Shown here: positions 1 to 56,548 of the stretch, one piece after another
Layout: each line of letters opens with the position of its first letter
Position numbering within the stretch: position 1 is the stretch's first letter
Program-made: the position numbers and the translations under genes
Notes under the pieces: generated by a model
What the model was told of the DNA's origin: nothing
The model's database searches: none
What the model saw: the letters and a program-made list of their open reading frames with translations, nothing else
Source: Guillardia theta CCMP2712
Taxonomy: Eukaryota > Protista > Cryptophyta
Length of the DNA: 56,548 nt
Reading direction: 5' to 3'
Assembly: GCF_000315625.1 (NCBI RefSeq)
Contig: NW_005434651.1
Location: forward strand, 1-56,548

Positions 1-34
1 AACTTGATGGTCTGTGTTCCTGGGATCTCCCTTC

Positions 35-3000
35 TTAGCCGATAATCAAAGCTGGTGATTTCAGATTTCTTCCGACCGTGTTCAGTTCTAATCCACTCCA
101 TCGACAGAATCGCTCTACCACTTGGACAAGCGTTTTCATCTCTCTCACTGAATGTGCTATCAAGACAAGGTCGTCTGCAAATGACAGATTATTAGGGTGT
201 TGAGTTGCAATCTCGTCTTGTTGTTGATCGAGCTGTTTGGACAAGATGCTCAGCAGAAGATTTGTTTTTGGCGGACTTGCGGGGCTGCCTTGGGGTAATC
301 CTCTGAGGAGTGGGATGGCTGCTGTTTCGAACCTCTCTGTCTGAATTTGCAGCGCTATCCCTTGGCTACAACTGATTGCGACGTCTACATCACACTGGTG
401 AAAGCCATATACCTCCATGATTTTTGCAATGGATTCGACTGCCACATTGTTAAAGAAGTTTGCAAAGTCGAGGTACAGCAGGATGAGGTCGTGTTGATTA
501 CTCTGAGCCTCCTCGATGATGTTGAGTAGACGATGACCCTGCCTGATCGTTCCTCCCTCTGGTCTGAAACCTTCCTGGTTGTTAGTGAGTAGCTTATGTT
601 TTTCAGCAGCTTTTGCCAGTCTGTGCGCTATGACTGCCTGGAAGATCCTCGTTATCGAGGAGAGGACGCATATAGGTCTTTGATTCTCCAAGACGTGACA
701 TATCTCATTTTTTGGGAGGAGCCTAACTCTCGCGAGCATCTTTAGTGTTTGCTTGTCTCCGATCAAGGCTCGGTTGATTGTCTTGCCTATTTCCTCCTTT
801 GCACTGTCAGGCAGAGCTTTCAGAATCTCGTTTGAAATCAAATCCATGCCTGCTGCTTTCCGGTTGGCCAGTTTTTGAATCCATACTTGGATCTCGCCTG
901 GCTCCAGCGGGTAAGCTATCTCTACATCCCTGGTCGGGTGTTGATTGATTTGCTCTGGGGGTTCGAAGTCCGGTGGTTTGACGGAAGTCAGTGATTGACA
1001 GCTTTTGCAGAAGAAGAGGATTGATGCTTCTTCGTTTTTCTGGCTTTTGTCATATAACGGGATCAGTCGTCCTTTTGTTTGACATTCAGCTCTTGCACAG
1101 GTTCCGTTCATGGTACATCCGTTGACTGCAAAGAAGGTTGCCGTGTGGGTTTCATCTTCTAGATCTCTTGCCAATCTCATGGGGAGGAATTGCTCGATGT
1201 TTTTGTATCCTTCCAGGCGCCACCCTCCTGGCTGTGTGATCAGTCCTCGGATGATGGGTACGATTGCGTGTGCAGGCGCCAGAGTTATGAACAGCTTTTG
1301 TGTCAGTGTTGCCAGGTTCCTCGCCCCGAGAACCTCGACGTGCAGCATGGTTTGATGTCTTGCATTCCAAAAGGTTTTGCTTGATTCTTTGGAGTTGCTC
1401 TGGAGGAATGTCTCGATTAACGGGTTCAGTTCTTGAAGATATGCTGTCTCCGGCTGTTGCATCGCTGGCTGGAGATCTCTCCATGACGTAAGTTCGATTG
1501 TGTTTGGGTGGCACTTCTCTGGCAGTTGACTCAGCATTGGGGCTTTGGGCTTAAAGTCTGACTTCTTGCCCATTGCATTTTGAGACTCTTTACTCCCTAT
1601 CGTGCCCAAGCGTCTTCTTCGTTCTTCGCATATTTTCAGGAATATCTCTTGGTCTTGTGCTGCGCAGATCTCCTTGAATTTGGTCATATTCTCTCTTATT
1701 TCTGCATGTAAGCTCGACTCCTTGTGTGCGCGATCAATAAAGTTTGGAATTTCTGAAGCGTTTCTTAAGTCCTTGTGAAGTTGCTTGATTTTGCGCTTGA
1801 GATCCATTTGAATTTTGGATGCATGTCTTTTCCCGCTGGAGCCTCGTAGCGGAATTTCCTTGATGGGGAGGGCTGTTGTTATCAATTCGAGAATGTCACA
1901 ATCTTGATGTAGAGCTTGTGCCGCTTTTATCTTCTCATCAAGTGCTATTGCCCATTCCACGCCTAGTCTTCCCGATAGCTTGTCCATCTCGACCACCCTT
2001 TTCTTTCGTCGAGGGGTTGCTTCTCGATCCCTCCTTTGCGGGAGGATTTCAATCTTTGGGATGGCTTGCTTACCCTCAGCATCGAGAGAGCTCACATTCA
2101 CTACAAGTGCTCTGTGGTCGACTGCGGCTCCTATGATGCAATCCTCTGCGGTCTGCGATATTAAGCTTACTGTGCGAGATGGATGGTGTAAGGCAAAGAC
2201 ATGATCCAGTTTTGCTTGGTGATGACCCTGCTTGTACCATGTGGAGAAGGTGAAGTGCGTGCTGCTTCTGCTCATCTTCTCGCAAGTGACCATCTGTGAT
2301 CGTCCAAGTTCGTTTAAGCCTTGTTCCATTCTCTCATCTGCACGGTGCACACTCGATTTGCTCCCGTATCCGACTCTCATGAGGATCTCTGGATGTTGTC
2401 GAGATGCATTGAAGTCGCCTCCTATGATGGTGAGCTTGACACTTGGCTCCGTCTTGAGCATCTGGCTCAGCGTTGCCCACATCTCGTCTTGATCCTCCCC
2501 TTGCGCTGCAGTAGGAAAGTGGGTGTTACAGATCCCTATCGGTTCTTTTTTTCCGATCTGTAAAAGTTGTATTCTTTTTTGGAGATTCTGCTCTTCCAAC
2601 ATGTCAGCGCGGCGGCAGAGCAGGGGGGAGGGACGAGGGAGGAGGTCCGCATGTACTAGCGTCACAAGGCGAAGATCACTCTTACCCTTTCTCCCCTCCC
2701 CTGCACCTTTCGTCATGAACACTCGGTAGCATCCCCATTCTTTCTTGATCATCATTCGGAGATCGGCCTCCTTTCGTTTTCCCCCGACCAAAACTTCTTG
2801 AAGTAGCACGACTGTTGGTTGATATGTTTCAATCAGGTATCCTAGGATGTGTTTCAGCACAAATTGACTGCATCCATTGACATTGTGAGAAATGATGTTG
2901 CCAGGGGCGTTGTCCTTCCTGTGCGTTTCCACCCATGCTGATTGCACTGACCTGTCGGTGGTAGTCGTGGATGGTTTGCTGCCTGCTGGCAGGATTTGCT

Positions 3001-4384
3001 CCTCCGCCCCCGTTGCCCATTGAAGGTGAGACGAGTTCCCATCTTGCATCTTTGTTGGGCCTGGTAGCTCCTCCTCTCCCCTTGTCTCCTTGTCGTTCTT
3101 CGAGATTGGCGCTGTGTGTATTGCTTGTGGCGGAGGAGGTGGCTGGAGTGGAGAGACGGGGCATGAAGCAGGAGGTGGGGGAGGGGAGGACGTCAGGATG
3201 TCTACCTGTGCTGACCTGTCTTGTAGTTGCAGGACCGTCGCGGCTATGAGCTTCGTTGATCCTTGTCCTCCTTGCTCCTGCTCGTCTTCCAATCTCTCCT
3301 GTAGCCGTGCATCTTCAGATGCCTGGGTCGCCTGTAGATCGCCTGCGCGTTCTTGGCCGTCTTCTCGCCTTTCCATCCGGTTAGGTATACGTTCCATGGT
3401 GAGCTCTGCAACTTGCCATTCCTTGTAACCTGAATCTTGCGCGTGCTGTAGAGCTCTGCAGATGCGTTGTATTGTTTCTCGCGTGTGCACATGTTCCATA
3501 CCCCCCCCCCAGAGGCCATCCAGCAGCAGATGTCTTGTTCGCATGAGCCATTGCTGATGGGGGGGGACGCCTTGTTGCCTCCCTGTGTTGAAGATATCTT
3601 GTTGTTGTGTTTTCCTTCGTGTCTTTGCGATCAGCAGCAGATGCAGCAAAACGAAAATTCCACAATTGTAGCCGTCTGTTTGTTGCAGCCCAGTTGACAC
3701 ACATGCCCTCCATGCCGTGTCGTCACAGTGTTCTTGTTGATCGCTAATTGCCTCGGTGATAATCGTCGCCATGAGTGATGCTAGGTCCATTCGCTGTGCG
3801 CCCCCCAATTGAAACTGTGCCTCCCTTTGGCTTCTGACTGTCCCCAGGTCTCTCTCAAGGGCCGTGCTAAGCGAGTCGACGATGTGTATTCTTTTTGTGT
3901 TAACATCTGCCACGATTAGAATCCAATGATTGCCGTTCTCTACGCAAGGGAATAAGAATGGTTGAGCTGCCCCGGCTAGCAGTCGTTTTGCTCTCCGTGT
4001 CCTTCCCTCCTGATCTCTCAAACCCGCTACTATTCTCGGGAGAACAATGGTCCCTCTCTGCAGCCCAAATTGGTTTCTAGTTTGCTCGCTGGCATACCTC
4101 GTGCCTTGGGGCCATGCTATTTGAAATCTGTCTTCCGCTGGTTCTAAATTGCGGTTTACCTCAACGATTAATGCCTCCATAACGTCCTCAGAGAGAAATC
4201 CATCTTCTCCTGAGTTGAGCAGCGCCGCTGCTCCGTACTCTCTATTGTTTTCCCGTAGACTCCAGGGGATCTCCCCTATCAAGTCGAATGTTTGTATTGT
4301 TCTGTTTTTTGGTTTTTTTCTTGTCATTGTTTTTCTCACCTTCTTGTCTCTTTCTGCTTGATTCCACCACGCCCTGGTGCCCAC
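35..4384 (-). CDS. LINE ORF2 polyprotein: Ulp1/C48 cysteine protease + AP endonuclease + Cys-rich insert + reverse transcriptase (frameshifted near nt 72)
   Basis: Protease motifs: FLFPCVENGNHWILIVAD..IVDSL and QQTDGYNCGIFVL (H, D, Q, C). APE motifs: SHNVNG, LLQEV, NTHFP, GGDFNA, KLDHVF, DHRAL. RT motifs: KAAGMD, RPICVL, QEGFRP, LYLDFANFFNNV, GLPQGSPASP, FADDLVL. Confidence 0.93.
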   Translation of the reverse strand: MGTRAWWNQAERDKKVRKTMTRKKPKNRTIQTFDLIGEIPWSLRENNREYGAAALLNSGEDGFLSEDVMEALIVEVNRNLEPAEDRFQIAWPQGTRYASEQTRNQFGLQRGTIVLPRIVAGLRDQEGRTRRAKRLLAGAAQPFLFPCVENGNHWILIVADVNTKRIHIVDSLSTALERDLGTVRSQREAQFQLGGAQRMDLASLMATIITEAISDQQEHCDDTAWRACVSTGLQQTDGYNCGIFVLLHLLLIAKTRRKTQQQDIFNTGRQQGVPPHQQWLMRTRHLLLDGLWGGGMEHVHTRETIQRICRALQHAQDSGYKEWQVAELTMERIPNRMERREDGQERAGDLQATQASEDARLQERLEDEQEQGGQGSTKLIAATVLQLQDRSAQVDILTSSPPPPPASCPVSPLQPPPPPQAIHTAPISKNDKETRGEEELPGPTKMQDGNSSHLQWATGAEEQILPAGSKPSTTTTDRSVQSAWVETHRKDNAPGNIISHNVNGCSQFVLKHILGYLIETYQPTVVLLQEVLVGGKRKEADLRMMIKKEWGCYRVFMTKGAGEGRKGKSDLRLVTLVHADLLPRPSPLLCRRADMLEEQNLQKRIQLLQIGKKEPIGICNTHFPTAAQGEDQDEMWATLSQMLKTEPSVKLTIIGGDFNASRQHPEILMRVGYGSKSSVHRADERMEQGLNELGRSQMVTCEKMSRSSTHFTFSTWYKQGHHQAKLDHVFALHHPSRTVSLISQTAEDCIIGAAVDHRALVVNVSSLDAEGKQAIPKIEILPQRRDREATPRRKKRVVEMDKLSGRLGVEWAIALDEKIKAAQALHQDCDILELITTALPIKEIPLRGSSGKRHASKIQMDLKRKIKQLHKDLRNASEIPNFIDRAHKESSLHAEIRENMTKFKEICAAQDQEIFLKICEERRRRLGTIGSKESQNAMGKKSDFKPKAPMLSQLPEKCHPNTIELTSWRDLQPAMQQPETAYLQELNPLIETFLQSNSKESSKTFWNARHQTMLHVEVLGARNLATLTQKLFITLAPAHAIVPIIRGLITQPGGWRLEGYKNIEQFLPMRLARDLEDETHTATFFAVNGCTMNGTCARAECQTKGRLIPLYDKSQKNEEASILFFCKSCQSLTSVKPPDFEPPEQINQHPTRDVEIAYPLEPGEIQVWIQKLANRKAAGMDLISNEILKALPDSAKEEIGKTINRALIGDKQTLKMLARVRLLPKNEICHVLENQRPICVLSSITRIFQAVIAHRLAKAAEKHKLLTNNQEGFRPEGGTIRQGHRLLNIIEEAQSNQHDLILLYLDFANFFNNVAVESIAKIMEVYGFHQCDVDVAISCSQGIALQIQTERFETAAIPLLRGLPQGSPASPPKTNLLLSILSKQLDQQQDEIATQHPNNLSFADDLVLIAHSVREMKTLVQVVERFCRWSGLELNTVGRNLKSPALIIG

Positions 4385-4551
4385 TGTCCCACCCGCCCTC
4401 TCCTCCTCCTCCTGCTTCCATTAGGCGTCAAGCGGCGCGGTTGAGGAGGAGTCAAGCGACATCTCTTCCACTTCTACCGCTCTGCTCCCTGCTTCGGGTG
4501 CATCTTCCACTCGCGCGTCTTCCATCTGTATCTCACTGCTCAAAACAAGTT

Positions 4552-6372
4552 TCATTCGTTACTGTTCCCAGGATTCCTACGAGGGAGAGCGCCGTTTCTA
4601 AGGAATTTATTCAAAGCAATGAAGAGAAGGTCAGTTTTCAAGGGCTTCTCCTCATTTGGTGCGAAAGCGCTGCTCTTTCGTTTCGCTACCTTCCACGTAT
4701 GCTTGCCTGCAATCATCCTGACTCGTTCGCGCAGTTGTTTGCTCACGGCATTCTCTGCCGCGTTGGCACCCTTACCAGCCCACTCTTGTAGCGTGGGGAA
4801 GGATGCATTTCCTGGGCTCTCCGGAGCCATCTCTTGCACCGCGTCATCAAGATGGAGTTGAAGCTGCCCTTGCTGTTGCAGCTCGCTCCTAGTTACGTCA
4901 GCAATAGTTTCCTTAAGTTCTTCGACGACCACGTCCGTTCCCGCATCTGGGAGGTTGGTCTCGTTGATAATTGAACTGAGCTCGATCTCTTTCCACACAG
5001 TTCCCTCTGCTCTGGTCCCCGTCGTTTGTGACCTGGCCTCAGGGTTAGACTGATCGCGAGTTGCCTGAGGCGACACTTTGAGGTTCAGACTGCTCGCTGT
5101 CGTTTGGATTTCAACTGTGCCTTGCCAGCAGAGGAGCTGTGTGGGGAATTCAGCCATCATCTTTCTTGCACTACTTTCACTGCGTAGCCGGAGAATGATA
5201 CCAGACCCATCCCAGATCCCTGTTTCTGGATCGCATTGAAGGTGGATCCGTTGGAGATCTCTCTCCACCTGTGGATCAAAGCAAGCGACAGCTCTCCGAA
5301 TGTTTCGGATGACTTTTGCTCTGCCCGTTTCGTCACTTGCACAGATTTTTTCGATCTCATTTCGGGAGAACTTCCCTGACGGCACAGGAGAGGAGATTTG
5401 TACCGAGTACAGCATCTCTGCTCCCGTTGCCATTGCCGTGCCCTCTTGTCGCACCGCATTCTTCATATTCTTGTGCAGCGCCGTTGCTTCCATCTGCACT
5501 GAGAACCATTTCAGTATTTTGTCATTCTCTGAGACCAGTCCCAAAGTGACTCCTGCACGATCCTTTCCATGTCGATCGAATGCTTGAAGAACGATGTCCG
5601 CTGCTTCAAGGCTCGAGCACGTTGCGATCCAGTCGACCTCTCTGTTCTGGTTGACTGTTTCTATTCCTACCGCAGCGAACACCTTCTTTGGCGGTAGGTT
5701 CCTCTTGGGGGGGAGGTTCACTGTCATTCCCGCGTTTGGGATCAGATCAATGATCGCTAATCCCTGCTTCAGGCATAGCTGCCTGTAGATCTCACATATG
5801 TCACCTGTGCTCGAATCGTTGAGCATCAGGAGTTGGGCCACCTCAGCTAGGATTCCAACTCTGCTCATGTTCTCCTTCTTTGGCCGCATCTTGAACGAGA
5901 TCGGTGGGTTGGCTGCTGGGTTCACTGCTAGAATCCTCCTGCCTGCCACCTTGAAGGTACCTTCTCCTTTCCAGAGTTTCTCAGCCGCCTCATTGCGGAC
6001 AAAGGTGATCACTGCTGGGATCTCCGCTGCCTGCACAAGGTCAGGCTTCAAGGGAGCCTTGAAGATCAGGCTCCTGCTGTCTTGCGTCTGATCGACGATC
6101 AAGCCTTGCTCTTCAAGCTTGAGGCATAAGTTTTCCACCTGTCTGGAAAAGTATGCAGGGATCCCAAGTACCTTCATGGTAATCGTCTGCACATTGGTGC
6201 CCTGATCATCATATGATCTGGCCTCCATCTGCCTTTGTCTGTCAGCTTGGAACTCTGACAGGTACCACTGCTTGACATCGTCACCCCACTGCCTGAGCCC
6301 TTTCGGATTCTCCAGTGACGAGGGTTCAGCGAAGCTGCATGTCTGACTGATGGCTTCGGCTAAGGCTTCCAA
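4552..6372 (-). CDS. LINE ORF1-like protein (5' end probably incomplete at the gap)
   Basis: 606-aa intronless ORF directly upstream of, and co-oriented with, ORF2; no motif confidently recognised. Confidence 0.7.
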   Translation of the reverse strand: MEALAEAISQTCSFAEPSSLENPKGLRQWGDDVKQWYLSEFQADRQRQMEARSYDDQGTNVQTITMKVLGIPAYFSRQVENLCLKLEEQGLIVDQTQDSRSLIFKAPLKPDLVQAAEIPAVITFVRNEAAEKLWKGEGTFKVAGRRILAVNPAANPPISFKMRPKKENMSRVGILAEVAQLLMLNDSSTGDICEIYRQLCLKQGLAIIDLIPNAGMTVNLPPKRNLPPKKVFAAVGIETVNQNREVDWIATCSSLEAADIVLQAFDRHGKDRAGVTLGLVSENDKILKWFSVQMEATALHKNMKNAVRQEGTAMATGAEMLYSVQISSPVPSGKFSRNEIEKICASDETGRAKVIRNIRRAVACFDPQVERDLQRIHLQCDPETGIWDGSGIILRLRSESSARKMMAEFPTQLLCWQGTVEIQTTASSLNLKVSPQATRDQSNPEARSQTTGTRAEGTVWKEIELSSIINETNLPDAGTDVVVEELKETIADVTRSELQQQGQLQLHLDDAVQEMAPESPGNASFPTLQEWAGKGANAAENAVSKQLRERVRMIAGKHTWKVAKRKSSAFAPNEEKPLKTDLLFIALNKFLRNGALPRRNPGNSNE

Positions 6373-6402
6373 GAAACGAATCCTTTAATGGCGGTACTAA
6401 AC

Positions 6403-6502
6403 NNNNNNNNNNNNNNNNNNNNNNNNNNNNNNNNNNNNNNNNNNNNNNNNNNNNNNNNNNNNNNNNNNNNNNNNNNNNNNNNNNNNNNNNNNNNNNNNNN
6501 NN
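6403..6502. other. Assembly gap (100 N)
   Basis: Run of N characters. Confidence 1.
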
Positions 6503-6539
6503 TCTCCACCTACCCCACCCTCTGTTCTCAACCTCCGCA

Positions 6540-9500
6540 ATGCCGTACAACTGCGACAAATGCCAGGCAAGGAGCAGCAGCGATGAGATGCTGTTACCTT
6601 GAGTTACATGTTTGATGATGGAGATGTTTCCTTTGCTCCCCCGCATCTGATCCTTCCATCATTCAACTCCTTTCTTGGCGGCTCCTTCACTTCCTCATAA
6701 CACTTTTTTGACCTTCTGACTTGTGTTTCTCCAGATCGTGATCGAAGATGATACCAACGACAGCTTAAAATGCGTAATTTGAATAGCTTCCAGTAGGCGT
6801 CACCTGACTTTGAGTGTTTTACGTTCTGCCGTGAATTGCAATGTTGTTATTCGGAAGGCGGTAAGCATCAGTCTGTGCAGCATATGCTCAGGGGACGATA
6901 GACTGACATGTATTTTGCAAATTCCTGGTTTTCCCTTGGTTGCATGGATTAAATTCGTCTTCATAGACTGTAAGTGTCATATCATATGATGCGCTCAGGG
7001 GATGATTGGCTGACATGTATTTTGCAAATCCCTGGTTTTTCCTTGCTTGCATGGATTAAATTCGTCTTCATAGGGAGTAAGTGTCATATCATAATGATGT
7101 GCTCAGGGAACGATTCGCTGACATGATTTTGCAAATCTGAATCGCTTTTTTATTCGGATGGATGTAATGGGGCTGGATAGACGGTAAGTGACGCTTATGA
7201 AATATGCTCTCAAGGGATGATTGGCTGACATTTCATTTTGCAAATTCTTTTGCTCTTGCTCGGATGGGTGCAACTTGGGCCCAATAGCATGTAAGTCGCA
7301 TATGCTACAATGCGGTCAGGGGACGATTGGACTGACAATTTTTGCTTTTTATTCCGGGTTTTTCATCGGATGGGTTGTTGATTTTTCCGGTCAGCCGGTA
7401 AGCGATGATTATGAAATATGCGGTCAGAGGATGATTGGACTGACATTTTCGTTTGTGTATATGTCGGTATTTGCTCGAATGTACTGTGGATGGCGCGGTA
7501 TAGTCGGTAAGTGACGATGATGAAAGATGTGGTCAGGGAACGATTGGCTGACATGTGTTTTTCAATCTCATCGCTTTTTTTGCTGGGATGGATGGAATGG
7601 GGCTGGATAGGTTGTAAGTGACGAATATGAAATGATGCACTCAGGGATCGATTGGATTGATACTCTACAATAGGCTACTTTTCAAGCTGGAGCCGAAGGA
7701 AAGTGCAAGATCTGTTCGAAGCTTGAAAAAGATCATCATGGATCTTCCAAGTACTGCTACGTAAGGAACTGTTCGTTCAGGGGTTGATTGGACTGACATG
7801 TATTTTGCAAATTCCTGGTTTTTCCTTGCTTGCATGGATTAAATTCGTCTTCATAGGGAGTAAGTGTCATATCATATGATGCGGTCAGGAAACGATTGGG
7901 CTGACATAGTCTTGTGTTTTTTCAATTTCTACTGTTTCATGGCTTGTTTGGATTGAATCTTTCTTCAAAGGGAGTAAGTAGCATATGCAATGATGCGGTC
8001 AGGGAACGATAGGCTGACATGTATTTTGCAAATCCCTGGTTTTTCCTTGCTTACATGGATTAAATTCGTCTTTATAGCGCGTAAGTGTCATATCATATGA
8101 TGCGCTCAGAGAATGATTGGCTGACATGTATTTTGCCGTTCGGGTCTTTGCTGGCATGCTCTGGATTGCGGCTGTTTTTTTTCTAGTGCTGCGTTTGCTA
8201 CTACGACGATGAATCTGAAGATCGAAGGCAAGAACGCATGTGCCAGCACTGCAAGGATCGACGTTCCTGCGTGCACAACCTTGAGCAAGATCTTGTATCG
8301 TCAAGACCCAGTAGGCAGGACGCCATCGCCAAGATCGAGAAGGTCCGCGAGCACGTCAACAACGTGGGGAAGCCATTTGCCCAGAGACTGGACCTAGTCA
8401 AGTGCCACTATATCTTCGGGATGCAAGAGATAGATACCTCTGCTGTCGAAGACGTGAAGCAGCTCCTGTCGGGCGGGGAGCTTGGGAGCTGCTACAACAG
8501 CGAGGAAGGCACGCTCAACATGTCTTTGCGGACAGATAGGATGAAACGATATGTGATACGAGACCTGAGGATGAAGAGCCTGCCTCGCTGGATCTCCGAG
8601 CTCGGCGTCGCTTTTAAAGTCATCGACGTGTCCGGTAACCCCAGCCTCTCCCGCCTTCCCTTGGACGAGCTCTGCAGCATGGAGTCTAGCCTGCAGGAGG
8701 TCAAGTGTAAGAGCTGCGTCAGCCTGCAGCTGCCTCCCCCTGAGATCGCCAGTCAGGGAGGGGCAGCTGCTTTCACGTACCTGCAGAGTGTCAAGAGAGA
8801 CAGCGAGGCGAACAAGCGGATCAACCTCATCCTCATAGGCAACGGAGAGGCAGGCAAGACGAGCGTGCTGAGAGCTCTGAGGTCAGACAAGGACAAGGCG
8901 GACAAGATCGAGGTAGACAGGAGGACGATCGGGATAGACCTGCACGAGTGGAAGCCTGATTACGCTGACGGGCTGACGTTTGACGTGATAGACTTCGGGG
9001 GGCAGCAGATCTACGCCAAGACCAACCAGTACTTCATCGTGAGGCGGGCCTTGTACCTGCTGGTTTGGAGCGTGAGGGTGAAGCGAGACAAAGAGAGCAA
9101 AGAGGATGGAGGGGGAGGCATGGAGGAGCTGAAGAAGATGATCTCGACATGGCTGCGAGCTACGCAAGCGCGAGTGCCGGGAGCGAGTGTGTTGCTCGTA
9201 GTAACGCACATCGATCTTGCCGGGGAGAGCGAGGTGACGGATCAGTGTGAGAAGGTGAAGGCATGTGTGGAAGAGGAGCTGAAGAAGATGGCAGAGGAGG
9301 AAGACGAGAACATCCTGCCGTTGCACGTTATCAATGGAGGCGAGAGCTTCCGGGTGAACTGTCTTGAGGGACAGGGAGTGAAGGAGCTGCGGCAATCTGT
9401 GTGCAAGACTGCAAAAGAGCTGCTGTGGTGGCAGGAAAAAATCCCTGGACCTTATCTGAGACTGAGAGAGGCTGTGGAGAAGCGTAAGTCAGAACCTGTC

Positions 9501-12113
9501 TCGTACGTCAAGGTAGAGGAGTACAAGGAGATGTTGAGAGAGTCAGGGGTCAACGAAAAGGAGCAAAAGGTGGCAACGAGCTTCTTGCACGACATGGGCG
9601 TGCTCAAGTACTTCGGTCATGAGCTGAGTGCGGATGAAAGCAAGAGAGACCAAGGCAAGTACTCCGTCGAGGACACGGTCTTTATCGATCCCGTGTGGAT
9701 GATCGACGTGTTCAAGGGCGTGATGCGACATGACTGGGAGCACCTACTCGACTGCTTCCAGCAGGACCCAACCAAGTCCAAGAAGACGAAGAAGCTGCTA
9801 CACCTGGGTATCATAGACGAGGACATGTTGGAGTACCTGTGGCCCCAGCAAGACAGCGACTTCTGGCGCAATGCGAAGACAGACAAGACATCAAGATCGG
9901 AAGAGGTAGGCTTCATCAAGCGCCATGTGGAGGTGCAGGAGGCGGTGGCTCTGCTTCGGGGCTGCGATCTGGCGCACTTCCTGGGCGTGGGGATGAAGGA
10001 CTTGAAGGATACAGACAACAAGAGCAGAGAGCTGCTGTGTCCCGGCATCATCCCGTCGTTCACGCATGAGCACAAGCGGGCAGTGACGGACAAGGACAAG
10101 CAGTCTCTATGCGCATCTGTGGAGTGCGAGTACAACATCTTCCCCGCAGGCTTCATCGACAGGCTGGTCGTGCTGTGCGCTGCTCGACACTTTGAGGTAG
10201 ACTGCAGCGGCTCTATGGCGGTGATGAAGGGCTGGGGCCGGACGCTGCTGGTGAGCTGGCGGGAAGACAATGACAAGCACGTGCTGAGAGCTGACGCGTC
10301 GACGAGGCAGCAGATCGAGAACTTGCAAGAGGACTTGAGGCGACTCGAGGCGTTCTTCCCGGGGATGAAGCGAAGGAGAAGCAACGAGGAGAGCTCAGGC
10401 AAGGAGGCCGTGCAGGTTGGGATCTTCACGCAAGGAGAGAGGTCAAGAGCATGTGGGCTGGATATTGAAAGAAAGGTGAAGGAGCTTTACGAGGCGGAGA
10501 ACCTCCCTCTAGGTCTTACTTGTCAGATTCATCCATGTGACGAACGTGGAGATGCTGGTGATGAATGTCTCGTGAACATCTTGTGTATATCGACAGAGTG
10601 TGTTGATGAGCAGGGAGCCATGCAAGGAGAAAGTAGCTTCAGCAAGCCATGGAACAGATTGACAGCTAGCAAAGCAATTATCATCCCCGTCGTATTGACA
10701 GACTACTACGACAAGCACATCAAGCCGAGGAACAGGTTCAACGAGTGGTGGCCGCAGGAGATACAAGGGATGGAGCGATACAGGATCTTCCATCAGTACA
10801 AGAAGAAAGATGAAGTATCGAAAGACAAAGTATCCGAATATGAAAAATCTATGCGAACGTTGTACGACGGCATCATCAAGAAGCTTCATCAGGGACGGGG
10901 AAGCTTCGAAGACTTGTACGATGTCACCAGTCAGAACGAGCTTCTGTGCCAAGCTTGCTTGCATGATAGGTCTGAGTCTCAACCTGCCTCACAAGGCGTT
11001 AGAGCCGTGGGCAGGTTCGATCCGTCGGAGATCAAGGAAGCACTGGACAAAGAAACCAATGGTATGACAGACATGCAGCAAGAGCTGGAGCAAGAAGATG
11101 TCATCAAACAAACGATCATGATCAAAGCAATCACTTGCACAAGGGGTCATACGACAACCGTGAAGGAGGTGCTGGCTTTCAATGACTCGAGCTCCCCGTG
11201 TCCGTCGTGCTTGAAGGACAAGAGAGTCCCGCACTTCTTCAGCCGACCCACGTGCTTGAGCATGCTCGCTCGCGATCTAACGGCTAAGATTTACTGCAAT
11301 CAATGTCAGAGGGAGATGGACGTGCTGGACGTCACGCCGCCTCAGGTGTTCTTGAGCTACAATTGGGGGCACGACAACTCGACGCAGAAGATGGTGAGGG
11401 AGGTGAAGCGGCGGATCGAAGAGCAGACGAGCCTGCAGTGCTGGTTCGACGTGGAGGGAGGGATCGACCACGGGGAAGATCACATGCAGAAGATGGAGCA
11501 GGGAGTGTCTCGCTGCGAGGTGTTTGTGGTCTTCATGAGCGACAAGTACGTTAAGAGCGGCAACTGCAGGAGGGAGTTTGCTCGGGCGTGTAAGGCAGGG
11601 AAGTACATCATCCCTGTCTTGGTGCCGGTGCTGTATGAAGCAAGTCCAGACTCAAAGGACTTGGAGTCAGAGTCAGGCTGGAAGGGCGACAAGGAGGGTG
11701 AAGACTGGTGGAAGAGAATTGCGGAGCTAGAGGAGACAAGTGAAGCTGCCAAAGAGGTCAAGGTCGACTGGGAGTTTCTCGCGTCATTCTCGAAGCCCTT
11801 GAAGATTGAAGCGAAGAGGGAGCAGCAAGAACAACAGCAGAAAGAGAAGGACCATGGTGGTTTGCATGTGTCAGGGCTGGAGGCGCTGGTGGCAGCAGTG
11901 CAAGCGAGGGTTTACCGGGGAGGCGTCGTATTTCACGAGGTTGCTTGTTTCCTTGTGGTTGACATGGCCTTGACATGCGTGGGCCAGGTGGAGCACCCGT
12001 TTCTCAGGTCGTTACATCGTCAAAAGCGCCTGCTCGACAGCATTCTTGATCGTATCAGCCGGCTGCAGTCAAAGATACTGTTAGGGATTGACAACCCTGA
12101 TGATCTACCTTGA
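6540..12113 (+). CDS. ROCO-family GTPase with TIR domain: microexon-encoded Cys/His-rich N-terminus, LRR remnant, ROC, COR, Zn-finger-like region, TIR_2
   Basis: Main exon starts at 8187, in frame with ORF 8238-12113. It encodes an LRR-like stretch ending in the ROCO-typical LPPPEIASQGG, P-loop GNGEAGKTS, RTIGID, DFGGQ, THID, a COR region (FLHDMGVLKYF, VFIDPVWMIDVF), CxxC pairs, and TIR VFLSYNW..CWFD..FMSDKYVKSGNCRREF. Probable in-frame 48-nt intron at 11940-11987. Predicted upstream exons: 6540-6566 (tentative, GC donor), 6735-6773, eight 3-nt exons, 7674-7760, and three more 3-nt exons. Confidence 0.88.
6858..8186 (+). other. Array of eleven 3-nt microexons and one 87-nt exon separated by homologous introns
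   Basis: AG|NNN|GTAAG at GCG 6858-60, ACT 6967-69, GGA 7074-76, ACG 7181-83, CAT 7288-90, CCG 7395-97, TCG 7504-06, GTT 7611-13, GGA 7857-59, GGA 7971-73 and CGC 8078-80. The exon at 7674-7760 reads ATFQAGAEGKCKICSKLEKDHHGSSKYCY. All junctions are phase 0. Confidence 0.88.
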
Positions 12114-12399
12114 CTCTGTGAACTTGAACCAACTTGCCATCTTCCGTTAAGCAAGCAAACAGAAACCTCAACACTACCGCGGTCGCTGAACGTTTAGAAA
12201 ATTAGAAAAGATTTATGATCAAACCGACAGGATCAATGAGACTGAAGTATACGTGACCGCGTAAGGAATTAGAATTAGTCGAATTAAACTCACGCATCAA
12301 TTGACGAAGAAATGGCGTCTTCAATTCACGGAAAGACAACCAAGAATTAGAAGCAGTACTATCATATCATAACCTTTCCATCTGATCAAGTATTGCACA

Positions 12400-13560
12400 C
12401 GACGACCTTTCCCGTGACGTGCTTAGATACGATCCACTTCGTAAAGGTCCCAGGAATGTCCTGCATGGTTCCACAAAGTGAAGTGCTTGAAGAATAGTAG
12501 CAGTCGTAGCGATTATTCTGGCAATATGACAGTTGCAAGTAGTCGAAGCCTTAGGTTGACAATGTCGGCTCTATCCGGCTGGATGTAGTAGTAAACATCC
12601 CCAGGAATCACGATTGCTCCAGACAGTGACGTGTAAGTTTGACAACAATGGACATCTCTCAACTCGTTGTGCTTCGCAAGGTCTTGACCCTTAGAATCAA
12701 ATCCTTGAGCCTTCTCCTGACCCACATCTTCCTTGCTCTTGTCAACTTTCTCCATGCCCTCAGGATCACTTCTGCTCTCCATCATCATCATCAACAACAA
12801 CATCATCATCATGCTTCCTCTTTCCTCGCAGCCTTTACCGCACAGATTGCTGATGCTCTGCCGCCTTCTGCTTGACAGCTCTCCGAGCGCTCGTCTGCTC
12901 GCATGGCTCCCCGGCCAGCTGGATCTGCTTCAAGTTGTTGGGGGAGTACAGGGGCTCGAAGGAGTAGGTGAAGGGATCGGGGAAGGTGCTGCAGAATTTG
13001 ACCTGCCAGCCGGTCATCGCACCGAGAGCGTTGCGACATTAGCCTGATCTTGTTCAGCAGCTCTTCTGCTCCAGTGATGGAGTCTTGCACCTTGATGGTT
13101 CCGTTGAGCCCGTACTTGGAGACGAAGGAACACCCGTCACTATCATCTCATCATGACCGCGGCACTCGCAGCCATGAGGCACATCGTATCACAGTTGCCA
13201 TTGCAACAGACAGGATCGCTGAAAATGATGTGAGAGTAGAGCGGTAGGGTCACCAAGAGTAGAGAGGATCCCTCAGCTTGATTCCCTGAGTTTGTGTAGC
13301 CTCCTGACCCCAGTGGGGAGAGCCTTGCCGAGCAGGAGGTTGATAACGGAGATCTCGATCTTGAAGGAGACAAAGATCTATCTTGAAGCAGATGGTGACT
13401 AAGAGTCGCATGTACGCGTCTGACCTGCCCATCTTCTCTCGCACCTTCTCAAGCATCCCCTCGATCTGGATCTCTCCGAAGGTCTTCTGCCCTTGATCAC
13501 GCTGTCCACCTGGTCCATGTCCTCGAAGAGGCTCGTGACGGCCTCGTTCAGCAGGCTGTT
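12400..13560 (-). pseudogene. Degenerate minus-strand coding remnant of unknown identity
   Basis: Several short protein-like ORFs in shifting frames (13250-13456, 12835-13017, 12809-13090, 12513-12812) without clear intron signals. Confidence 0.3.
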
Positions 13561-13998
13561 CACTTCCTATGCCTCTTGAAAGGATTCAAGCTAAGCGTAG
13601 AGTCACGAGTACCGTACCGGTAGTGGTACTGAGATGGGATTGAAAGAATTCCAACTAGATTATTTGAGTAATAATTTCTAAAATAGAAAACTTGAGTAAA
13701 ACTTTACTAAAAAAGGGTAAAAAAACTGCTACTCGAAGGAGGACAAGAATAACGTTCTCGAACAGGAGGAGAGATGAGGTTAGGGTAGTTTTGAGAACAT
13801 TCAGAGTTTCAAGTTTTGTGATCTTTCATAGTTCAGAGAGTATAATGAAAGATGGAACCTTTAATAGTTCAGAGAGTATACTGAAAGATGGAACATACAA
13901 GATCGTCAACAGCCACGCGTTTGGACAGGCTTTGGGAAAGAAAACAGGATTTTGCGAACATATACACCACTCACTGTAACTTTACCAGGAGGTTGCTC

Positions 13999-15622
13999 AT
14001 GAACAGTCATTTCTCGAACGAACAAGATAATGGTATCCAATGTTTCTAATCAAAATTATAGTGAATTTTCTTGAAGATGAGACTTTTGAGCAAATATTGT
14101 ATGCGCCAACCAACAATCCTGCACTCCCAATATCTCATGCGCTGGTGAGTTAAACGTCCTTTCTCACTGAAAAACAAGTTTTGATTTCAAACCCAGGAAA
14201 AACTGAGAGAAGAAATTGTTTTGAAGGGGATTCCGGCTACGTCACAAGGCACTGTGAAGTGGTTTACCATCATGTTGTGATGTGTCTTGCAGAAGAGGAA
14301 TATCTTCTGCGAGTAGAGAGCAAATCCACCACAAGAGGGAAAACTTGGAAGATCCTTCTTGGAGCTCATGAAATTACATTTCAAGTAAATTCTCTACCGA
14401 TCTCATATCTTTTTGCGCGCATCGATTGGATCGTTTTATTTTTTCTTAAAATGATTTTGTTTGCACAGGAGTATATGGATTTGGTTGCTCTGGGTCAATC
14501 TTCATCACATAGTAAGATTGAAGATGATGCTTTTCGAACGTTCGCATCAGACAGTGAATTCTGTGCAAGAGTACAACGTGAGAATGCCAGTGCACCCGCA
14601 AAATGTTTTTGTCACCAATTCTCAGAATGCAAACTGGTTCGAGTTTTAAATGCTGTCATCCATCAAGCAGAGAGGAAGAGGTCGAGGGATCAAGGTCAGC
14701 CAACTCAGCCCTCTGTTGCTCCCTGCCTTTCACTCTCCGCATCCAACCCTAAACCCTAGTTGTTGCTCTGACTCCAGGGATGAACAGTGGTCGTTTACGT
14801 TCAAGGCATGAATGCTATCTGTGGCATTGTGCTGCTGGAATTGAATGAGATAGATGCAACGGCGCTTCTTCTCGGTTATGACTCTCAGCAAATTATTTTG
14901 ACTACTCACTTGTTTCTAGCTTTATTGGAGAAACATTGCCCTCTGTACCTTAACAGCACGTTGGACTCGGTATACATCGGCTGCATGGTGCTTGTTCTTT
15001 CCTTGTCGACAAGAAGTGATCAGATGGGACAGCTCGTCGATCAAGTTCTTCATATCGTTGACGTAGACTTGTTCAAATTTTTAAGCAAGTTCAAGCTATC
15101 AGGACAGATCTACTGCTTCCCATGTACCTGTCATCCCGCTCCTTGTCAAACGTGCTGACATGGATCGGCAGGGCTGCTCTCACTTGGCTCCTGCTGGTCT
15201 CCGCATAGCGAGGCTGTAAAACTCTTCGACTTTCTCTTCGCCAAGGTCTTCCAACTTATTGAGCTGCGAGGCAGCACGGTCGGAAAGCTGCAGCTGACTG
15301 CTTGTCAGGGTGTCCACTGGATCGTTATGTGCTCAGTCGCCAGAGTAGTGAGTCTTCGCGCCGACCTCTTCGCGTCTGATAGGTAGACCGCCTGAGGAAG
15401 GACAATGTGGAGGAGGAAGAAAGTCAACTTGACTGAGCGCACTGTAGAGGACAAGATTGACACGATGAACAGGCCGATGAAAGTATTTCAGAAATTACCA
15501 CCATACGACGCAACCGTGAGATCGGAAATCTATTGAAGCGAAATGAATTGATTGCAGGAAAATATTTGCGAGGCGAAGCTGTTTTGGTCGAAGCTGAGCT
15601 CGCAACAGCAGAAAGTGATTGA
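13999..15622 (+). CDS. BUB2: TBC-domain GTPase-activating protein, Bub2/Cdc16-like (multi-exon; ends approximate)
   Basis: Exon peptides RGKTWKILLG, KIEDDAFRTFASD (arginine finger), YVQGMNAICG (glutamine finger), HCPLYL..LDSVYIGC, and IYCFP. Confidence 0.75.
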
Positions 15623-15880
15623 GAAACATCCGTACGATGCTTGTTCAGCAATGGAAGATTGGGAATGATTTCCCCTAAGCACCATTTTGTTATCTAGTCA
15701 ACTTCTATTGTTTGTTGTTGGGAAACTCAAGAATTTTGTTGTACAATAGAAGAGCATTCCATTAAAGAATTGATCATTCGGCGAGAGCTAAAGTATTTCT
15801 TCTCCAATCGACTAAGAACGAACCAAATCTCGTAAAAACGTCACTTTGTGTCTTCGTCTACGATCGCTACTGTGAAATTT

Positions 15881-18800
15881 CTATGATTGTGCTTGCACAG
15901 CATCAATCATGAGTGCGATGGTCTCTGTGTTTACATGAGCAAGAAAGAAAAGGGTCATTCAAATGGCACCTGAGTCGGGGGTGACTTCTTCCTGCTTCAT
16001 CTCGTTGATCACCTTGCATAGGCTCAACATGCGCTACAAAAAGAAGAAAACAACCTTGAGAACTTCACTAAGTTTTCGCTGTCCCGACAAGATGGAAATG
16101 ATGAGGTTATACGTAACAATATTCGCTCGTACTCCCGATGTCTGTTCGACTTGTAAAACACTCGAGATTGTAGGTCGACGTGATGAGGAATGAACGAAAA
16201 GTAGAAAAGCAATGGGTAATGAAAAGGGAGATTAGAACCTTCATCCCCTTGTAGACATCAAAAGCTTTCTGATAGTTTGACGATTTGACACAAGCCGAAA
16301 TGAGAGAGTTGTAAGCTTGCACGCTTGGGGTGTGCCCAGCCATCCTGATCAAGATCTTTTCAGTTTTGATCCTTGCAAGAGTTTAGCAATGGGATAGAAT
16401 GGAGAGCGAGCAAGAATAACGACGAAGGTCCAAAAACCGAAAAGGAAAGGGAATCATCAGCAAAAAAAAACGACCTCATGTCTACCATAACATCGATCGC
16501 TCTTCTCCAATCGCCTCCTTCCTCTGCTGCCATCGAAAGTGCGTTGAAAGTGGACAGCGACGGTCTTATTCTTTGCAGCTGCATCTGGCTGTAGACCTAA
16601 CGTATGTGTCATTCAAAACATGGCAAGTGGGAGATTGACAAGAGAACTCAGATAGAAGCTCAACAATCATCACCTCGAACGCTTTCTGCCACTCGTGGCT
16701 CCTGACACATGTCTTGATCAATGTGTTGAAAGTTTGTAAGTTTGCTCTGAAGCCATACTCCTGTGTCAAAGTCAGCTCTTGCTCTCACAATGCCACAGTC
16801 GTCATCATCATTCATCTTCCGCCCCGTGCCCCTTCTGTCCTCAACTTCAAGCAATTGACCTGGAGGAGCCCGACGACTTGAAAGGCGCAGGTTGAGTTCC
16901 CGACGACCTCGCATGTGCCGAGGAGGACGTTGAAGGTGACAAGGTTGGGGGTCACATGGTCTTCCTTCATCAATTCGAGCACCCTAAAGGCGCGATCGAG
17001 ATCTCTTGCAACCTGTAGAGACACTTAGATGCGAAGAGGCTAACGAACGAGCAAGCAGACACAATCAACGAGGGAGTAAAGGCACAGCAAGCTCATAAGA
17101 CACTCGCACTATTTGACAAGCGAAAGGCAGGAAAAAAGGTCCGGGGTGTGAATCAAACGAGCCTCTTATAGTCTGCCAAGGGCTGCTGTAGACCGAAAGC
17201 ACAGGGGAGAGAGGGCAAGAGGAACTAGAGTAGGAGAATAGCGATGTAGCACCTTGCAGGCGTGGATGAGGGCGGTGAACATGATCACGTTCGGCTTGAT
17301 TCCATCTCGCTTGCACTCGTCGAGGATGCGGAACGCGTCATCGAGGCGACCGGCTTGACCGCAAACATGTACGACTGCTGAGTACATGCGAATGTTCAGC
17401 TGGATCCCTGCGTCTTGCATCCACTCCAACACATCCATAGCCTGCTCCCACTGCGACAAGTCACAGTCGATCAGGAAAGGTGGAGAGATGGAGAGATAGA
17501 GAGGAATAGGAGAGGAGGAGGAGGGGAGAAGGAGTGCGGAAGGAGAAGTGCAAGAATGAAAGGCAGGAAGGCAAAAATAGAAGCAAGAGAAGAGGAGAGG
17601 AGAGGAGGAGAAAGTCAAGGAAAAGCACCTGCTTGCTATGCTGGCACACAGAAAGGAGAGCGGAGAAGGTCATGGGGTCAGGAGGGATCTCTTTGCGGAT
17701 CATCTCGAGGAAGAGATCAAAAGCAGTCACCCAGTTGTCCTTGCTTCTGCAGCTTGCAATCATCGTGCTGTATGTTACCACGTTAGGACTGATGCCCTGG
17801 GCCTGCATGTCGTCAAAGAAAGCGAAAGCTTGAGAGAAGTTGTTGGCTCGCAGGCATGCAAAGATCAGCGAGTTGTAAGTGATCACGTTGGGCATGACTT
17901 GTCTTTCCATCATCTTCTCGTACATCTCAATTGCAAGGCTGTACTTTCTTGTCTTGGCGAAAGTACTGATGAGCGTCGAGTAGGTAATCACATCTGTGAT
18001 CACGTGTTGGTCTTCTATCTCGAACAAGATGTCGTAACTTTCCTTCCACTTGCCCATCTCCATGTACACACCCAGCAGAGAATTGTAGGTCACAATGTCC
18101 GGCCTCAGCCCGGCCGCCTTTGCCTCTGCAAAGAGAATCTGGGCAATAGTCAAGGTGTTCTGCCGCTTGCGAGACATCAGAGAGGTTGCGAGTGAGTTCT
18201 TGCAAACAGCGATGAGAGCGTTGAAGGTGTAGATGTTGGGCGAGACGTTCTTGGCGTCCATCTCCTCCTTCAGTGCAAAAGCTTCATCGTACTTGCCACA
18301 GCGATCGCAGAGGGAGATTAAGGTGGAGAAGGTAAAAACATCTCGCTCAATCTGATCTTCGCTCATCATCTCTAAGATCGCAACTCCACTCTCCCAGTCG
18401 CACTGCCGCTGACAGGCAGCGAGGGCTGTGTTGAAGGAGACAATGTCGGGTGAGACCTTCTCTCTCATTCGCTTTAGCATCACGAAGACATTCTGAATAT
18501 CTGGGCTGTGGCGGAGAGCAGATAACACGGTGTTGTATGAGACAATGTCCGGCTCCACTCCATCCTTCTCCATGATGTTGAGGATCGCAACTGCTTCTCT
18601 CCAATCCCCCATCCTCTCTAGGGCTCGGATGCAAGCATTGAAAGGGAGGGAGGAGAGTTTTATCTTTCTCCTTTCGCTTTCTTCTCTCATCCATCGAAGA
18701 ACATCTGCAACCATCATCTTCTTGTGCTTCCTCCCGATCTCAACGATAAGCCTCGACACCAACTTCTCATCCCACATCATGCTCGACAAGACCTTCTTCA

Positions 18801-19419
18801 CCTTGTCCGATGACTGCTCGCTGCTCAAGAGCTTATCGACGTAACTCTTGATGTTATGGTGCTGCCTTGGAGTTTGCGTGCTCATCCTCAAACCATTTTG
18901 CTTCATTTCAACATCAGTCCATGTGTTGCTTTGCTGCCTCCCAGCGGTGTGACTCTTCCAACTGTATCTTCGTCTTGTAAGTCGAGAAGGAGATGTCATC
19001 CGTTTCTCCGACACTCTTTCAGACGTTAGGAAAGAAGAGCTTTCATCCACAGATTCACTCACAAATCGATCCACCTTCTTCGACCTCGTATGGTTTGTTT
19101 TCCCTCGAGAAAAACTTCGAGATTGTTCACTTTGAGGAGACTGATAGTTTGTCTTAAATTCTGAGATGTTTGCCGGGTTGAAATGTCTTGGAGACCTTGA
19201 AAGAGCAAGGGAAAGGAAAAACTGCTGTGCAAGATTGCTCTTTTGAGGAACACGACATCTTGAGACTGGAAGCTTGTCCTGCGTCGGAAAAAGTGGACAA
19301 AAGATCCTTGACGTAGAGGGAAAACCTTTGTGATGAATTTGAATAAAACTATGAACAACTGTGCGGGATTGAAAAATAATAGAACAAAAAATAAAACTAA
19401 GAAGGCTGAACGATTTCAT
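15881..19419 (-). CDS. P-type pentatricopeptide repeat protein with a bipartite (signal + transit-like) leader; multi-exon at the 3' end
   Basis: More than 15 tandem 35-aa PPR motifs (PDIVSYNTVLSAL, PNVITYNSLIFAC, PNVVTYSTMIASC, PNLVTFNVLL); hydrophobic N-terminus ending ..VHS-F. Confidence 0.92.
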
Positions 19420-20265
19420 TGCTGGTTTGACTCAGATCCTTGAGACTGATCTTGAGTTTCTATCTCCCGCCTGGCGCAAACCGTTGAGTCACCCGTGAAT
19501 TCGATAGCTCATCGGTCAATGACCATGTGGAACTATCGCAATACCCTCTTCTTGCTGTTAGGAGAATTTTATCGTCTTCCAATGAACCAAATCATTCTAG
19601 CACCATCCCTCATCTGATAGAGAAATCAATTTCCTTCTGTGAAAGCCAAACACATCAGAATCATTTACACAAGCATCATTTACACGCTTAAATAATTTTA
19701 AGGCATCAATTGGGTTCAACAAGACAACTCGCCGTTCTCAGATCTGACCTAATCTTTGCCAACTATTCTACACTACGATATAGACGGATTGCATTGTCGG
19801 ATCGTCTCTAAACGTCTTCATCTCAACGAAATTTTTGCTCTCTGGTATTCGCAAACAACTCACAAATCAACTCACAAATCTATTGGCCAGATAAGAGTTT
19901 AGTGCTTAGGTCTCTGAGACCAACATAGTACAACATAGCTCATCTGAATTTTCCTCCTCTGTCTAGCCTTATTACAACCCTCTTGCTCTTCACTCAATTT
20001 CAGCTTCTACCGTAGCTTTTCGTTTTCAGGATGTTCACCTACATCCTCACCCAATCCACTTCCTTGTCCCTTCCCCTTCCCTTTCCCCTTCCCTTTCGCT
20101 CTCGTCCCATCAGTTGTCCGCATGCTCCCGTCCTCATGTGGCCGCCAAATTTAAAATTTAGTTTTATGAATTTACTCATCAATATTAAAACTACTTTTTA
20201 AAAATTCTCAAGAGACAGAATGAGCAGCAAGCGAAGAAGTAAATTGAGTCAGACAAAACAAGCAG

Positions 20266-21273
20266 ATAGATGAAGAAGACCAGCAGGTAGACGAAGAAGA
20301 CAGGCACGTAGACGAAGAAGACAGGCACGTAGACGAAGAAGACCAGCAGGTAGACGAAGAAGACAAGCAGGTAGACGAAGAAGACCAGCAGGTAGACGAA
20401 GAAGACCAGCAGGTAGACGAAGAAGACCAGCAGGTAGACGAAGAAGACCAGCAGGTAGACGAAGAAGACCAGCAGGTAGACGAAGAAGACAAGCAGGTAG
20501 ACGAAGAAGACAGGCACGTAGACGAAGAAGACCAGCAGGTAGACGAAGAAGACAAGCAGGTAGACGAAGAAGACCAGCAGGTAGACGAAGAAGACCAGCA
20601 GGTAGACGAAGAAGACAGGCACGTAGACGAAGAAGACCAGCAGGTAGACGAAGAAGACCAGCACGTAGACGAAGAAGACCAGCAGGTAGACGAAGAAGAC
20701 AGGCACGTAGACGAAGAAGACCAGCAGGTAGACGAAGAAGACCAGCAGGTAGACGAAGAAGACAGGCACGTAGACGAAGAAGACCAGCAGGTAGACGAAG
20801 AAGACAGGCACGTAGACGAAGAAGACCAGCAGGTAGACGAAGAAGACCAGCAGGTAGACGAAGAAGACCAGCAGGTAGACGAAGAAGACAAGCAGGTAGA
20901 CGAAGAAGACAAGCAGGTAGACGAAGAAGACCAGCAGGTAGACGAAGAAGACCAGCAGGTAGACGAAGAAGACCAGCAGGTAGACGAAGAAGACAGGCAC
21001 GTAGACGAAGAAGACCAGCAGGTAGACGAAGAAGACAAGCAGGTAGACGAAGAAGACCAGCAGGTAGACGAAGAAGACCAGCAGGTAGACGAAGAAGACC
21101 AGCAGGTAGACGAAGAAGACAGGCACGTAGACGAAGAAGACCAGCAGGTAGACGAAGAAGACAGGCACGTAGACGAAGAAGACAGGCACGTAGACGAAGA
21201 AGACCAGCAGGTAGACGAAGAAGACAGGCACGTAGACGAAGAAGACAGGCACGTAGACGAAGAAGACAAGCAG
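20266..21273. repeat. 21-bp minisatellite, 48 units (GTAGACGAAGAAGAC + CAGCAG / AGGCAC / AAGCAG)
   Basis: 1008 bp of exact 21-nt period with three interspersed variants and one hybrid CAGCAC unit. Confidence 0.97.
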
Positions 21274-21293
21274 GTTGAAATGAAGATAGCATC

Positions 21294-24200
21294 TGGTGAT
21301 CAAAGTGCTGACATGAGCAGGCAAGGGGAGCATCTAACAGTTGATGATGCAGGAAGAGGATGATTGTTCACTCTCTTGGAGCAGCTGCCCGATTCCAATC
21401 CCTGGCAGGAGAGCTGGGAGGATTTGGCTATGATACTTGTGTAATGAGCAAGCTTCTTCTTTATCCCTGCTTTAACCTTGTTTCCAGAGAGCCTGGGGAG
21501 AGCCAGGTGTAAGATGGATGGGCTGCGACGAATTTTTTCCTGATCCAATAGTGTACAAGGATCTTCGCAACAAGGTGAGCGACTAGCGACATTGCAGCTC
21601 AGTCTCAACGATCGCAGGTACCCAAGGGATGCGCGCCCACTCAAGTTCAATTTGTCGGGGAGACTTCCATCGGTAGGCGAGCCGACAGTTGGCCATAGAG
21701 TGACATGCTTGCAGGCTCCTACCCCTTCGGTCAGCCCACTGAGGGAGACCCCAACCATCCGCCTTTCTGGACTCCAATGACAGATTGATGACAATTGTGC
21801 GATGAGCCTGGTGTACTTGTAGCACTGTAGGGATGTTGGGAATTGTGTGACTCGAAAGTTGTCTGGACTTGTTCGTTTTACTCGCTCATCATCCCCTGTC
21901 GCGATATTTCTGTCGTTCCATTCAATCTTCCGAGAAGCAAGGGGAATCACTTACTGACTCCTTGGAAGCCTCGACGAACTTGCAGTCGCTGAGAAGCTTA
22001 TGGAAACTATGTCATGCGCATGCAGAGCAGAAACGATGAAGATACTTGAGGGAGAACGTCCTGATCGGACAAAGACTTGATCATGCTCTGAAGCCTCGCC
22101 CTTTGATCGTCAAAACTCTTCTTGCATTCTTCGAAGAATGCTGCCTTGGCATGTCGCTGAATTTCAGATCTGAAAGATACGAAATTTGATAGAGAGAAAG
22201 CGATCGCATATGAGAGAATGATCATATTAGAGTTGAGATGAGCGTGTTCTTTGTCATGGCAAAGCCTTGTACCTGCGCATAAGTCCAGGTATAAGCATCC
22301 CCCTGAATCTTTGAAAAGAGAAACGTGAGTTCGAAACGAGAGGATATTCAGTTATGAGGGTAACAACCTGTAATCTCTGATTGCTGAGAAAGGAGCGACT
22401 ACAGGTAGAGCATACACGATTTCTTGTTTCGTGGCTGGATTCTTCAAGGCAAAGTGAAATGAGGGATGAGGAGGTAAACTCCTACCGTGATGAAGTGTCG
22501 GAAGTCAGTCGCTTGAAAAGCTTCGGCCTCTTCCACCTGACGAGACGATCATTTCCAGCAAAACTTCAGCTTCATTCACCTGAGACGTTGAGTTCTCGAT
22601 CACGTCAGTGTTACGCTTGTCAGCATCAATCTCAGTGAAACTGGTCTGACTCATCGTTTCAGTCACAATCTCTACATCTTCCTGTTCTTTTCTCATCAAG
22701 TTTTCATCGTAGGTCAGATCATTCGCTCTAGGGGAGTAGAAGAAAATGCCGAATCCCATGCAAAGAGTGCTGATGGAAACAAAATTCTTCTTTCCTCGAA
22801 TGACAAAACCTCCTTTCGAGAGATATTCTCCTGACTGCACAGGCGCGGATCTTATATCCTTGAGTTCAGAGTAGAAGCAATAAAACCTGAGGAGCTTTTG
22901 ACACTTGATCAGGATAAACCCAGTAGGCAGCTGTACCGCCTGTAATGCTATCGTTTACAACCTGACAAACCACAAATGCAGGGCTAACTTGCAGTCTTCG
23001 ATTTCCATGCAGAACTCCTGCAGACTGCAAACTCTGCAGCTTGCAGGATTGTGTTCTCTGGCAACACTTTCCTCTCCTTCAATTCGTTTCTGGCGATCAC
23101 CGAAGATGCTCCATGTATATCTGCATGGAAATAGAAATCTTGACTCCGCAGATATCTAGGAATTATTCTTGTTTAAATTTGGGACTGTAGATGTTTTCTC
23201 TCACCGCTTCACCAAGAGCTCGTTCTGTTGGGCATCTTTTCCTGCAATCACCTAAACAATTAGTTCAATGTTTCAAAACAAAGTCCTGTAGAGTATCACC
23301 AATATTTGATCGCTCGATATGAACCAGAAAAATTTCTCAAACCAAAACTTCCTCCGAACTGAAGAAATTCCAATTGAAGACGACTTGCTCTGAAAATCAT
23401 TCTTTGAAGCTTTTGTGTTCTTCCTCTGCGAAGCCCTGGAAACACCTACATGTAACTACATCAAAACATGTTCTGGGTTTAAATACTTGATTTGTGTATT
23501 CTTCAGGGAGATATCTGCCATCTCTTCCGCTCTTTGCTGCTTTGCTGCAACTTTCTTTTTTTTTTGGAAGAAATTCCTAGCGTTTGCCAGCGATGAGATG
23601 GAGTAGTCAAGGACAAGAGTGATATCTGTTGCTCCTCTCGACTTTACAGCTTCACTCTCCACTATCCCCTCTTGAGGGAGGCGAAAAGAAGCCTGCGTGT
23701 TAGCGAGGTCAACACTTTGAAGCCACTTGGTCCACGGGCAATCCTGTGAAAAAAGGAATAAATGTGGCGACAACACTTTTGCTTTCTGTGTCAAAGGCAA
23801 TGTCTTTACCGTAGAATTCATTTCATGTATCTCATGAAGGACATTTGCAGCGTTTCGATGAATCTTGACTAGTCCTCGTATTTTATCCAACGCTTCGTCG
23901 ATATGAAATGAATTGAGTTCAAGCAATGTGGCTTTCTTATGGTTGAGAAGCTCCTCTTGCTTCAAGCCTTTGAAAATGGTGATCACTGAGAGCATTTCAA
24001 CATCTCAATTTACCTTCAGTGTGAGATTTTATGTCTTTCTTGGCCTTGTTTACTTTCTTCGAAACAGTTTCCACAGCTTCATTTGCATCCTTTTGATCTC
24101 TGCCATACTCATATTTCAAATGACGTGAACAAAACCCATTCCTCGATTCACCTGTTGAAATCAATCGTAGAAAAGAATTCATCCATCGCAACATCAATGC

Positions 24201-25597
24201 TGGGATATTCTAAAACCATTTTGTCCTCTTGCTGTTTCAACAAGATCGGAGAGAATTCAGAGATGACGAGGGTTTGATTGGAAGAGTCAGATATCCGGTC
24301 TAGGATGACATAGCCTTTGAGTGCAGCTGAACTTGACGGGGTGGCCAGCTGCTGACTGTGACCAAGCATGAACAAGTGATCGATCTCTTTGAATGCTTGT
24401 AACAGTCTTTGCAGGTCAATGTCATTTCTAACTTCATCCGCTGGGATATCCGGCTGCAAATACCGGTTACCACAACACTCCCCCATGCCAGGTACACCTG
24501 AATTCCTGCACACAGCAAGACATGCTCTATGAGTTGTCCAGGATACTGGCACTCCGTTGCAAGCAGCTTCATCAAAGCTGTTTTCTTCTTGTCTTTGCGT
24601 GTGAGGGATGATCCAGTGGACTCTCTCAATCCTCGACAGATGGATCTTGATCGCTCAATCGCCTTCACAAGTCGGTCGCAGCTCATCGGCTGAAACCCTC
24701 CTCCATCATCTATCAAGTATTTTGACTTGACCTCTACATGTCTACCATCTGGAGTCTCGTAGGAACGAAGCAAAGACAAAATGGTCATCTCATGATCGCA
24801 GAGAATGATGTTGCCGGCAGCGTAGAATTCTAGGATCAGATGGTTGGATCTGATGCAGATCAATTACGATATGAAATGAGCATTTATAACAACCTGTTTC
24901 CCAGTCCAAAAGTCATCTGCAAGACCCTATCCTTCCCGACCTAGGAGAATCAAAGTCACAACAACTGCATCCATCCTGTTTTACATGATTCGACCTGCCT
25001 GACATCGTTCAAGAACTGTCCTCGGATATGCTTCCTGATCTTCGTCGCAAAGTTGGATGGGCGGGATGCAGTTGCTCGATGGAAACGAGAGGTGTGCAAT
25101 CGACTTCCACTTTCAATCACCACAGAGATCCTTTGACTGCTACCATTGACGTGTAGCGCATCTGCCGACATTGGGAGAGTCTGACTCTCCTTCAATGCAC
25201 AGCTAGCGCCTAGCCTAATCTCAAGCGTCCTTGCATTGATGTCGTAGATGTTTGCAACCCTGGTGCCAATTAGGTTTCTCAATATTCTCGTTTCGACCGA
25301 GAGATCTAAAGAAGACATTCGCATCTTAGTGCTGTCACTTGCTCTGGTCGTGATGGTGCTGAGGTTTGTCTGTTGGAGCATCTCATACGCGTCTGCTGTG
25401 TTCTCGTTGCACTCCTCTGCTACCGCATCACTACATGCCTCAGAACATCCTCCTCGCAATGTCGAGACCCATTGAGCGGAAGGAATGCGACGTGTTAGGT
25501 CGGGACTGGCCAGCCTGCTGCCGGCAGGTTTGGTGATGACGAAGAGGATATGAATAAGCGTCAATTGAAAGCATCTTGACTGCGATCGTGACATCAT
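21294..25597 (-). CDS. NEMF: NEMF/Rqc2 (NFACT) ribosome quality-control protein with an N-terminal signal peptide and LRGG leader; multi-exon, 3' end uncertain
   Basis: RMSSLDL..LIGTRVANIYD, VIESGSRLHTS, SNFATKIRKHIRG, HLILEFYAAGNIILCD, FEKFFWFISS, IAGKDAQQNELLVKR, HGASSV, SGEYLSKGGFVIRGKKNF. Confidence 0.85.
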
Positions 25598-26208
25598 TAC
25601 ATCTCTTGAAGTTTCCTGTGATACTCTCTGGCCCTTCTTTCCACCTTCGCCCCTCCTCTCATCCCAGTTTGAACAACGAGATGCTCTTCGTCGACGTCTC
25701 CTCAAAGTTTTCTCATTGATGCCTCTCACCTTTCCCACATATTCCCCCTTCTTTTCTCTCTCACTCCCACTCCTCCTCCTTCCTCCCTCTTCCCCTCATC
25801 TCTCCTGTGCACCAATGCGTCCAATCATGGTTCTTGTGCGTTTTCATTGGGTAGAGGGGTACTAAGGCTCTTCTAAAGAGGGGTGGAGCAAAGGAGAACG
25901 TAGGGGTGGACAACATAATTGGCGGAATTGAGAGGGTGGGGCAGGGGAAGAGTGGAATGCAAGATCTTCAGCAAGATGACGACTGAAGGTGAGATGCGAG
26001 GAGAGATGAAACGAGGAGAGGAGACGACGACGCAGGAGGAGGAGGAGGAGGAGGAGAAGAAGAAGATGATGATGAGGAGGAGGAGGAGGAGGAGGAGGAC
26101 GAGGACGAGGACGAATTCTATGGTGGTCATGAAGAATCCGAGACTCTGAATTGCAATCAGGGAGCTAGAGAGATCAAGCGTGTGCGAGTGTAGCATACTA
26201 TTCCCACC

Positions 26209-29200
26209 TTGACTATTGTTTTGCCTTCAGCACACAGGACTCGTATCGCAGTTCGAGCGTTGATCTTTTTGGCTTTCATTTTATCGACGTCTCAGGAGTT
26301 TGAGGGGGGACGTCATGGTTTTAATTCGATCTTATCAAGCCCTCAATATCAGGCCCATCATGATCGACGATGCACTCCTCTTATATGGTGAGGCTTGTTT
26401 GCTTCGGGGTTGACTGCTCTCATCATGACGTCTGGCAGTCTCAAGAGCTTGCGAGGAGGAATCGGGGGATCGGCACCTGAGCAGGGGGACGATGATGAGA
26501 TTCTACCAGACGTTTCAGAAGGTTTCAATGTTGACTTGGTGGATGAAATCAATGCGCTGTCAGCACGAAACATTATGAAAAATGTCTCTCAGAGTGTCTT
26601 GGACCAAAAGCTGAGTCATCCAGGCAGAAAGACCCTGAAAGAATACCTGCAGAGCGTGAGATTGCATGACGATGGGCAGGATGTCGTCAATGGCAGTGAT
26701 GGGAGCAGGAGGTGGCAAGAGGCGAGCAATGAGGAGGATGAACATCTTGAAGCAAGATCTCCATCGATTAGTCCACCCTCAACAGATGAGAGCGAAGTCG
26801 AGAAACAGCCCAGAAGTCCAGATGTTGAGCCACCTTTGTCGATACCCGACATGTCGTCAACCAGCTTGGTGAAGGGATCGGACACTTTCCAACTTCCTGA
26901 ATACTTGCTTCCGCAAGATGAACGAGATAAGCTTGAGGTGAGCGTGTGGAACTTCGTCAGATTTCAGAGCAAAACTGAGTGTTGTTCTGCTTGAATAGCA
27001 AGAGCGGAATGTCAGTCGCAAGATTGAGGGGCTGAAGGACGAAGAAGGATTCTTCCGTCCTCAAACACCAGAGCCTCTCCATGCTGTACTTCACTTTCTC
27101 CCTCATGGCTAACACTAATGACGATCATGTCAGGGCAATGATCCCAACTCCAAATCGATAGTGGAAGGAGAAGGGTTGATGTTTCCAGATTTGATGCCTT
27201 TGTCACAGCAACTCCAGTGAGCAACTGGCCTTGACGTACCTGATCCTCCATTCCTGACCTTTTCCTGATTCTTCTACCTGATGTTGCGTGTAAGCTTCTG
27301 ATACTGTCCGGAAGGTATTACAAGAAGCGGCTAAGCGAAGTCGATGCACAATGGGAAGAGTTCGACAAAGAACACGGATACGATCGAAAGCGTGGGTCTT
27401 ACTATGATTCTGAACTCGATGAGGCAAGACGAGAGTCAAAGCAATGCTATCAAGCCTGAAATGTGCATTCAGATCGTGCACAGAGAGGACGAGTTGGCGA
27501 AGTACATGAATCAGATTGAACGAGGTATGAAAGAGTCGTCGGATGACGCCGAGATCCAGAGAAACGAGAAGTTCAAAGAATTGGAGAAAGAAGACGAAGA
27601 TGCAAAGCTAGTCGTACCGAGGCGAACAAGGCAGATAGTAAACCACTGCCATCGTTACTACAACCGATTATTCGGCAACAGCGTAAGAGCTTGCTATGCT
27701 TTTTCTCTTCCCTGATCCGTCCAATCTATCTTTAGGGCTTCCGTGTGTCAGACGAGCCGTCGGACGATTGGGCTTTCTGTGTGAACTCGTCAGAAACAAG
27801 TTCTGAGGAGTGGGGGAAATTGTCAGATAGTGTAGATGAAGAGACGAAAGAGAATCAATGCTACACGGCTGCCTTCGTCGTGCAGCTGATGATAGCAGGC
27901 TCTATTTCCTACTCACCTTGTCGGTTTCCTAAGGCACCTCCGCGTTGTTGTCTTGAAAGTTGACTGAGTTTGTCATGTCTGCAGGCCGACACCAATCTGG
28001 ACTCTATTGATGTTGCTCTTCAGCTCCGAGCTCTCAGAGATTATGGGTCGTCTACGATTCTACTGCGAGGAACATGCCCGGGTTCGAAGTTGGCGAGATG
28101 GTTTCAGGTCTGTAGTCTTGGTTGTGACAAGCTTGCTGACCAGAGAACTCAATGTGACAGAGAATGCTTTACCCTCGGTGTCCCGGGCTTGTCGGAATAT
28201 GGTACAACCTTACAGATGTTATGTCAGTAAGTGAGAACGATGTTGTGATCCCACGCACGATAGAGGAGGAGATGAGTGACAACAACCATGTTAAAGTTCT
28301 CAAGCTGAGAAACTCTTCGGTCACCTGGAACTCTCTTCCGCTTGCTGTTCAGACCTGTGTTCGAAACTACGTCGAGAACATGGAGAGCTTCGGCATGGAG
28401 CAACTGAAGGAGCCTGAAAGGATCAAGGACAACTTGGGTTTTCACGCGAAGCTCTGCTCGAAACAGCTCAAGATTGAGGGAGGAGATCACTTGTGGGGCG
28501 ATCAGACCCTTTCACCTGCAGCTATCAGGATGGACGGAGATCAGTGCTGCCACATCATATGCGAACCCGGCACGCGACTCCTCGGGCAGTGGATGTTGGG
28601 AAACTACACAAGTGGAACCATGAAGCATGCGACTTGTTTGGCTGGGGCGCAGACAGTGGCAGTAGATGGCTATGGCTTCTGTGTTTGTGTGAGTGGCGGA
28701 TTTTGGCTTTTCGAGAATTCATGTTTCAAGATCGAACGAAATGATTCCTTGCGTCCAAACACAGAAGATCTCTACGACGTTTTGTACGCACAACTTCACG
28801 GACGGCAGGTACCGGTAGCCTCCAGGGCTGAGAGAAGCGTTGGGGTCTTGCTGCGAGGAAACGCATTGGTCTACTTCTTCCGCTGTGAGATTTTCATGGG
28901 CCTGCGCGTGGAGCATGAGGCAAGATTGACGACGATCGAATGTCACATCCTTGAATCGACGGCAGAGGATGATGGAGTAGCGTTCTTCAACGAGTCACAA
29001 GGGCACCTTGAAAGATGCTTGTTCTCGCATCACAAGCGAGCAGTGATAGGGATCAGCAACGAGGCGAAGGTGCTGGTCAAAATGTGCGAGTTCTACCAAA
29101 ATCAAGAAGCTTGCATCTTCCACTCAAATTACCCGAAACCCAACGGAAGCATCTCTTCAATCCATGAGTTTTGGAGGTCAGAGCTTAGGGTTTACACCAA

Positions 29201-29978
29201 TATCATCCGGGATGGCAAGGCGCTGTGGCTGGGGAATGAACTCAAGGTGCGATCACTCTGGTGTGCTTGCATACGAGTGTTGCTTCAAGATTAGCAGTAG
29301 TTTTATCTTCGATTGAGTTGACTTCTTTACCCACAGATTGACCTGGTAGACGAGAAAGAAAACTTCTTGAACGACAGGAAGTCAAGAGCATTCATCCGTA
29401 AAGGCTGCGGTCTCTTCACGGAGGAAGAGGTCGCCAATGAGAACTGCAGCTTGAAGCGGGAGGCGATGAACGGGCTCCAAGGGTTTCCTCTCTTCGCTCC
29501 CACGGTAGTCAACTACCTCTCGACCAACTTCGAGAGGACAGTCGAAGAGTTCCACAAGAGCGCCGAGCGATCCTCGAGCGAGTGGGGCGACAGCGAGGAG
29601 AATGTGGACGCAGTTCCCTCGGTTTTCAACAAGGCCAACGTCACTGCCGATGAGGTGAGGAGGGGGGGAGGGGAGGAAACGCCTGCCGCATGTAATCCGC
29701 GATTGACGCAGGGCAATGACGAGTCTGCTTCTTTGGACGAGAACGCAGGAAGTCGAGATGTCATCACACGGCTGCTAGAGAAAGGGAAGCGCATGAACGG
29801 AACAGGCTTCGATATCGCAAGGCAGCTGGGAATCTACGACGAAGAAAACGACCCGGAGAACAACCAGGAAAGGGAAATGAAACAGCCGGAGATGACCGAA
29901 GACGTGAAGATGATCATCAACAAAGCTTACGACAAGATCGAAGAGATCGCAGGCCGAGAATCAGCGGAAGAATTCTGA
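26209..29978 (+). CDS. Unknown multi-exon protein with an LRGG-type leader, acidic regions and a probable right-handed beta-helix domain
   Basis: Co-oriented ORFs 26395-26994, 27344-27715, 28164-29294 and 29367-29978 linked by GT-AG introns; SLKSLRGG follows a hydrophobic segment; beta-helix-like repeats in 28164-29294. Start is uncertain. Confidence 0.55.
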
Positions 29979-30289
29979 TGATAAAAGTGTTTAAAGTGTT
30001 TGATGTGATCGACTGCAACCGAGAGCACTCCTGACTGCGATAGAAGTTAGATCATCTTGATGCCTTGGACCCCATCAACGGTTGGAGGGTGTCAGGGTCT
30101 AGCAGGGAGTCTGAAATTGGTACATGTCGACGAGCAGGAATATGGTTTTCCCTGGGGGTGAGAAGAGCGTTATAACAACAAAAGGCTGCTGTTGTCATCA
30201 CCATGATGACGTCGATTTGTTCTTCTCTTCTCGCTCTCTAACTCGGATCAAGGAGCTGTAAGGATTGTCAGGTGCTGTTGAGGTCAATT

Positions 30290-33000
30290 AGCAGAAGATC
30301 ACCGGAGGTTGGCAGCATCTCTTTCTAAGTCCTTGAGAGCTTCTTTCAGCTGTAAACCATCCCTCACCACCAGCCGTCGCACGCGCTTCTCACTTGATCC
30401 ACCCCTGCCACGTTGCGCCACTTCACATCTGCTGCTGGGCTGACCGACCAGCGTCCGACCTCCACCGTGTCCTGTGTTTCAGTATAAGGACCCAGCCAAG
30501 CAACAGATGGAGAGATGGGAAGGAAACGGAGCCAACGAGGAGATAAACAGCAAGTGCAGCAAGGGACTGTAGGCAGGCACGAAAGTTCACATGCAGTCGA
30601 AGAGTCCTCTTTGTGTAGTTCAACTCCCTGGTGGCTTGCGCGTGTAAGTCCCGAAGCACTTCCATTCCCTTGACCTTGACGGGTACGTCAGAAAACATCT
30701 CATCACGCACAAACGCAAAGCAACTTGCTCTTGTAGATGTCTGTTCGACAACCTGAGCGCCTCGATCTCCTCCTCGTAGAGCACTTTGGTGTCCTGAAAG
30801 GCGTTGGCTTCACTCACCAGCGATTCGCACACGCCTAGCTGACATGCACGCTCTGAAGAAGATCTTGGCTACAGATGAGTCGACCATCATCCTGCATGTT
30901 TATCATGACATCTCAAGCACAAAGCTTGCATCATACCTCCATCTTCTTGATTTGCTCATTCGTCTTGAGATTTATATCCTCCAGATCTTTTATCCTGCTT
31001 TCAAGGCTCAAGATCTCTTTCTCTTGTCTTATCTTCAGTTCCTGTGCCAAATGCTGTGAAATCAAGTCTTGCTCCTTGAGATGTTACAGCAATCTTGGTG
31101 TTTGCAGCGTCAAGATCCTTCTGCTGCGTCTCGCAGACATGTTGCAATGCACGATTTTCCTAATGAATTCTCAGGCTCCTTGCAATGATTTTCACACACT
31201 TCTTAAATACTCGCCTCTTCGACTTGAATTCGTCGACGGAAATTATCGCTAAGTGCTTGTTCCCTAAGCAGCGCATCTTCCAACTGCATGCTCAGCTCAT
31301 TCCTTGACCGGTGACACAAACTTGATAACCTGCTCTACAATGCGATTCTTCTCGAATAAAAGATCGGAATACTTCAAACGTTCTCCATTTCAAACGCGTT
31401 CGAGTTGCAATGATGTCTACCTCTCGCCGCGGAACGTGGGTTGCTGTCATATGCACTATCGACCAATCATGATGTATGAAGCTACAATACCGATCACCTG
31501 GACTTCTGCAAACTGGACAGACTAATATGTCGAGCTCGAAGAATTCGCTGAAACAGAACAACATCAAGACAAGATGATGCTGATTTCACTTGAACGAGCA
31601 CCGTCGTTCGTTCCCGGTTTCTAACGAGAGGCCGCCTAACCAACTCGCTCGGATGTTCTGAGGAATAGATCAAAGATCAGCTTGCCTTCAGTTGAACGCA
31701 CTAGTCACCTCATCTGCCAATGAGGAGATGTTCTCGTGATCAATTTCAATCTGTGATTTTGTAGGCTTGTCTTCGTTCCGACGCTCGCTAGCCTCAGAGA
31801 CTCTGCAAATGAACTTATATTGATTCCGAAAAGGAACATGTCTACATCTCCAATGCTCTGGATTGATGATCTCTCAGCATCATCAAGTTCTTCTCGTTCA
31901 GCTTGTTTCTTTCGTTCTCAACGTTGGAAAGTTGTTGCTGAAAGAAGAAGAAGAAGAGATGAGATCAATCATGTACCCGCAGAAGCCAAGACCTCTAATT
32001 GCATGTTTTTGGATCGGCTCTCCTGGAGCTGCTCATTAATTTCTCGAATGAACACGAGCTGTTCTTCTATCTGTCAAGCCGTGTTAATGTCACAATGCTT
32101 CCTCTCACACTTGTCGCGCGTGTTCCTGTGTATTCATGGAAGCCAGCTTCCTCTTCATCTGGGAAGAAATAATAAGGAGGACATGCGAGGGAGAGCTTCG
32201 TGTTGCCTTGGAGTTTTCTTGGAAAACCTTGAGGGAGGTGACAAGAGGTATCAGATCATCTCGACAGGAGATCATGCTAGAAACCTTCTCCACGTCGAGC
32301 TCCGCCGCCGCATCAGCAACATCCTGAGAGCAGGACGTTAGTGGGACCGCAACCAGCTGAACATCGTCTTACCACTTCTTTCACCCCCCCCAGGAACTCC
32401 ACGAGGACTTTGGTATGTGTCTCATGCCTCCTCTGATGCCTCGGCAGCTCAGGGTCATAGTCCTTGATCTAGTTGATGAGGTCAAACAATTCTCAGGTGT
32501 AGGCAACAGATAGAATCTGGTCAAACAGCAAGAAGACAAAAAAATCAGTGAGTGATATTACATGTTGGAATCTCTCCTTGATTTCGAATTCTTTCTCGCT
32601 TCTCGTCGCTTCTTCCCGCTCCTTTGCCAATTGACGGCTAGCTTTCTAGGACCGCGTCAGTGATCTTCATCCATCAGAGACATTAGACCTCAAATTTCTT
32701 GGCATCTTTCAAGAGGCTTTGAACAGATCTCTTTCCATCCAACAAGAAGGCGTCCTTGACTCGGGCGAGCTCTCGTTTCCTTTCCACCAGCTCTCGCTGT
32801 CACACGTCACAGTCAGGTATGAGCATCTCTCTACGTGACATGAGAGCAGTCGGCGGCAGGCTCTACCTGCATGACCCTCCTTGTCAACCCGAACTTCTCA
32901 TGTTTTACTTAACTTATTCACCCACCCACCAAATTGTCCTGCAGCAGGGGGGTTGAGCAAGTGTACCAGTATCGCTCTCGTATGGGTCTTGCCGTCCTCC
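30290..33000 (-). CDS. Multi-exon coiled-coil protein of unknown function (boundaries approximate)
   Basis: Short minus-strand exons rich in E/K/R/L heptads (e.g. ELVERKRELARVKDAFL, LYEEEIEALRLSNRHLQEQ) separated by GT-AG introns. Confidence 0.5.
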
Positions 33001-33385
33001 TCGCAGGAGCCTTGCGCTACTGCTCTTTGTCCTGATCCTTGTTCCCCTGCTTGTCGTGAATGCCGTCGCTTGCGTGGTTGGAGTAGCGGTTTTCGCTGCC
33101 TCCTTCGTTTCCTAGTTTTTTATTGAGGCGGGTTTGTAGGTTTTATCCTCGTCCTCCTTAGTTTGCTCCTGTTTGCTCTTCTGTTTCAGTCAATAAAGAA
33201 GCACAAAAAGGAGCAAGCAGGTGGATACATCTACAGGATGTGAGTCTCATATTATCCTCACCGATACACAATACTTCACCAAGGTCATCCTGTCCTCCAC
33301 ACAGAACATCCTGTCCAGGACGGTTTCCTTTACCTTTGAGAGCATCATCAACGAGCTGAGCAAGCGGGAAGACCTTCTATCTGCG
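31963..33385 (+). repeat. Segmental duplication copy A (homologous to 37361-39033, with internal deletions and an insertion)
   Basis: 31963-32969 is near-identical to 37361-38369; 33198-33224 matches ~38418-38444; ~33226-33385 matches ~38840-39033 with a short deletion. Confidence 0.92.
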
Positions 33386-33955
33386 ACGTCGTTTTATAAG
33401 GCCTTTTATAGCCGCGGGGAAGGAGTTTGAAATCTTGCCGTTGAGAGTTTTTGAAAGCTCCAAGAAGAACAACGACGCAGAAACTCTGTAACCGCTTCGT
33501 AACATTTCGCTCGCATTCGCAAGATTGTTGAGCTTAGAGCGACAAGTACTTCGCTGTTTTAAGGTTAAAAGCAAGAAAGAAAGCACTTACACAAAGATCA
33601 ATGTCAACGCCAAGCGTCGTCAAAGTAGCGCACCATCTTGCGCAAAGTAGGCGCTCGTAACTGAGAAGATGGGAGCCAAGAATCTTGAGTAGGATCATCA
33701 GCGCTCTCCCATCGAACCAGATATTCCGTACAATTGCCTTTTACACCTCGTAGAAGTTACCATCTGCCGTAACGATGTGTGCAGGAGGCTGAGACGCAAC
33801 TTTGAAACAGGAAAAAACAAACGTACTGTACTGTCAGACGGCTTTTCCAGGAACCGCAAAGGTCCAATAAATTTCATACGAAACTTTCGAGCATATTCCG
33901 GTAGACTCAAATCCTTCGTAGAAAGCACTGCAAATACCAGGTTAAGTTGAAAAAT

Positions 33956-34333
33956 TTTCATGTCAAGGGTCTTTGGGAACATTTCATGTCAAGGGTCTTT
34001 GGGAACATTTCATGTCAAGGGTCTTTGGGAACATTTCATGTCAAGGGTCTTTGGGAACATTTCATGTCAAGGGTCTTTGGGAACATTTCATGTCAAGGGT
34101 CTTTGGGAACATTTCATGTCAAGGGTCTTTGGGAACATTTCATGTCAAGGGTCTTTGGGAACATTTCATGTCAAGGGTCTTTGGGAACATTTCATGTCAA
34201 GGGTCTTTGGGAACATTTCATGTCAAGGGTCTTTGGGAACATTTCATGTCAAGGGTCTTTGGGAACATTTCATGTCAAGGGTCTTTGGGAACATTTCATA
34301 TCAAGGGTCTTTGGGAACATTTCATGTCAAGGG
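33956..34333 (+). repeat. 26-bp tandem repeat, ~14.5 copies (TTTCATGTCAAGGGTCTTTGGGAACA)
   Basis: Near-perfect repeat with a single variant copy; it ends 10 nt before the ATG at 34343. Confidence 0.97.
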
Positions 34334-34342
34334 GTGAACAAC

Positions 34343-36526
34343 ATGGCTAGCAGGAAGTTGTGCACTTCCAGTGTTGCGGTAGCTCTTATAGCCATCTTGA
34401 TCCCTGCTATAGGAGGTTTCTACTTTGGATTCATAATGGATTACAAGAATCAATACAGGTCTGCCCTTGCAATGTCATCTGCTATCATCAGCACCCGGAC
34501 CAAACTTGCCATGCCAGTACGGTTTACCAAGATTTTCAGTTCAACTTTGACGCTCGTCAGCAAGGGTCGAAGATCGTTTAATCATATGAAGAATGCGAGC
34601 ATGTCTTCAGGTGTCAGTCTACGTTGCGAATGTGGCTGTTGTGGAAGTGGGTATATTTATGGATGCTATTGTTGTACTTGTTCGCCAGATTCAGGTCCTT
34701 GCTCTTCACGTCGTACTGGTCGCTGCGGCTGCTGTAGTGCAGGTTGGATCTATGGCTGTTCGGGCAGTTGCGGCGGAAGTGGTTCGGGACCTTGCAGCAC
34801 TCGAGAGACGTACGAGTGTGGATGTTGCGAGTCCGGGATCTTGTATGGATGTCTAGGGACATGTGGTGATGCCTCGGGAACGGGACCATGCAGCGATCGA
34901 GCGACAGGATCCTGCGGATGTTGCGACCAGGGATACTTCTGGGGCTGCAAAGGGTCATGTGGGGGAACAACCTACTCTGTAAGCGTGTTCGAGGCCTTGG
35001 TAGGCAATGTACAAGTCAACCTGATACTTTTCGGTATTGAATACGCTGCAAATCCAAGGTATCTCGCGCAGATCGACATCATCAAGACTTCGTACTCGTT
35101 GACCTCTGCCGTTACGTCAGATCAAGATTTGATGCAGTCGTTAACCCTTGAAGTGCTGAGAACAGCTTCTGGCTTCATCCCACCTCCGTATGGAATAGCA
35201 ATTCGAGTTGCCTGGGGTGCCTATGATTTTATTACAACGTATGAAGAGACTGGAAATGTCTGGGAAGCTTCACTCACAGCAATATCCAATAATCTTGAGG
35301 TAGGTGATGTTAAGTACGTCGGAAATCTTCTCGCAAATGCTGCTAAAGCTTCGAACAAGCTGAATCGGAGAGCGCAACTATCCACAAGGAGCATCAATGG
35401 GAACCACTCAAATCCCGAGCTGCGAACAGAACAGCCTCTAATGGTCAAGGTTACTTTCTTTGTGAATGTTACTGATGAAGCTCATCTTACCAATGTTCTC
35501 AATAATGTTGGTGAAGAAAAGTTTTTCGCCGAAAGTGCGCTGGACCCAGTAACTTACGGCTTCTGGGATGATACTCAGACGTTGACCGTCGGATGTCTGT
35601 TCCAGCAGTGCAATCCTCAGATACTTGTGGAGCCGTCATCAAGTATCTTGCTAAATGTGAACTTCAATTACGCGGCTGCTTCCAGTGCGCTTACTACCAC
35701 CAAGAGAGACACAATTAGAACAGTGCTGGCCAACACGGCTGGGCCCCTGTCCTTACAGAGCCATGTGACTATCACAAGCGAAACTAGCACGTCCTCGTCC
35801 TCCACTGATATGAGGGTCGCGATCAGCATGAAGAGCAAACTGTACGCCACAAAAGCAGCCGCTAGGATGACTGCATCAAATCTCAACTCGGAGGCTGTCA
35901 AGGCAGCGTTAGGGACCGACTTGTTCTCGTCGATTACTGCTACCACGTCATTTTCCAACTTCACTGTTACACCGCTTCAGGTTCCTGAGCAAACCACCAC
36001 CACCACCACCACGACAAGCAGGGTAACCACTACAACTTCCGCAGTTGAAACAACTCCTGCCCCTCTCAATTCGGGATCGTCCACAGAAACAAATCCAGCA
36101 AGTGATAAGGGGAACACGAGCTCATCGACTCCTAGTGGCAGCAGTCAGAACACGAGCTCAACGACTCCTAGTGGCAGCAGTCAGAACACGGGCTCATCGA
36201 CTCCTAGTGGCAGCAGTCAGAACATGGGCTCATCGACTCCTAGTGGCAGCAGTCAGAACATGGGCTCATCGACTCCTAGTGGCAGCACTCAGAACACAAA
36301 CTCAGGTGATATAAAGAAGACAGATAGCAGTTCTCCGCTTATCATCGTCGTTGTCGTGGCCAGTACATTTTCTGCCCTGAGTATTTCAGTGATTGCTGTG
36401 GTGTACATCCGGAAACAGAGAGTGAAGAAGATAGCGACAGTCAACAAGGATTCTGATTCACAAGCTGCCTCAGTGCCCGACATTCCGACTGCAGTGACCG
36501 TAGTTTCTTGTCTGGAGGAGGATTAG
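34343..36526 (+). CDS. Cys/Gly-rich surface membrane protein with a Ser/Thr mucin-like stalk and a C-terminal TM helix
   Basis: N-terminal hydrophobic segment; four CxCCxxGxxYGC..C..GPCS-type repeats; poly-Thr and five SSTPSGSSQN repeats (33 bp); TM helix LIIVVVVASTFSALSISVIAVVYI followed by a basic tail. Confidence 0.8.
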   Translation: MASRKLCTSSVAVALIAILIPAIGGFYFGFIMDYKNQYRSALAMSSAIISTRTKLAMPVRFTKIFSSTLTLVSKGRRSFNHMKNASMSSGVSLRCECGCCGSGYIYGCYCCTCSPDSGPCSSRRTGRCGCCSAGWIYGCSGSCGGSGSGPCSTRETYECGCCESGILYGCLGTCGDASGTGPCSDRATGSCGCCDQGYFWGCKGSCGGTTYSVSVFEALVGNVQVNLILFGIEYAANPRYLAQIDIIKTSYSLTSAVTSDQDLMQSLTLEVLRTASGFIPPPYGIAIRVAWGAYDFITTYEETGNVWEASLTAISNNLEVGDVKYVGNLLANAAKASNKLNRRAQLSTRSINGNHSNPELRTEQPLMVKVTFFVNVTDEAHLTNVLNNVGEEKFFAESALDPVTYGFWDDTQTLTVGCLFQQCNPQILVEPSSSILLNVNFNYAAASSALTTTKRDTIRTVLANTAGPLSLQSHVTITSETSTSSSSTDMRVAISMKSKLYATKAAARMTASNLNSEAVKAALGTDLFSSITATTSFSNFTVTPLQVPEQTTTTTTTTSRVTTTTSAVETTPAPLNSGSSTETNPASDKGNTSSSTPSGSSQNTSSTTPSGSSQNTGSSTPSGSSQNMGSSTPSGSSQNMGSSTPSGSTQNTNSGDIKKTDSSSPLIIVVVVASTFSALSISVIAVVYIRKQRVKKIATVNKDSDSQAASVPDIPTAVTVVSCLEED

Positions 36527-37360
36527 TTGAGTAATCCTCCATCAATTGACACCAGCTTCGTAAACTACGATACTCTCCCACATGTCACCTGTCTTCTTCA
36601 TCCCTCTTGACCTTGGAAGTCAATATTTGTGTCTTGCAATCTCGAGGAAAGAGTGGAAAGTGCAAGAAAGTGCAGGAGAACACAAAAGCCAACTTTGCAC
36701 TCTTTCCTCGAGACTGCAAGAAACAAACCTTGACCTCATCTTAAGAACTCTATTGATCAAGCACACACACTCAAAGAACCTGCAGCATCGCATGGTCTGG
36801 CATCGTCATCCTCATTTTCTAAAATACCACTACAAGGGTATATCTGCTAAGCCTAGTAGGAGAAGAGACCTTGAGTTGTAGAGCAACCATTCGATGTTGA
36901 AGACCCCGTCGATAGGAATACTAGTCGCAGAGAGCCGACTTGTTCTCGTGTCGAAGAAATGTTGAGCAAGCAATCCTCACCTCTTTGGCAGACCTGTGAA
37001 GCTGTGCTCAGGTTCCTCATGGTGCCTGCTGGCTGCTGGCTTCAAAATCGCTGCAATCTCGCTCCTCTTTTTTGACACGCAGCTTCCTTCACCACCCTTC
37101 ACTTTTTCCTGTGAGTCCCTTCCTTTGCCCTATGAGATAAAACATCGTTGTCCTCTTGTGCTTATGCACGATGCAAAATGACTCCATTGCCAAACACCCT
37201 GTGGCGAAACCGAAGCTCATGATTAACACTTCAGATCATGCTCTCCCCTGTCACAAGGTGCAGGCCTGCACCTTAGGATTTCTCAACCCCCTCGATGAAA
37301 CCCATGACTGAGTATGAACTTAATGTTCATGGAATGGACACAGAAAAATGAGAAAGAAAT

Positions 37361-39033
37361 GATCAATCATGTACCCGCAGAAGCCAAGACCTCTAATTGC
37401 ATGTTTTTGGATCGGCTCTTCTGGAGCTGCTCATTAATTTCTCGAATGAACACGAGCTGTTCTTCTATCTGTCAAGCCGTGTTAATGTCACAATGCTTCC
37501 TCTCACGCTTGTCGCGCGTGTTCCTGTGTATTCATGGAAGCCAGCTTCCTCTTCATCTGGGAAGAAATAATAAGGAGGACATGCGAGGGAGAGCTTCGTG
37601 TTGCCTTGGAGTTTTCTTGGAAAACCTTGAGGGAGGTGACAAGAGGTATCAGATCATCTCGACAGGAGATCATGCTAGAAACCTTCTCCACGTCGAGCTC
37701 CGCCACCGCATCAGCAACATCCTGAGAGCAGGACGTTAGTGGGACCGCAACCAGCTGAACATCGTCTTACCACTTCTTTCACCCCCCCCAGGAACTCCAC
37801 GAGGACTTTGGTATGTGTCTCATGCCTCCTCTGATGCCTCGGCAGCTCAGGGTCATAGTCCTTGATCTAGTTGATGAGGTCAAACAATTCTCAGGTGTAG
37901 GCAACAGATAGAATCTGGTCAAACAGCTCAAGAAGACAAAAAAATCAGTGAGTGATATTACATGTTGGAATCTCTCCTTGATTTCGAATTCTTTCTCGCT
38001 TCTCGTCGCTTCTTCCCGCTCCTTTGCCAATTGACGGCTAGCTTTCTAGGACCGCGTCAGTGATCTTCATCCATCCGAGACCTTAGACCTCAAATTTCTT
38101 GGCATCTTTCAAGAGGCTTTGAATAGATCTCTTTCCATCCAACAAGAAGGCGTCCTTGACTCGGGCGAGCTCTCGTTTCCTTTCCACCAGCTCTCGCTGT
38201 CACACGTCACAGTCAGGTATGAGCATCTCTCTACGTGACATGAGAGCAGTCGGCGGCAGGCTCTACCTGCATGACCCTCCTTGTCAACCCGAACTTCTCA
38301 TGTTTTACTTAACTTATTCACCCACCCACCAAATTGTCCTGCAGCAGTGGGGTTGAGCAAGTATACCAGAAGGGGTACTTTACAGGTCAAAGACAGGGGT
38401 GATTGAAGCTGAGGGACGGAAGCACAAAAAGGAGCAAGCAGGTGGGAACGAGCAGCAGGTCGAGTTCCCAACTCACCCGATGATCTAGAACTCCTTTCCT
38501 TGCCCCCCTTCCTCCTGCTCCTCTTCCTCCACTTCCTCCTGCTCCTCTTCCTCCACTTCCTCTTGCTTCTTTTCCTCCCCTGCATCCTTCATCCCCTTTG
38601 TTTGTCATTATCCCTGCAAACACCATTTGGACTGGTTGTTCAGTATCGCTGATCAGATTGATTCCATATCGGCTCTACTGTTTGCTGATCATTGGCGCAA
38701 ACCATCCTGATCTTTCGTGGTGAAACTGGAAAACCCATTCAGCATGATGGTGAGTGAGCGATGGTGGAGGAGGAAAACAGGCCTTCTGCCCATCGTCATC
38801 ATTATCTCGCTGATGCTCGGGAAATGTACTGCATCAAACACGTCTACAGGATGTGAGTCTCATACCATCCTCACCGATACACAATACTTCACCAAGGTCA
38901 TCCTGTCCTCCACACAGAACATCCTGTCCAGGACGGTTTCCTTTACCTTTGAGAGCATCATCAACGAGCTGAGCAGGAGTCTGCCGAAGGGCTACACCTC
39001 CGGTACGCTCGCCGGGAAGACCTTCTATCTGCG
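37361..39033 (+). repeat. Segmental duplication copy B (includes a 3'-truncated copy of the coiled-coil gene)
   Basis: Direct repeat of 31963-33385 at an offset of ~5.4 kb. Confidence 0.9.
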
Positions 39034-40680
39034 CAGCTTCCTCGCTACCAACAGCGCGGTCGGATGCCAAGTCTCAGAGCTGCTCAACCTAAATACCATA
39101 TACTCAAGCAACGACACCGGGCTCGAGACCCCTGGCTGTACCAGCTGTCAGATGAACCCCGACTTCGTCCAGTACGCCATGGTCACCTGCGACTCCTCGT
39201 GCTACTGCAGCTTGATCCGGAGCGGGAGGTACTCGGCAGCGTCTGCAGGGGGCTTCGGCGTGTCGATCGTAGGGGCAGGGAGCGGCTGCTCGGGATCGAT
39301 CGTGTTCACAAATGGCTGGTCCACAGGCAGCCCGTACACGGAGTATCTACAGTTCGGGGCGGGAAGCCCATTTGCTTGCTCCTCGTACGGCAACTATACA
39401 GACCTTCAGGTTCGATGCCCTCCCAACTCAGCAGGATGTGAGTCTCATACCATCCTCACCGATACACAATACTTCACCAAGATCATCCTGTCCTCCACAC
39501 AGAACATCCTGTCCAGGACGGTTTCCTTTACCTTTGAGAGCATCATCAACGAGCTGAGCAGGAGTCTGCCGAAGGGCTACACCTCAGGTACGCTCGCCGG
39601 GAAGACCTTCTATCTGCGCAGCTTCCTCGCTACCAACAGCGCGGTCGGATGCCGAGTTTCCGAGCTGCTCAACCTAAATACCATATACTCAAGCAACGAC
39701 ACCGGGCTCGAGACCCCTGGCTGTACCAGCTGTCAGATGAACCCCGACTTCGTCCAGTACGCCATGGTCACCTGCGACTCCTCGTGCTACTGCAGCTTGA
39801 TCCGGAGCGGGAGGTACTCGGCAGCGTCCGCGGGGGGCTTCGGCGTGTCGATCGTAGGGGCAGGGAGCGGCTGCTCGGGATCGATCGTGTTCACAAACGG
39901 CTGGTCCACAGACACACCGTACACGGAGTATCTACAGTTCGGGGCGGGGAGCCCATTCACTTGCTGTGAAGGTGGGTTCAGCACGTTTGTGGATCGCTGT
40001 AGCGCCAGGATGTGTCACAGTTGCCCCATTGGTTTGTCTTCTCCCTCTGGTCATGCCAGCAGCCCTGCCAGCAGCCCGGCTGATTGCACTGTTTGCGCTC
40101 GAGGTTTCTACATGAGTGCTGTTGGGTGTTTGCAGTGCCCAAACCAAACGACCACAAATGACACAGGAAAGACGTCAATCCTGGATTGTACTGCCGTGAA
40201 TATGTCACACGTTTGCGTGCTCAATGCTACCTGGGAGGATATCGTTCACACTGTGACAAGGTCAAAACAGATGATGCAACGTCCGACTTACATTACAGGT
40301 GTGTATCCACTTCTGACTTCATCACTGCTGATAACTTGATGTCCTGACTGTTGCTCGACTAGGTGGATTGGGAGAAATGATGAAGCTGGATCAGGAAGAA
40401 GTCTGGGTCTGTCAGTTTGATCACACATGCTCACAAACTCGCCGACCAACAAACGCCCCGGTGAGGGCCATCAGTCAAATCCTACGCTTGATGATCTGAA
40501 CCATCCTCTCAGCTGCCTCCTAACATGACTGACGATGGATTCTGCTTCATTTTTGATGAAGTCAGGTATGTATTGCCAGCATGATCCCGCACTCTCTTGC
40601 TTGATTTCTCACCTCCACGGCAGGCAATGCTTCAAGCCTTGGGGACTTCTTTCCGCGCTGCACTTGCGGTCACGTGAAAG
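38744..40680 (+). CDS. Secreted/surface Cys-rich protein with two near-identical ~175-aa domains (195-aa period) and a GCC2/GCC3 (ephrin-receptor-like) Cys repeat; 3' exons uncertain
   Basis: Signal-like LLPIVIIISLMLGKCTAS; 38847-39372 is repeated at 39432-39957 (offset 585 bp); CARGFYMSAVGCLQCPNQTTT..GKTSILDC. Confidence 0.75.
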
Positions 40681-40780
40681 GTAACACCCCCTTAATTAAA
40701 GGACCGGACCATCCTAGGCTGGTCATCAGCTCTCCATTGCCTAAACATCTTATCATGGGGTCTGATGCAGTCAGTACAAC

Positions 40781-40932
40781 TGTTGAGTAAGTATTAAAGT
40801 TTAACTGAATCTCTGTCTTGTTGAGTAAGTATTAAAGTTTAACTGAATCTCTGTCTTGTTGAGTAAGTATTAAAGTTTAACTGAATCTCTGTCTTGTTGA
40901 GTAAGTATTAAAGTTTAACTGAATCTCTGTCT
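40781..40932 (+). repeat. 38-bp tandem repeat x4 (TGTTGAGTAAGTATTAAAGTTTAACTGAATCTCTGTCT)
   Basis: Four exact copies. Confidence 0.95.
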
Positions 40933-41955
40933 GAAATCACCGTACTGTGGGCGCCGCTCGGCGATACTTCAGCCGGCCCGGCCGGACAACGGATGATCAT
41001 TGCCAGTAGAGGCGGGGCGGCAAAATGTAGTGTGCATTTAACTTGGTCTTGAGCAAAAACTGTCACCGTTGAGGTCAACTGATGTACGGCCTGCATTACT
41101 TTGGCATGGTAAACTCGTACTCATCAGGAGGCGGAGCCCGTGACTCGGAACCGTAACTGACACAGTGAGTCGGGGCCCGCGGCGTAGGCTACCCGCGGCG
41201 CCGAGCCTGCATGCCGCCAGACGGGGCCCCGGGGTACTTCTGGGGCTGACTTGTGCCAGCTGACTTGCCAGTACGGTACGGTAGCTGGTACGGTACGGTC
41301 ACTGCGGTACGGTACAGGGTACGGTACCGTCGGCCACTGGTCGACCATAAATGTGGTACACAAAAAATCGACGGTGGTAATGATGCATCCTGAAAACTTT
41401 AGTCATATTTATATTTAGTATGACAAAGCACCTTTTTTGTTTTTCTGAGAACATTCCGTATAGATAGTGACCGGTCCCTTTGACCCTCCACTGTCCATAT
41501 TGAGTGGCAGGTTGAAATTATTTTTTTTCGTTGTTGTGCGTTGCGCAGGGAGGTGATGCATGCGAGGCAAGGATAGCTAGCAACGAAGGAAGAGCAGGCG
41601 AAGGGAGGGAGAGTGGTAGGGAGGGAGAAGAGGAGAGACTGGAATATCAGAGCATGATGGAAATCAACAAGTATAGGTGTCGAATTCAATGTGACAGGGT
41701 AATCAGTGATTCAAATGTTGGTTCAGATATTCAATGGTTGGGATCGTAGTTCTGGAATATGCAAGAAGATTTAAAAGCTGTTCATGCTGTCGGCGAAGAT
41801 TGCTGATCAATATACTTGATTGGAGCGTCACTTGATCATAACTCCATGACGACAGTTGGTAGTGTCAGTGTGGCATGTTCTTGAGAAATGATTTGACCAA
41901 GAGAACGTCTGATCCTCATTTGGCTCTAGGATGTCCACGACTTGAGGCTGTCGCG

Positions 41956-44732
41956 ATGCAGTCTCGAACGGCCTACCGGCCACGAGAGGGAGCAGGACCC
42001 CCCGTGTCCAATCAAAGCCTTCGGCGCGTGAGGAGAGATACAGACTACTACAGCAGAAGTCCCAGCGCCATTGACTTCACCAGGTCTTGACCTCTCCTCC
42101 ACTTCATGTGGCACTGATGCGCTTGCAGTCGAGGATACACAGGAGCTACGAGTACTGGCGGAAGGGAATATACGCGAGGAAACGAAAGTTTGCATACGAG
42201 TTCTAATGGTCTGAGACCGAACTATGCAAGAACTTTCTCTGGCAAGAACGTCCTCAACGACTCATCCAGCAGACGATCTCTCTCCGCTAACACCTCTCAC
42301 GTGCTCGATCGAGACTCTCTGAGCGCGCAAGTAGGCTGCTATGAGGTGTTGCGCATGCGTTAACACTTTAACGGCAGCCAAGTACGAGGGTGCATACCAA
42401 TTATCAAGAAAAAAACAAAAAAGGTAGAACTGACACCAACATTCCTTTCTTGACTCCTGTCCGAAGATGACTCCACAGATAGCTTGAATCAGTCCACTTC
42501 GGTGAGTGCGCTTGTTGGGTCCATCTTCTCATGGATTTCGATAGGACGGCATCAAAAATCTCCGTTTGAGTTCCAGGTGCTGCTCTCCCTTTGTTGGTTT
42601 GTATGAGAATGAATCTCTTACCTGAAAGATCCTCCTCGTCACCGCGAGTACTTGAATGTTCGGATTCCATTCGAGACCTGCAGGGCTTCTGGGATGACTC
42701 GTTCTGGCTGTCATGCAAGTGCAGCATTGCTGGTTTAGGACAGAGACGGAAGGTGAGTTGAATCAAGCGAGTGCAAGGAGATGAGAAGATCGTCTGGAAG
42801 TGTCTCTGATTGACGCATGTGTCAAACTCAGACGACTCCACGAGCACTCGTTGGGCTGAGCAACCTCGGAAATACTTGTTTCATGAACAGGTTGTGAGGC
42901 ATTGCTGCCAGCCTGTCTGTGATTGTGTCTGATCATTGTCCCAGCGTGCTGCAGTGCCTTGTCAATACTGCGCCACTCTCTGCATATTTTGTCGCAGACG
43001 AGTATAGCGGGGTAATGCACTGATCTGCGATGTAGTCGTCAGCTGCTCACCGCGGTGGGTCAGGAATTAAATCGAAGCTCCAAGAGTTGGCAGCTTGTCG
43101 ACGACTACGCGTCACTTGCAAAAGACATGTGCAGTTTGAACGCGTTCACCTCAAAGACTGAGAGGCTGCGGCAGGTGGAGGACTGCTGGGAACACTCACA
43201 CCAGCATCAACCCCTCAGCCCTCAAGATGCAAATCTCTCGGTGCGAAGCAGCTCAGAAAGTTAGTTTGTCTCATCCTTTGATCTGCAGATGGGCAAGACA
43301 ATTCAGTGGGTATGAGCAGCACGACAGTCAGGTACGTGAAGATGGCATGCTCAAATAGTTTTGACTTGACTGCAGGAGCTCCTTCGCTTTCTCCTCGACG
43401 GGTTACAGGTTGTCGTAGGAGGTTCAACACGTTCCTTCTCACGTCTTGGAGCAAGGAGGGTTTGATGCGTCCCAAACGAGAGCCGCCCTGGCCGTACGAT
43501 GACAAAGACTTTGAAAAGAGAGCCATCGCTGAGCAGGTGTGTTGCCTCGTCGCTTCCACTCCAGCCCTCCATTTGGCGGTCCTATTCAATGGAGGAATAT
43601 GAACGAAAGGAATGTTGATGGAATGAGGCGAAGCTGATAGATTATGATAGATTACGATAGATTATGCTTCTCTGGATGTTGGTGTGATGTTTTTGCAATC
43701 GACGTGACGTGTCAAAGTTTTCCATTGGCGAAGTCGAAAGTCTTGCAATGTCATTGACATTCTGACAGTCCCGGCGGATGTGGGAAAACTACTTGGCTAG
43801 GAACAACTCGCAGATCACCGACATCTTCTGCGGACAGTTGCGCTCTCGGGTGACGTGTGCGACATGCAAGAGGGTAGGAGAGGTGGTTGGGTTGGAGCTG
43901 TTGGCTGACTCGTCTGCAAATAGGAATCGAATTGTTATGATCCCTTTATGGACTTGTCATTGCCGATTCCGAAGAAATTTCAGGTCAACAATTGAGTTGC
44001 AGTGGTTCATCATTTTGTTCATCATGGTGACGTAGGGACTGTCCAAGTGGCGGTCGAGTGCGCAAGAGTGTAAACTACAAGATTGCCTCGAGCAGTTCGT
44101 GGACGAGGAGAAACTTGAGGGGAATGAGATGTACTATTGCTCGAGGTGTAAGAAGCATCAGGTGGGTAGACAGAACCATGCTTGGTCTGCATTGAGCGCT
44201 GATGTTGTGTATCTCGTTGTTCATCAGGTTGCCATCAAGGAGATGAAGATATTTCGTTGCCCCCTCGTCCTTGTCCTCCACCTCAAGAGATTCGACAAGC
44301 GTTCTTCCTCAAGGTCCAAGCTCAACGCCTCCGTTCGCTTCCCCACAGCCTCCCTCGAGCTCGCTCCCTACATGTCGTCCGATAGCCCTGACCTCTCCAC
44401 CTCCACCTTCGATCTCTACGGTGAGACTTCTCTGTATGAGAACGAGGAGGATGACGGCAGGTTTCAGGGATTTCGCAACATTCAGGCTCTTTGGACGGAG
44501 GGCATTATATCGCTCATTGTAGAAATTTCGATGACGGTCTGTGGTACTGCTTCAACGACACGTACGTAACACAGCTCCACCCCTCCAACTTCCCTCTCCT
44601 CTTCTTTCTCTCCTCTTGAACCTTGCTGTCTGCATTATAATCTTCTGCTCCGGTAGGCGAGTAACCAAAGTTGGATCTTCACCGCCAGTGGACGAGAGCG
44701 CCTACTTGCTCTTCTACTGCAGGAGGGCGTGA
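41956..44732 (+). CDS. Ubiquitin-specific protease (C19 family, USP2/USP8-like), multi-exon
   Basis: Cys box GLSNLGNTCFMN/CLQCL, GYEQHDSQELLRFLLDG, IFCGQLRSRVTC, DLSLPIP, YCSRCKK, LVLHLKRF, His box HSGSLDGGHYIAHC, WYCFND, AYLLFY. Start approximate. Confidence 0.9.
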
Positions 44733-44758
44733 GGAGGAGGAGGGAGGATTTGATGATG

Positions 44759-45578
44759 TTATTTACTGATTATTCTTTCAACAAAGTAATGCGGATTGTT
44801 CACTGCAGAGCCTCTCTCATTCTCTCACGTGATTGTTTCAGCTGACTCTCTTTCTTTGCAAAGTCTGGCAGGAAAACTTTCAGAGACAGAAAGGAAGCAT
44901 GTCATATCTCTTACCTCCCATCAGATCCTCGTCGCTCCCCCACACCCACACGTTGCCCTCCAAGTCGGAGGCTGCGAACTCAACACTGACATGGTGTGAG
45001 CGCCTTTGAGTAACAGATGAAGGGATGAGAGGGAGGTTGGGGAGGGGGGGGATAAGGACTGGAGGGAGGAAGAAAGGGCAGGGCAAGAAGGGGGAAAGGA
45101 GGAGAAAGAGAAAGAGGCAGGTTCTGCAAGTTCACCTCTTCGAAGTCTTGCCCGTCAACTTGTTACAGGCAACGAGGTTGAACTCGATCTGCGCGCTCTG
45201 CAAGCTGTTGCCGACGCTTCTCTGACTCAGCAGTCGCCCGTCCTCTACTCGACAGATGCCGACCTGCCCCCCCTGCATGGGATGCATCGTGTAGGAACTC
45301 GCGCTGTCCATTGCGAAGTTCGCGTCGATCAGCTCGCCGTTGAAAGATGGAGAGCTGAAGGGAAGCTCGTAGCTCGAGAGCAGGGCGCCGCCTGCAATGA
45401 GGAGGTGAGGGAGGACAGGGGCAGTAGGAGATCACTTGAAGCAGAGAAGACGTGATGGCTAATCTTGGGAGATGGACGATGCCTGCCAACAAAAGAAGAG
45501 CCGAACTCTGCTACGATGGTGGAGTTCTGCAAGGCAAGGTGAGGAGGTGGAAGCTGAAGAGGTTGTTGTTGTTGTTGT

Positions 45579-45617
<39 letters not shown>

Positions 45618-45632
45618 GGAGGAGGAGGAGGA

Positions 45633-45664
<32 letters not shown>

Positions 45665-47086
45665 GCATAGTTGTAGATGGCCTTGTCAGGGCATCGCCTG
45701 CCTCCTCGGACAGGATCGTGAACTCGCAAGGTAGAAACGACCTGAAAGCGATTTAGACAACAGGAGCAAGACAAGCACGAGAAGCTTGACCTGCTGCTGC
45801 CGCAAGTCCCAGATGACGGAGCTTTGAGAGCCGAGCACAAACAGTTCTCTGCTGTTGGGGTGGAACTGCAAGCTCTTGATGCTTCCTTTGATAGTGCTCG
45901 ATCGCTTCAGCATCATGCATGGAGCCTCCTGCCGATGATCCCTTCCTCACAGTATCAGAGACAGACGATCTCTTCTCCTCCTTCCCCCTCTCCTCACCAG
46001 ATGGGTATGAAGTTTTCCTTCTTGCCAACCGCAAACATTGCCGAGGTAGCGTAGTGCGAGCATCCCAACCTGGCCGTCTCGTCGTCGCTCGCCTGCTCGA
46101 CGTCTGCTGGGCAAGGGAACGTGTACTTGGAGACACACTTGGCATTGACCAGGTCGAACATCGCCACGTCCCCGTCCTCAGAGCATGCGCTACAACTAAG
46201 TCAGAACCTCAACACCGCACACGACCCTGTACATGGCATGATCAAGCTCCATCATCCTCGCATCTGCAAGCTCCATGCTTCCAACTTTCACTATAGCAAT
46301 ACATTCTCCTTCCCCTGCTCCAACAGACCAAAGTCTGATGGTGTTGTCGATGGAGGCAGTGAAGATGTGTTCGCTACAGCTGGAGGAGGAGAAACAGGGA
46401 GACTTGGGGATTATGTCGAGGTGCAGGAGAGGACTGCGATGACCTCGCAAGCATGCCACAACTCCACAGTTGTCTAACTTGACCTGCATACAGTTGTCAA
46501 ACAAACTCAAACCACCTTCACTCACCGAAGTAGCAGCCTCCAGCATTGTTCTCCTGCTAGACAGGTTGCCTTCTTCCTGTCTTCGCATGAGCTGCATCAG
46601 ACTTGACTTCTTGGTGGTCAAACAGTTTTCTGTCACTCTACGAGCCTTCAGACTTAGCTCCCGAGCCCTTCCGACGAGCTCGTTCTGTTCAAATGTGCCA
46701 ATGGTTGGCATTCCCATATGAGATTTCTTGGCAGAAGCTTCGCCTCCTTTGGCATGCTGATGATTTCTCTTGTGTACGATGTTTTCATTCTCATCTGCTA
46801 TTCTAGAAGGATCATCCATGTCTCTGCCCTTGAGCTGGTATCCCTTCTTCTTCGCCTCTCTCCGCAATGTAGAGCTGGTCTCGTCGAACCCTAAGTTGAC
46901 CAGCAGTTCATGCAAGTCCTCAAGAGCAAGTTGGGTACCCCCGGTGCCTGTCTGTCTCTTCGCTTTCATCATCAGCATGTTTATCCTGCCATCCTTGTCG
47001 CCGCTCGTCCAGTCCTCCATGCCTCTGCCCTCCTTGCCCATCGTCTCTCCGATTCCTACAACGGCCAAAACTCTTGTGGCCCTCAT
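44759..47086 (-). CDS. LisH + WD40 repeat protein, multi-exon (ends approximate)
   Basis: LisH-like LHELLVNLGFDETSSTLRRE; WD repeats LRGHRSPLLHLD..FTASIDNTIRLWS, SVIWDL, AASDLEGNVWVW. Confidence 0.72.
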
Positions 47087-47458
47087 CCCACCACACCCCT
47101 CAAAACTCTGAGGCAGGCTCTCCTGCAGCCTTCGCTCTATAAATCAGCGGACTCCCGCCAGCGGACTCCGCAATTTCCGAGGAGCGGACATCGACTGACT
47201 CGTGCTGGCGAAGGGAGGTGTACGTCACCATCGCAAACCTTATCATGGCACACGGCAGACGGTAAGGCTCCGAAGTTGAAAGTCAGTCGGAACTCAAGAA
47301 AGCAGGCCGCGAGGTGCTCGCCTTGTCAAATCGATGGGACTCTGATTCTCATTCATATCACAATCTCTTCAACGGCAATTGAGCCCACTCGTCGAGATAA
47401 TCCGATGATCTGTTTCTTTCTTCAATAGTCGCACATGTAAGTTCAACTAGTAAGCGCT

Positions 47459-48311
47459 TTAAATCAGCTTCTGCAATTCTTGGTGGACATGCTCCTTCTT
47501 CAGCTGCTGCTGCTTGAGCCTTCTCAACATCGCCTTGGACATCTTTGCTTTTCTGCTTCCAGCAGCTCCTTTCCTGTTGACGTGCAGCAGCTTGACCTTG
47601 AACAGCAGGGTGGCGTCAGGGGGGATGGGTCCTCCCGGGGTTCCTCGGCTGCCGTAAGCAAGCTGTGGAGGGATGTGGAGCATGCGAACTCCGTTGAGCT
47701 TCATGCCCTGAAGACCCTGATCCCAGCCCTTGATCACCTGCTCCATCATCAGCTACCTCCTTCTCATCACTCTCTGCTTGCCTGTCCAGCTCCAACCACA
47801 AAGGAGATCTTGCCGGAGTCAAACAACTTTCCGTTGGTGAGCTTGCCGGTGTAGTGGACCGTCACCTTGTCCCCGGACTCGACAGCGTCACCCTCCCCTG
47901 CTGGATGTCGGTGACCTCGAGGCCATCGCGGAGGATCTCAGTGTAGATCTTGCGGTTGAACTTTTTGGTGAGGCCTTTGTCGAATCTGACGGTCTCCTTC
48001 CCAACGAAAGGAACACCTGAAGGCCCACGCTTGAGCTGAAGCAGCTCCTGCTTCTGAAACCTCACAGTCAGTCCTGGGTTACTACATCACCTCTCGTCAC
48101 TGCACACAAACCATCACAAGGCTCATCAGGCTCATCCACTTGTCTTACGAACAAACGTTGACAACAAGATTACAGAACAAGATCATCGGAGAGAAGATGA
48201 GTGATAACAGGCATCTTTCTGCTTCACCTGCTTCATGGTCGCCATCATCAGCAGACCGATAGCGACCGCTGTCGCCATGGAACCAATCCAGACCGAAGGC
48301 TTGAGCGGCAT
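47459..48311 (-). CDS. FKBP-type peptidyl-prolyl isomerase with an N-terminal signal anchor (apparent 1-nt frameshift at ~47895)
   Basis: GDKVTVHYTGKLTNGKLFDS, VIKGWDQGLQGM, IPPQLAYGSRG, IPPDATLLFKVKLL. Confidence 0.9.
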
Positions 48312-48677
48312 GTTTCGGTAATGACTCTTCGCAGATTGTGAGGGGATGAGGGCTACTTTGGATCTGAGGCAGGCTTGACTGAGATGAGCCTGAAAATCCC
48401 AGATGTGATATAAGCCATCAATGCCCATCGTTGTGATAGTTTGGTCGGGGATGTAGCTAAGTCTCTTGTTGTTGTTTGAGTTCATCCTTGTCTTGATCGA
48501 TCCTTTGGTTGCTGGTGTCAGGATCTGCCAGCTTGAACTCGTACGTTTCTAACTATCCCTCGCGCTTCACCCTTCTTTCCCTCAAAAAGTTTCCCTGTGC
48601 TTGCTCTTTTTGAATGTTTGGTTTCCAGATCTCTACATTCCTCTATAGAGGCTTTTCGCTGGTCTCACCTGCCCAAC

Positions 48678-50305
48678 ATGATCATGTTGCCTCGTCAGAT
48701 GTGCCATGTCTTCCCTCGTCGGCGACTCCTGCTGCTCTCCCTGCTCTTCCAACTCCTTGACGTAAATGCATGGATGTTCACACCGCCATCAAGCATGCTC
48801 GAGCACCAACGTGCCATCTTGCCTCTTCAGCGAGCGAGATCAGACAGATGCAGCGGGGCAGCAAACAGACTTGAGTTGCTGATGACGATCGAGGCAGGGA
48901 ATGTGCGCAAAGTTCGACTAGGTAACATGTGTAGAGCACATCGCCCTCTCGTTCCTGATCGGAGTCACTGAATTTCCTCCTCCAGCAGCCCTTGTCCCTT
49001 TCTCTCTGCCCTTATCCCTTCCTCTCTGCTCTTGTCCTTCTTCTCACAGAGGATCTGAAACATGCGGCAGGTGCTGGTACCCTCGAGGTCTCAGAGATAG
49101 GATGCGGCACCTTAGCATGGGGAGAGACTGGAATGGGCTTCGGCTCCTACTACACAGAGACGATCCTGTCACAGGTGATGGGCGGGGAAGGGGGAGGAGA
49201 AAGAGCTGAGAGAGGAGAAGGCGTTTAAGGAACTGGTTGAGGGAGGTGTGAACTTGATCGACACCTCGGAAGTCTACGGGTGAGAAGGGAAGCATGACGG
49301 TTCCTGCCTTGTCATGATGACTGCAGACGCGCGTCGATGAGGGAAGGTAGTAGCTCGGAGCAGCTGATTGGTATTATCTTCTGCTTCGTATATACGATCT
49401 CTTGATGAGAGTCCAGCCAAATTCCGAGATCAGCTTCCCGTCGATGCTCCTCCTGTCGTCCTGAGCTCCAAGTTCTTCCCTGTAGGGTTTTACCTTCTCC
49501 ATCGCTTCCTCACAGTGACAACTGGCAGGCTCCCTGGTCCAACACTTTGGTAGGAGGGGGAGTGAGGCTGGGGAGGAAAGCGGTAATTGAGGAGAGGAGA
49601 GGAGAGGAGAGGAGAGGAGAGAAGAGCGGGGAGGGAAGAGGTTGAGGATGCGATGACTGGTATAATTGAGCAGGTTGTGGAAGCAATTCGAGGGTCGATC
49701 ACGCGATTGGGTTGCGGTCAGATTGACTTGTAAGAGTTCATCATGTCAGCATGTTTTCGACGAGGGTTGACAAAACTCGTAGATATCAGATGCAGTTTCC
49801 CTTTCCTTACCTGGGAGGTATGACTTTGCCTTGTCGCTTATTTCATGCCTCTGCTCCTGCTCTTAATCGCTTTAGGCCCGACTTAAAACTTCTTGCAGGC
49901 CAGCAAGCTCTGCTCGAGGGGTTTGCCGAGGCTGTTGATTTTGGACTTTGCAAATCCGTTGGTGTCTGCAATTTTGACGTCAACGAAATTCAAGAAGCTC
50001 ACGCGGTTCGTTCCTCCCCTCCTCCTTCTCCTTCCCCAGTGGTGAACGTTACCCTTCCTGCCTCTGACCAAGCTTCCATGCCCTGTCTCTTTATCCGCCT
50101 TCTTCTACTCTACCTCTTGTTCTTTTACCTCTGATTCTTTCTCGCCGAAGATTCTCGCCAAGCATGGAGTCCCTTTAGCGTCAAATCAAGTTCGGTTCAA
50201 TGTTCTTGGTTGCTTCGTTTCTTCTCCGACTGTTCTAAAATTGCTGATGGCACTTTGACAGATCGCAGAGTGCAAAAGTCAGGCCTGATGAACGTTTGCA
50301 AGTAG

Positions 50306-50354
<49 letters not shown>

Positions 50355-51487
50355 GTCATCATCTTCATCCATTCATTGTTATTGTCATATCCGCTGCCTT
50401 CACACGTTCGCCTCATTCATCTTGATATTCTCTTCACTTCCATCCTCACAACTTTGACTTGACCCACAGAGAAATGGAGATATCCGTCCTAGCCTACGAG
50501 CCACTAGCAAAAGGTTTCTCTTGCCTTCCGTCCCTTCTTTCACTCCGAAGTCCCTGCCGTCTCCTGCTCCTCCTCCTCTGCTTCTGTTGCAGCTCTCCCG
50601 TTCCTCAACTTCTTTCTTCCTTGCACTCGACTACTCCGCGCTCGCACGCCTCCTCTCCTCGTCCTCTCTTACAAGACAAGCTCTCCTTTGCCCGGCACAC
50701 ACTCCCTCTCAAGTTCGAGGCCCAGGTCTGTTGACCGGCAAATTTCACGAGCATCAGCACCAAGACGGACCGCAGCCGACGAGCATGTAGGAGGAGGAGG
50801 AGGAGGAGGAGGAGGAGGAGGAGGAGGGCGAGGACGAGAACTAGGGGCAGGGGCAGGGGCAGGGGCAGGAGGGGACTACCTGCCACGAAGTTCTTGACCT
50901 GTCACTCACCAGGTTCTCTGACTCAGAGCTCCTCATCTGCCGTCCCATCATGAACCTCCTGCGGCTGCTGGGGGCGTTCGAGGGAGGCAGGACGACAGCG
51001 CAGGTGGCGGGGGAGAGGATGTGACGTCAGCAGCGGGGCAGCTTGTCTGACCCGTCCTACCATGCAAGGTGGCTCTCAACTACATCATATCCAAGGGCGC
51101 CATCCCGATTGTCGGGGTCAAGAACGTGGGGCAGGTGACGCGGCAGGACCGTTGGTTTTGTTCCTGACATGCTGGGAAGGCGAGGGAGGTGATGGGAGCG
51201 GCTGGATGGAATCTCAGCGACAACGACCTGAAGGTGACGCCTGCTCTCCGGCTTCTTCCCAGCTCTCGTCCTCGTCCTCCTGCTCAGGTCTCGCAGATCC
51301 TAGACGAGCGACTTGTGGAGATGGACGCAGAGATGCAGAGGCAGGACGTGCAGTCGACGTTTGGAGACAAGCGAGGAAGCTTCCTGGGGTGTCTCGGTGA
51401 AGTCAGCCTATCACCGTCGTCTCTCTGCTGACCGTCTTCGTGGCAGAGGAGCTCAGGTTGGGGGAGATCTTGTCAAATTGAAACTGA
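48678..51487 (+). CDS. Aldo-keto reductase (pyridoxal-reductase-like), probably plastid-targeted, multi-exon
   Basis: VSEIGCGTLAWG, GVNLIDTSEVYG, SKFFP, RLGCGQIDLY, KSVGVCNF, ASNQV, AYEPLAKG, AQVALNYII..IPIVGVK; signal peptide ending VNA-W. Confidence 0.85.
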
Positions 51488-51959
51488 TGGCAGCAAGTTT
51501 GACCCGCTCGCGTCACTGTGTAAAGTCTGGGCACAGTCACTGTCAGGGTCAAGCCTACTCGACTCCCCTGATAGTCCTGAGTCGTACTGATTTTAACTTA
51601 ACTTTGAGTGAAAGTCTAGCCCGACCGTATGACTGAGACGGTTCGGGTCCAGTAGTACAGCCTTCAGCCTTCAGCCTTCAAGCAGCCTTCCGAGCCTCGG
51701 AGCGTTCACCCTTCACCCTTCCGAGCCTTGACAGTGGCGGCCTTGCCAGGAGCCTTGAGCCTACAGCCCGGCCTTCTGAGCCTTGAGCCGCTTCCGAGCC
51801 TTCATGGGTTGGCCGGGCCCATCAAGCCTTCGCCGGTCCGCCGTTTCTACTACCGGGCAGTGACCCAGGCTCGGACTCCGGAGCATTTTCAAGAGTGCCG
51901 GCTCAGTTGAAGTTCTGTTGTATCATGTGGCACGGGGCCCCCGCCTGCGGCCGGGCACC

Positions 51960-52870
51960 GATATCTCCCTATGATCACCCTACCCCCTATTTTATCTTTG
52001 ATTACCCCCCATAATCCCTTTTAGTACCCCCCAGTCATAATCCTTTATACCTCTACAGTGGTAAAGCAATGTGACATCCCCACCACTTCTGATCAGTCAC
52101 ATTCAATTGTATGGGTAGGGGTTATTATACTCGGCGATACATTCTATCACTAGAGGGGCAGAAAGATGTAAAATGTGGGGTAGGGTATAAAGAAGTGGGG
52201 GTAGGGGTAACTACCCATGGACTTGCACAAGTGCTGATCCGCCTGATCGTGCGACCCCCTCCGCCTCATAAAGGGATCTAAATTATTTTTGAACCCAAAG
52301 AGTACCAGAGTCCTCTTTAAAAATAAACTAAAAAACAAAACTAGATTTAGAGAATATATAACTCTATTAGAGAGCAATTCAGGCCTTTTAAAACTGAACT
52401 AAATTGCTATAAATTATATATTATTTTAATTTAAGATCAAAGGGATGTAATCAAATTGTTTAGCTTTTTTTTCAATACAATATAACAATACAATATATAT
52501 TTTGTCTCAATATTTTAAAATAACTAAAACGTATTTATATTTTCCCCTCACAAATCTCCCATGCATTCCCTTTATATATCCCAAAGCCCCAAGAACCCTT
52601 TCCGTGATTGTACCCTACCCCCGCCGTATGGTACCATACCTTCTGATTCTCTACCCCGCACAATAAGACAGCTGGGTTCTTTTCAACTGGATGCTTTCTC
52701 ACACCCGTCTTTCCCCACCTTCTTGTATGGCTAAGTACCCGGTACTCTACCTCAATTTGCACCCCCTGTAATTGATTTCCAGTGGGATTACTACCCCTAC
52801 CCATCTTTATTCACGACTTACAGGCCCCTACCCCCTTGTGGGGGAACTGCCTACCCCTTACACACCCTTG
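51960..52870. repeat. Low-complexity intergenic tract rich in TACCC/GGGTA with an AT-rich core; possible interspersed repeat remnant
   Basis: Sharp compositional shift, many (C)TACCC motifs, no credible ORF. Confidence 0.35.
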
Positions 52871-53462
52871 CTCCCGCTCCCGTTGCTGGTTTCTTTCGCG
52901 ATCTCGATCTGCTACTCCTGGAGCTGATACGGTTCCGATCACCTCTCAACGACTCGAACTCTCCCCTCTCCTCCTTCCAAAGCTCTTCCTCCACGTTGTT
53001 GCGCTGCTGCCTCCCCGAGTCGAGCTTTATCAGACCCTACCAGCTCTAGTCCCTTGGTCCTTGCCAAACGCAGCCCATCTCATCCTCCACTTGCCTTGGT
53101 TCCAGTGACTTGGGCGTATTCTCGAGCATGCAAAAAGAAACAGAACACCTCCCTTGAGAACTGAGCACAATTGCAACAAGAATCAAACTATGATTGGATG
53201 GAACGGGGTCCACCCGATCAAACCAGTTCCAACCACAAGAATTCAAAGCAGCATGAGTGAGACAGTCGTCGAGCCGTTTTGGGGCATGGTAGAAATCTCG
53301 TGCTCCTGCTTCAGACTTTGACTGATACATCTCATCTCAGCCGCCGTTTCGCAATCATCATCAAGCAATCTTGCCACAGGCAGGAGGAGCCAACATCTAC
53401 GTACCTGGGTAGAGAGCGTGAGCCTAGCTTGAGGATCCTTTGACGGTCTTGACAGGGCGAAC

Positions 53463-56391
53463 ATGCAAGCTCCGAGCATGCTTAGGTAGAAGCTTCATCT
53501 GCTCACCGCCTAGAGCTCCTCTCGAAGGAGCTGACGTGATGGCAGGTTGTCGGGGGACGGCGAGGTCTCGGACGAGGACCCTAACGGGCACGATCTCGGC
53601 TTCCTCTCTTTGTCTCAGGATATCCCAGCAACTGCCGAGCAACCTGCCATGGCAGGCGGTCAGAAACGACCGCGAAGCTCCTTGCAGGATGCGGTGCAGC
53701 CTATGAACGGCTTCAGCACGAACGCCGCGAACAACGCGAACACAGGTGCATGAAGAGACTGAGGGAGGGGCGGGAGGAGGAGGAGGAGGAGGAGGAGGAG
53801 GAGGAGAAAGACTTGACTATTTGATCTCCTTTTTTCGCAGGATTTGTGAACAAGTCGCATGAGAGGAGGTGAGACGAGATCAAAGAAGTCTTTAAGTTGC
53901 TGATTCTGTTGCTTGCAGTCCGTCCATCCTTACGGAAGACAGGAATGGAGTGAAGAGGCGGAGGGGTAAAGTTGTCTTCTCCTCTTCCTCGTGGCCTCAT
54001 GTCCTCTACAGGTCGACCAGTAGGATCAAAAGATCGCCAACCACGTGTGAAGCGCATGGTTGACACTCCTGAAAGTACGCAGACTGTCCTCCCTCCTCCC
54101 TCGCCCACTCCTGCCCTACTCCCTCTCTCTCTCCCTTCCTCGTTTTTCCACATCTGTCTTTAGCCTTCATATTCCGCCTCTTCCTTTCAATCTTTCCTCC
54201 GTCCTTTCTTCCTCTCCCCACACCCTTGCTGTTCTCCTCCTCAAAGTCTCCCACAGAGCAAGAGAGCGAGACGACGTCTGAGGCAGGAGTAAGGAAGAAG
54301 CCTTGGAAGATCATCCTCACAGCCGAGCAAGCCATCGAGATCTACCAGAAGAGGCCCAAGAGCGATTCTTCTCTTACCACCTCCAGCTGCCGTTCCAACG
54401 AGGTTTCTTCTTCTCTTTCCTCCTCCTTCGCCTTCTTCCTCTGTCTCCCCCCCCTCTCCTCCTCCTTCTCCTCGTCCTCCTCCTTACTCCCTCTTCTTCC
54501 GCCGCCTCCTACCAACATTCTCTTTCAGGTTGCCGAGCAATATGGGGTCAACTCTAAGACCATCAGGGACATCTGGAACAGGTCCAAACGCTGTTTCCCT
54601 TCTCCTCATCCCAAACACCATCCTCTTTTCTCTCGCCTTCCCTTCCACCTCCTGCTTTCTTTCTCCTTCCCTTGCCACCACCTCCTCTCTTTCTCATTCT
54701 CTTCCTCATGTTATGATTTCTTTCTTGCTCTCCTTTCCCTCTCGTTCCTCCGTCGGTGGGGCTAATGACAATATCAGGGCTACGTGGGTCAAGGCCACTC
54801 GAGAAGTTTGGACGGCAGAGGAAGAAGCCGAGTACGAGGAAGCGCAGATGTTTGAGAATCGGTTAGCCAACTCCTCTCCTCCTCCTCTCCTCCTCCTCCC
54901 TCGGTCTCTGGGTCTCTCGCTTTCCCTTAGTCCCTTGCACTCCTTCCTTCCCTTCGCTTCTCGTCTCTCTTCCCTTCCTTTTCTTCCGTGCTTCAAGCAC
55001 CTCTCCTCCTCTCCTCCTCTCCTCCTCTCCTCCTCTCCTCCTCGTTTTCATTCTTGTGTCTTCTCGTGACGAGCTTGCAGCGAGAGAAGCCAGGAGGCCT
55101 CAAGCGGCAGCAACACGGTGAGTCAACTTTTGCGCAGGGGGAGGGAGAGAGGAGGAGCTGAGGGTCCAGCAGACCCTGGAGCAAGATGGGAACAAGAGGG
55201 TCAGGGGACGACCCAAGGGAGCCAGAGACTCGCGTCCTCGGGGCAAGAAGAAGGTGGGAGGACGTCACTTCCTGCTTCTCTTCTCCTCACAGGCAGCGGC
55301 AGGACGGGTGGGAAGGAGCTGAGGGAAATGAATCCGAACAGCCCATGGTACTCAATATGAACCCTCCTGCTCACTCGGCGATGGCCGGACTGAATGTCAA
55401 TCGCCTGCTCTCCTACCATGAGTCGAGCCCCATGCCAAGGTGATTTCCTCCTTCCTCTTGCCCCTCTCCTCTGCTCTGCTCTGCTCCCCTCTCCTCTGCT
55501 CTCCCCTCGTCTCCCTGCCCTCCTCTTCAATTGACAACGAACTTTACAGCTTGGCGGCTCGGTCAGTCGGCAGCTCAACGACGTTGCAACAAAATAGCGA
55601 CAAGACGAGTTCGAATGCCTCCCATTCGCAGGTGCACAAACACCACCATCACATCACACCACCACCACCACCTCCTCCTTCCTCTTCCTGCTCCATCCTC
55701 CTCCTCCTCCCCTACTTCCTCCCTCCTCCTCCCCTACTTCCTCCCTCCTCCTCCCCCCCTCGCGTTTCACTATGTTCCGGTCTCCCAATCGTCTCCCCTC
55801 TTCTCCTCCCTTCCTTGCCCCTCTCATCTTTCTTTGCATGTTGCCTGCTGCTGACTGGGCACTTCCAGTCCTCTTCCTATCAATCTGACGAGAGTGCCAA
55901 TGGCTCCGGTATCTTCTTTCGCTTCCTCTTCCTCCTCCTCGCTCACCGCTTTCTCTTGCTCAGACGGCTCTGGCTCCGGAAGCTCTCCTCTTTTCCCCTT
56001 ACACGGGAGCAAGCGCTAGGTACCTTCATCCTCATCTTCACCTTTTCTCTTGCCTTCCCTCCTCCCCTCCCCTCCTGCTCTCCTCCTCCCCTTCTGCTCT
56101 CCTCCTCCTCGTGCTTCTCTTCTTTTCTTTGTTGCTGACGTTTCTATCCAAGGCAAGACGCGATGTTCTTTCCTCAGCAGCAGCAGCAGTTGGAGTTACG
56201 AACCCCCTATCCTGCTCCTCTACCTCCCGGTGAGCCTCCTTTCCTCCGGTCTAGCGAAGCTGACGAGCTTCCTTAGCAGCTCAGAGCAACCAAGCTCGTC
56301 CTCTGGATTTCCAGGCGCAACAAACCTGTCAGCTTCAACTCTTTTCTCTTCCTCTTCTCTCCTTTATTCCAACTTTATCATCATCTCCTCT

Positions 56392-56427
<36 letters not shown>

Positions 56428-56548
56428 CTCCCTCCCCCCCCTCTCCCCCTCGACCTGATTGATCGATCGCAGTCGCCAGCGCTGGCAGTGCATGGATGAG
56501 TTATCCTCCTCCTCAGCCCCAGGGGAATTCAGTATTCCCTCAGCCTTA
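53463..56548 (+). CDS. Multi-exon putative helix-turn-helix DNA-binding protein, running off the window end
   Basis: Spliced peptide ILTAEQAIEIYQKRP..VAEQYGVNSKTIRDIWN-R..TWVKATR (HTH pattern); pyrimidine-rich introns; start uncertain. Confidence 0.6.

Follow-up and report, generated by a model that had tools for sequence, protein, structure and literature searches.

In schistosomes, micro-exon genes (MEGs) evolve fast at the host-parasite interface, and skipping of their exons gives protein variants without a frameshift. Exons of down to 3 bp have been reported in MEGs (bioRxiv 10.1101/2023.06.21.545858). In brown algae, ROC-COR candidate immune receptors of the ROCO family undergo LRR exon shuffling: recent paralogues are near-identical save for a domain of duplicated and reshuffled exons of equal length and the same phase, each 72-nt exon encodes one LRR, and shuffled or inactivated copies lie in introns and on the opposite strand (PMC3341825; PMC11378527).

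We analyzed a window of 56,548 nt of nuclear DNA (the whole of the stretch studied, contig NW_005434651.1) from the cryptophyte Guillardia theta CCMP2712. Judged from its sequence, the segment 6540–8186 appears to make up the 5′ portion of the coding region of a ROCO-type, immune-receptor-like Roc-COR-TIR gene. We resolved it into a first exon of 27 nt, one exon of 87 nt and eleven exons of only 3 nt; all are in phase 0 and precede a main exon of 3.9 kb (Table 1). Like MEGs, the array is a run of very short symmetrical exons (multiples of 3) with ordinary exons beside them. Unlike those of MEGs, its microexons are all exactly one codon, its introns are tandem repeats of ~104 nt with a distal-branch design rather than sequences of up to 5 kb, and it would encode the N-terminal 10–100 residues of an intracellular Roc-COR-TIR protein 1,300 residues long rather than a small secreted protein, in a unicellular alga. 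As in the brown-alga receptors, a ROC-COR gene carries duplicated, equal-length exons of one phase, but the units here are 3-nt exons for single linker residues and the C-terminal domain of the protein is a TIR. We found no description of this architecture in the literature searched on Guillardia microexons or introners and on 3-nt exon arrays.

The main exon matched the Pfam families PF08477 Roc (6.6e-12), PF16095 COR-A (1e-10) and TIR_2, with Roc preceding COR in the ROCO order, and also contains LRR-like repeats; across the gene copies, the array adds only 9–21 codons to this exon. The window contained 10 matches to the pattern YAG-NNN-GTAAGY, where 0.92 would be expected; nine of the ten lay inside 6964–8086, and two further units with an AAG acceptor brought the total of 3-nt units to eleven. 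Tandem Repeats Finder returned a period of 107 nt. Most introns were 104–106 nt long, with single introns of 60, 96, and 111 nt. A candidate microexon ATC at 6735 was rejected, as its donor GTGATC is weak and was not kept in paralogues.

Table 1 Predicted features of the microexon array and main exon in the window.
Feature	Position	Strand	Detail
Putative exon 1, 27 nt	6540..6566	+	M-P-Y-N-C-D-K-C-Q, phase 0, before 5′ splice site GCAAGG
Intron 1, 291 nt, GC-AG	6567..6857	+	conserved element ATGCGTAA at 6770
3-nt exon GCG (Ala), first microexon	6858..6860	+	context AAG, GCG, GTAAGC
3-nt exon ACT	6967..6969	+	type A cassette 1, about 6909–7011
3-nt exon GGA	7074..7076	+	type A cassette 2, about 7016–7118
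3-nt exon ACG	7181..7183	+	type B cassette 1, about 7123–7225
3-nt exon CAT	7288..7290	+	YAG-NNN-GTAAGY pattern
3-nt exon CCG	7395..7397	+	YAG-NNN-GTAAGY pattern
3-nt exon TCG	7504..7506	+	closest relatives are the L001 CGG cassettes
3-nt exon GTT	7611..7613	+	type B cassette 2, about 7553–7655
87-nt exon, 29 residues	7674..7760	+	C-x2-C...H...C pattern
3-nt exon GGA	7857..7859	+	type A cassette 3, about 7799–7901
3-nt exon GGA	7971..7973	+	AAG acceptor
3-nt exon CGC	8078..8080	+	type A cassette 4, about 8020–8122
Twelve cassette introns	6861..8186	+	GTAAGT, G-run core, CTGAC, AG-free U/G-rich tail, YAG
Branch-like motifs, starts, first six cassette introns	6903, 7010, 7118, 7225, 7332, 7440	+	
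Branch-like motifs, starts, last six cassette introns	7548, 7657, 7793, 7901, 8014, 8121	+	
Main exon	8187..12113	+	starts CCVCYYDD; Roc, COR-A, TIR_2; intron-free thereafter

The same arrays recur in four paralogues of the gene in G. theta, in a second gene unrelated to it, and on one metagenome contig, with 9–21 triplets in differing number and order and up to 13 one-codon microexons in succession. The architecture thus stands at the head of six G. theta gene copies and one metagenome contig; scans of metagenome contigs by core motif and by protein gave no matches. DNA identity between the window and the G. theta paralogues was 92–94%. The best protein hits likewise came from G. theta, and an Ectocarpus ROCO gene was rejected as a candidate on that ground; an exact look-up of the PPR protein encoded in the window returned no record. 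The sequence-only reading had put forward cassette order and number among paralogues as a check on its proposal, and both proved completely different, with no collinear alignment through the array interior, despite anchoring sequences that are 89–94% identical. Codon number varied with cassette number. Intron 1 was 90% identical to that of paralogous locus L001, all loci had comparable introns of 262–304 nt, and the element ATGCGTAA occurred once per array in all six arrays. The first triplet, GCG, occupied the same position in L001, L002, and L005 and was identical in four of five loci despite diverged flanks. Homology between the window and L001 begins only at the exon 1 donor site; we set aside a comparison of exon 1 with intron 1 divergence as a selection test, since exon 1 may have had a separate evolutionary history. 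On the minus strand of the window and the loci examined, cassettes and core motifs were absent, in contrast to the opposite-strand copies of the brown-alga type.

The cassette introns share a common plan of GTAAGT, a G-run, a branch-like CTGAC ~45 nt from the 5′ splice site and ~60 nt before the acceptor, and a tail without AG. Tails between branch and acceptor lacked AG in 50 of 55 cases, against 4.4 expected, and the distance from the branch A to the acceptor had a median of 60 nt (IQR 59–63). By comparison, CTGAC or TTGAC lay 11–13 nt from the AG in two ordinary G. theta introns that we examined. Splice signals were kept in paralogues whose cassettes are merely 55–65% identical, and the third base of the triplet was C in only 1 of 70 cases, as expected for the −1 position of a donor. 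Together these patterns suggest that the array units behave as real, selected splice units. The introns had no match in Rfam at E ≤ 1, no consensus RNA structure, and a mean folding z-score of −0.02; a hairpin formed by the GTCAG...CTGAC core was dropped as a candidate for want of any Rfam or RNA-structure signal.

Distant branch points with AG-exclusion zones are known from human regulated exons. The Guillardia introns likewise place the branch ~60 nt upstream with no AG before the acceptor, but in Guillardia ~60 tandem introns of a single gene family follow this arrangement as a rule; it is coupled to 3-nt exons, and its role is likely spacing rather than regulation. An exon of 3 nt is too small for exon definition, so we propose that the splicing information is all intronic. 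With an AG-free tail after the branch, the acceptor is the first AG past the branch, and the distal branch would leave room between the complex at an intron's branch site and U1 on the following donor, which lies just 3 nt downstream. At the recursive-splice ratchet points of Drosophila Ubx and other genes, an acceptor lies beside a donor and the intron is removed stepwise. The juxtaposition of acceptor and donor in Guillardia similarly implies intron-by-intron removal. A ratchet point, however, leaves no exon, whereas each Guillardia unit leaves three bases: AG and GT were always three bases apart and never abutting, and indirect transcript evidence from a related cryptophyte shows such bases kept as codons.

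That the array encodes protein is suggested by its reading frame and its conserved Cys and His codons. Each of six arrays opens exactly once with ATG-x3-C-x2-C-(K/Q/E) followed by G(C/T)(A/G)AGG; the Cys codons of this exon are conserved and its x-x codons variable. The frame was open from this exon into the main ORF at all five complete loci. None of the 70 ROCO-array triplets was a stop codon. The larger array exons measured 81, 84, or 87 nt, all multiples of 3 in phase 0; kin of the 87-nt exon are 81 nt long in the L001 gene and 84 nt in the second gene, and the L001 homologue (7233–7319) retains the Cys, Cys, His, and Cys codons. The main exon opens with CC(V/I/L)C(Y/F), conserved in frame at six loci. 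No Pfam family matched the Cys-rich exons or the start of the main exon. The array would therefore, on the sequence, be part of a coding N-terminus common to the whole gene family, a point beyond the sequence-only reading, in which the Cys-rich elements C-x2-C (exon 1), C-x2-C...H...C (87-nt exon), and CCxC...CxxC...CxH (main exon start) would be connected by linkers encoded at one codon per exon.

Alternatively, the array could be noncoding, as a repeat-filled first intron or 5′ UTR, with exon 1 or a spliced leader joined to 8187 and translation starting at 8238; internal AG-NNN-GT sites would then be recursive sites, decoys, or relics of duplication. Position 8238 holds the first in-frame ATG of the main exon, 17 codons after its opening. 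This ATG is the start in the public paralogue gene models, which begin at MCQHC, with one beginning inside an intron, and Hanusia phi proteins from EukProt begin near MC.HC among the matches listed. With the first 180 main-exon residues as query, the hits were limited to one partial gene model and one metagenome contig. No cluster contained transcript-derived members, and the proteins searched included no transcript-derived match to the N-terminus. Since all junctions are in phase 0, direct joining would be in frame too. At least one in five G. theta genes is subject to spliced-leader trans-splicing (PMC5619915), and we looked for the 17-nt cryptomonad spliced leader CTCGGCGGCTGGTCAAG followed by GT (PMC5619915); it was absent from both strands of the window and of all loci. 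We nonetheless judge a noncoding array improbable. Splice signals, the AG-exclusion zone and branch spacing are retained in every unit of the diverged paralogues, no exon contains a stop and each has a length divisible by 3, exon 1 and the 81–87-nt exons preserve Cys and His codons, and the sequence upstream of the main-exon Met combines an in-frame 3-nt length difference with a conserved CCxC. In addition, a Cryptomonas curvata transcriptome protein, P0008, contains CC-Q-C-RTRYDQKKK, and in a genomic homologue 86% identical to it (L006), this CCQC region is encoded by 6-, 3-, 3-, and 66-nt exons with canonical splice sites, transcript and genome coming from different organisms in this comparison.

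Type A cassettes occur four times, on both sides of the 87-nt exon, with flanks that are 91–98% (upstream) and 83–94% (downstream) identical around the triplets ACT, GGA, GGA, and CGC; the two type B cassettes, with ACG and GTT, have flanks about 80% identical. Both sets had been recognized in the sequence-only reading, which also centered the homology unit on the triplet and placed crossovers in the shared core, and the alignments agree on the two sets and on the centering. Among pairs whose upstream flanks are at least 0.85 identical, the flanks downstream of the triplet averaged 0.81 identity against a background of 0.59, while linked identity between the two halves of one intron was just 0.66 against 0.58. 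Similarity is thus linked across the triplet far more than within the intron, making the cassette the inherited unit, and this linkage fits breakpoints in the core. Intron halves are mosaic across cassettes, the 3′ halves vary greatly from one cassette type to another, and cassettes form higher-order repeats. The array resembles minisatellite-like repeats in its 107-nt period, its quick change of copy number and order, and its higher-order repeats, but differs in carrying a conserved donor, branch, acceptor, and selected AG-free tail, which indicate a functional splice unit.

Near-identical intron sequence beside unrelated triplets, and a uniform intron length of 104 nt, could also arise if introner-like mobile introns had been inserted repeatedly between the codons of an ancestral exon, leaving the triplets outside the repeat. 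We find this origin barely credible. It sits poorly with linkage that runs across the triplet instead of inside the intron: a type-A 5′ half stands at the start of four window introns, but only one of these four also ends in a type-A 3′ half. Likewise, the number of codons tracks the number of cassettes, recent cassette duplicates share identical triplets, copies at the loci examined are confined to arrays and to one strand, and the introns show no excess folding stability. Whole introns repeated and dispersed in unrelated genes, as with introners, were not found at the loci examined.

We estimated rates of change from nine type-A cassettes of the window, L005, and L004. Within this one family of related, non-independent copies, the flanks required 40 parsimony steps over 92 columns (0.43 per column), and the three triplet columns required 4, 3, and 3 steps (3.3 per column; Poisson P about 1e-6), a total that no three adjacent flank columns matched. 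Type-A triplets thus changed ~8 times faster than their flanks. Where both flanks of a cassette pair shared at least 80% identity, per-site triplet identity was 0.33, equal to the background of 0.28–0.31. At 9045 in L001, the positional counterpart of the CGC at 8078 reads GGA, in an alignment of 92% identity. The excess does not extend to all cassettes: the closest pairs usually share a triplet (GGA/GGA, CTG/CTG, CGG/CGG, AAT/AAT, GCG/GCG), and the GCG, CTG, and GAT classes are conserved. The hypervariability claimed for the triplet in the sequence-only reading therefore stands for type A, but not for nearest neighbors or for GCG. In the pair of window and L001, the pre-Met part of the main exon was also more diverged than the adjacent intron. 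This suggests a rate excess that reaches beyond the triplets, in line with selection at the protein level.

The rate difference might instead lie in the flanks, held by splicing constraint or by gene conversion and concerted evolution, with triplets that are neutral or preserve older differences. Upstream flanks in L004 are 91–96% identical to the type-A flanks of the window (4–9% diverged), compared with 76% identity (24% divergence) at fourfold sites, a gap which means that the flanks are partly constrained or homogenized and that the rate ratio is inflated. The mosaic intron halves, the nearest-neighbor cassettes with the same triplet, the conservation of GCG at the first position, and splicing information that is necessarily all intronic are in keeping with such an explanation. 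Against it, the large variation of 3′ halves among cassette types implies that most flank positions are not individually essential, and conversion tracts linking the flanks across the triplet should bring the triplet along. Moreover, flank divergence between the window and L005 or L001 is 6–10%, similar to the 5–9% at fourfold sites (identity 0.91–0.95), yet the triplets are at background identity. We regard slow flanks beside neutral triplets as an unlikely full account, though one to be taken seriously.

Two- or three-base differences between triplets with near-identical flanks, together with a reverse-transcriptase ORF directly upstream of the array in the window, could be taken to mean that the triplet is rewritten by a dedicated DNA-level mechanism, be it targeted mutation, templated replacement, or somatic rearrangement; targeted change had been one of two causes offered in the sequence-only reading. 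We consider this highly improbable. The only reverse transcriptase nearby is part of a LINE-like element, alongside an APE endonuclease domain and a Ulp1 protease domain; the other loci have none, and the dedicated enzyme and template repeat of a DGR-like system were not found at the loci examined. The element is missing upstream of the other arrays, where the neighbors are acetyltransferase, proteasome, and WD40 genes. All four bases take part in the triplet differences, the triplet is kept in many cassette classes, and the excess divergence of the pre-Met main exon over its adjacent intron lies outside the triplets. Because triplets differ between assembled germline loci, no somatic process is required. 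Targeted change thus had nothing pointing to it, and a dedicated mutator is the less likely cause of the codon variation; diversifying selection, the other cause that had been suggested, or at least relaxed constraint on the linker of a fast-evolving receptor, is most likely.

On balance, we favor a reading in which cassettes duplicate in the germline and diversifying selection acts on a variable linker within an array-encoded N-terminus, and we hold this reading to be probable. Germline growth and shrinkage of the array would proceed through tandem duplication and unequal crossing-over, with breakpoints within the shared core; the unit exchanged would be the 107-nt cassette, which comprises the 3′ half of one intron, the codon, and the 5′ half of the next intron. 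We propose that these core breakpoints and unequal exchanges are the reason why codon number and order differ between recent paralogues. As all exons are in phase 0, leaving out any combination of them would preserve the reading frame, and combinatorial isoforms through microexon skipping are possible. A stronger version, in which each single-codon exon is included or skipped independently to yield variants of an N-terminal linker or sensor, alongside rapid germline or even somatic reshuffling of cassettes, seems doubtful to us. If true, it would amount to codon-by-codon diversification of an immune receptor in a unicellular alga, with a dedicated intron design for serial 3-nt exons.

Serial 3-nt exons probe the lower limit of exon recognition, here with ~70 natural examples of one simple design, and the shared intron design, which joins a strong donor to a branch site 60 nt upstream and a spacer free of AG, is transferable to minigenes. 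Because each one-codon exon comes with intron flanks that can serve as an internal reference, the arrays also offer a simple test of selection versus mutation bias. Public models, which begin at an internal Met or within an intron, would miss the whole N-terminal module in at least two gene families. For the biology of the family, the arrays may mean that a protist immune-type NTPase family concentrates its variation in a cassette array, in parallel with the LRR-exon shuffling of brown algae and the micro-exon genes of schistosomes.

The main open reading frame of the gene carries Roc, COR-A and TIR_2 domains and shares 88%, 80% and 69% identity with three Guillardia theta CCMP2712 proteins and 58–60% with three Hanusia phi proteins. 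These matches place the window in the nuclear DNA of the cryptophyte alga G. theta or a very close relative and speak against a brown-alga ROCO gene. The main exon is in frame with this reading frame and runs 3.9 kb without an intron, while the predicted first 198 coding nt are cut by 13 introns. The window contains 10 matches to the motif YAG-NNN-GTAAGY vs 0.92 expected, and 9 of these fall upstream of the main exon, within 6964-8086. Adding two units with an AAG acceptor gives eleven 3-nt exons, in the order GCG, ACT, GGA, ACG, CAT, CCG, TCG, GTT, an 87-nt exon, GGA, GGA and CGC. Seven of the array introns are exactly 104 nt long, and Tandem Repeats Finder returned a 107-nt period. The sequence-only reading had described codon-variable cassettes, each a triplet with its adjoining intron halves, in two families defined by their flanks. 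This observation is confirmed: type A has four copies, distributed on both sides of the 87-nt exon, and type B has two. A scaffold gap of 100 N lies 38 nt 5' of the predicted exon 1 and hides the promoter, along with any exon still further 5'.

A short exon of the form ATG-x3-C-x2-C-(K/Q/E) stands once at the head of each array. The intron 1 donor that follows is GCAAGG (GC-AG) in 5/6 arrays, and L002 has GTGAGG in the same place. The frame is open from the exon-1 ATG across all triplets and larger exons into the main exon in 5/5 complete loci. Substitutions separating the window's 87-nt exon from that of L001 are synonymous or conservative, and the Cys, Cys, His and Cys codons are kept. We infer that the array codes for the protein N-terminus. 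In the window this would read MPYNCDKCQ, then A-T-G-T-H-P-S-V from eight triplets, a 29-residue Cys/His exon, G-G-R from the last three triplets, and CCVCYYDD... from the main exon. CC(V/I/L)C(Y/F) opens the main exon in every locus, ~17 codons ahead of the Met of the public models. The public L001 model, P0001, begins MYFAI, a translation of the motif ATGTATTTTGC in the final cassette intron, and the remaining models of array-bearing paralogues begin at an internal Met; the 5' end of the gene family is mis-annotated in public models. Every intron 1 contains exactly one ATGCGTAA (6/6 arrays), with an AG 10 nt 5' of it in 5/6; candidate roles for the element are a 10-nt poison exon that shifts the frame, an alternative start and a decoy donor.

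Coordinates of features in the window and in the other loci
Locus	Feature	Position	Strand
Window	Two long ORFs, 1449 and 606 residues	35-6372	-
Window	Scaffold gap	6403-6502	
Window	Exon 1, predicted	6540-6566	+
Window	Intron 1 donor GCAAGG	6567	
Window	ATGCGTAA	6770-6777	
Window	87-nt exon	7674-7760	
Window	Main exon	8187-12113	
Window	Main ORF	8238-12113	
Window	Pentatricopeptide-repeat protein gene	17464-19419	-
Window	Overlapping ORFs	20191-21333	-
Window	21-nt unit x48, 92% match	20261-21275	
Window	859-residue ORF	33947-36526	
Window	Near-perfect tandem repeat, 26 nt x 14.5 copies	33956-34333	
Window	Near-perfect tandem repeat, 36 nt x 5.4 copies	36112-36304	
Window	Near-perfect tandem repeat, 38 nt x 4 copies	40781-40932	
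L001	Intron 1 donors GCAAGG	6276; 15518	
L001	ATGCGTAA	6480; 15713	
L001	Series GAT-(GCA or TGG)-CTG	6844-7173; 8725-8950	
L001	ATGTATTTTGC	9093-9110	
L001	Second gene	15491-17700	
L001	84-nt Cys/His exons of second gene	16074-16157; 16549-16632	
L002	ATGCGTAA	8534	
L003	Intron 1 donor GCAAGG	8523	
L003	ATGCGTAA	8739	
L005	CCCTAAA repeats	54; 6447; 17318	
L005	Intron 1 donor GCAAGG	6837	
L005	ATGCGTAA	7012	

The cassettes behave as genuine splice units. The median distance of the branch-type CTGAC is 45 nt to the donor and 60 nt (IQR 59-63) to the acceptor (n = 55 cassette introns). Intron tails, ~56 nt on average, are AG-free in 50/55 cases vs 4.4 of 55 in composition-matched shuffles (maximum 12), and AG-free heads occur in only 1/55. 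Conservation across the cassette introns is highest at the donor, branch motif and acceptor while other positions vary, and just 1/70 triplets end in C, as expected beside a donor site. Two ordinary introns from a proteasome gene of G. theta place CTGAC or TTGAC just 11-13 nt from the acceptor, and the 60-nt intron ahead of the window's 87-nt exon has similarly short spacing. The cassette intron therefore amounts to a normal minimal intron plus a ~47-nt AG-free spacer. Searches of the cassette introns gave neither an Rfam match nor a signal of RNA structure.

Indirect transcript evidence comes from the Cryptomonas curvata transcriptome protein P0008, which begins MSSYLAALEDT-CCQCRTRYDQKKK. Its genomic homologue on a metagenome scaffold (86% identity) encodes the CCQCRTRYDQKKK stretch in exons of 6 nt (TGCTGT), 3 nt (CAG), 3 nt (TGT) and 66 nt, each bounded by AG and a GT donor (GTAAGT, GTGTGC, GTAAGT and GTTCAC, respectively). 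The comparison, with transcript and genome from different organisms, indicates that the mRNA includes 3-nt exons at the cryptophyte ROCO N-terminus and that CCxC is translated.

Arrays of the same kind stand directly upstream of the main exon at all five further loci (L001-L005, comprising three G. theta paralogues, one further partial paralogue and one metagenome contig). L001 has 21 triplets with larger exons of 87 and 81 nt; L002, L003 and L005 have 13, 11 and 9 triplets and the cut contig L004 at least 5, all four without a larger exon. A second, unannotated L001 gene joins the same N-terminal module to a different, non-ROCO body: exon 1 (MPRNCQDCK) abuts a GCAAGG donor, and the gene also has at least 13 exons of 3 nt, one of 6 nt (TGCTGT) and two identical Cys/His exons of 84 nt. 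Its body is coiled-coil-like, with kinase and PARP gene calls downstream. The recurrence of GAT-(GCA or TGG)-CTG with related flanks in L001 indicates duplication of multi-cassette blocks. The L005 paralogue, with a partial gene model, lies at a scaffold start among telomere-type CCCTAAA repeats, one block ~360 nt 5' of its exon 1.

Cassette pairs with upstream flank identity of at least 0.85 had a mean downstream flank identity of 0.81 vs a background of 0.59; the corresponding figures for the two halves of one intron were 0.66 vs 0.58. Linkage is thus stronger across the triplet than within the intron, so the inherited unit is the triplet-centred cassette with breakpoints inside introns. This bears out the homology unit proposed from sequence and places shuffling where its shared core, common to all types, lies. 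The same linkage across the triplet speaks against the repeats having originated as mobile introns. Aligning the window with L001 or L005 gives 89-94% identity at the unique anchors (intron 1 plus first cassette, window-L001 only; last intron plus main exon) and 91-95% at fourfold-degenerate main-exon sites, whereas the array interiors do not align collinearly. Turnover of the arrays thus far outpaces that of the surrounding gene, and the number and order of cassettes are far from invariant across paralogues (9-21 triplets).

No account of such arrays, in Guillardia or elsewhere, was found in the literature searched. Among known systems the micro-exon genes of schistosomes, with symmetrical exons of 3-81 bp (bioRxiv 10.1101/2023.06.21.545858), come closest, and in functional terms the nearest parallel is the shuffling of LRR exons in ROCO genes of brown algae (PMC3341825; PMC11378527). 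Both lack one-codon exons in series and introns that are tandem repeats with a distal branch site, and the protein context of the Guillardia arrays differs from both.

Beyond the assembly gap, the 1449-residue minus-strand ORF has Ulp1 protease, APE-type endonuclease and reverse transcriptase domains, which identify a LINE-like retroelement ending just short of the gap. The element was not present upstream of the paralogous arrays at the other loci examined. Elsewhere in the window are a pentatricopeptide-repeat protein gene, whose exact product had no entry in the protein collection searched, and several tandem repeats, the 21-nt unit within overlapping minus-strand ORFs; the 859-residue ORF holding the 26-nt and 36-nt repeats had no Pfam match.

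When all 70 triplets of the ROCO arrays were compared, cassette pairs matching at 80% or more in each flank (means 0.91 and 0.87) showed 0.33 identity per triplet site, a level equal to that of unrelated pairs. In a tree built from nine type-A cassettes, flank columns took 0.43 steps each against 4, 3 and 3 for the three triplet positions (P about 1e-6), with the triplet states GGA, AAT, GAT, ACT and CGC. This excess does not extend to every cassette. Most of the closest pairs carry an identical triplet, GCG is the first triplet in 4/5 loci despite flanks diverged to 60-70%, and the triplet is stable in the L001 CTG and GAT classes. L004 flanks are nearer to the window's than fourfold sites are, so some flank constraint or homogenisation inflates the triplet/flank ratio. 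Between the window and L001, identity is 78% over the 51 main-exon nt that precede the Met vs 95% over the adjacent intron, a difference absent from the window-L005 pair, and a rough count puts N-terminal domain dN/dS near 1. The interpretation drawn from sequence is thus partly supported. Its cassette unit, shuffling and triplet rate excess stand, but targeted DNA change does not, as the main-exon stretch before the Met has also diverged in the window-L001 pair and the nearby reverse transcriptase belongs to a LINE-like element missing at other loci. The pattern reads as rapid evolution of the entire N-terminal module at the protein level, clearest at the single-codon exons, rather than the work of a mutator aimed at the triplet.

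What the first reader, a model, noticed from the sequence alone, without database searches (positions are those of the whole stretch)
6858..8186. Array of single-codon (3-nt) microexons building the N-terminus of a ROCO-TIR receptor
Seen: eleven times the sequence reads AG + exactly 3 nt + GTAAG (GCG, ACT, GGA, ACG, CAT, CCG, TCG, GTT; then an 87-nt exon; then GGA, GGA, CGC). The introns are 96-111 nt, except a 60-nt one before the 87-nt exon. All junctions are phase 0, no triplet is a stop, and the last acceptor (8186) lies 51 nt (17 sense codons) before the ATG of the 1291-aa ROCO-TIR ORF. Predicted product: ..IVIEDDTNDSLKC-A-T-G-T-H-P-S-V-ATFQAGAEGKCKICSKLEKDHHGSSKYCY-G-G-R-CCVCYYDDESEDRRQERMCQHC.. 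Inference: including or skipping any microexon keeps the frame, giving up to 2^11 = 2048 isoforms that vary two short loops residue by residue, at the position where ROCO proteins normally carry a ligand-sensing LRR array. Known analogues are LRR exon shuffling in brown-algal ROCO genes and Schistosoma micro-exon genes. I know of no described tandem array of one-codon exons, and standard gene finders and aligners would miss it.
Basis: partly seen in the sequence, partly recalled or inferred. Interest (0 to 1): 0.97.

Follow-up and report, generated by a model that had tools for sequence, protein, structure and literature searches.

The report
Arrays of spliced one-codon exons
In the alga Guillardia theta, a family of receptor-like genes builds part of its protein from runs of up to about twenty exons that are each one codon long; RNA data show these exons are really spliced together in order, which is not described in any paper found and which the public protein models of three sister genes miss.

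Summary
Window 6856-8085 holds eleven AG-NNN-GTAAG sites about 107 nt apart, against 4.5 expected by chance in the whole window.

RNA-like assemblies from two independent studies join the flanking exons with exactly the predicted triplets between them, all present and in genomic order. One contig carries ACT GGA ACG CAT CCG TCG GTT between 6860 and 7674. Two carry GGA GGA CGC between the 87-nt exon and 8187. A DNA-like run shows no such joints, and the first of these joined sequences (the only one searched for) is absent from the genome.

The genome is Guillardia theta (87 Mb). It has at least 22 further loci with the same architecture, with 5 to 21 one-codon exons each. Three of them have matching all-inclusive RNA strings.

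None of 224 triplets is a stop codon. A conserved ATG, a CxxC exon and Cys-rich 84/87-nt exons are all in phase 0, so the arrays are coding.

The introns are about 105 nt long. They have a GTAAGT donor, a CTGAC about 59 nt upstream of the acceptor and an AG-free zone between the two.

Only all-inclusive forms and partly spliced forms were seen, although contigs cannot exclude rare skipping.

No paper found describes this. First-stage notes of this scan had flagged the same thing on other DNA of this genome.

The parts
6541..6567 (+). Exon 1 (27 nt), start codon, encodes MPYNCDKCQ with a CxxC motif whose two middle residues vary between paralogs.
   Evidence: The ATG and its flanks are conserved in 11 of 12 paralogs. 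The exon is more variable than its intron. An RNA contig of the C228 paralog joins this exon to exon 2 (joint listed as 6554->6731 with CGTGATTG between, equal to the C228 sequence).
6568..6734 (+). Intron 1, GC-AG type (167 nt), with CTGAC 17 nt before the acceptor.
   Evidence: The spliced joint was seen for the C228 paralog.
6735..6773 (+). Exon 2 (39 nt), encodes IVIEDDTNDSLKC.
   Evidence: Conserved in all paralogs with 2-3 hypervariable codons.
6774..6857 (+). 84-nt intron (GTAATT...AAG). It is retained in the X1 contigs shown, and retention puts a TGA at 6780 in frame.
   Evidence: record 1, covers 6767-6860 without a break. The splice 6773->6858 is not among the joints displayed.
6858..6860 (+). 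One-codon exon 1, GCG (Ala). GCG opens the array at every locus where the array start was captured, except C92 (CGA) and C206 (ATG).
   Evidence: Use of its donor is shown by the joint 6860->7674.
6967..6969 (+). One-codon exon 2, ACT (Thr).
   Evidence: Present in an X1 contig (table 5c).
7074..7076 (+). One-codon exon 3, GGA (Gly).
7181..7183 (+). One-codon exon 4, ACG (Thr).
   Evidence: X2 record 18 has the intron before it retained and the following ones removed.
7288..7290 (+). One-codon exon 5, CAT (His).
   Evidence: Seen in X1 and X2 contigs.
7395..7397 (+). One-codon exon 6, CCG (Pro).
   Evidence: Seen in X1 and X2 contigs.
7504..7506 (+). One-codon exon 7, TCG (Ser).
   Evidence: Seen in X1 and X2 contigs.
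7611..7613 (+). One-codon exon 8, GTT (Val).
   Evidence: Seen in X1 and X2 contigs.
7674..7760 (+). 87-nt exon encoding a Cys/His module, ATFQAGAEGKCKICSKLEKDHHGSSKYCY.
   Evidence: homologous exons in paralogs. RNA depth and joints on both sides.
7857..7859 (+). One-codon exon 9, GGA (Gly).
   Evidence: Joint 7761->8187 with GAGGACGC between, in X1 and X2.
7971..7973 (+). One-codon exon 10, GGA (Gly).
8078..8080 (+). One-codon exon 11, CGC (Arg).
6861..8186 (+). Twelve homologous introns (60-111 nt, mostly 104-106) that separate the small exons. Each has GTAAGT, a conserved core around GATTGGCTGACA, an AG-free zone and a YAG acceptor.
8187..12113 (+). Last exon: CCVCYY... followed by Roc, COR-A and TIR domains.
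   Evidence: RNA depth is about 1e4 in X1.

Best explanation
Window 6541-12113 is one gene of Guillardia theta. Its N-terminal region is encoded by phase-0 exons only: 27 nt, 39 nt, eight exons of 3 nt, 87 nt, three exons of 3 nt, then the long ROC-COR-TIR exon. The one-codon exons are true exons. Each roughly 105-nt intron is removed on its own, and the dominant mRNA keeps every triplet in genomic order.

Shown here:
- The splice products.
- Partly spliced intermediates in no fixed order.
- The same architecture at 22 or more other loci.
- Freedom from stop codons.

Inferred mechanism of splicing: each intron is recognised as a unit (intron definition) through a near-perfect GTAAGT donor and a conserved branch-site block (..GATTGGCTGACA..) about 59 nt upstream of the acceptor. 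The acceptor is simply the first AG after an AG-free zone. The 3' splice site therefore needs no factor sitting on the 3-nt exon, and the branch-site complex is kept away from the next donor.

Inferred function: the triplets encode variable-length, variable-sequence linkers rich in Gly, Arg, Tyr, Ala and Asp. These lie between small Cys/His (CxxC..DH..C) modules of an N-terminal recognition region. That region is fused to TIR/ROCO in one subfamily and apparently to kinase-RING signalling domains in another, as in immune-type receptors.

Inferred evolution: the repeated intron-plus-codon unit lets unequal crossing-over and unit exchange add, drop or swap single codons without ever breaking the frame. 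Diversity arises between loci in the germline.
For: RNA evidence, all:
- X1 has exon depth around 1e4 and intron depth around 1e2, so it behaves as RNA. It has a contig joining 6860 to 7674 with ACTGGAACGCATCCGTCGGTT between.
- X1 and X2, from different studies, join 7761 to 8187 with GAGGACGC between.
- X2 record 18 has 7074-7183 unbroken, then CATCCGTCGGTT, then 7674.
- X12 has flat depth like DNA and shows none of these joints.

The joined microexon 1-8 sequence is absent from the 87-Mb genome at up to 2 mismatches.

Paralog arrays read from the genome match other RNA strings exactly:
- C184: ACG GAT CCG TCG GTG CGC AAT.
- C228: TCG GAA CAC TTC TCG TAT AAA CCG GGA.
- C150: GTT TAT GCG AAT TAT.

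Genome-wide, three sites in a row at 92-112 nt spacing occur 118 times against 9 in the reversed control.

Coding evidence:
- 0 stops in 183 triplets where 6.8% were expected from composition (P about 2e-6), and all 20 TAN triplets are TAY.
- Another 41 stop-free triplets come from diverged loci.
- The genome background for stop triplets at AGNNNGTAAG is 2.4%.
- The ATG and the exon phases are conserved.
- Exons 1-2 are 4-6 times more variable than their introns.

Intron anatomy, from 161 introns: median 105 nt, no 3n bias, CTGAC 59 nt from the acceptor, AG-free in 145 of 150.

The architecture is kept where intron sequence has diverged beyond alignment, at C116 and C92. A kinase-RING ORF lies about 500 nt downstream of the C206 array on the same strand.
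Against: - The splice that links exon 2 to the first triplet (6773->6858) is not among the joints displayed.
- The X1 contigs that carry the joined microexons have the 3' part of the 84-nt intron in front of them. Many RNAs in that sample are therefore unproductive or incompletely spliced, and translation of the array from the 6541 ATG is inferred from conservation, not shown.
- X1 and X2 are labelled only 'RNA? (a guess)'. Their RNA nature is inferred from depth contrast and spliced joints.
- Contigs cannot quantify isoforms.
- The branch point, intron definition, the role of the conserved core and the protein function are untested inferences.
- No peptide evidence exists.
- The apparent hypervariability of triplets against near-identical flanks shrinks under an unbiased test: the other flank is 73% identical and the triplet 46-77%.
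Confidence: 0.8

Rival explanations
1. Combinatorial alternative splicing. Each one-codon exon is independently included or skipped, which would give hundreds to thousands of in-frame receptor isoforms per locus.
For: All units are phase 0 and have near-identical splice signals, so any skip keeps the frame. Contigs drop rare variants, and 17 joints were not displayed. Partly spliced forms show that introns are removed independently of one another.
Against: Every joined contig displayed includes all triplets in order: 7, 4 and 3 at this locus, and 7, 9 and 4 at the paralogs C184, C228 and C150. A de Bruijn contig could not run through 21 nt of junctions if many isoforms were comparably abundant. 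No skipped form was listed.
Confidence: 0.1
2. The microexons are spliced as seen but are non-coding. The 84-nt intron is normally kept or transcription starts inside it, so the array lies in a 5' leader and translation starts at the ATG at 8238.
For: The X1 contigs carry 6767-6860 or at least 6831-6860 unbroken in front of the joined triplets, and retention gives an in-frame TGA at 6780. Hanusia phi transcript-derived proteins start close to the MCxHC motif. Public models P0002 and P0003 start at that Met.
Against: 0 stops in 224 triplets, and TAY only. All small exons are multiples of 3. There is a conserved upstream ATG with CxxC, and the codons vary faster than the introns. The 84-nt intron has GT..AG and a CTGAC, and it diverges like an intron in distant paralogs while the exon ends are kept. 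The Cys-rich modules are conserved at protein level.
Confidence: 0.07
3. The region is an intronic minisatellite. A 107-nt tandem repeat sits inside one long intron or untranscribed spacer, and its splice-like motifs are by-products of duplicating an intron end.
For: Tandem Repeats Finder and the repeat finder report a 107-nt tandem repeat with 78-89% matches. Recent block duplications exist, for example at C261.
Against: The triplets are present in RNA contigs in exact order. Stops are avoided. The architecture is kept at loci whose introns no longer align.
Confidence: 0.02
4. The spliced strings are an artefact: a retrocopy in DNA, reverse-transcriptase template switching between repeats, or a chimeric assembly.
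For: X1 and X2 are only guessed to be RNA. The region is repetitive, and many 'goes back' joints from paralogs occur.
Against: The joined sequence is absent from the genome. Template switching between 107-nt repeats would delete whole repeat units. It could not remove each 104-nt unit and leave every distinct triplet. The same result comes from two studies and four loci, all with GT..AG borders. The DNA-like run X12 lacks the joints.
Confidence: 0.01

Closest known systems
Micro-exon genes (MEGs) of Schistosoma mansoni
   Same: Much of the coding sequence is carried by tandem, symmetric (multiple-of-3) very small exons. Exons of 3-81 bp are reported (PMC10526429, seen as abstract only). The genes form a fast-evolving multigene family thought to act in recognition or evasion.
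   Different: MEG exons vary in size and are separated by long introns of up to 5 kb. MEG products are secreted, and variation by exon skipping is documented. Here there are uninterrupted runs of 5-21 exons of exactly 3 nt, short (about 105 nt) mutually homologous introns, no signal peptide evident at the N-terminus by eye (no predictor was run), fusion to ROCO/TIR and probably kinase/RING domains, and no skipping seen. The organism is a cryptophyte alga.
Single 3-nt microexons in animals, such as RPS24, MAP4K5, Drosophila homothorax and bee ELAV, and ultra-short plant microexons
   Same: An exon of 3 nt is recognised and included by the spliceosome and adds one residue (PMC7392893, PMC8632122, PMC11162997, PMC8831610, all seen as titles and abstracts).
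   Different: Those are isolated exons, or at most three mixed-size microexons in RPS24, flanked by normal exons and usually long introns. No tandem arrays are reported. The searches for tandem or consecutive microexon arrays returned only RPS24 papers and one plant gene-family paper.
Neural microexon splicing architecture in vertebrates
   Same: An extended distance between branch point and 3' splice site, and an accessible, unpaired region between them. That has been proposed to relieve steric constraints (PMC12871342 abstract). Here the CTGAC lies about 59 nt from the acceptor with an AG-free zone and no predicted structure.
   Different: Vertebrate microexons depend on SRRM4 and extended polypyrimidine tracts. 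Here the intron ends in front of microexons are G-rich (..GGCTGGATAG) or ..CGTCTTCATAG, and no regulator is known.
Exon shuffling of LRR exons in brown-algal ROCO and NB-ARC candidate immune receptors
   Same: A ROCO family whose putative recognition region is built from repeated symmetric exons with homologous introns and evolves by exon shuffling (PMC3341825, PMC11378527, abstracts).
   Different: The brown-algal unit is a whole LRR exon. Here the unit is a single codon, and the modules are Cys/His knuckles rather than LRRs.

Membership tests
Spliced 3-nt microexon | A 3-nt segment flanked by an AG acceptor and a GT donor. | tested here: met
   eleven AG-NNN-GTAAG sites.
Spliced 3-nt microexon | The segment is present in transcripts with both flanking introns removed. 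| tested here: met
   table 5c: 21, 12 and 8 letters between joints equal the triplets in order, in two studies; the joined microexon 1-8 sequence is not in the genome.
Micro-exon gene (MEG) architecture | A tandem series of symmetric micro-exons, each a multiple of 3 nt. | tested here: met
   exons of 27, 39, 3 (x8), 87 and 3 (x3) nt. Paralogs also have 6-, 36- and 84-nt exons.
Micro-exon gene (MEG) architecture | Long introns between micro-exons, and a secreted product with a signal peptide. | tested here: not met
   introns are 89-118 nt. The N-terminus MPYNCDKCQIVIEDD.. has no hydrophobic leader by eye, but no predictor was run.
Micro-exon gene (MEG) architecture | Protein variation generated by alternative inclusion of micro-exons. 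| tested here: inconclusive
   only all-inclusive and partly spliced contigs appear. Contigs cannot show rare isoforms, and the raw-read run X20 gave 18 reads.
ROCO protein | A Roc GTPase domain followed by COR. | tested here: met
   Roc E=6.7e-12 at residues 197-326, COR-A E=1e-10 at 403-539. COR-B is below its cutoff.
TIR-domain protein | A TIR domain above the Pfam gathering score. | tested here: met
   TIR_2 scores 62.8 bits against a cutoff of 28, at residues 1037-1142.
Introner or mobile intron family | Near-identical intron copies dispersed as single introns in unrelated genes. | tested here: inconclusive
   63 matches, and every locus inspected proved to be an array of this family. The search scores only the best candidates. 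Short isolated hits (C113, C269, C89) were not examined.
Recursive-splicing ratchet site | AG|GT juxtaposed with a zero-length exon that leaves nothing in the mRNA. | tested here: not met
   3 nt lie between AG and GT, and they stay in the RNA.

The most novel reading that the evidence does not exclude
Individual one-codon exons are skipped at low or condition-dependent frequency. Each of the 23 or more loci would then emit a repertoire of in-frame receptor isoforms that differ residue by residue, on top of the germline codon-by-codon shuffling between loci. That would amount to transcript-level diversification of an algal immune-type receptor.
Probability: 0.1. Interest if true: 0.97.

Novelty: new variant of a known kind. 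Interest (0 to 1): 0.9.

Why it matters
Runs of up to about 20 consecutive exons of exactly one codon, each with its own roughly 105-nt intron and all spliced in, sit at the physical limit of exon size. Exon-definition models cannot explain them.

They offer a natural system for asking how a spliceosome handles an acceptor and a donor only 3 nt apart. The arrangement seen here (strong donor, distant branch site, AG-free zone, no pyrimidine tract next to the exon) makes that directly testable.

They also show a way for a gene family to gain, lose and swap single residues without frameshifts. This happens in proteins whose domain sets (ROC-COR-TIR, and apparently kinase-RING) look like innate-immune receptors, in a lineage where nothing is known about immunity.

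On the practical side, the three public protein models inspected for sister genes lack this N-terminal region. RNA-seq aligners will not place such exons, so similar arrays may be hidden in other protist genomes.

Tried and rejected
- Raw RNA reads (X20): only 18 reads of 60 nt were laid. They were useless for counting isoforms, and read laying allows one call, so the 17 undisplayed joints could not be seen.
- A search for short transcript-derived proteins covering CCVCYY.. found no candidate. The full-length search found only genome models and Hanusia phi transcripts that start near MCxHC, so no independent spliced N-terminus was obtained.
- A metagenome scan for relatives found none, so conservation in other species is untested.
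Smaller fetches were used instead.
- The conserved intron core was tested as an RNA structure. RNAalifold gave no consensus structure for 161 introns, and the mean z-score was -0.13 over the first 60 of them. Rejected.
- Two AGNNNGTAAG hits at 54373 and 54483 on the minus strand lie in purine-rich low complexity, not in an array.
- Pfam on the 87-nt exon product and on the first 78 residues of the last exon gave nothing above threshold.
- The claim that the codon is hypervariable against near-identical flanks was checked. It is strong only when partners are picked on both flanks. With an unbiased choice it is moderate, and the units look mosaic.
- The minisatellite-in-intron, retrocopy and template-switch readings were rejected, as set out under the rival explanations.
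Full report
**1. Observation**

The sequence at 6400-8700 contains eleven AG-NNN-GTAAG sites on the + strand between 6856 and 8085. The whole window has 17 such sites against 4.5 +/- 2 in shuffles.
- The triplets are GCG ACT GGA ACG CAT CCG TCG GTT, then an 87-nt exon at 7674-7760, then GGA GGA CGC.
- The introns are 104-106 nt, except for ones of 60, 96 and 111 nt.
- The last acceptor is at 8186, and 51 in-frame nucleotides follow before the ATG at 8238.

The units form a roughly 107-nt tandem repeat. Their alignment shows GTAAGT, a conserved core around GATTGGCTGACA and a YAG end. The ORF at 8238-12113 carries Roc, COR-A and TIR domains.

**2. Organism**

The best protein hits are Guillardia theta CCMP2712 models, with paralogs at 90, 78 and 66% identity, followed by Hanusia phi transcripts. 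The window's assembly has 87.1 Mb in 669 contigs. Locus C92 encodes the N-terminus of model P0003 exactly, and its contig has the same length as the one on record for P0003. The genome is therefore the G. theta nuclear genome.

**3. RNA evidence**

This comes, the only read-laying run allowed.
- **X12** has flat depth of about 10 over exons and introns alike and shows no splice joints. It behaves as DNA.
- **X1** has depth around 1e4 on the last exon against around 1e2 on the introns. It behaves as RNA. X2, from another study, is similar.
- X1 has a contig that joins 6860 to 7674 (GT..AG) with ACTGGAACGCATCCGTCGGTT between the two sides. That is microexons 2-8, complete and in order.
- X1 and X2 both join 7761 to 8187 with GAGGACGC between. 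With the G at 7761 this reads GGA GGA CGC.
- X2 record 18 runs unbroken over 7074-7183, so one intron is retained. It then reads CATCCGTCGGTT and continues at 7674. This is a partly spliced molecule.
- Another X1 contig reads through ...GGA, then TTA, then an unspliced intron. It fits the C149 paralog, where GGA and TTA are neighbouring microexons.

Intron removal therefore follows no strict order.

The joined microexon 1-8 sequence does not occur in the genome at up to 2 mismatches. That excludes a retrocopy. Template switching between 107-nt repeats cannot explain the product either, because each distinct triplet is kept.

**4. The family**

A BLAST of the array against the genome gave 63 matches on about 20 contigs. 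Scanning those loci shows arrays of 5 to 21 one-codon exons:

| Locus | One-codon exons |
|---|---|
| C221 (gene of model P0001) | 21 |
| C308a | 19 |
| C70 | 19 |
| C234 | 14 |
| C228 | 14 |
| C116 | 15 or more |
| C92 | 11 |

Three sites in a row at 92-112 nt spacing occur 118 times in the genome, against 9 for the reversed-pattern control.

Strings seen as loose ends or joints match arrays read independently from the genome:
- C184: ACG GAT CCG TCG GTG CGC AAT.
- C228: TCG GAA CAC TTC TCG TAT AAA CCG GGA.
- C150: GTT TAT GCG AAT TAT.

At least 31 one-codon exons at four loci are thus seen in RNA, always all included.

**5. Coding or not**
- None of 183 unique triplets is a stop. Their own positional composition predicts 6.8%, which gives P of about 2e-6.
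- All 20 TAN triplets are TAT or TAC.
- Forty-one more triplets from diverged loci are also stop-free.
- The genome-wide background at AGNNNGTAAG is 206 of 8479, or 2.4%. That still gives P of about 0.004 for 0 of 224.
- Upstream, 11 of 12 paralogs share an ATG (6541 here) opening M-P-Y-N-C-x-x-C-Q. A GC-AG intron follows, then I-V-x-x-x-x-T-N-D-S-T-K-C, then an 84-nt GTAATT intron, then GCG.
- The GC-AG splice is seen in RNA for C228.
- Every small exon is a multiple of 3: 27, 39, 3, 87, 84, 6 and 36 nt.
- Among seven close paralogs, exons 1 and 2 are more variable than their introns. Nucleotide diversity is 0.138 and 0.099 for the exons against 0.028 and 0.020 for the introns. The changes concentrate in a few codons. 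This is the pattern expected of diversifying selection on a recognition surface.
- The triplets encode mostly Gly, Arg, Tyr, Ala, Asp, Leu, Pro, Ser, Val and Trp.

**6. Caveat on the 5' link**

The junction 6773->6858 is not among the 15 joints displayed; 17 were not shown. The X1 contigs that carry the joined triplets have the 3' part of the 84-nt intron in front of them (record 1 covers 6767-6860). Retention puts a TGA at 6780 in frame. The intron has a weak donor (GTAATT). It is conserved as an intron in distant paralogs, where its sequence diverges while the exon ends are kept. I read this as frequent retention or slow removal, but translation of the array from the 6541 ATG rests on conservation, not on RNA or peptide data.

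**7. Intron anatomy and likely mechanism**

The following comes from 161 unique array introns:
- The median length is 105 nt (range 89-118), with no bias to multiples of 3 (56/54/51).
- The donor is GTAAGT.
- CTGAC lies about 41 nt from the donor and about 59 nt from the acceptor.
- There is no AG between CTGAC and the acceptor in 145 of 150 introns.
- The last 10 nt are G-rich (..GGCTGGATAG) or ..CGTCTTCATAG.
- The intron in front of the long exon ends instead in a T-run (..CTGTTTTTTTTCTAG).
- In the ordinary GC-AG intron of the same gene, CTGAC lies only 17 nt before the acceptor.
- No consensus RNA structure or unusual stability was found.

Inference: each intron is recognised as a unit. 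The acceptor is chosen as the first AG downstream of a distant branch site. Nothing then has to bind on the 3-nt exon or beside the next donor. The same logic has been proposed for vertebrate neural microexons (PMC12871342).

**8. Evolution**
- Closely related genes have nearly identical flanking exons but quite different arrays. C23 has 8 + 3 triplets, and C149 has 2 + 10 with other codons.
- C261 carries a block (GCG CCA CTT plus Cys-rich exons) three times.
- When a unit's partner is chosen by one flank alone, the other flank is only 73% identical. The units are therefore mosaics.
- This fits unequal crossing-over and exchange between homologous introns, which changes the protein one codon at a time.
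- Loci with unalignable introns keep the architecture (C116, C92). It is therefore old and maintained, not a recent minisatellite.
- In a second subfamily (C206, C118, C234, C308a, C70, C261, C146) the array is followed by a 6-nt exon (TGCTGC or TGCTGT), an AAT exon and further Cys-rich exons. At most of these loci a coiled coil follows.
- Downstream was examined only at C206, where a TKL-type kinase plus RING ORF lies about 500 nt further on the same strand. That it belongs to the same gene is likely but not shown.

**9.

The microexons, their order, the predicted peptide and the claim that gene models miss them are all borne out:
- Model P0001 starts inside the last intron (MYFAIR).
- Models P0002 and P0003 start at the internal MCQHC.

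The 2^11-isoform idea is not borne out. Only all-inclusive and partly spliced forms were seen. Rare skipping cannot be excluded with contigs.

**10. Literature and the scan's own notes**

No paper in the library combines Guillardia with microexons. Searches for tandem or consecutive microexon arrays returned only RPS24 (three mixed-size microexons) and a plant gene-family paper. Single 3-nt exons are known. Schistosoma micro-exon genes are the nearest kind, followed by brown-algal ROCO exon shuffling. First-stage notes of this scan had flagged similar arrays on other pieces of this genome. They are unchecked and count as leads only.

**11. Verdict**

This is a real, RNA-supported and family-wide feature. 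It is best filed as a new and extreme variant of micro-exon gene architecture. Confidence by claim:

| Claim | Confidence |
|---|---|
| The 3-nt exons are spliced and included | about 0.95 |
| They are coding | about 0.85 |
| The proposed splicing mechanism | about 0.5 |
| The proposed evolutionary role | about 0.5 |
| Combinatorial skipping | about 0.1 |

Noticed in passing
window 6774-6857: The 84-nt GTAATT..AAG intron between exon 2 and the first triplet is retained in the X1 contigs that already have microexons 1-8 joined. Retention gives an in-frame TGA at 6780. This could be slow splicing or a regulated off-switch.
   Followed up: partly
concatenated triplets of all arrays (script): Reading frame +1 of the concatenated triplets is also stop-free (0 of 163, about 5 expected). 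Frame +2 has 9 stops, as expected. An ATG at 6841, inside the retained intron, would open this frame. This may be compositional chance.
   Followed up: partly
L032 (G000:C116:129300-131600): An array of at least 15 one-codon exons whose introns are purine-rich and no longer align with those of the window. It has the same exon 2 end (..AAATGC) and the same first triplet GCG.
   Followed up: partly
L031 (G000:C206:12000-18000) 456-1817: Downstream of the C206 array there is an exon encoding HGCRHCKK plus an E/Q/R-rich coiled coil. An ORF with a Tyr/Ser-Thr kinase domain (E=2e-67) and a C3HC4 RING follows. The same N-terminal cassette therefore appears to be fused to a different signalling module.
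   Followed up: partly
L020 (G000:C261:39189-42740): A block of three microexons (GCG CCA CTT) plus 84-nt Cys-rich exons occurs three times in tandem, with an assembly gap inside. This looks like recent segmental duplication within an array.
   Followed up: no
P0001, P0002, P0003 (public G. theta models): P0001 starts with MYFAIR, translated from inside the last array intron. P0002 and P0003 start at the internal Met of MCQHC. All three lack the N-terminal exons. No protein was returned for the window's own gene.
   Followed up: partly
window 6541-6773 and paralogs: Exons 1 and 2 are 4-6 times more variable than the introns around them among seven close paralogs. The changes are concentrated in the xx of CxxC and in 2-3 codons of exon 2.
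   Followed up: partly
window 8081-8186 versus 6861-8077: The intron in front of the long exon ends in a T-run. Introns in front of one-codon exons end G-rich (GGCTGGATAG) or CGTCTTCATAG, with no pyrimidine tract next to the AG.
   Followed up: partly
window 4552-6372 (-): A 606-aa ORF on the opposite strand lies just upstream of the gene and next to a 100-N assembly gap (6403-6502).
   Followed up: no
window 53900-55000 (-): A purine-rich low-complexity stretch (GGAGGA/GAAGGA runs) produces two chance AGNNNGTAAG matches 110 nt apart. It is not an array.
   Followed up: yes

Follow-up and report, generated by a model that had tools for sequence, protein, structure and literature searches.

The 5' part of a Roc-COR-TIR gene in the cryptophyte Guillardia theta encodes N-terminal linker residues at one codon per exon, and we questioned how a tandem series of exons only 3 nt long can be spliced at all. 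The limits on tiny exons have so far been studied on single exons, namely c-src N1, troponin, potato invertase and the neural microexons. Here, the 5' part of this member of a receptor-like gene family was analysed in a stretch of 56,548 nucleotides (the window; G. theta CCMP2712, contig NW_005434651.1). We consider it probable that a distant CTGAC branch point followed by an AG-free tail is the architecture that makes the 3-nt exons of this gene spliceable.

All features of the gene lie on the forward strand. Exon 1 (6540–6566) starts with the ATG at 6540 and ends in CAG; in addition to the sequence itself, an RNA-derived X1 contig joins it to 6735, with eight letters that differ from the window, and this contig probably derives from a paralogue. 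The first intron (6567–6734) is a GC-AG intron of ordinary architecture, with CTGAC at 6716–6720, its A 15 nt from the intron end, and 80% pyrimidine in the last 20 nt. It leads to exon 2 (6735–6773; 39 nt, phase 0), placed by RNA contigs and sequence. The sequence that follows repeats in tandem with a period of 107, and 13 introns, 12 of them long, occupy 6774–8186. Array intron 1 (6774–6857) falls outside the repeat family: it has a GTAAT donor, CTGAC at 6804–6808 with the A 50 nt from the end, and one GAG 6 nt past that A in a tail otherwise free of AG, and it precedes the microexon GCG (6858–6860). Seven long-form introns come next, each followed by one microexon: intron 2 (6861–6966; CTGAC 6903–6907, A 60 nt from the end, tail AG-free) by ACT (6967–6969), intron 3 (6970–7073; CTGAC 7010–7014, A at 60 nt, tail AG-free) by GGA (7074–7076), intron 4 (7077–7180; CTGAC 7118–7122, A at 59 nt) by ACG (7181–7183), intron 5 (7184–7287; CTGAC 7225–7229, A at 59 nt) by CAT (7288–7290), intron 6 (7291–7394; CTGAC 7332–7336, A at 59 nt) by CCG (7395–7397), intron 7 (7398–7503; CTGAC 7440–7444, A at 60 nt) by TCG (7504–7506), and intron 8 (7507–7610; CTGAC 7548–7552, A at 59 nt) by GTT (7611–7613).

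The series is then interrupted by array intron 9 (7614–7673), a short form of 60 nt with TTGAT at 7657–7661, and by an ordinary 87-nt exon (7674–7760; RNA contigs and sequence) that encodes a Cys/His-rich module. Long forms resume with intron 10 (7761–7856; CTGAC 7793–7797, A 60 nt from the end) before GGA (7857–7859), intron 11 (7860–7970; CTGAC 7901–7905, A at 66 nt, one TAG 4 nt past the A and the remaining tail AG-free) before GGA (7971–7973), and intron 12 (7974–8077; CTGAC 8014–8018, A at 60 nt) before CGC (8078–8080). The last intron (8081–8186; CTGAC 8121–8125, A at 62 nt), also a long form, opens onto the long terminal exon (8187–12113), which codes for the Roc, COR-A and TIR domains.

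The 3-nt exons are truly spliced into the mRNA of this gene: RNA-derived contigs of two studies contain all 11 of them in order. In one of these contigs 6860 is linked to 7674 through the seven triplets ACT GGA ACG CAT CCG TCG GTT, and in contigs from two runs GGA GGA CGC links 7761 to 8187. The loose end of a contig likewise carries the triplets CGG CGG AAT GAT GGG TAT CTG of the paralogous locus L001 together with the 81-nt exon of L001. In these RNA contigs the microexons appear constitutive. Public G. theta gene models of these genes begin at the long exon and, as a practical warning, omit the entire N-terminus encoded by microexons; predicted Hanusia and G. theta proteins were uninformative on the N-terminus because none of them begins upstream of the long exon.

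The initial annotation, drawn from the letters of the window, had described GTAAG donors, a CTGAC about 30–45 nt past the donor, and a T/G-rich spacer of about 50–65 nt without AG up to the acceptor. The donor holds for 12 of the 13 window introns, the first having GTAAT instead, and CTGAC begins 31–43 nt into the intron in all 12 long introns. From the A of CTGAC (the putative branch A) to the intron end there are 50 nt in 6774–6857, 59–60 nt in nine introns, 62 nt in 8081–8186 and 66 nt in 7860–7970, and the tails are 45% T and 22% G. In their 678 nt, AG occurs twice against 24.7 expected from base composition and GA 24 times against 24.7; none of 20,000 shuffles contained two or fewer AGs. 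The sole two AGs are the GAG of 6774–6857 and the TAG of 7860–7970, which had been singled out beforehand as the only exceptions, and both lie no more than 8 nt past CTGAC. Six of the 12 window tails read TTTTGCAAAT. Intron 7614–7673 does lack the spacer, as had been noted, the A of its TTGAT lying 13 nt from the end; its 5' module is the same as that of the long forms, and TTGAT sits at the homologous place. The earlier caveat that the last intron keeps the spacer before a long exon stands as far as the tail goes, and is softened by the ordinary pyrimidine-rich acceptor end of this intron (75% pyrimidine in the last 20 nt) and by its tail-less counterpart in the paralogous locus L003.

Four further arrays were found in the G. 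theta paralogues at loci L001–L003, and these obey the same rule as the window array. The family is immune-receptor-like, and besides Roc-COR-TIR it has one or more further C-terminal types. Pooled, the five arrays comprise 79 introns; 69 of these precede 3-nt exons, and the long introns in that position number 68. CTGAC occupies the branch position in 62 of the 79. Among the 69, the distance from branch A to intron end has a median of 59 nt (IQR 58–62), and the AG-free stretch upstream of the acceptor has a median of ~70 nt. Donors downstream of the microexons are GTAAGT (38/68), GTGAGT (9/68) or GTAAGC (8/68) in most cases. An intron of only 63 nt, with the A at -26, precedes a putative microexon in L001 (12625–12687); every RNA-verified or typical microexon intron of the five arrays has the tail.

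Base composition does not account for the missing AGs. The pooled tails (3413 nt) contain 4 AGs against 153.5 expected (observed/expected 0.03) and 213 GAs (1.39), and the genome background for AG is 1.2–1.35. All four of these deeper AGs are GAG, lying 4, 9, 20 and 36 nt before the acceptor, and seven additional AGs lie 3–6 nt past the branch A. Both halves of the tail are AG-poor (2 vs 75 and 3 vs 90 expected). Depletion begins directly behind CTGAC: in the 5' part of the long introns AG occurs 130 times against 181 expected (0.72, vs 0.03 in the tail). Among composition-matched 50-nt windows outside the arrays, 29 of 771 (3.8%) are free of AG. The initial annotation had called the spacers divergent and the array subject to splicing selection, and both statements gain support here, as spacer identity is barely above that of shuffles (0.60 vs 0.54) and tails clustered into 17 groups still hold 2 AGs against 44 expected (P = 7e-17). 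Selection on the AG-free tail, beyond composition or shared descent, is supported by these tests. A depletion of TA in the tails was set aside as a signal, the genome-wide TA observed/expected of ~0.45 making it background.

The long forms stand apart from other introns of the same genes and of the genome. All five homologous introns before exons of 81–87 nt are 53–60 nt long with the putative branch A at -12/-13, and the L003 intron before the long exon is also short (53 nt), its tail lost. Across these six short forms the branch-to-acceptor distance is 12–13 nt, vs the median of 59 in long forms. In a small control of five ordinary G. theta introns (four from a proteasome gene, plus the GC-AG first intron above), the A is at -11 to -15, and all five have a clear CTGAC or TTGAC; the proteasome-gene introns were placed by aligning a transcript-derived Hanusia phi proteasome protein to locus L002, and their donors include GTTGGT and GTTGAG. 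The comparison of branch-to-AG distance between microexon introns and other introns, which the initial annotation had proposed genome-wide, gives a median of 59 nt vs 11–15 nt in these five. Ordinary gene models derived from gene span and product length, or by joining long open frames, were rejected as controls since many solutions were equally valid, as was the distant paralogue at locus L004, which has no array and whose single intron has inexact coordinates. The presence of the tail does not depend strictly on a microexon: four of the five introns before the long terminal exon keep it. Moreover, the long-form introns all descend from one cassette, so that tail and microexon are in part associated by descent.

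The tail is no neutral ruler, judging by its composition. In the 25 nt past the branch A, T makes up 49% and pyrimidines 64%, while the last 25 nt before the acceptor are 37% G and 44% pyrimidine, have no pyrimidine tract, and carry conserved G-rich blocks (consensus CGGATGGG ... GGGGCTGGATAG). Neither the T-tract adjoining the branch motif nor the conserved G-rich acceptor end had figured in the initial annotation. YTRAY is found at -41 to -85 in 60 of 68 units, and 56 of 68 long forms have a CTRAC whose A falls in that interval; most of these introns contain no consensus branch motif other than CTGAC. Folding predictions gave no sign of structure that would shorten the branch-to-acceptor distance, nor of selected openness: RNAalifold on 30 units predicted no pairs, and the folding energy of the spacers equals that of shuffles (z = 0.04), the tail being neither more nor less structured.

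In the introns that precede a 3-nt exon, a near-perfect donor (GTAAGT or GTGAGT) is followed ~45 nt on by CTGAC, the consensus branch motif of the genome, a T-rich tract of ~25 nt behind it, and a G-rich tail with conserved blocks, and the acceptor, usually TAG, lies ~59 nt past the branch A with the next donor three bases on. In the mechanism that we favour, U2 and a pyrimidine-tract factor would assemble at the distant CTGAC and T-tract, and the first step would thereby involve an ordinary 5' splice site-to-branch unit of ~45 nt. In the second step the acceptor would be the first usable AG downstream, which would exclude AG throughout the tail. The tail would hold the branch complex ~62 nt from the next donor, vs ~16 nt with an ordinary acceptor; the complexes of neighbouring introns could then commit without collision. 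Catalysis must still be sequential, since each triplet has to act both as a 3' and as a 5' exon, and the downstream intron would usually go first. We infer the use of CTGAC as branch site, a first-AG scanning step and the order of intron removal; five raw RNA reads were placed, and lariat junctions are absent from the contigs. That the purpose of the tail is steric room for U2 and U1 side by side is plausible, with a documented precedent in vertebrate neural microexons (PMC12871342) and reportedly another in a potato mini-exon.

Were the pattern a product of chance or composition in a tandem repeat within one large intron, its 3-nt exons unused, the repeat period of 107 and public gene models that start at the long exon would be readily understood; spliced contigs that carry every triplet refute this, the AG and GA ratios and the rarity of AG-free matched background also speak against it, and we give it virtually no chance. 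Another alternative, which we regard as quite unlikely, places the branch point in use at a proximal A 13–14 nt from the acceptor, with CTGAC a relic of the ancestral short intron or a competitor and the tail avoiding AG merely since occasional use of CTGAC would mis-splice. Indeed, -13/-14 is A in 71% of units (TGAAT or TTGAT), a position typical of ordinary branch points, and the next base is T in 75%; TTGATTG stands there in nine units, and the short intron 7614–7673 appears to use TTGAT at -13. However, YTRAY at -8 to -40 is no more frequent than in shuffled sequence (18 vs 17.6 by chance, in only 17 of 68 units), many units lack any YTNAY besides the distal one, the pyrimidine tract lies behind CTGAC and not behind the proximal A, and the ordinary introns checked all appear to use a clear CTGAC or TTGAC. 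Since AG depletion is complete from the distal motif onward, the distal site would have to be used often enough to matter.

It is also conceivable, if unlikely, that the tail is no steric spacer and represents either a leftover passed on with a duplicating cassette of one intron and one codon, or chiefly a platform for G-rich enhancers. Removal would then be strictly downstream-first, the microexon being already fused to the long exon before upstream splicing, and AG exclusion would reflect a downstream shift of the acceptor after the original AG was lost (TTTTGCAG to TTTTGCAA). In 19 of 68 tails TT[GT]CAA does stand where an ordinary intron would end, conserved G-rich blocks mark the acceptor end, the tail precedes long exons in four of five genes, and PMC4674806 cites a G-rich intron enhancer of a vertebrate micro-exon. 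The same three bases serve as 3' exon and then as 5' exon, so the flanking introns cannot be excised simultaneously, and downstream-first removal alone could relieve the steric clash without any tail. In an X2 contig array intron 4 (7077–7180) is retained with the microexons downstream of it joined; some five partly spliced contigs keep an upstream intron beside joined downstream microexons, and none shows the converse among the contigs listed. This suggests that the downstream intron may usually be removed first, a point absent from the initial annotation, although these order data come from assembled contigs only. The same order has been reported for microexons elsewhere (PMC10250204; PMC8831610). 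Against this reading, tail length is tight (IQR 58–62, minimum 44) despite near-random spacer sequence, typical or RNA-verified microexon introns all keep the tail, and the L003 terminal intron and all five introns before 81–87-nt exons are short. We therefore retain the distant-branch architecture as the probable explanation.

Several known systems share parts of this architecture. Recursive splice sites (AG|GTAAGT) in long introns of Drosophila and vertebrates, which leave nothing or a discarded exon in the mRNA and are processed 5' to 3', resemble the array in that acceptor and strong donor are nearly juxtaposed and removal is stepwise, but each G. theta junction keeps three coding bases in the mRNA, and the order hinted at by the contigs is the reverse. 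Introner elements are repeated intron families of Micromonas, fungi and dinoflagellates; like them, the G. theta introns are sequence-related and multiplied within a genome, whereas introners are dispersed in unrelated genes and the G. theta copies occur only in tandem arrays of one gene family (~120 kb examined). No introner-like dispersal was seen, the core motif being confined to arrays in that sequence (the window and loci L001–L004), and a literature search returned no paper linking Guillardia with introners in the sense of repeated intron families. A search for the acceptor-microexon-donor motif in metagenomes gave 103 matches, all single and none in arrays, which were dismissed as chance hits.

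For the 9-nt mini-exon of potato invertase, Simpson et al. in 2000 and 2002 reportedly arrived at a roughly 50-nt spacing. This mini-exon is constitutive, as the G. theta microexons appear to be, and its inclusion is reportedly tied to an upstream branchpoint and U-rich tract (Simpson et al. 2002). The 1-nt exon of Arabidopsis APC11 has a putative branch A 44 nt upstream, and the downstream intron of plant mini-exons is removed first, as the contigs hint for G. theta (PMC4674806; PMC8831610). Plant mini-exons are single, whereas the G. theta microexons form arrays. Vertebrate neural microexons have an extended branchpoint-to-acceptor region (PMC12871342; SRRM3/4-dependent, 10.1101/2024.09.17.613571) and share with G. 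theta the tiny exons, the strong donors, an upstream shift of the pyrimidine tract, and an increased distance from branch to acceptor that is read as room for spliceosome assembly. They also tend to lose the downstream intron first (PMC10250204), as the contigs hint for G. theta. Their shift is modest, however (predicted median 45 vs 34 nt, compared with four- to five-fold in G. theta), and they are alternative, single and dependent on SRRM3/4 and UGC motifs, whereas the G. theta exons are 3-nt and tandem with no tissue regulation implied.

A further parallel is given by the distant-branch-point introns with an AG exclusion zone, described by Gooding et al. 2006 (PMC1431707) and associated with the scanning model of C. 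W. J. Smith. Like the G. theta introns, these have a long stretch without AG before the exon, a zone that opens at its 5' end with a consensus branch motif and a pyrimidine tract, and near-normal AG upstream of it (0.72 in G. theta). AGs just past the branch and poor (GAG) AGs near the acceptor are known exceptions to scanning (PMC1431707), and the seven AGs 3–6 nt past the branch A and the GAGs at 4 and 9 nt from the acceptor would agree with this; the GAGs at 20 and 36 nt, which lie in putative arrays of loci L002 and L001 (L001b), do not fit these simple exceptions. Human distant branches lie 100–400 nt away, mostly before alternatively spliced exons and with regulators in between, whereas the G. 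theta distance is a stereotyped ~59 nt, in up to ~20 tandem copies with seemingly constitutive exons, against a genome norm of 11–15 nt and with a G-rich acceptor end.

This locus and its paralogues amount to ~70 natural replicates of one solution to the tiny-exon problem in a distant eukaryotic lineage, with an explicit branch motif, a tight rule (acceptor ~59 nt and next donor ~62 nt past the branch A), and internal controls in the same genes, namely short-form introns of the same family before normal exons. Steric spacing, first-AG scanning and the order of intron removal are all directly testable here. Skipping of any subset of the microexons would leave the reading frame intact, since each of them has 3 nt and phase 0. 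We offer only tentatively, as a doubtful but possible reading, that a long-tailed intron plus one codon constitutes a self-duplicating splicing cassette by which receptor N-terminal linkers are lengthened and varied residue by residue, the distant-branch architecture making the cassette both spliceable and able to spread, and skipping of subsets giving combinatorial isoforms. If this were so, a single gene could yield combinatorial receptor isoforms.

The 3-nt exons of the window's Roc-COR-TIR gene are real and are present in its mRNA. The RNA evidence (assembled contigs from RNA-like runs of two studies under two organism labels, placed on window positions 6503–8700, plus 5 raw reads only) includes one contig in which 6860 is joined to 7674 with exactly the seven predicted triplets in between. 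A second contig retains the intron at 7077–7180 and then runs through ACG and CAT CCG TCG GTT into an 87-nt exon, and in both runs the junction from 7761 to 8187 contains the sequence GGA GGA CGC. The gene model thus supported has 13 introns within 6774–8186, with eleven microexons of 3 nt each (GCG ACT GGA ACG CAT CCG TCG GTT, then GGA GGA CGC), the 87-nt exon (7674–7760) lying between GTT and GGA, and phase 0 at every junction of the array. The RNA-supported first intron (6567–6734) is GC-AG, and the 3.9-kb terminal exon codes for Roc, COR-A and TIR domains. At the protein level, this exon is best matched by three Guillardia theta CCMP2712 paralogues, with 90, 78 and 66% identity. Because a 100-N assembly gap (6403–6502) ends 38 nt 5' of the ATG, the promoter and 5' UTR of this gene are incomplete. 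Elsewhere, the window carries a tandem repeat with a 21-nt unit in 48 copies (92% matches, 20261–21275) inside minus-strand open frames, a 26 nt x 14.5 array (33956–34333), a 38 nt x 4 array of identical copies (40781–40932), a minus-strand open reading frame for a pentatricopeptide-repeat protein (17461–19416) and a minus-strand exon with a weak NFACT_N match (24956–25735).

At each of the three paralogue loci (L001, L002 and L003), the same type of array lies directly 5' of the long exon present in the annotation. The public models GUITHDRAFT_121310, _108245 and _116126 start at or inside that exon (L001:6001–9929, L002:6001–9813 and L003:6001–9957) and do not include the start codon, GC-AG intron, Cys/His-rich exons or any of the upstream microexons. 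Adjoining the L001 paralogue, a second gene (12400–15929, here L001b) shares the short first exon and the GC-AG intron, and its array, of the same intron family, is joined to a different, coiled-coil-like C-terminal part, implying that different gene types have the N-terminal array module in common. We parsed 79 introns in these five arrays, those of L002, L003 and L001b by pattern and homology rather than from RNA. Long terminal exons follow five introns, 81–87-nt exons follow another five (53–60 nt long), and 69 precede 3-nt exons, of which 68 are of the long form (median 104 nt). Stop codons are absent from the 69 three-base exons, where chance would give about 3 (P about 0.04), which agrees with the microexons being coding. 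The 165-nt intron L001:3479–3643 carries CTGAC twice (A at −114 and −63 from the intron end) and has an AG-free stretch of 117 nt; it resembles a fusion of two units in which the intervening microexon and donor have been lost. Among contig parts that matched no window sequence, one consists of seven consecutive L001 triplets followed by the 81-nt exon of L001; one RNA run contains junctions diagnostic of the window gene as well as of L001, so both genes come from one genome. Other such parts are triplet strings matching none of the five arrays (e.g., GCG GGG CAT TGG TTT TCG GAA CAC TTC TCG TAT AAA CCG GGA TGC, or GTT TAT GCG AAT TAT and then the long exon), indicating that further expressed array-bearing paralogues exist.

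The initial annotation described a distant CTGAC followed by a spacer of about 50–65 nt, and this architecture was borne out: CTGAC lies 31–43 nt past the donor in 12 introns of the window, and its A is 50, 59–60 (nine introns), 62 or 66 nt from the intron end. The 60-nt intron that it set apart, before the 87-nt exon (7614–7673), shares the 5' module and has TTGAT with its A 13 nt from the intron end. Across the family, CTGAC occupies the homologous position in 62 of 79 introns (elsewhere TTGAC, CTAAC, CTTAC, CTCAC, CTGAT, CTGAA and similar), and the distance from this A to the intron end before microexons has a median of 59 nt (IQR 58–62, range 44–114), with one outlier of 26 nt in an array parsed without RNA.

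Four observations point to the distant CTGAC as the probable branch point. The main doubt concerns an A at −13/−14, conserved in 71% of units within TGAAT or TTGAT, which could serve as a proximal branch site. YTRAY motifs with A at −8 to −40 occur in 17 of 68 units, at shuffle level (18 vs 17.6), and with A at −41 to −85 in 60 of 68. A T-rich tract (49% T) directly follows CTGAC, the last 25 nt of the tail are G-rich (37% G, 44% pyrimidine), and AG depletion sets in at CTGAC. Explicit CTGAC or TTGAC lies 11–15 nt from the end of ordinary G. theta introns (n = 5: the GC-AG intron and four proteasome alpha-7 introns positioned with a Hanusia phi transcript protein as guide), and the branch A is at −12/−13 in all six short-form array introns.

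AG exclusion from the tails is far stronger than base composition predicts. In 678 nt of window tails there are 2 AG vs 24.7 expected (GA, 24 vs 24.7), a level reached by 0 of 20,000 shuffles, and the two exceptions noted initially both lie within 8 nt of CTGAC in the introns named. Counted from 9 nt past the branch A to the acceptor, the 68 tails (3,413 nt) hold 4 AG vs 153.5 expected, alongside 213 GA. Both tail halves are depleted (2 vs 75 and 3 vs 90 expected), the 5' portions of these introns contain 130 AG vs 181 expected, AG is over-represented in the genome background (observed/expected 1.2–1.35), and among composition-matched 50-nt windows taken from outside the arrays only 3.8% lack AG. 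The rule also holds across divergent spacers, as first proposed: similarity among the tails hardly exceeds that among shuffled ones (median identity 0.60 vs 0.54), and 17 cluster representatives (single-linkage at 70%) retain 2 AG vs 44 expected (P = 7e-17). All four tail AGs are GAG, the poorest acceptor context, and seven further AGs sit 3–6 nt past the branch A. Both kinds of exception have been described for the scanning model (PMC1431707); the two GAGs located 20 and 36 nt before the intron end agree with it less closely.

Beyond what was initially noted, the tails comprise the T-tract and then conserved blocks around CGGATGGG and GGGGCTGGATAG. Where an ordinary intron would end, 19 of 68 read TT[GT]CAA rather than CAG, the altered acceptor already remarked upon. 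No conserved RNA structure spanning the tail was found, and folding energies equal those of shuffles. In the window (6903–8186) and in the L001–L003 arrays, the block GGCTGGATAG at the acceptor end is similar to the branch module GGCTGACAT(G) within its own intron, and partial internal duplication may be how the long form arose. A pyrimidine tract is absent at the acceptor of long forms preceding microexons. The last intron of the window array does keep the tail before a long exon, as initially cautioned; terminal long-form introns nonetheless end in a normal pyrimidine tract (70–75% Y in 3 of 4), that of L001 has a second CTGAT at −12, and the L003 counterpart is a 53-nt short form. Where a long exon follows, the tail is thus dispensable.

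The donor-to-branch unit (about 45 nt) resembles an ordinary G. theta intron. From established splicing knowledge, we infer that the long form would be an ordinary short intron with its acceptor shifted about 45 nt downstream, placing the branch complex and T-tract factor about 62 nt from the next donor vs about 16 nt otherwise. The acceptor would be picked late, as the first usable AG. The splicing knowledge drawn on comprises an AG-independent first step and linear search (PMC1431707), and steric constraints that short exons face (Black 1991 and Dominski & Kole 1991, both cited in PMC4674806). The three exon bases would serve in turn as 3' exon and then 5' exon, so flanking introns could not be in catalysis together; the tail would therefore help early assembly only, with stepwise removal. 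An upstream intron is retained next to already joined downstream microexons in about five partly spliced contigs, the converse order being absent among the contig rows listed; this order matches plant (PMC8831610) and SRRM4-dependent (PMC10250204) microexons.

The underlying principle is already known: earlier work has described AG exclusion zones associated with distant branch points. Inclusion of a plant mini-exon was reportedly tied by Simpson et al. to an upstream branchpoint and U-tract. For vertebrate neural microexons, it has been proposed that a longer branch-to-acceptor region upstream provides physical room (PMC12871342). Our literature search found no paper linking Guillardia with microexons or such intron families. 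The novelty of this case lies in its extreme, stereotyped and tandem character and its occurrence in a cryptophyte, with up to about 20 apparently constitutive 3-nt exons per gene and a four- to five-fold shift in branch distance, for which the homologous short-form introns provide built-in controls.
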